From IMG/VR virus record IMGVR_UViG_3300025635_000140, positions 1 to 25,661 of that record: a stretch of DNA of 25,661 nt; one strand, given 5' to 3'. Below the pieces are notes generated by a model, which saw only the letters and a program-made list of their open reading frames with translations, had not been told where the DNA came from and ran no database searches. Source of the DNA: a virus (Duplodnaviria; Caudoviricetes). The position numbers and the translations under genes are program-made. Shown in pieces: positions 1-25,661 of the stretch. The number at the start of each line of letters is the position of its first letter. The first letter of the stretch is position 1.

Positions 1-2
1 TA

Positions 3-68
3 GAGCAGGTTCTGCGGACTAACCGCGTGCTGCAGTGGGCCAAAGAGAGAGCCGCACAATCCGCTTGA
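3..68 (+). CDS. Probable 3' end of an upstream gene (partial)
   Basis: Open frame from the window edge (EQVLRTNRVLQWAKERAAQSA) ending in TGA at 66-68; too short to verify. Confidence 0.35.
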   Translation, partial: EQVLRTNRVLQWAKERAAQSA

Positions 69-94
69 CTTTCTAAATCACAACTAACGCATAT
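64..94 (+). promoter_or_regulatory. Possible sigma70-type promoter upstream of terS
   Basis: CTTGAC(T) at 64-70, an AT-rich spacer, then GCATAT at 89-94; spacing is longer than ideal. Confidence 0.35.
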
Positions 95-97
95 GGG

Positions 98-130
98 AAA
101 CCGTTACTCCTTAAAGGGTTAGCGGTTTTT
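98..130 (+). terminator. Hairpin plus T-run immediately before terS (terminator/attenuator-like)
   Basis: AAACCGTTACTCC (98-110) pairs with GGGTTAGCGGTTT (116-128), with two G.U pairs and one mismatch; T-run at 126-130; ATG at 133. Confidence 0.45.
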
Positions 131-132
131 AT

Positions 133-414
133 ATGGCGGGTAAGCCTAGAGGCGCGTGGGCAGACAAAGCGTGGCGCGATGCGCTGCGTTTGGCGGTTAT
201 GCGCCCGGCCAACGAGCCTAATCCGAAACCAAAGACAAAGCTAGACGAACTCGCGCTCACGTTGATTGAGACGGGCAAGAGCGGCGACGTTCCGGCCCTG
301 AAGGAAATCGGCGACCGCCTAGACGGCAAGGTGCCTCAGGCTGTTGTAGGCGGCGACGAAAACGACCAGCCAATCAAGCACGTCCACCGCGTCGAGCTGG
401 TGGCGCTGACGTGA
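133..414 (+). CDS. terS: Terminase small subunit
   Basis: 93 aa; GDVPALKEIGDRLDGK motif typical of small terminase subunits; stop overlaps the terL start. Confidence 0.75.
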   Translation: MAGKPRGAWADKAWRDALRLAVMRPANEPNPKPKTKLDELALTLIETGKSGDVPALKEIGDRLDGKVPQAVVGGDENDQPIKHVHRVELVALT

Positions 415-1745
415 TGCCACTCGATAGCGCCTCGGCTCAGATTGCCATTCCCCCGAAGCTGATACCGCTGTTCATTGGCCCTGCCGACGTGCGCGGCTCC
501 TACGGCGGGCGAGGCTCTGCCAAGACCCGGACCTTTGCCAAGATGGCGGCGGTTCGCGGGTACATGTTCGGCGGATCTGGCGAAAGCGGCATCATCCTGT
601 GCGCCCGCCAGTTCATGAACAGCCTGGACGATTCCTCGCTGGAGGAAGTGAAGCGCGCCATTGAGGAAGAGCCCTTCCTTGCCGCGTATTACGACGTTGG
701 CGAGAAGTACATTAAAAGCCGGGACGGGCGCATTGCGTTTACGTTTGCGGGCCTAGATCGCTCGATTGAGAGCGTGAAGTCCAAGGGCCGCATCCTGCTT
801 TGCTGGGTGGACGAGGCTGAGCCCGTCACAGCAGAGGCTTGGTCCATCTTGATCCCGACCCTGCGCGAAGAGGGCGACAACTGGAACGCCGAGCTGTGGG
901 TGACGTGGAACCCGAAGCGCAAGACCGCCGCCGTTGAAAGCCGGTTCCGCAACACCAACGACCCGCTAATCCGCGTGGTCGAAATGAACTGGCGGGACAA
1001 TCCCAAATTCCCAGCCAAGCTGGAGCGCGAGAGGCTTCGTGACCAGCAGGAGCGCCCGGACCAGTACCGCCACATCTGGGAAGGCGATTACGTCTCGGTC
1101 ATCGAGGGCGCGTACTTTGCCAAGCATCTGACGGAGGCCAAGGCGCAAGGCCGCATCGGCAACGTGGCGCCGGACCCGCTGATGACCATCCGCCTGATTT
1201 GCGACATCGGCGGCACAGGCGCGCGGGCGGACGCCTTCACGATATGGGCGGCTCAGTTCGTCGGCCGCGAGATCCGGTGGCTCAACTACTACGAGGCCGT
1301 GGGCCAGCCTCTCGCCTCGCATCTGGAATGGGCACGAGGGCAGGGCTACACGCCCGAACGCGCGCAGTTTTGGCTACCTCACGACGGCGACAGCAACGAC
1401 AAGGTCTATGACGTGTCCTACGCCTCTGCGCTGCGTGCTGCGGGGTACGTCGTGACCGTCGTCCCCAACCAGGGCAAAGGCGCTGCCATGGCCCGCATCG
1501 AAGCCGCCCGCCGCCTTTTCCCGTCCATGTGGTTCAACGCGCCCACGACGCAGGGCGGTATCGACGCAATCGGTTGGTATCACGAGAAGAAAGACGAAGT
1601 CCGCCAGATCGGGCTTGGGCCTAACCACGATTGGTCAAGCCACGGCGCCGACTCGTTCGGCCTTGGCGCGGTGATCTACGAGGAGCCGCAGGTTGCGGCC
1701 AAGGCGAAGCAAAAGCGCCCGCAGGGCGGATGGATGTCCTCATAA
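411..1745 (+). CDS. terL: Terminase large subunit (PBSX-family-like)
   Basis: Walker A GGRGSAKT, Walker B LLCWVDEAE, TWNP coupling motif, C-terminal nuclease motifs (CDIG, LPHD, SHGADSF). Start is GTG 411 or ATG 414. Confidence 0.95.
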   Translation: MMPLDSASAQIAIPPKLIPLFIGPADVRGSYGGRGSAKTRTFAKMAAVRGYMFGGSGESGIILCARQFMNSLDDSSLEEVKRAIEEEPFLAAYYDVGEKYIKSRDGRIAFTFAGLDRSIESVKSKGRILLCWVDEAEPVTAEAWSILIPTLREEGDNWNAELWVTWNPKRKTAAVESRFRNTNDPLIRVVEMNWRDNPKFPAKLERERLRDQQERPDQYRHIWEGDYVSVIEGAYFAKHLTEAKAQGRIGNVAPDPLMTIRLICDIGGTGARADAFTIWAAQFVGREIRWLNYYEAVGQPLASHLEWARGQGYTPERAQFWLPHDGDSNDKVYDVSYASALRAAGYVVTVVPNQGKGAAMARIEAARRLFPSMWFNAPTTQGGIDAIGWYHEKKDEVRQIGLGPNHDWSSHGADSFGLGAVIYEEPQVAAKAKQKRPQGGWMSS

Positions 1746-3877
1746 TGGCTGACACAACTCCCACACGCGGCGGCCCGTCCTCTGATACCGGCGACAGGTC
1801 CGATCCGTTCCGCCGCGCTCTCGCCCACGCCGACGAGGCTTGGAAGCAGGAATTTGACAACGTCTCCAGCGGGCGAGACTGCCAGCGGTTCTACGTCGGC
1901 GGCGAGGCTCAGTGGGACTCGCAGGCGCTACAAGACCGCAAGGCCGCCAATCGCCCTGCGTTGACCATGAACCGGGGGCCGGGCTTCGTTCGCCAGCTTA
2001 CCGGCGAGGTGATGCAGAACCCGCCCTCGATCAAAGTCCTGCCTGCCAAGGACGGCGCGACGGTCGAGGCGGCGGAAATCTTTAACGGCCTGATCCGCCA
2101 CATCGAGCAGCAGAGCGTCGCCCGCGCGGCGTACACCAAGGCGACCGAGAACGCGGCTCAGGCGGGCATCGGCGGCTGGCGCGTGGTCACGCAGTACAGC
2201 TCAGACGACAGCTTTGACCAGGACATCCGCATCAAGCGGATCAACGACCCGTTCCAAATCCTGATCGACCCGCTGGCGCAAGAGCCGGACAAAAGCGATA
2301 TGCGATATGGCTTCGTGTTCGAGGACATCGCCAAGGAGGAGTACCAGAAGCGGTATCCGAACGTTCCGGTCGAGAGCCTGCCGACCAACGTAGCGGATCA
2401 AGCGTTTACTTGGCGCACGATGGACACCGTAAAGGTGGCTGAATACTGGTATCGCGAGCCGGTAAAGAAGCGCCTGCAGCTTCTGGAAGATCGCACAGTT
2501 CGTTATGCCGACGACCCTGTAAAAGAAGGGGAAATACTCGCCCCTGTCTCGCAGGAGCGCGAGGTGGTGGTCAATCAGGTCCGCAGCTTCCTGATGAGCG
2601 GCGCGGGCATGTTGACCAAGGTGCAGGACTGGCCGGGCAAGTACATCCCCATATGTGTCGTGGTTGGCGAGGAAGTCTGGTCAAGCGGCTTGGCAACCCG
2701 CAAGGGCATGATCCACGACATGCGCGACCCGCAGCGGGTGTACAACTACACGCGCACGGCGGCGGTCGAGGCTGTGGCGATGCAGCCCAAGGCCCCGTAT
2801 GTCCTCACGGCAGATCAGGCCAGCGGCTACGAGGACCAGTGGGCGAACGCGGGCACGCGCAACGATGCGGCGCTGTTCTACAAGGGCGACCCGCGCGCCA
2901 ATGGGCCGCCCAAGCGTTCCGAGCCGCCGCTTGCCTCGCAGGGCCTCGACGTGCAGTCGCAGCTTGCCATTAGCGACCTTGAGGGCGTGACGGGCATCTA
3001 CAAGGCGGGATTGGGCGCGCCGAGCAACGAAACCTCTGGGCGGGCAATTATGGCCCGTCAGCAGGAAGGCGACACCGGGACTTATCACTACATCTTTAAT
3101 CTCTCCATCGCGATTCAGTATTGCGGCAAGATCCTAGTCGACCTGATTCCAAAGGTTTACGACAGCACGCGCGTTGTCCGGACCTTGGGCGAAGATGGTT
3201 CAGCCAAAATGGTCAAGGTCAACGAGCCGGACCTTGATAGGCGCGGCATGGAAATCGTGCTCAATGACCTGTCGGCGGGCGAGTATGACGTGACGGTCAC
3301 GACCGGCCCCAGCTTCGCCACCAAGCGCGCCGAGGCCACGGAGTTCATGACCGAGCTATTGCGGGGCTTCCCGGCGCTGACGGACGTTGCGGGCGACCTC
3401 ATCATCAAGAACATGGACGTTCCGGGTGCGGACCAGATCGCCGCGCGCATCCGCATGGCGAAGGGCTTGGACGAGGACGGCAAGCCGCTCCAGCAGGAGC
3501 CGCCGCCGCCTGATCCCGAGGCCGCCGCGAACGCTATCAAGAACGCAGCCGCCGCCGACAAGATGACCGCCGAAACGGAGCAGATCCGCCTGGAGAACGC
3601 TCAAATCATGATGAGCATGCAGGCGGTCGTCTCGCAGCTTCCGGCCATCATGCAGCAGCTTCAGCAACTCACCGCGCAAGGCGGGCAGGGCGAAGGCGGT
3701 CCGCCGCCGATGCCGCCTGAAGGGATGCCTCCGCAGCCTATGGGCGAGATGCCGCCGGGCGGGCCTGAGATGGCCGGTATGGACGACTCCGGCTTGCCGC
3801 CCACCATCGAGATCGGCGGCGACGACTCCGACCTTCCCCCGACAATCGAGATTGGCGAGGCCGTCGCGCCCGCTTAA
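1745..3877 (+). CDS. P22-like portal protein
   Basis: Start placed at ATG 1745 (TAATG overlap with terL). Motifs QWD..RPALTMN, YIPICVVVGE, SNETSGRAIMARQ, GEYDVTVTTGPSFATKR; long Q/P-rich tail; synteny. Confidence 0.92.
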   Translation: MADTTPTRGGPSSDTGDRSDPFRRALAHADEAWKQEFDNVSSGRDCQRFYVGGEAQWDSQALQDRKAANRPALTMNRGPGFVRQLTGEVMQNPPSIKVLPAKDGATVEAAEIFNGLIRHIEQQSVARAAYTKATENAAQAGIGGWRVVTQYSSDDSFDQDIRIKRINDPFQILIDPLAQEPDKSDMRYGFVFEDIAKEEYQKRYPNVPVESLPTNVADQAFTWRTMDTVKVAEYWYREPVKKRLQLLEDRTVRYADDPVKEGEILAPVSQEREVVVNQVRSFLMSGAGMLTKVQDWPGKYIPICVVVGEEVWSSGLATRKGMIHDMRDPQRVYNYTRTAAVEAVAMQPKAPYVLTADQASGYEDQWANAGTRNDAALFYKGDPRANGPPKRSEPPLASQGLDVQSQLAISDLEGVTGIYKAGLGAPSNETSGRAIMARQQEGDTGTYHYIFNLSIAIQYCGKILVDLIPKVYDSTRVVRTLGEDGSAKMVKVNEPDLDRRGMEIVLNDLSAGEYDVTVTTGPSFATKRAEATEFMTELLRGFPALTDVAGDLIIKNMDVPGADQIAARIRMAKGLDEDGKPLQQEPPPPDPEAAANAIKNAAAADKMTAETEQIRLENAQIMMSMQAVVSQLPAIMQQLQQLTAQGGQGEGGPPPMPPEGMPPQPMGEMPPGGPEMAGMDDSGLPPTIEIGGDDSDLPPTIEIGEAVAPA
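3782..3859 (+). repeat. 39-nt imperfect tandem duplication in the portal C-terminus
   Basis: 3782-3820 and 3821-3859 encode DDSGLPPTIEIGG and DDSDLPPTIEIGE. Confidence 0.85.
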
Positions 3878-3891
3878 CTACGAGGTGATTC

Positions 3892-4755
3892 GTGGCAGAT
3901 ATTGACTTGGCCGCTATAGTGGCGGAAGATGCAAAGACTTCGGGCGAGGCTCCTGTTCAGGAAGCGCCTGCACAGGTCGATGAGACGGCGGAAGCGACCA
4001 CCGCCCCGGCTGACGAAGCCGCGGAAGAGCAGCCATCTGAAGCCGAGGGCGAGCAGCCCCAGCAGAAGAAACAGGGCGGCGGCTTCCAGAAGCGAATTTC
4101 AGAGCTAACCCGCGAAAAGCATGAGGCGAAGCGCGAAGCCGAGCAGCTCCGCGAGCTACTGTCCAAGGCCCTAAACGGCCAGCCGACAAAGCCCGCACCG
4201 GCTGCAGAGCAGAGCGACGAGCCCCGTCAGGATCAGTTCGTAAGATACGAGGACTTCGTCGCGGCAAAGGCCGAATGGAAAGCAGAGCAGCGGGTGCAAG
4301 CCACGCTCGGCAATCTCCAGAAACAGGCCAGCGTCGTTGACCAGGAGAAGGCAAGGATCGAGGCCGCCAAGACCTTTGAGCGCGAGGCTAAGGCTCAAGG
4401 GAAGGCTATCGAGGGCTTTGACGAGGCACTGGACACGGTGCGGTCTGAAGAGTTCCCGATGACCCCGGCGGTCGCCGATTACCTCCTGAACGCCGACCAC
4501 AAGGCGGCGCTGGTCAAGTATCTGGCGGACAACGAGGACGAGGCTTACAGGCTTTCACGCCTTGGTGCCGTAGCGGTTGGCAGAGAACTGGCGAAGGTCG
4601 AGATGCGTTTCGCATCGAAGCCCAAGCCGAAAACTTCATCGGCCCCGCCGCCGCCGGTCACAGTAGCCGGAGGCGCGGCAGCCCCGCAGACGATCGAACG
4701 CATGGACTACAAGGGCGTCCTGGATCTGGTACGCCAGTGGGACCAGAAGCGTTAG
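3892..4755 (+). CDS. Capsid scaffolding protein
   Basis: Acidic N-terminus, coiled coil with FQKRISELTREK, C-terminal SSAPPP motif; lies between portal and coat; GAGGT RBS. Confidence 0.85.
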   Translation: MADIDLAAIVAEDAKTSGEAPVQEAPAQVDETAEATTAPADEAAEEQPSEAEGEQPQQKKQGGGFQKRISELTREKHEAKREAEQLRELLSKALNGQPTKPAPAAEQSDEPRQDQFVRYEDFVAAKAEWKAEQRVQATLGNLQKQASVVDQEKARIEAAKTFEREAKAQGKAIEGFDEALDTVRSEEFPMTPAVADYLLNADHKAALVKYLADNEDEAYRLSRLGAVAVGRELAKVEMRFASKPKPKTSSAPPPPVTVAGGAAAPQTIERMDYKGVLDLVRQWDQKR

Positions 4756-4783
4756 ACGGTGGCGAAAGGCGAGAGTCCGAAGG

Positions 4784-4805
4784 GGCCTAACCAAACAGTT
4801 AGGTC
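4784..4805 (+). promoter_or_regulatory. Hairpin over the coat-gene ribosome-binding region
   Basis: GGCCTAAC-caaaca-GTTAGGTC forms an 8-bp stem (one G.U) ending 3 nt before ATG 4809. Confidence 0.5.
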
Positions 4806-4808
4806 ATC

Positions 4809-6020
4809 ATGGCAAACACTATCATCACTCCCAGCATCATCGCGAAGGTGGGGCTGGCTCAACTCGAAAACAACTTGGTCATGGGTAAGAAGGTTTACCG
4901 TGACTATTCGCGTGAATTTGTGAAGGTCGGCGACACGATCAGCGTCCGCCGCCCGGTCAAGTTCACGGCTCAGGACGGCGCCGTCGCCGTCAACCAGGAC
5001 GTGACCGAGGGCAAGTTCTCGCTCTCCATGGACAAGCGCAAGCACGTCTCGTGGTCGTTCTCGACGCAGGATCTCACCCTGTCCATCGAGGAATACAACG
5101 AGCGGTACATCAAGCCGGCCGCCATCGCTCTGGCCAACCAGATCGATTACGATCTCACCGGCCTCTACAACAAGGTGTGGAACTGGGTCGGCACGCCGGC
5201 CTCGCCGGTCGACTCGTTTGCCGACTTCGCCAAGGCGCCGCGGCGTCTGGACGAGGGTGCGGTGCCGCAGGACATGCGCCATGCGGTTCTTAGCCCGGCC
5301 GACGCCTGGGGCCTCGTGGGCTCGCAGACCAGCCTGTACATGCAGGACGTCGCTCGCGGTGCCTATCGTGCGGGCGACATTGGCACGGTTGCTGGCGTCT
5401 CGACGGCGATGGACCAGAACATCCGCATGCACACCAACGGTGCGGCGGCGGGTGGCGGCCTCATCAACGGCGCGAACCAGAACGTGACCTATGCGGCGAG
5501 CAAGGACACGAACACGCAGTCGCTCATCACCGACGACTGGACGGCCTCGACCACGTTCAAGGCGGGTGACGTGTTCACCATCGACAACGTGTACGCGGTC
5601 AACCCGGTGTCCAAGCAGTCGACGGGCGTGCTGCAGCAGTTCGTCATCCAGGCGGACATCACGGCCACCGGCACGGATTGCACGCTGACGATCGCCCCGG
5701 CGATCATCACGAGCGGCCCGTACCAGACCGTCGACTCGGTTCCGGCGAACAACGCCGCGATCACCATGATGGGCACGGGCGGCGCGCAGTACGCCTCGAA
5801 TCTCGTGTTCCACAAAAACGCCTTCGCTCTCGTGATGGCCGATCTTGAAATGCCGGATGGTGCGACCTTCAAGGCTCGCGAAAGCCAAAACGGCTTCTCC
5901 ATGCGCGTCATCAAGTATTACGACGGCGAAATGGACGAAGACAAGATCAGGCTCGATGTCTTGTACGGCACGAAGGCGATCTACCCGGACCTCGCTGTCC
6001 GCCTGTCGGGCACCACCTGA
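4809..6020 (+). CDS. Major capsid protein, P22 coat (gp5) family
   Basis: MANTIITPS..LENNLV, KVGDTISVRRP, YIKPAAIALANQID, KAGDVFTI, RLDVLYG; strong codon bias; synteny. Confidence 0.95.
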   Translation: MANTIITPSIIAKVGLAQLENNLVMGKKVYRDYSREFVKVGDTISVRRPVKFTAQDGAVAVNQDVTEGKFSLSMDKRKHVSWSFSTQDLTLSIEEYNERYIKPAAIALANQIDYDLTGLYNKVWNWVGTPASPVDSFADFAKAPRRLDEGAVPQDMRHAVLSPADAWGLVGSQTSLYMQDVARGAYRAGDIGTVAGVSTAMDQNIRMHTNGAAAGGGLINGANQNVTYAASKDTNTQSLITDDWTASTTFKAGDVFTIDNVYAVNPVSKQSTGVLQQFVIQADITATGTDCTLTIAPAIITSGPYQTVDSVPANNAAITMMGTGGAQYASNLVFHKNAFALVMADLEMPDGATFKARESQNGFSMRVIKYYDGEMDEDKIRLDVLYGTKAIYPDLAVRLSGTT

Positions 6021-6044
6021 GCAACGGCATAGAGGAGAAACATC

Positions 6045-6281
6045 ATGCCTGTACGTCAACTCTCCGATGATCGCACCGATGGCACGACCCTCGGGCAGAA
6101 CACTACGGATCTCATCAGCTTCTACGGTGTGACCCCGATTGCGCAGCGCTCCGGCGCCGCGCAGGCAACCTCGCTCGTCGGCACGGCCTCCAGCACGGCG
6201 GTCAATACCGACCTGAAGGCCGCCGTGATCGCGATCATGGACACGCTGACCGCCGTTGGCCTCTGGAAGGGCTCTGCCTAG
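6045..6281 (+). CDS. Small capsid-associated (decoration/head-fibre-like) protein
   Basis: GAGGAG RBS; ISFYGVTPIAQ motif and C-terminal helix ending LTAVGLW; directly after the coat gene. Confidence 0.65.
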   Translation: MPVRQLSDDRTDGTTLGQNTTDLISFYGVTPIAQRSGAAQATSLVGTASSTAVNTDLKAAVIAIMDTLTAVGLWKGSA

Positions 6282-6285
6282 CCAG

Positions 6286-6972
6286 ATGCGCGTCGTCATC
6301 GCCACGCCGACCGTTACCGAGCCGCATCCGGCTTATGTGGATGCACTTGGGCGGTCGGCGGGCGCCCTGACTGCGGCCGGCTTCGATCACTCCACGGTGT
6401 TCGAAGTCGGCTGCCCTTATATCAGCCACGCGCGCGCAACCATGCTGCGCAAGGCCCTGGATACGAAGGCCGACGCCGTCGTCTTCATCGACCACGACAT
6501 CTCGTGGCGGCCCGAAGACCTCGTGAAGCTCATCGCGACCAAGGGCGACGTGGTCGCCGGGACGTACCGCTTCAAGAAGGATGAGGAAGAGTACATGTCC
6601 TGCATCGTTACCGATGCCGAGGGCTATCCGATCCTGAGTTCCACCGGCCTGATGCGCGCTAACAAGGTGCCCGCGGGCTTCCTGAAGGTGACTAAGGAGG
6701 CGGTCGATCGCTTCATGTCCGCCTATCCCGAGCTGATCTACGGCCACCGCTACAACCCCAGCGTCGACCTGTTCAATCACGGCGCGCACGGCGGCGTCTG
6801 GTACGGCGAGGACTATGCCTTCTCCCGGCGTTGGAGGGACTGCGGCGGCGAGATCGTTCTCGTTCCTGACCTTGACCTGGACCACCACGCCGCGGGCAAG
6901 GCGTATCCGGGGAACTTCCACCGATTCATGCTGCGTCAGCCGGGCGGCGCGGACTTCAAGGAGGCCGCATGA
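6286..6972 (+). CDS. GT-A fold (family 2-like) glycosyltransferase
   Basis: Start placed at ATG 6286. N-terminal VVIATP strand, ISHARATM, DxD motif FIDHD, GFLKV, GEDYAFSRRW, terminal LDH. Confidence 0.8.
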   Translation: MRVVIATPTVTEPHPAYVDALGRSAGALTAAGFDHSTVFEVGCPYISHARATMLRKALDTKADAVVFIDHDISWRPEDLVKLIATKGDVVAGTYRFKKDEEEYMSCIVTDAEGYPILSSTGLMRANKVPAGFLKVTKEAVDRFMSAYPELIYGHRYNPSVDLFNHGAHGGVWYGEDYAFSRRWRDCGGEIVLVPDLDLDHHAAGKAYPGNFHRFMLRQPGGADFKEAA

Positions 6973-7337
6973 GCGGATCTGTAACCACGGCAATGACCGA
7001 GGCGGGCGTGAATGCCTTTGAGCGCATCCAGCGCACCCGCCAGAGCCCACAGGCTATCGTCGCCGCCGTATTCAACGCCATGGACGCCGTGCGCCGCCGC
7101 GAGGCCATCAAGCAGCCTGGCGCGCCCGCTGCTTATGTCCATCAGGACTGGCCGAGCTTCAGGTACGGCCCCAACGGCGAGAGCAAGGTATTCCATCGCC
7201 CCGAGGATGTGCCGGAAGGCTGGCAGGACTCGCCCAACTTCTTGGCAGCGGCCAAGGAGATCGGCGCCGAAGTGATTGCCGACCTTGTGCAGAAGCGCGG
7301 CCCCGGTCGCCCTCCGAAGTTGCGCGCCGATGGCTAA
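6969..7337 (+). CDS. Hypothetical head-module protein with C-terminal AT-hook-like motif
   Basis: ATGA-coupled to the glycosyltransferase; WPSFRYGPNGESKVF..VPEGW core; KRGPGRPPK near the C-terminus. Confidence 0.7.
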   Translation: MSGSVTTAMTEAGVNAFERIQRTRQSPQAIVAAVFNAMDAVRRREAIKQPGAPAAYVHQDWPSFRYGPNGESKVFHRPEDVPEGWQDSPNFLAAAKEIGAEVIADLVQKRGPGRPPKLRADG

Positions 7338-7665
7338 CGTCCAGAACCTCGACATGACCTCCGGTGAAACGCGCACGTTCACCATGTACGCGCGCGACCC
7401 GGAGAACGCGGTGCAGAGCCTGTCCGGCCTCACCGTGCAATGGCGTGTCGGCCAGCCGCCGTGGGACCCGCGCCGCGAGACGCCGACGCTCACCAAACCC
7501 GCCACGATCGTCAGTGCCTCGGCGGGCTCGTTCACAGTCTCCCTGATCTACGACGACACCTACCAGCTTGAGGGCGACTTCCTGCACCAAGCGGTCACAT
7601 CCACCGGGCTTGTAGTGGTTACGGGACGCCTTCACGTCCGACCCGGCATTAGGAGCGGCCAATGA
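7330..7665 (+). CDS. Beta-rich (Ig-like/BppU-N-like) virion protein
   Basis: Start ATG 7330; alternating beta-strand pattern (GETRTFTM, AGSFTVSL..DT, G.L.V.P); overlaps both neighbours. Confidence 0.6.
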   Translation: MANVQNLDMTSGETRTFTMYARDPENAVQSLSGLTVQWRVGQPPWDPRRETPTLTKPATIVSASAGSFTVSLIYDDTYQLEGDFLHQAVTSTGLVVVTGRLHVRPGIRSGQ

Positions 7666-8066
7666 GCAGCAAGACCGCGCGCACCGTGGCGCTGCATGCC
7701 TTCCAGGATCTGGGCCTTGTGGCCGACCAGGAGGCTATGAGCGACGCGCAGGGCAATTACGGGCTGCGCAAGCTGAATGACTTGCTGGCGGGCTTTGAAA
7801 GCGAGGGCATCCGCTACGCTCACACGGACCTCGCCTCGCTGGATACCGTCGTGAACGTGCCGGACGGGCAGCTTCGCAATGTCGGCCTGATGCTGCAGCG
7901 CGAGCTTGCCGGGGCCTATGGCGTGCCCATGAGCCAAGAAGACTTGGATGCCATTCACAAGGCGAAGATGGCCCTGCAAGCGTTCTACTACGTGCCCATC
8001 ACGTCGGCCCCGGAACTGGCGCTGCGTAATCGCCGGTTCGGGCGCTTCAACTTCTCGCAGGGCTGA
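7662..8066 (+). CDS. Head-tail adaptor, P22 gp4-like
   Basis: 134 aa, helical; AFQDLG..GLRKLNDLLAGFESEGI and LAGAYG patterns; precedes the gp10-like gene. Confidence 0.75.
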   Translation: MSSKTARTVALHAFQDLGLVADQEAMSDAQGNYGLRKLNDLLAGFESEGIRYAHTDLASLDTVVNVPDGQLRNVGLMLQRELAGAYGVPMSQEDLDAIHKAKMALQAFYYVPITSAPELALRNRRFGRFNFSQG

Positions 8067-9487
8067 TGCGCGGCCCGCTCGCCCTAGGCTTTGCCCAACA
8101 GCGGTCCCGGCCGGTCAACGCCGCGCGCGTGGTGAACCTGTATGCGGCCTCTACTGCCGAGGGCTCGCGCACAAAGGTTGTGCTGTACGGCACGCCCGGC
8201 CAGAAGGAATGGCACACGATCGGCGGCGACACGATCCGCGCCGGCCTGGAGTCGCAGGAATACGCCTACATCCTGTCCGGCTCAATTCTCTGGCGCGTCG
8301 AATCGGACGGAACCGCCACGGCCTGCAGCGGCGACCTGATCCCGCCCACGGGTGAGGCAACGCTTATCAGTCATGGATCGCAGATTGGTCTGCTCGTCGT
8401 CCCGTGGATGTTCGTAATCACCGGAACCTCTGTCGTCCGCGTTTCGTCGGCAGGCTACCCCTCTGAGGGCCTGTCCAGCATTGCCTACATTGACGGCTAC
8501 GCGGTCGGCACACGGAACAACAACAGCGGAGAGTTTTACGTCTCCGGGCTATTGGACTTCGCAGCGTGGGATGCCCTCGATGTAGCCAGCGCGGAATCGA
8601 GCCCGGACGGACTGTTGCGCGTGCTGGTCGACCACCGTGAGGTATGGCTGTTCGGCACCGATACGGTCGAAGTGTGGGCCAATACCGGAGCCTCGCCGTT
8701 CCCCTTCGAGCGCGTGCCGGGGGCTTTGCTAGAGCGCGGGTGCGCGGCGCGTCGCAGTCCGGCGAAGATGGATAACTCCGTCTTCTGGTTGGGCGATGAC
8801 CGCATCATCTACCGCGCCGAAGGCTACCAGCCTGCGCGCATCTCCACCCACGCGATCGAGGAAGTGCTTCGCGTCGGGACCGTGAGCGACGCCTACGGCA
8901 TGACCTATTATCAGGCCGGGCATCACTTCTACGTCCTGACCCTGCCGAGCCTTGGGCGGACCTTCGTTTTCGACCCTGCTGCGTCGGCGGCTGCGGGCGC
9001 TCCCATCTGGCACGAGAGGCAATCGGGAACGTCCATCGAGCCTGCCGCCTGGAACGTGCAGTGCATATTCCACGCCTTCGGTAAAACCCTTGTGGGCCTG
9101 CAGAGCGGCAAGGTTGCAGAGCTGGACCTCGACACCTTCACGGATCTTGGTGAGCCCATCCGCTCCGTGATCGTTGGCCTGCCGTTCTACGCCGACACCT
9201 TGCGCGCGATGATGGTCGACTTCGAGCTTGAGTGCGAAATCGGCGTCGGCACGCCGACCGGGCAGGGCACCGACCCGCAGGTCATGATGCGGTACAGCGA
9301 CGACGGCGGGTACACCTGGAGCCACGAGCGCCGGGCGAGCCTCGGGCGGCAGGGCATCCGCATCATCCGCGCCATGTGGGACCGGCTGGGCGTGTTCCGC
9401 CAGCGCACGGTCGAGATTTCCATAAGCGACCCCGTGAAAAGAAGTTTTTACGGGATGCGGACCAACATCAAGGCGCTCTCGCGATGA
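8066..9487 (+). CDS. Packaged-DNA stabilization/tail hub protein, P22 gp10-like
   Basis: VNLY, TPG, YIDGY, SAESSPDG, WLFGTDTVEVW, YSDDGGYTWS, WDRLG motifs; 473 aa. Confidence 0.9.
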   Translation: MRGPLALGFAQQRSRPVNAARVVNLYAASTAEGSRTKVVLYGTPGQKEWHTIGGDTIRAGLESQEYAYILSGSILWRVESDGTATACSGDLIPPTGEATLISHGSQIGLLVVPWMFVITGTSVVRVSSAGYPSEGLSSIAYIDGYAVGTRNNNSGEFYVSGLLDFAAWDALDVASAESSPDGLLRVLVDHREVWLFGTDTVEVWANTGASPFPFERVPGALLERGCAARRSPAKMDNSVFWLGDDRIIYRAEGYQPARISTHAIEEVLRVGTVSDAYGMTYYQAGHHFYVLTLPSLGRTFVFDPAASAAAGAPIWHERQSGTSIEPAAWNVQCIFHAFGKTLVGLQSGKVAELDLDTFTDLGEPIRSVIVGLPFYADTLRAMMVDFELECEIGVGTPTGQGTDPQVMMRYSDDGGYTWSHERRASLGRQGIRIIRAMWDRLGVFRQRTVEISISDPVKRSFYGMRTNIKALSR

Positions 9488-9753
9488 CCGCGCCGCTCAA
9501 CTCCACCGCGCGCATCGTCAACCAGAACGGCACCGCAAGCCCGTGGCTGATCGCGTACCTGCAGGCGCTCGGAACGGGCGTCGTGAAGCGCACGACGTAC
9601 ACGTTCGCGGTTCTCGACACGATGACGCCGACGCTGGGCGACACGGTCATTTGCACGGACTCAAGCGTCACGACCATCGGCACCACGCTTGCCGGCGGGG
9701 GAACCAACATCGTGCAGGCCATTGGCGATGGCTCAGATTGGAAGGTTTTTTAA
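9484..9753 (+). CDS. Small tail protein at the tail-needle (gp26) position
   Basis: Start ATG 9484 (ATGA overlap); IVNQNGTASPW N-terminus, C-terminal GDGSDWKV; function assigned by synteny only. Confidence 0.6.
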   Translation: MTAPLNSTARIVNQNGTASPWLIAYLQALGTGVVKRTTYTFAVLDTMTPTLGDTVICTDSSVTTIGTTLAGGGTNIVQAIGDGSDWKVF

Positions 9754-10196
9754 TGATCCGAGACGCCGTGCCAGACGACGCGCCCGCCCTGATCGACATG
9801 GGCCGCGCCTTCTTTGCCGAGGCCGGATGGGCGGACAAGGCAGAGTTCTGCCCTCAAAGCTTCGCCCAAACGCTGGGCCAATTGGCGGACCGGGGAATCC
9901 TGCTCGTGTTCGAGAAAGACAGGAAGCCGGTCGGCATGGCCGGGGCGCTCTACTCTCCCGCGTACTGGAACGAGAAAGTATTGATAGGACAAGAGCTTTT
10001 CTGGTATTGTGAGCCACTTCACCGCAAAGGTGCAGGCACCGAGCTTCTCAGGCAGCTCGAATCCGCCGCTAAGGCGCGCAACGTAAAATTCTTCGGCATG
10101 GTGGCGGAGCATGGGCTTCGTCATGAGGCGCTTGCTCAGGTCTACAAACGAGCGGGCTACTCAGTTGCCGAGCATACGTTCTGCAAGGCGCTCTGA
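9753..10196 (+). CDS. GNAT-family acetyltransferase-fold protein (P22 gp14 position)
   Basis: Start ATG 9753 (TAATG). MIRDAVPDD start, WYCEPLHRKGAGTELL acetyl-CoA motif, VYKRAGY. Confidence 0.85.
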   Translation: MIRDAVPDDAPALIDMGRAFFAEAGWADKAEFCPQSFAQTLGQLADRGILLVFEKDRKPVGMAGALYSPAYWNEKVLIGQELFWYCEPLHRKGAGTELLRQLESAAKARNVKFFGMVAEHGLRHEALAQVYKRAGYSVAEHTFCKAL

Positions 10197-10882
10197 TGGC
10201 GATTTTCTCTGCTCTCTCCGGCATGATTGCCCAGCAAGGCGCGCAGGCTGGCGGCAACATGGCCGCCAACGCCGCGAACCGTGCCGCGCAGATGCAGCAG
10301 GAGGAGGCGACCCGCGCCCGTGCGGCGGCCTCTCCCTGGACGGCTTCGGGCACCGCCGCAGTCGCCAAGATCACGAACCTGTTGGGCCTCGGCAGCATCG
10401 AGACCAACGGCGGCAACTATAACACCTATGGGTGGAATCCGAACGGCGCGAAGGAAAAGCAGGACGCGGCCTTTGCCGACTTCCAAACGACGCCCGGCTA
10501 TCAGTTCCGCATGGATGAGGGCTCAAAGGCCCTGGACCGCTCGGCGGCCTCGCGGGGAATGCTTCGCTCCGGCGCGCAGCAGAAGGCCATCACGGCCTTT
10601 GGGCAGGGCATCGCCAGCGAAGAGTACGGCAACTATATGGGCAACCTGCTGAGCCTGTCCGGCTTGGGCAATCAGGCTGTCTCATCCGTCAACAGCACAT
10701 CAGGTCAGCTTACGTCCGGCGCGGCCGACAACATTTACCGGGGAGGCGCGGCGCGCGGATCTGGTTACGCCGCTGGTGCCAACGCGCTGGCAAGCGGCAT
10801 TAGCTCGGGCGTCAACAATATCGTTAGTGGGCTGTCCTACGGCGGGCAGGGCGGGAAGCTTGGGCTTCCCAAGTGGTCCTGA
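10196..10882 (+). CDS. DNA transfer/ejection protein (gp7-like)
   Basis: Ala/Gly/Gln-rich; PGYQFRMDEG..RSAASRGMLRSG motif; synteny. Confidence 0.8.
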   Translation: MAIFSALSGMIAQQGAQAGGNMAANAANRAAQMQQEEATRARAAASPWTASGTAAVAKITNLLGLGSIETNGGNYNTYGWNPNGAKEKQDAAFADFQTTPGYQFRMDEGSKALDRSAASRGMLRSGAQQKAITAFGQGIASEEYGNYMGNLLSLSGLGNQAVSSVNSTSGQLTSGAADNIYRGGAARGSGYAAGANALASGISSGVNNIVSGLSYGGQGGKLGLPKWS

Positions 10883-11127
10883 TGGCAGATCTAGTAACAG
10901 GAAACACTGTCCCAGCTTACACGCTGGCACAACACCGCCCGTCTTTGGGGCAATTCAGTGCCGAAAGTAGGAGCGGTGAATGTCGGAGTGCTCCACACCA
11001 GCGGAACCGGGGCGCCGTACTGGCGCGGCTCATCAGAGCAGCCAGCCAAGACCAAAGCAATAAGCGCAAGGTATTTCATAACCCGGCAGCATCCTCCGGG
11101 TTTCTGCCGTTGGCAAGGGGCTTCTGA
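10882..11127 (+). CDS. 81-aa 'bridge' ORF of unknown function
   Basis: ATG 10882 overlaps the upstream TGA, and its own TGA (11125-11127) overlaps the downstream ATG; no recognisable motif. Confidence 0.4.
   Translation: MADLVTGNTVPAYTLAQHRPSLGQFSAESRSGECRSAPHQRNRGAVLARLIRAASQDQSNKRKVFHNPAASSGFLPLARGF
10891..11079 (-). CDS. Small antisense lipoprotein (62 aa), moron-like
   Basis: MKYLALIALVLAGC signal peptide II with a canonical LAGC lipobox; C-terminal Cys pair (CQRVSWDSVSCY). Confidence 0.75.
   Translation of the reverse strand: MKYLALIALVLAGCSDEPRQYGAPVPLVWSTPTFTAPTFGTELPQRRAVLCQRVSWDSVSCY
11088..11116 (-). promoter_or_regulatory. Putative sigma70 promoter for the lipoprotein gene
   Basis: Minus strand reads TTGCCA-N17-GATGCT, then 8 nt, then ATG. 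Confidence 0.45.
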
Positions 11128-13199
11128 TGGCGGGCATGCTGTTCCCCGACATCGGCGGGGCTTTGTCGGCGGGCTCGCAGGCGGGAGCCGCCAGCGCACA
11201 GAACCAATACCTGATGAAGGATCGCGCGGCGCGGGATGAGATCGCTCCGCTGATCCCCAGGGCACTGCAGGGCGACAAGGAAGCGCTCGGCCAGATCGGC
11301 GCGCGCCATCCTGACACGGCCATGAAGTTGGCTCCACTTCTGGAGCGCCTCGACGCCAGCCAGCGCGCCAAGGCCAAGGAAACAGCCGACTACATCACCA
11401 GCAACGGCATGGCCATTCTCAGCGCGCCCGCAGATCAACAGGCGGGGCTGTATGCCCGAGTTCGTGCCGAGGCCGCCGCCCAAGGGCGCAACGTCTCGAC
11501 GTGGCCCACGCAGTACGATCCCGGCTGGGTCAAGTTCAACGTAGACAAAGCAATGACCGTTGCTGAGTTCGGCAAGCGCAACGCGGAGCAACCTGTTCCC
11601 ATGCCCCCGCTTGATGGTGGCGGCGTGGCTCCGCCTTCGGCTGGTCCAGATGGCAGCGTCATCGACAGGGCAAGCGCCGCGTCCAAGAAACTTGAATCCG
11701 GTGGCCGGTATGACGCCGTCGGTCCTGTGGTCAACGACAAGGGAAATCGCGCGTACGGCGCGCATCAGGTGATGGACTTCAACATCGGCCCGTGGACGCA
11801 GGAAGTGCTTGGGCAGGCGATGACGCCGCAGCAGTTCCTTGCAAGCCCGCAGGCACAAGACGCCGTCTATAAAGCCAAGATGGGCCAGTACATTCAGAAG
11901 TACGGCAGCCCGGAAGCTGGCGCTCGCGCGTGGTTTGCGGGCGAAGGCGGCATGAACAATCCCGGCGCAAAAGATGTGCTGGGAACAACCGTCCAAGCCT
12001 ACGGTGACAGGTTTGCACAAGCCTATGGACCCGGAGCCACGGGAGGCGCGCAGCCTCCGGGCATTGCCCAAGGCTCCGACATGCCGGCCGGCGACGGCTC
12101 AGGCAATGCCCTCCCGCCGGCACAGCAGAATGCTCGCGAAATTCTTACTATCCGGCAGTTTGTCCATTCGCGGATTCCGGGCGCGTCCCCGCTTACCGTC
12201 AACGGATTTCCAGCCTACGACAAGAATGGTCGGCTCGGCATTCAGCTTCCTAACGGCCAGCGCGACTTTATCGACGTGCCCAAGCCCAAGGAGCCGGGAG
12301 CCGACAAGGGCTTGTATGGCGACTCCTTGACGGGGCGCGCATTGCAGGTTTTGCGTACAGCCGACCCTGGAAGTCAGGACTACGCGGCGGCCCGCGCCAT
12401 CCTGTCCAAGCCGCAGATGGTTCCGGACGGCAGGGGTGGCTTTGACGTTATTCAGCCGATGGATTTGTCCATGTATCCGCCTGCCACTTATGGCGGCGGT
12501 GGTGGGCAACCTGCTCCAAGCGGTCCCGCGCCCGGCGGCACGCCGCAAGTTCCTGGCGGCCCCACGATCACGAAAATCCCCGGCGCGGGCAAGCCGCTCG
12601 ACAACTCGGCGCGCGACGAACTCACCAAGGCCAGCGGCGGCGTGTTGGAACTGACGGAACTCGTCAAATCGTTTGACCCGTCGTTTGGCGGCTTCATTCT
12701 TGAAGGCAAAGGCGACGCCGATAATTGGATGAAGCGCAACCTCCCCGATGGGTTGGGCGGTGCCGATCCCAAGGGGCAGGCGCAGTGGTGGCAGCGTTAT
12801 AAGCAGTTCGCCAACCTTGAGCGCAACAAGCTGTTTGGCGCGGCGCTGACGCCGGGCGAGGCGGCAGCCTTCAACGAGGCCATGATTAACCCCGGCATGA
12901 AGCCGGACGAGATCAACAAAAACCTTACCCGCCAGCGGGACGTTGCCACCAAGGCGCTTTCCCGCATCGTCAACTCCATGGTCGCCGGGGGATACAACCC
13001 GCAGGCTATCGAGGCTGCGACGGGAATCCCCGTTGCCGACCTGCCGAGCGCCATGGGTGGCGTGCCGCAGGGCGCTCCGCCGGCCACCACGCCCGCGCCC
13101 GCACCAGTTCCGCAACAGCAGCCCGCGCCACAGACGCCGAGCCCTGCCGAACGGGGCCGCTCTCAGTTTGATCTCAAAAAGAAATACGGGCTTGAGTGA
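11127..13199 (+). CDS. Ejection protein with a lytic transglycosylase/lysozyme-like domain
   Basis: LESGGRYDA..AYGAHQVM..FLASPQAQD..YG..ARAWFAG at about 11660-12030; Pro/Gly linkers; synteny. Confidence 0.8.
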   Translation: MAGMLFPDIGGALSAGSQAGAASAQNQYLMKDRAARDEIAPLIPRALQGDKEALGQIGARHPDTAMKLAPLLERLDASQRAKAKETADYITSNGMAILSAPADQQAGLYARVRAEAAAQGRNVSTWPTQYDPGWVKFNVDKAMTVAEFGKRNAEQPVPMPPLDGGGVAPPSAGPDGSVIDRASAASKKLESGGRYDAVGPVVNDKGNRAYGAHQVMDFNIGPWTQEVLGQAMTPQQFLASPQAQDAVYKAKMGQYIQKYGSPEAGARAWFAGEGGMNNPGAKDVLGTTVQAYGDRFAQAYGPGATGGAQPPGIAQGSDMPAGDGSGNALPPAQQNAREILTIRQFVHSRIPGASPLTVNGFPAYDKNGRLGIQLPNGQRDFIDVPKPKEPGADKGLYGDSLTGRALQVLRTADPGSQDYAAARAILSKPQMVPDGRGGFDVIQPMDLSMYPPATYGGGGGQPAPSGPAPGGTPQVPGGPTITKIPGAGKPLDNSARDELTKASGGVLELTELVKSFDPSFGGFILEGKGDADNWMKRNLPDGLGGADPKGQAQWWQRYKQFANLERNKLFGAALTPGEAAAFNEAMINPGMKPDEINKNLTRQRDVATKALSRIVNSMVAGGYNPQAIEAATGIPVADLPSAMGGVPQGAPPATTPAPAPVPQQQPAPQTPSPAERGRSQFDLKKKYGLE

Positions 13200-15043
13200 T
13201 GGCCGACACGGACCGCATCAAGCGCAACCTTACCAAGATGATCGACGCGGGGGCGCCAGAAACAGACCTTGACGCGTATCTGCAGACGGAGGGATTTGCG
13301 TCGCCCGACGTGTGGCGTTCTGCCATTGCGTCACCGGCTGCAGCCGCACCGGAGGCAAAAGCTCCTGTAAAGCCCGTAGGGGCGGCTATGGCCGTCTCCC
13401 AGCGCCCTCCGGTCATGCCGCCGCAGGTATCGACCGACGACGCCGAGCGGATTGCCATGGAGGCGCCCGGCGCAGTCCTGCCGAACGCGCGCGCCACCAC
13501 AGACAGTCGCCTCATTGCCCCGCCACCGGCTCCGGTTCCGACCGAGGGCCGCACTTGGGCGCAAGTCCCGGTTGAGGCCATCCGCAACCTCCCGGCCAGC
13601 GCAGGCAACTTCGCCAGCGCGCTCGTGCAGCCGATCCTTCATCCGATCGACACCGGCAAGGCGTTGATTGCCCTGGGCGACGCCGTGGGCTCCAAGATCA
13701 GCCGCCCCGGCAACCTTCTCCGCGCGGGCGATCCCGAACCGACGCCAGAGCAGTTGCAGGCCCGTGCCCAGCGCGAGGCCCCAGCCGACGCCGTAGGGCA
13801 GTTCTTCTCCGACCGCTACGGCTCGATTGAGGGCCTGAAGAACACGCTGGCAACCGATCCTGTGGGCGCGGCGGCCGATGCGGCTACGGTCCTGACCGGT
13901 GGCAGCATGCTCCCCGTGCGCGGCGCGCAGACGCTCGGCAGGGTAGGGGCGGCCATTGATCCGATCACCCAGACCGGAAACGCCCTGAAGCTCACGGGCA
14001 AGGGCGTCGAGACGGCGGCCTCCAATGCGCTCGGCGTCACCACGGGCGCGGGGACCGAGTCGATCCGCGCTGCTGGCAGGGCGGGCAAGGAAGGCGGCAA
14101 GGCGGCCGACACCTTCACCGCCAACATGCGCGGCGACGTGCCAGTAGACCAGATTGTCGACATGGCCAAATCCGGCTTAGAGAAGATCCGACAGGAACGC
14201 TCGGCGGCCTACAAGGCGGGCAAGGCCGACCTGTCCAAGGACAAAACGGTTATTCCCTTTGACGACATTGACGCGGCGATCGGCAAGGCGTCGGAGGTGG
14301 GTTCGTTTGAGGGTGTGAACATCAACCGTCCGGCGGGCAAGACGATGGACGAGATTTCGTCTATTGTGGGCGAATGGAAGGCGCTGGACCCCGCAGTCTA
14401 TCACACCCCCGAGGGCCTGGATGCTCTTAAGCGCAGTATTGGTTCTGTTCGCGATTCGGCCGAGTACGGGACACCCGCTCGGGTGGCGGCTGACCGTGTT
14501 TACAATGCGGTAAAGGCCGAGATCGAGGCGCAGGCTCCGGCCTACGCCAAGATGATGGAGGACTATTCCCGGTCCTCCGAAAAGATCAAGGAAGTCACCA
14601 AGACCTTTTCCCTCGGGGAGAAGGCAACCGGCGAAACAGCGGCGCGCAAACTCCAGGCCGCGACGCGCGACAACGCCAATACAAGCTGGCGGAACCGCGG
14701 CGAACTGCTCAACGAGCTTTCCGTCTATGAGCCGGGGCTTCCCTACGCCATTTCCGGGCAGTCGCTAAACGCCCTGCCGCCGCGCGGCCTCGTCGGGCGG
14801 GGCGGAGCCATGGCCGTGGCCTCTGGCGCACTTACCAATCCTCTTGGCACGGCGGCGAGCCTGCTTGCCTTCTCGCCCCGCATCGTCGGCGAGACGGTCT
14901 ATTTCGGCGGCAAAGCGGCAGGGAAGATCGACGACGTTGCCGATGCGCTCGGGATTGACGCCGCCGCCATCCGTGCCGCCGCGCAGGCGTCTTTCCAGAC
15001 AGGCCGCGCCACCACCCAACCCAACATGCTGAGGGTCCAATGA
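13199..15043 (+). CDS. Large ejection/DNA transfer protein
   Basis: Ala-rich helical protein with C-terminal SPRIVGE motif and hydrophobic stretch; third gene in the ejection block. Start ATG 13199 or GTG 13196. Confidence 0.7.
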   Translation: MADTDRIKRNLTKMIDAGAPETDLDAYLQTEGFASPDVWRSAIASPAAAAPEAKAPVKPVGAAMAVSQRPPVMPPQVSTDDAERIAMEAPGAVLPNARATTDSRLIAPPPAPVPTEGRTWAQVPVEAIRNLPASAGNFASALVQPILHPIDTGKALIALGDAVGSKISRPGNLLRAGDPEPTPEQLQARAQREAPADAVGQFFSDRYGSIEGLKNTLATDPVGAAADAATVLTGGSMLPVRGAQTLGRVGAAIDPITQTGNALKLTGKGVETAASNALGVTTGAGTESIRAAGRAGKEGGKAADTFTANMRGDVPVDQIVDMAKSGLEKIRQERSAAYKAGKADLSKDKTVIPFDDIDAAIGKASEVGSFEGVNINRPAGKTMDEISSIVGEWKALDPAVYHTPEGLDALKRSIGSVRDSAEYGTPARVAADRVYNAVKAEIEAQAPAYAKMMEDYSRSSEKIKEVTKTFSLGEKATGETAARKLQAATRDNANTSWRNRGELLNELSVYEPGLPYAISGQSLNALPPRGLVGRGGAMAVASGALTNPLGTAASLLAFSPRIVGETVYFGGKAAGKIDDVADALGIDAAAIRAAAQASFQTGRATTQPNMLRVQ

Positions 15044-16206
15044 GCGCGATATTCGCACCCCCGCGCTATAGCCCCATGTCGGGCAACGGCACGTCGTATC
15101 CCGGCGCAAAGCTGTACTTCTTTGAGACGGGCACCACGACGCCCAAGGATACCTTTTCCAACCCGGATCTGGACCCGTCCCACGTGCAGTCGCATCCGGT
15201 CGTAGCCGACGCCAATGGCCTGTTCGCTGCCATCTACTTGGAGACGGGCGACTATTCGATCATTCTGAAGGACGCCAGCGACAACGTTTTGTGGACGGTG
15301 GACCCGTATAGCGGACTGGGCGCAGCCGACACGCTCACCACGCGCGGCGACCTGCTGACTCGGGATGCCTCGGGCTACAAGCGCCTTGGAATCGGCGCCA
15401 GTGGAACGGTGTTGACCAGCAATGGCACGGACCCCCTGTGGTCCGCGCCGCCGATCCCGCGCGGGTCAATCCAGGGCCTGACCTACGCCAACAACGCCAC
15501 CGACGCGACGAACGATCTGGACATTGCAGTCGGCGCGGCGATGGACAGCACGAACGCGCGCATGATGGTTCTGGAATCGGCGCTGACCAAGAAGTCGGAT
15601 GCCGCATGGGCGGTGGGCTCCAATCAGGGCGCGCTTGATACCGGCGCAGCGGGCGATGCCGATTACTACATCTGGCTCATCAACCGGTCCGACACGAACG
15701 TCACGGACATTCTGTTTTCGCTGTCTCCCACGTCGCCGACGATGCCGACCGACTACAACTATCGGCGTCTCATTGGCTGGTTCAAGCGGGCCAGTTCGGC
15801 AATTGTTGCCTTCAAGACCTACGAACTCGAGGGCGGCGGGCTGGACTTCCGGTGGAACGTTCCTGGGCTCGACGTGGATTTGACCAGCACGCTCACCACC
15901 ACGCGCCGCACCGATGCGATCAAGGTGCCATTGGACTTCTCGGTTATCGCCTTGCTGAACGTGGTTGTTTACGACGCGACCTCGAATTTCGTCGCGCATG
16001 TCTATTGCCCGGACCAGACGGATGCCGCGGTGGCCAACTTCGATGCGCCGCTCGGCAACCTGAACCAGCAAGCCGGCACAGCCGCCTCCGCGACCCAACT
16101 GCATATCCGCACCAGCGCCGCCGGCCTCATTGCCGCTCGTGCATCCCTCGCCACGGTCGACCGCTATCAGGTTTCAACCCAAGGGTTCACCTGGGGCCGT
16201 CGATGA
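15040..16206 (+). CDS. Tail fibre / particle-anchoring protein
   Basis: N-terminal anchor pattern GAKLYFFETGTTTPK..PVVADANG; TRGDLL..RLGIGASGTVLTSNG fibre motif; beta-rich C-terminus. Confidence 0.75.
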   Translation: MSAIFAPPRYSPMSGNGTSYPGAKLYFFETGTTTPKDTFSNPDLDPSHVQSHPVVADANGLFAAIYLETGDYSIILKDASDNVLWTVDPYSGLGAADTLTTRGDLLTRDASGYKRLGIGASGTVLTSNGTDPLWSAPPIPRGSIQGLTYANNATDATNDLDIAVGAAMDSTNARMMVLESALTKKSDAAWAVGSNQGALDTGAAGDADYYIWLINRSDTNVTDILFSLSPTSPTMPTDYNYRRLIGWFKRASSAIVAFKTYELEGGGLDFRWNVPGLDVDLTSTLTTTRRTDAIKVPLDFSVIALLNVVVYDATSNFVAHVYCPDQTDAAVANFDAPLGNLNQQAGTAASATQLHIRTSAAGLIAARASLATVDRYQVSTQGFTWGRR

Positions 16207-16550
16207 GCGAAGCATCATTCATCAATGTAACGGCCTTTCAGCCTTTCGAAGGTGGCATTGGCAAGCGCCTGTCCGTGTCGACGACCAGCGCGCGTGTGCA
16301 GATCCCCGGCACGCAAGCGGTTTCCTCGCCCGATCGCCTGCGCATTCTCGTGACCAACAGCAACAGCTTTCCGGTGTCGATCCTGATGGGGCAGGACAGC
16401 GTGGAGGCGACGCTCGACTACCAAGAAATCATGCCGGGAACTCAGGTTCTTTTCACCCCGCCTGTCGTCGCTCCCGATGCCGTCTGGATCGCCGCGATTT
16501 CTGAAACCGCATCGGGCCACATCCAGGTCACGGCCGGATACGGAACATAG
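16203..16550 (+). CDS. Small beta-sandwich virion protein
   Basis: Start ATG 16203 (ATGA overlap); LSVSTTSARV..ITAGYG-type ending (QVTAGYGT); lies in the tail module. Confidence 0.65.
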   Translation: MSEASFINVTAFQPFEGGIGKRLSVSTTSARVQIPGTQAVSSPDRLRILVTNSNSFPVSILMGQDSVEATLDYQEIMPGTQVLFTPPVVAPDAVWIAAISETASGHIQVTAGYGT

Positions 16551-16559
16551 GAGAAAACA

Positions 16560-16865
16560 ATGGCCAATGAGTTCGATAGCGAGCGGCTGAGCTACACCGC
16601 GATTGCGGCCAGCCAGACGGGGGCACCGGCCTTTGCTGGCGTGGGCGCATACCTCTCGCATGTGGTGCTGCAGCCCGCAGCCGTAGGCGCTGGAACGACG
16701 ACCATCCTCGACGGAACGACGGTTATCTACACCTACACCGCCGGTACGCTGTCGGACCTTCGCCCCATCACCGTTCCGGTCGGCTCGCGAAGCCGCAATG
16801 GTTCGTGGAACATCACGACGGGCGCCAGCATGGCGGCTCTGGCGTTCGGCAAGGCCACCACCTGA
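16560..16865 (+). CDS. Small beta-rich virion protein
   Basis: AGGAG RBS; 101 aa rich in Thr/Ala/Gly; lies in the tail module. Confidence 0.65.
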   Translation: MANEFDSERLSYTAIAASQTGAPAFAGVGAYLSHVVLQPAAVGAGTTTILDGTTVIYTYTAGTLSDLRPITVPVGSRSRNGSWNITTGASMAALAFGKATT

Positions 16866-17686
16866 TGCAGTTCGCCGCTGTCCTGATGGCCGCTGCGACG
16901 CAGGGCGGCGCGCGTGACCCCAGCCTTGCGGCGTATTTGGCTGCGGCGGTCGCGAACGGCGGAGCCCCGACGCCCGCCTATGCGGCGGCTGCCAGTCAGT
17001 TCATCTCGGCAGAGAAGGCTGCTGGCCTCTGGGACCTGACTGACGACTATCTGCCCTTGTGGGCGCCGGATGCCGCCACGGCCCTGACCTCGCTCAAGCA
17101 GCTCCGGTTGGCGACGGTTACGGCCTCGCCAACGTTCACGGCCGATCGCGGCTACGCCTTCAACGGCACAACGCAATTCATCAACACCGGCTTTGTGCCC
17201 AGCACGCATGCCGTAACGATGACGCTCAACTCGACGCATGCCGAGGTCTACGAGCGCACGAACGTCAGCTCAACGGCTTCATCGCTTGGCGCGAACTCCG
17301 GCTCGAACCGGGCGATTGTCGTGTTCCCGCGAGATGCAAGCACCGTGCTGGTCGCGGCCAACGGTGTCGGCGGCGTCTACACCCTGAGCCCCCTGACCAG
17401 CGCGGGCCTTACGCAGTTTGGCCGCAACGGCGCCACTACGGCCGATGTCTACGGCGCGAAGAACGGCGTCAATCTCACGCAGACATCTCCGCTTACCGCG
17501 CTCGGCGCGTCGTTGCCGTCGAATAGCTTTTACGTGGGCGGCGTCAACCTCTCGGGCTCGCTCTTTCAGGCCCGCGCGGCCTCTGTCGGCTACGTGGCCT
17601 GGGGCGCGTCTCTGACCAGCGCCCAGCGGCTTGCCCGCTATACCAACGTCCAGGCTTTTGCGACCGCAGTTGGGGCGCAGGTCTGA
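16865..17686 (+). CDS. Tail-associated protein, putative ConA/LamG-like lectin fold
   Basis: Start ATG 16865 (TGATG). GYAFNGTTQFINTGF motif; similar to the C-terminal domain of the next gene. Confidence 0.65.
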   Translation: MQFAAVLMAAATQGGARDPSLAAYLAAAVANGGAPTPAYAAAASQFISAEKAAGLWDLTDDYLPLWAPDAATALTSLKQLRLATVTASPTFTADRGYAFNGTTQFINTGFVPSTHAVTMTLNSTHAEVYERTNVSSTASSLGANSGSNRAIVVFPRDASTVLVAANGVGGVYTLSPLTSAGLTQFGRNGATTADVYGAKNGVNLTQTSPLTALGASLPSNSFYVGGVNLSGSLFQARAASVGYVAWGASLTSAQRLARYTNVQAFATAVGAQV

Positions 17687-20265
17687 TGATCCGCACGCAG
17701 GTTCGCTACACGTCAACCCCGCCGGGCCGCGCGATCGGCACGTCTGTCAATGGCGACACGTGGACGACCGACTATCTGCTGGCGCCCTATTGGCGCATCA
17801 TCGAGGTCGGCACGGACGGCAGCGGGCGCGTGAAGGTCAAGACCGCAGGCAAGCACGGGCTGACGACCGGCCAAAAGGTCGAGACGGTCATCGACGGCTA
17901 TAACGGCACCACCAAGCGCGCGCACCCCGGCAATGTGACCAACCTGCCAACTAACAACCCCCCGGCGGCCAAGACTGTTGAGGTGATCGACGAGTATTGG
18001 GTGTCTCTGGTGGGCACGACGGCGGTTGCCAACTCTGCCTTTTGGCAGGGGCTTCTGTGGCGGACCGGCGACAACGTCACCGCGGCGGCGGTGCATACCG
18101 GAGACAATCAAACCGGGCGCATGTCGCTTATCAATTCCCTGATTACCCGCGTGTCCGAGGCGGGCGGGGGCATCATCAACCTCCCCGCAGGCTTCATCGG
18201 CGCTGAAGTGGCGATGTTCCTGAAGGACAACGTCATCGTTATTGGCGCGGGCGAGGACATCACGAACATTGTCGAGATCGACGGCAACGACGGCCCGGTC
18301 ATCCGGGAGTACGCCAGCAAGAACGCAGGCATAACGGACTGCACGATCTGGCCCCTCCGCCAGCGCAAGAGCCTGGCTGCGTCGGCGCATGCCGTGCGCG
18401 CGGGTCTGGACGGTGCGAACACCCACAATCTGAAGGTGCTGCGGGTCTATGTCCGATGCTCGGACGGCTACGGCGTTGCCCTGCAAGATAGCGGCTGGTT
18501 CTCCGATTGCGAGCTGGATCTGACCGTCGACGGCAGCAGCAGCGATTGCCTCGACATCAAGAACCGCATGAATATCAATGCGGGTAACAAGCTCAATATT
18601 CGCGGGCGTAACTGCAGCCTCCTGTGGATCGGTGTTGACGGCCCGGTTTATAATTTCAACGCCAACCCGTTCACGATGACGAGCGGGAGCTCCATCGTAA
18701 ATGTGGCCTGGAGCGCGGAGATTGCGGCAAACCCGGCCGCGCAACCCTATTGGAGCGTCCACGGGACGATTACCTATCCCAACGCCGGGACCTATCGCGG
18801 CATCAACATGGGCGGCTCATTCCAGATCGTCGGACAGACCGGCACCGGCTATCAGGTAGAGACAAACCAGACGGCCAGCAGCTCGGGCACCGCAGGCGGA
18901 ACCGGGCTGCTTGAATGGCCAGCTCTCTGCGCGCAGGGCGACGCCTGCTTCGACCTGCGCGGAGAAGGCTGGTCCGGGGGAGAAATCTGGTACGAGGGCG
19001 CGATGCATATGCAGTCGGGGCCCCGGTTTCGCGGTGGCACGACCTATCCGACAAACCCGCAGGGCCTCGGCGCCGGGCTGTCTACGCTTGTTTCCATTTT
19101 CTCCAAGAACACCAGCCCATATCGGACAAATGCGCTCGGGCTTTCCATGGAGGCTTGGCAATGCATCGTGCCGGCCTTCCAGGGCGAATACATGCAGGAG
19201 GGCGTCTTCTTCGGCTCGACATCGACGGACAACAGCGTCGGGACCGCGCAGCTTAAGAACTGCGTGGCGGGGGTGGTGTTCCGGGGAAGCCGCAACAAGG
19301 TCAACGTGATCTCCGCGACCGACACGGGCACGGCGGCTCTGGTGCTGCTAGGCGATGACCATTGCATTGGCAGCGTTGGAGGCACGGGCCTCACTGTTGG
19401 CACGCATATTTATTCGGGAACGAACCGCACGCAGGTCAACGACTGGCAGGGCGTTGAGGCCGATATCAAGGTTATCGACGCGGGCACGGATTCGATCTTT
19501 ACCCCGGCGCTCCCGTATCACCGTGACGTGTACCTGTGGGCGCATGCCGTCGTGACGGCGGGATACACCACGAACGACACGGAGCTTGGGTGGCTCAACG
19601 ACTTCATCGAGTCGGAGGGCGCGGCCTACGACCTGGCCTACGATTACTGGCCGCTCGGCGTTCCACTAGATCCCGGCGCGTCTCTGATCTCGCTCAAGTA
19701 CCGCGTGAACGGCGCGGCCTCGGCGGGCGTGACGCATGTTCCCCGCGTAGGCTGGCAGGGCGGGACGGGCGCGATCGACACGGGTTTAAACCCGTCAACC
19801 GTCATGTCTGCCACGGGGCAGGGCCACCTGTCGGCCTTCATCATCGATAGCGTCTCGGGCGGGGCCAAGACCGTCGCAGGCGTGAGCGGCGGGTCCGCCA
19901 TCAGGCTCCAGCCGAGAACGGCAGGCAACAGGGTTTATGCCCAGATGCTCAGCCAGCTTGGCACCTTCGCGACGGCGACGACGGACACCAAGGGTTACAG
20001 GTCTGTCCAGCGCGACAACACCGCCGATCTGTTAGCCAGTATTGACGCCACGGCCCTGACCCCGGTTGTCGTTGGCTCGCTGTCTGCGACGGCACCAAAC
20101 AACTCGCTGTGGATTCTTGCGCACAACAACGGCGGATCGCTGATCGAGGCCACGGACGCAACCGTGTTCATGGTATGTCTGTCGCGCCCGATTTCACCCG
20201 CCCAAGACATCGCCCGCGCCGCCAACTTCGAGGCGCTGGCTACAGCCACAGGTGCGTGGCCGTGA
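17686..20265 (+). CDS. Tailspike / receptor-binding protein with a pectate-lyase-like beta-helix
   Basis: D..INS..AGGGIINLPAG..LKDNVIVIGAGEDIT beta-helix entry motif; Asn/Gly/Cys repeats; C-terminal lectin-like domain. Confidence 0.8.
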   Translation: MIRTQVRYTSTPPGRAIGTSVNGDTWTTDYLLAPYWRIIEVGTDGSGRVKVKTAGKHGLTTGQKVETVIDGYNGTTKRAHPGNVTNLPTNNPPAAKTVEVIDEYWVSLVGTTAVANSAFWQGLLWRTGDNVTAAAVHTGDNQTGRMSLINSLITRVSEAGGGIINLPAGFIGAEVAMFLKDNVIVIGAGEDITNIVEIDGNDGPVIREYASKNAGITDCTIWPLRQRKSLAASAHAVRAGLDGANTHNLKVLRVYVRCSDGYGVALQDSGWFSDCELDLTVDGSSSDCLDIKNRMNINAGNKLNIRGRNCSLLWIGVDGPVYNFNANPFTMTSGSSIVNVAWSAEIAANPAAQPYWSVHGTITYPNAGTYRGINMGGSFQIVGQTGTGYQVETNQTASSSGTAGGTGLLEWPALCAQGDACFDLRGEGWSGGEIWYEGAMHMQSGPRFRGGTTYPTNPQGLGAGLSTLVSIFSKNTSPYRTNALGLSMEAWQCIVPAFQGEYMQEGVFFGSTSTDNSVGTAQLKNCVAGVVFRGSRNKVNVISATDTGTAALVLLGDDHCIGSVGGTGLTVGTHIYSGTNRTQVNDWQGVEADIKVIDAGTDSIFTPALPYHRDVYLWAHAVVTAGYTTNDTELGWLNDFIESEGAAYDLAYDYWPLGVPLDPGASLISLKYRVNGAASAGVTHVPRVGWQGGTGAIDTGLNPSTVMSATGQGHLSAFIIDSVSGGAKTVAGVSGGSAIRLQPRTAGNRVYAQMLSQLGTFATATTDTKGYRSVQRDNTADLLASIDATALTPVVVGSLSATAPNNSLWILAHNNGGSLIEATDATVFMVCLSRPISPAQDIARAANFEALATATGAWP

Positions 20266-20282
20266 TCTGAGTTTAAGCAGCA

Positions 20283-20350
20283 GGCCCCCACCAGACTGCC
20301 ATCCAGTGGAGGCCCTAACCACCACCGACCTAAGAAGGAGGCCGGCTATG
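20283..20350. other. Structured leader element, copy 1
   Basis: 14-bp stem 20283-20314, CTAACC, RBS-containing stem 20325-20345, ATG 20348. Confidence 0.6.
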
Positions 20351-20392
20351 GCTGAGACGAGCGTAAGCAGCAAGAGGGGCATGTGTCCATGA
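20348..20392 (+). CDS. 14-aa mini-ORF (MAETSVSSKRGMCP) coupled to the holin
   Basis: AAGGAGG RBS upstream; its TGA overlaps holin ATG 20389 (ATGA). Confidence 0.4.
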   Translation: MAETSVSSKRGMCP

Positions 20393-20736
20393 GCGAGCGC
20401 CGCGACCTTTGGTTTATTGCGGACGCCCTCTTGGTGTTCGTCCCGTTCTCGCTTGTCGGAGCGATATTCGGTGACGCCATCCGCCGGGACGTGCTGACAC
20501 GACGGCAGCGCGGAATCGCGGGCTTGTTTTGCATCGTTCTGGGGCCGGTTTGTGGCCGGATGGTGATATCGGAATGGAACTGGTCCGACTGGACCGGCCT
20601 TGCCGTCGCCGCGATCGTCCCAACGCTGGCCTACGACATCGTGGGGCTTGCCGCCGCCGTGCTGCGGGGGGCGAAGGAAGATCCGCGCGGTTGGATCACG
20701 CTTATCAAAGAGCTGTTCCCCTGGGGGCGGAAGTGA
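20389..20736 (+). CDS. Putative holin
   Basis: Three hydrophobic segments and a charged C-terminus; upstream of the endolysin; alternative GTG start at 20383. Confidence 0.65.
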   Translation: MSERRDLWFIADALLVFVPFSLVGAIFGDAIRRDVLTRRQRGIAGLFCIVLGPVCGRMVISEWNWSDWTGLAVAAIVPTLAYDIVGLAAAVLRGAKEDPRGWITLIKELFPWGRK

Positions 20737-20816
20737 TCGAGTTCCTATTCTGGTCGGCTGTGGCCGTCTACGTGTTTTGGCGGCTGCGCTACCTCATCAA
20801 GAGCGCCTCGCAATGA
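20733..20816 (+). CDS. 27-aa single-TM peptide
   Basis: MIEFLFWSAVAVYVFWRLRYLIKSASQ; GTGA overlap upstream and ATGA overlap downstream. Confidence 0.5.
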   Translation: MIEFLFWSAVAVYVFWRLRYLIKSASQ

Positions 20817-20989
20817 GCCCGCACCCGCGCATCATTTCAGAGCATGGGCAGCCGGTCCGGCTAAAGGTCTGGGACGGCGAGCGCGACCTTTCTTTCACCG
20901 TGTCAATGGGCGAGCTGCGCAACCTCGTGCAGGACGGGCTTGACGTGTTGCTGCGTCGGATGCGCGAGCAAGAGAAGGGCACTCCATGA
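20813..20989 (+). CDS. Hypothetical protein (58 aa)
   Basis: MSPHPRIISEHGQPVRLKVWDGERD...; ATGA overlaps at both ends. Confidence 0.55.
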   Translation: MSPHPRIISEHGQPVRLKVWDGERDLSFTVSMGELRNLVQDGLDVLLRRMREQEKGTP

Positions 20990-21423
20990 AGATCAGCGAC
21001 CAAGGCTTGAAGCTGCTTGTCGAGCGCGAGGGCTGCGTGCTGGAACCTTATCGCGACTCGGTCGGCGTCTGGACGGACGGCGTCGGAAATACTGTCGGCG
21101 TCATTCCGCATGGCCCGGCCATCACACAGGAAGAGGCCGACGCAGACCTACGGTACAACCTAAACCGCTTTGAAATGGCCGTGAATGATTGCGTGAAGGT
21201 GGGCCTTGAACAGCACCAGTACGACGCGCTCGTCTCGTTCGCGTTCAATGTGGGCGAGGGGGCCTTCAAGACCTCAACGCTCCTGAAGAAGCTGAACGCG
21301 GGCGACTACGAAGGCGCGGCGTTGCAGTTCGACCGCTGGCACATTCCGCAGGAAATCACGTCGCGGCGCAATGGCGAGCGCGAGCAGTTTAGGGGCACCC
21401 GGTTCTCGGCCCGCGTCCCGTGA
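20986..21423 (+). CDS. Endolysin, GH24 phage lysozyme
   Basis: E-x8-D-x5-T catalytic pattern in EGCVLEPYRDSVGVWT; QYDALVSFAFNVG, STLLKKLN, RRNGE. Confidence 0.95.
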   Translation: MKISDQGLKLLVEREGCVLEPYRDSVGVWTDGVGNTVGVIPHGPAITQEEADADLRYNLNRFEMAVNDCVKVGLEQHQYDALVSFAFNVGEGAFKTSTLLKKLNAGDYEGAALQFDRWHIPQEITSRRNGEREQFRGTRFSARVP

Positions 21424-21788
21424 CCAAGTACCTCGCCATAGGCGCGGGCGTGCTGGCCGTTCTTCTGGTGGCCTCCGGCATCTTATTGAAAATGGCATGG
21501 GCTGAAAACGGCAAGCTGGAAGTGAAGCTCGCCGCCGCTAACGCGGTCATTGCCCAAAAGGAAGCCGACGCGCGCCTATCTGCCGTCATCGTCGCCAAGC
21601 AGGCCGACGCGCTCGCCAAACTCGAAACCAAGGTCGTTACCGTAACCGAGAGGATCTACAGTGCGCCTGTCACTCGTGAATGCGCTGCCAGCCCTAGCAT
21701 GCGTGCTGCTAGTGACGGCGTGCGGGCAATCATCGCCCCGGCTGGTGGAACGGACCCCGGACGCCTCGCTACTCCTCCCGTGCGCTGA
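21420..21788 (+). CDS. Rz: Inner-membrane spanin
   Basis: N-terminal TM segment, coiled coil, single Cys; follows the endolysin. Confidence 0.8.
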   Translation: MTKYLAIGAGVLAVLLVASGILLKMAWAENGKLEVKLAAANAVIAQKEADARLSAVIVAKQADALAKLETKVVTVTERIYSAPVTRECAASPSMRAASDGVRAIIAPAGGTDPGRLATPPVR

Positions 21789-21921
21789 TCCCACCTTGGC
21801 GCCCGACAACGCCAGCGACAACGAGATAGCCGCCGAGCGCATCCGGGTGGCTCAAGCCTACGTGACCTGCAGGACCCGGCACGCAAGCCTTGTTGAGTTC
21901 GTGCAGGGCGGCAAGCCCTGA
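21661..21921 (+). CDS. Rz1: Outer-membrane spanin lipoprotein
   Basis: Lipobox-like LLVTAC, PDASLLLPCADP, second Cys; overlaps Rz in another frame; exact start uncertain. Confidence 0.8.
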   Translation: MRLSLVNALPALACVLLVTACGQSSPRLVERTPDASLLLPCADPTLAPDNASDNEIAAERIRVAQAYVTCRTRHASLVEFVQGGKP

Positions 21922-23165
21922 TGGCACAGGCGACGCTTACCGACGAAGCGTGCCAACAGGCGGCCGACGCAATGGCCCGGTTTGGCAGCCAGCGGGCGGC
22001 GGCTGATGCGCTCAATATGGCGCGGGCGACTTTCCAGCATAGACTACAGGAGGCGCAGCGCCGGGGCTTCCGGGCAGACGGCCCCGCAATGGTCATGAAG
22101 GGCCAGTCAGTCCTATACGACGCGGCGGGCAACGAGCGGGCGAGGTGGGACAAGACCCGCCTAGCCGGTCGCGCCGAGGCTGATACTCCCCAGTTTCCAG
22201 ATCCGAAACGGATTACCAAAATCTCGCGGCTCTTCGACCAGACCGGGGCCGTAACGCAACAGTGGGTGTCAGAGAAGGCCGACGATGCCACGCGCGAGGC
22301 CCTGTGGAGGGCCTTTGCGGAAGGGCTGTCCGAGGACATTGTCCGCGCCAAGCCGATTCCCGTGCCGGCGTTTGTGACTGACGACTTCCTGACCATTTAC
22401 GCCGTTGGCGACCATCACATGGGAATGCTTGCGTGGGGCGCGGAAACCGGCGGCGGAAATTACGACTTGGATATCAGCAGCAATCTCCTTGCAGGCGCGA
22501 TGACGTATCTCGCTGCATCTGTGCCGGCGAGCAAGCACGCGCTGATTATGTTCCTAGGCGATTTCACGCACACGGACGGCTATGCGGCGATGACGCCGGC
22601 ATCCGGGCATCTCCTTGACGCAGACGGTCGTTTTCCAAAGATCGCGTCTTCCGCCGCCCGAGCCATGCGCCATGCGATAGATACCGCGCTCAACAAGCAC
22701 GAGTCCGTTCATGTCATCGTGTCCGCCGGCAACCACGATCCGGTGTCCACGATCTGGCTGCGTATTGCGCTTGCCGCTGCCTACGAGAACGAACCGCGCG
22801 TGACCATCGACGAGACGCCCGGAAAATTCCACTATTTCGAGTGGGGCAAAAACTTGATCGGCGCGACGCACGCCGACCGACTTAAACTTGAGAGCCTGCC
22901 TGCCATCATGGCCACTGACCAACCGGAGGCGTGGGGCCGCACACTCTACCGACTGTGGCTTACAGGCCACGTCCATCACGACCGAGTTAAGGACCTTACC
23001 GGCGCCAAAGTCGAGAGCGTGCGCGTCTTGGCCCCGCTTGATGCCTACGCCGCAAAAGCGGGCTACCGCACGCCACGCGACATGAAGGCGATTATTTTTC
23101 ACCGCGAATACGGTGAGGCTGGGCGATTTATCGCCCCTGCCGCAATGTTTCAGGAGGTAGCATGA
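21921..23165 (+). CDS. HTH plus calcineurin-like metallophosphoesterase
   Basis: N-terminal GSQRAAADALNMARATFQHRL HTH; motifs GDHHMG, GDFTHTD, GNHD, THAD, GHVHH. Confidence 0.85.
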   Translation: MAQATLTDEACQQAADAMARFGSQRAAADALNMARATFQHRLQEAQRRGFRADGPAMVMKGQSVLYDAAGNERARWDKTRLAGRAEADTPQFPDPKRITKISRLFDQTGAVTQQWVSEKADDATREALWRAFAEGLSEDIVRAKPIPVPAFVTDDFLTIYAVGDHHMGMLAWGAETGGGNYDLDISSNLLAGAMTYLAASVPASKHALIMFLGDFTHTDGYAAMTPASGHLLDADGRFPKIASSAARAMRHAIDTALNKHESVHVIVSAGNHDPVSTIWLRIALAAAYENEPRVTIDETPGKFHYFEWGKNLIGATHADRLKLESLPAIMATDQPEAWGRTLYRLWLTGHVHHDRVKDLTGAKVESVRVLAPLDAYAAKAGYRTPRDMKAIIFHREYGEAGRFIAPAAMFQEVA

Positions 23166-23797
23166 CCGCTGAAATACTCGCGAACCAACAGGGTTTCTGC
23201 TATGAAAACGGAGTGACAGAGCGCGTCAACGCCCTGCCACCCCTGACCTTTTGGACCTTATCGGAGGCCCGCATGGCTAAGATCAAATTGCACCCGGAAT
23301 CTGACCCGCGCAAGCCACTCACGGCAGAACGTCTCCGCGAGATTCTTCACTATAACCAGGAGACGGGAATATTCACTTGGCGCGTTGCGAGGAAGGGGAC
23401 TGGCGGCGCTGGTTCTGTCGCAGGTCGTGTTAACTCTCGAAACGGCTATATCGACATCGGCATCGACTACAAGCGTTATCTCGGGCACCGATTGGCTTGG
23501 CTCTATATGACCGGGGTATGGCCCAAGAACGACATGGATCACCGCGACCGCAACCGCGCCAACAACGAGTGGGAAAATCTGCGAGAGGCGACACGCTCGC
23601 AGAACTTGGCGAATACTACAAAACGGAAAGACTGCGCCACACCGTTCAAAGGCGTGCAGCGAAATGGCAAAGGGTGGCAGGCGGTCATTATGGCGCGGGG
23701 TGTCCGCAAGTGCTTGGGCACATACGCTAACCCAGAGGATGCCGCCGCCGCCTACCGTCGCGCTGCGCTGGCTTTAAATGGCGAGTTTGCAACATGA
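23162..23797 (+). CDS. HNH endonuclease with C-terminal AP2 domain (own start probably ATG 23273)
   Basis: YNQETGIFTW, GHRLAWLYMTG, DHRDRNRANNEWENLREAT..N; AP2 motif FKGV..W.A.I..LGTY..EDAAAAY; GGAGG before ATG 23273. Confidence 0.92.
   Translation: MTAEILANQQGFCYENGVTERVNALPPLTFWTLSEARMAKIKLHPESDPRKPLTAERLREILHYNQETGIFTWRVARKGTGGAGSVAGRVNSRNGYIDIGIDYKRYLGHRLAWLYMTGVWPKNDMDHRDRNRANNEWENLREATRSQNLANTTKRKDCATPFKGVQRNGKGWQAVIMARGVRKCLGTYANPEDAAAAYRRAALALNGEFAT
23210..23275. other. Structured leader element, copy 2
   Basis: 14-bp stem 23210-23243, (C)TGACC, RBS-containing stem 23253-23270, ATG 23273. Confidence 0.6.
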
Positions 23798-24027
23798 AAA
23801 TCGTTCGCGTGACGTGGAACGACGCGCTCGCCGTGGCGTGCTGGACAAAACACGTCGAGCCAATGGCGGCTCAAGTCTGCGTCACTGTGGGCTTTCTGGT
23901 GGCAGAGGACGACCACCACGTCCTGATAGCCGCGACCATTTCAGACGATGAGTACACGGCGGGAATGCAGATACCGCGCGCGATGATTCAAGCCCTAGAT
24001 GTGGTTGGTACGGAGCGGGAACAATAA
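23794..24027 (+). CDS. Hypothetical phage protein
   Basis: ATGA-coupled; VRVTWNDA..TVGFLV..IP pattern often seen in small phage proteins. Confidence 0.75.
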   Translation: MKIVRVTWNDALAVACWTKHVEPMAAQVCVTVGFLVAEDDHHVLIAATISDDEYTAGMQIPRAMIQALDVVGTEREQ

Positions 24028-24099
24028 CGCTTGTGAGTCAGGGGCACAGGCCAAAACTTGACGCGGAATCAATGCGGTGCCGGAAACACTATCGGAAAA

Positions 24100-24127
24100 A
24101 TGCCGTATAATATATACTCTAGCCAAT
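24100..24127. other. Candidate tyrosine-recombinase (dif/loxP-like) site
   Basis: ATGCCGTATAA-TATATA-CTCTAGCCAAT: XerC-arm-like left half, degenerate right half; lies in the convergent intergenic gap. Confidence 0.3.
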
Positions 24128-24163
24128 TGCATGGCGTGCACTACGGGTTGCGTGTACTTGAAA

Positions 24164-24598
24164 TCAAGGCCGGCGGCTCTTCGGCTTCCACTCACCGTGA
24201 GGCGTGCGCCCGTTGAAACGGGTGAGGGCTCGGCCCAGCGAAGCGGCTTCGTTGCGGGCCTCGATACGCTGCCGAATTGATCCGATATCGTGCTGGCGCG
24301 TCTTATCAATAATCGCCCGCATGCCCGCGATAATCATCTCCGCCTGGTCGCGGATCTTAATCACAGCGGCTGGATCAGTCGGCCCCTCACCGAACGTGAT
24401 GCAGAGCTTCACGTCCTTCGTCTCGCTCTCGATCTGCTGCGGAGTATACAGCGAATAGCGGTCGGCGTCGTCGCCCGTGTGGGGGCTGGAGTCCAGTTCC
24501 TCGGCCGTGGGCAGCCCTTCGATGCTCTGCGGCCTGTGAGCCCGGCTGCGCCCGTGCGGTATCCTGTAGGGCCTGCCAGCCATGTGGGTGTCGCTCAT
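24164..24598 (-). CDS. Hypothetical protein
   Basis: 144 aa; AGGAGGAG RBS; ATGA overlap with the upstream HNH gene. Confidence 0.7.
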   Translation of the reverse strand: MSDTHMAGRPYRIPHGRSRAHRPQSIEGLPTAEELDSSPHTGDDADRYSLYTPQQIESETKDVKLCITFGEGPTDPAAVIKIRDQAEMIIAGMRAIIDKTRQHDIGSIRQRIEARNEAASLGRALTRFNGRTPHGEWKPKSRRP

Positions 24599-25128
24599 TT
24601 GCTCTCCTCCTTCCCTGGGGGGATTTGTTCGCTACGCGCTGCGGGCTTGTACGCTTTAAGGTGGCGGCCTTTCCGCACCTTGTCGGCCGCGTTGTCCTTG
24701 TGCGTTCCCAGAAACAGATGCGCCGGATTGCAGCAAGACCGGACGTCGCACTTGTGGCAAACGACAAGGCCAGCTGGGATGGGCGAGTTCACAGCCTCCC
24801 ACGCGGCTCTGTGCGTGCTGATCGTAACGCCGTTAACGCGGATTCGCCCGTAGCCCGCGCCCGACATAGATCCCAACCAAAGCAGGCACCCGCTGTTTGG
24901 TTCGGGGATAGTCGAGACCTCAAGTCGCTCGCGCATTGACAGCCCCCTGGGTGGGTATCGGCGCTCTTTTGTGACGACTGCCGGCGCCTCGTACTTCTTT
25001 CTATGAAGAACTGCGCATGTGTAACTGCAACACATTGGGACGCCGCGCTCCTTGGCGCGATTGATCCTTGAAATAGGCTTCATGCGGCGGCCGCCACACT
25101 CAGCGCACACGATCTCAGAAAGTGCCAT
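24595..25128 (-). CDS. HNH endonuclease (His-Me finger) with N-terminal Cys cluster
   Basis: CAECGG..CCSYTC; PEPNSGCLLW..GYG..HRAAW..VCHKCDVRSCCNPAHLFLGTHKDNAAD; AGGAGG 6 nt before ATG 25128. Confidence 0.9.
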   Translation of the reverse strand: MALSEIVCAECGGRRMKPISRINRAKERGVPMCCSYTCAVLHRKKYEAPAVVTKERRYPPRGLSMRERLEVSTIPEPNSGCLLWLGSMSGAGYGRIRVNGVTISTHRAAWEAVNSPIPAGLVVCHKCDVRSCCNPAHLFLGTHKDNAADKVRKGRHLKAYKPAARSEQIPPGKEESK

Positions 25129-25140
25129 TGTCACCCTCCT

Positions 25141-25539
25141 TTAGGCCGATGCTTCCTGCATCGACGCTTTCCCGTAAGGGGAGGCGGGCGGCTCGGGGAG
25201 CGGCATCCAGAGTTGAACCGGCGGCTCGATAAATTCACCGCCCTCGTCGCACCACTCCGGGTCGTCATCATAGTTGGGCGAGATGCGGAACCCGACGCCT
25301 ACATGCTTTCCGTTGTAAACCAGCACGTAGTGCGGATAGGTGCCGTGCTCAGACCAAGGACCCAGAGCCGCGCGCTGCCATCCCGGCACGACCGTCATCC
25401 CTTCTGCAGATAGGGCGGCGAGAATGTGAGCGGCCTGCTCTTTGAACAGCTCGCGATACTTGGCGTAGGAGACTTCTTCGAACGAGGCTTCTGCCCTCGC
25501 TATCACCTCTAGTATCCTGGAGCGGGTTGAATCTGACAT
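25141..25539 (-). CDS. DUF551-like phage accessory protein
   Basis: C-terminal VQLWMPLPEPP resembles the VTHWMPLPEPP signature. Confidence 0.7.
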   Translation of the reverse strand: MSDSTRSRILEVIARAEASFEEVSYAKYRELFKEQAAHILAALSAEGMTVVPGWQRAALGPWSEHGTYPHYVLVYNGKHVGVGFRISPNYDDDPEWCDEGGEFIEPPVQLWMPLPEPPASPYGKASMQEASA

Positions 25540-25559
25540 GGTCTTACTCTCTATGGGGG

Positions 25560-25661
25560 TTATTGGGTCCTGACCTTTGGTGGGTCGAAGGCCGCGCCAT
25601 CGGTGGGGGATGGCGGGAACGCACGATCAACCGCAGCGGCCCATTCGTCGTAGCTGACGGT
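25560..25661 (-). CDS. 3' end of a minus-strand gene (partial)
   Basis: Open frame from the window edge (TVSYDEWAAAVDRAFPP...KVRTQ) ending in TAA at 25562-25560. Confidence 0.4.
   Translation of the reverse strand, partial: TVSYDEWAAAVDRAFPPSPTDGAAFDPPKVRTQ

Follow-up and report, generated by a model that had tools for sequence, protein, structure and literature searches.

The window analysed here is the whole of a 25,661-nucleotide stretch of viral DNA (IMG/VR record IMGVR_UViG_3300025635_000140), and matches to PHROG and Pfam families indicate that it holds the structural half of a P22-like podovirus. Its genes are arranged in the order terminase, P22-type portal, scaffold, coat, gp10-like, GNAT and gp7-like, followed by large genes in the gp20 and gp16 positions. 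The placement of the gp20-position gene after the gp10-, GNAT- and gp7-like genes is the order found in P22. Most gene junctions in this structural half are stop-to-start overlaps. Two HNH endonuclease genes are located on opposite strands near the window end (23162-23797, plus; 24595-25134, minus). The sequencing runs that contain window DNA are freshwater or plankton metagenomes, and a search of GTDB genomes yielded only distant relatives of gp7. Four runs aligned to 10700-11300 give partial coverage with no variants, and no reads of the one RNA run align there. The phage group is classed as temperate because a tyrosine integrase is encoded in four of five relative records, including all four near-complete ones. 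The host would be a member of the Alphaproteobacteria, judging from cargo homologues and promoter style.

The features at and around the junction between the gp7-like gene and the gp20-position gene are as follows.

10196..10882, plus strand: gp7-like DNA ejection gene, 228 aa (phrog_598 'DNA ejection', E 3e-32), whose TGA overlaps the ATG of the bridge
10880..10884, plus strand: 5' TGATG stop/start overlap, read from the sequence, an inherited ancestral junction
10882..11127, plus strand: bridge frame of 81 codons, in register with the antisense gene, its peptide unconserved
10891..11079, minus strand: antisense lipoprotein gene (the cargo), 62 aa, with a signal peptide, a lipobox, a variable Pro-rich linker and a C-terminal Cys pair
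11038..11049, minus strand: lipobox LAGC, residues 11-14 of the cargo, read from the sequence by the pattern of lipoprotein signal peptides
11088..11093, minus strand: predicted -10 hexamer GATGCT of the cargo promoter, 8 nt before the cargo ATG and so near-leaderless
11111..11116, minus strand: predicted -35 hexamer TTGCCA of the cargo promoter, putative in function
11115..11120, plus strand: SD-like AAGGGG for the downstream gene, overlapping the -35 element of the other strand, with a G-run conserved in relatives
11125..11129, plus strand: 3' TGATG stop/start overlap, replaced in relatives by TAATG, TAGTG, ATGA, GTGA, GTGGTAG or ATGAATAG
11127..13199, plus strand: gp20-position ejection gene, 690 aa, named by synteny (phrog_24990, function unknown) and stop/start-joined to the next gene

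The initial annotation had drawn attention to a plus-strand frame that encloses an antisense gene and is coupled at both ends, and this description is confirmed. TGATG occurs at 10880-10884 and again at 11125-11129, and an unbroken 81-codon frame runs from the ATG at 10882 to the TGA at 11125-11127. Both strands are open, and the antisense ORF (11079 to 10891) lies wholly within the plus frame, exactly codon-to-codon. No PHROG or Pfam match was found for the bridge peptide. A second bridge was suspected at 16215-16661, where there is a 148-aa minus-strand ORF, and was rejected: the real genes there are on the plus strand. The region 16203-16865 holds two small plus-strand genes, stop/start-joined to their outer neighbours and located before a 293-aa ORF region, and the minus-strand ORF is their shadow.

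The cargo of the window, MKYLALIALVLAGC, is a 62-residue protein with a signal peptide and a lipobox cysteine at position 14. There are 12 homologues besides itself, and Cys14, Cys51 and Cys61 are invariant among them. The lipobox pattern is present in all 21 cargos collected in this study, and its cysteine is invariant in the 18 that were aligned. Values of dN/dS are 0.12-0.47 over nine pairs of relatives (0.15-0.47 for pairs that include the window). The antisense ORF is judged to be a real gene under purifying selection because of the homologues with their invariant cysteines and these dN/dS values. A promoter-like arrangement, TTGC(C/A)A-N17-hexamer, is conserved in nine of the ten complete cargo junctions of the window's own lineage, and it falls below the threshold of a consensus scan.

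Family searches with the window cargo returned no significant match, including none to Cor, Llp, Ltp or SieA, and the short cargo has no match among annotated phages. Matches in the ESM Atlas are below 0.9 and unnamed, one cargo homologue has a weak LPAM_1 match (E 0.052), and a search of viral contigs with the DNA pattern of the cargo C-terminus found nothing. The short cargo (10891-11079) and its homologues P0123-P0134 are nearly fixed over the N-terminal 25 residues and variable in the Pro-rich linker and the C-terminal Cys hairpin. Cargos look mosaic, with either the hairpin or a helical GKMTEAE domain in common. An AlphaFold model of the long cargo (pLDDT 82.8) has a helical domain and a C-terminal hairpin, and has no fold match at E<=0.001 in PDB or BFVD.

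The cargo families also occur elsewhere (145 representatives; 5 of 401 alphaproteobacterial genomes; CC0125). Homologues of the long cargo are found in low-GC alphaproteobacterial genomes (L293-L295), and two of these (L293, L294) are divergent from a small gene that by eye resembles an HTH regulator, outside any ejection module. A distant homologue of the long cargo (24% identity) is present in a Proteus P22-like phage (L254:3962-4438), where it fills the sieA position after gp16 and has no bridge.

Taken alone, the openness of the window frame is near chance. In its register, plus-strand stops arise only from cargo TTA, CTA or TCA codons, and such stop-making codons account for 5.6% of Leu and 7.1% of Ser codons in window genes. 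The frame stays open in 63% of synonymous re-draws and in 44% when the non-coding leader is also shuffled (P(open) 0.44-0.63), under a null whose codon pool leans on downstream genes. The same register is likewise open in 150 of the 209 genes with 60-170 aa that were taken from 800 kb of a chromosome of 65% GC. In-register openness is thus cheap at this GC; what carries the signal is the coupling at both ends together with the matching frame, not openness as such.

Three kinds of query were used to gather loci for comparison (gp7-like protein, downstream gene, cargo); the bridge was never a query. The resulting set has 163 distinct gp7 junctions, in 146 of which the sequence continues for at least 300 nt beyond the stop. 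Of the 163, 10, the window included, are complete and carry the antisense lipoprotein, with one more truncated. Dropped before counting were L072, L221 and L236, in which matches to the lipobox pattern lie antisense inside the directly following long gene, together with identical junction copies and the truncated loci L182, L261 and L275, which are open as far as their sequence goes. All 10 complete cargo junctions of this first lineage keep an open frame, with 80-171 codons. Their bridges start with ATG, GTG or TTG and end in TGATG, TAATG, TAGTG or GTGGTAG on the downstream start. In L084, the gp7-like gene has lost its stop and extends to another, 10 nt beyond where the bridge starts; even so, the frame is open.

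A second lineage was found by means of a cargo homologue. Its upstream gene belongs to phrog_6121 and is unrelated to phrog_598 (BLASTP E 0.2). The 21 loci represent 13 distinct junctions (8 are identical copies), of which one is empty, two are truncated and ten are complete with antisense cargo; the addition of L257 gives 11 complete junctions, and all 11 are bridged. The cargo of L277 is a CC0125-family lipoprotein, and its single CTA codon, the only stop-making Leu/Ser codon that it has, is the bridge stop itself, inside the ATGAATAG overlap. A third cargo family is found in L264/L269/L270 and L272/L278 (47% identical between these groups), where cargo and bridge are out of register. The chance openness of these five junctions is 0.024-0.16, and in L264 the sole stop-making dicodon among eleven candidates is the bridge stop. 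In these five junctions and L277, the 5' end of a downstream PAPS-reductase-like gene coincides with or contains the start of the cargo. In L264, L267, L272 and L277 (after about position 2870), a PAPS-reductase-domain gene lies between ejection genes, and in L267 it is coupled on both sides.

Relatives with different cargo were proposed at the outset as a test of whether an open plus frame is kept irrespective of its amino acids, and this is what they exhibit. All 21 complete cargo junctions are open, with 67-171 codons, in two lineages and with three unrelated cargo families. The stop/start overlaps, of 1 or 4 nt or a few more, are present at the 3' end in 21 of 21 junctions and at the 5' end in 20 of 21, the exception being L084, in which the bridge start lies 10 nt before the upstream stop. 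Start codon, stop codon and overlap type all vary among bridges; seven different 3' overlaps are found, and all three stop codons are used (TGA, TAA, TAG). Altogether the 21 bridges contain 2,316 codons and no stops, versus 94 and 67 stops in the other two plus frames. Of 120 distinct Leu/Ser codon states, 4.4-7.6 would be expected to create an internal stop, and none does. In each of the 16 in-register junctions, the bridge start precedes the cargo stop by 9 nt, and the gaps from cargo ATG to downstream start (44, 47, 59 and 62 nt) are all 2 mod 3. The 21 junctions are non-independent and fall into 7 classes with 3 unrelated cargo families. The joint P(open) over all 7 classes comes to 2e-4, and with a single representative of each family it is about 7e-3, without a 1/3 frame factor. 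In addition, every independent cassette has to arrive in the right phase, with a chance of roughly 1 in 3 even if duplication provides both ends.

The second proposed comparison, of dN/dS on both strands, gives 0.58-3.3 for the bridge versus 0.12-0.47 for the cargo, and indicates that the peptide itself is not what is kept. Most substitutions fall at third positions of cargo codons. L262 and L265, compared over 91 shared codons, differ at 3 cargo residues versus 29 bridge residues.

Lone antisense genes on a chromosome of 65% GC served as a control, which relied on the author's own gene caller. Only 2 of 22 such calls (up to 200 aa) passed a loose test; one of these was a miscall, the shadow of an authentic gene, and the other showed no overlap at either end, only gaps (13 and 11 nt). 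A true double overlap was found in none of the 21 lone antisense genes of that chromosome. Among enterobacterial P22-like phages, none of 10 antisense genes after gp16 is bridged, although these are low in GC, unmatched and outside the coupled trio, and 13 annotated regions that were examined have no gene between 7, 20 and 16. The bridge device is therefore not universal.

Empty and filled junctions reveal how the cassette is placed. In the close empty relatives L002-L010 and L158, the two flanking genes are joined directly, and the filled junction of L180 retains the first bases of the old downstream gene of L158. L267 is the empty form of L272, with the insertion just after the old ATG and CATGA re-created. 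The insertion point of the cassette lies directly behind the start codon that the downstream gene used to have, and that codon now begins the bridge. The 5' overlap, inherited from the empty junction, is not separate evidence for selection. On the gp7 tree, the distribution of the cassette takes three gains or losses, at least two of which are forced by the starred branches. The empty L002-L010 fall within the gp7 clade that bears the cassette, and their gp20 allele is a distant one (30% identity), which suggests that cassette loss came with a swap of the gp20 allele that restored a direct GTGA overlap. At the same gp7 junction, there are also sense-strand small genes, stop/start-coupled at both ends, in the distant relatives L099:869-1357 (162 aa) and L127:1003-1131 (42 aa). 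Judging from these two, the gp7 junction seems to reject any polar insertion.

The repeated TGATGGC around the frame had been offered as a possible insertion duplication. By itself the repeat is no proof of duplication because three of the five other copies in the window, which has seven in all, are also stop/start junctions; TGATGGC is this phage's ordinary junction. Duplication can nevertheless explain the origin of the ends, as in L267 versus L272 and L158 versus L180, but not their persistence through changed starts, stops, overlap types and cargo.

The initial annotation also held that the downstream gene lacks a strong SD. This does not apply in the window, where AAGGGG at 11115-11120 is a moderate motif (-6.3 kcal/mol with the anti-SD), and pairing is -6.3 to -10.5 kcal/mol in the 16 junctions with a separate cargo promoter region. 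It does apply in the six junctions L264/L269/L270, L272/L278 and L277, where the PAPS-reductase-like gene is without a usable SD (-3.7 to +0.3 kcal/mol). Local folding at the downstream start of the window is stable (-29.8 kcal/mol, second of 23 starts), and since such a stable fold is inconsistent across relatives, occlusion of the start is not claimed. In L013, L084 and L180, there is a predicted hairpin with the downstream start codon in its loop and the SD-like run paired, a layout that is absent in some relatives and would be as expected for a start that needs an upstream ribosome.

We consider it fairly probable that the plus frame is a selected bridge, indifferent to its peptide, which likely relays ribosomes across the backwards lipoprotein gene so that the ejection genes stay translationally coupled. 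In a lysogen, the lipoprotein would be made from its own predicted promoter and would probably block superinfection at the envelope. During lytic growth, ribosomes that end gp7 would restart on the bridge, cross the cassette, stop at the second overlap and restart on gp20, perhaps aided by the SD-like G-run. Such a relay would keep the stoichiometry of the ejection proteins and leave no ribosome-free RNA for Rho. The junction might then serve as a cargo slot in which the only surviving cassettes are those that leave the frame open and in phase. The crossing by ribosomes, and hand-over as opposed to anti-polarity as the selected benefit, we infer from sequence comparison. A role for the cargo in superinfection exclusion is a guess from its position and type and from the comparison with P22 SieA.

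The main rival holds that the frame is translated and selected for ribosome occupancy, as a shield against Rho, RNase III or head-on polymerase collision, with gp20 initiating from its own SD. The conserved SD-like G-run before the downstream start in 16 junctions speaks for it, as does the fact that an untranslated stretch is a recognised weak point of noncontiguous operons (PMC11034616). For occupancy an exact overlap would be superfluous, whereas in every junction the stop of the bridge and the downstream start do overlap, and six junctions have no usable SD. For Rho in particular, the bridge strand has no excess of C over G of the kind usual at Rho loading sites (C/G is 0.85-1.18 across 11 complete bridges). 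The exact 3' overlap, achieved by seven geometries, and the SD-less cases favour ribosome hand-over, and we regard occupancy as the sole benefit as unlikely, though protection from Rho, RNase III or polymerase collision may contribute. The gp20-like gene of the window, which has an SD-like motif, might initiate on its own. By analogy, the G-run at 11115-11120 would be no argument against hand-over because SD motifs aided re-initiation in four of five E. coli pairs, as given in section 9 of PMC6728339.

A neutral origin, with the start region duplicated during insertion and with codon bias in a GC-rich gene keeping its antisense frame open, is compatible with the near-chance openness in the window, with the chromosomal genes open in the same register, and with the empty/filled pairs that keep the old start and repeat CATGA. 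It does not account for the out-of-register bridges with their low chance of openness, for the missing internal stop-makers, or for a phase kept through non-coding indels and cargo swaps while the stop codon varies between TGA, TAA and TAG and stays a stop; nor did the control chromosome contain a true double overlap. The comparative data thus largely refute this explanation, which we consider improbable. Still less probable is that the bridge encodes a functional protein, either as one member of an antisense overlapping gene pair or as an older gene overprinted by the lipoprotein. The real small genes coupled at both ends in L099 and L127 are a precedent for coding at this junction, but the bridge has no family matches, its dN/dS values give no indication of purifying selection on a protein, and its residues diverge between L262 and L265 while the cargo is nearly constant. 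Overprinting is further opposed by the occurrence of the cargo families at other locations.

The favoured reading, a selected frame that hands ribosomes across the antisense cargo, resembles several known systems. In noncontiguous operons (PMC11034616; phage 80alpha ith/tha, PMC11087260), an antisense gene lies inside a co-directional run, as it does here, where it is located between co-directional genes of one module that empty relatives join directly. The antisense gene there has its own promoter, which here is only predicted, and in phages the two directions belong to opposite life-cycle states. The S. aureus atlas (PMC11034616) treats the stretch that is spanned as untranslated, points out the puzzle that this raises, and attributes read-through to transcription being uncoupled in Gram-positive bacteria. 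In contrast, a sense frame here covers the stretch and is coupled at both ends.

MIRUs, according to a review (PMC12548453), insert at a start codon and carry an ORF coupled to the next gene, such that they are non-polar, and their peptide is thought irrelevant. The insertion at the start codon and the re-coupling through the insert's own ORF (L267 versus L272; L158 versus L180) are similar. However, MIRUs are short repeated units, whereas a single-copy exchangeable cassette of about 200-520 nt occurs here once per locus, and the frame that would serve as relay is read from the strand opposite a genuine lipoprotein gene that is subject to purifying selection. Termination-reinitiation at ATGA or TGATG, including short ORFs that deliver ribosomes, involves the same overlap geometries and an SD motif in the upstream ORF (PMC6728339); here, in contrast, two hand-overs would follow in series, and the frame that carries them lies antisense to another gene, which constrains it.

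In P22, sieA runs antisense next to the ejection genes, and its product prevents related phages from injecting (PMC10883804). This and other exclusion morons share with the present locus an antisense gene for an envelope protein beside the ejection genes of a temperate podovirus. However, sieA is located after gene 16, outside the coupled trio and with no bridge, and its product is a protein of the inner membrane rather than a lipoprotein. In E. coli, antisense overlapping genes (e.g. PMC9927249) also have both strands open over the same DNA, but these are proposed to be protein-coding, whereas selection here would act on phase and on the absence of stops and would leave the peptide free. Within the literature covered, largely that outside subscription journals, no description was found of a sense frame that is coupled at both its ends and stays open over an antisense gene.

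On the comparative evidence, the feature is real and selected, and it combines two known principles. The puzzle raised by noncontiguous operons (PMC11034616) is how expression continues across an untranslated antisense stretch where ribosomes and polymerase are coupled. This locus would be a concrete and cheaply testable answer, with natural replicates in the form of three cargo families, two relative frames and seven overlap geometries. We think the chances slightly better than even that peptide-less bridge frames represent a general design rule, one that makes coupled junctions of proteobacterial phage operons into exchangeable slots for antisense morons, answers how noncontiguous operons survive transcription-translation coupling, shapes the codon choice of the cargo from the opposite strand, and constitutes an unannotated class of translated but meaningless ORFs. 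If this is true, engineers would have a natural recipe for non-polar reverse insertions in phage operons, the codon usage of a moron could be set by the other strand, and some of the 'shadow ORFs' discarded by annotation would be under selection.
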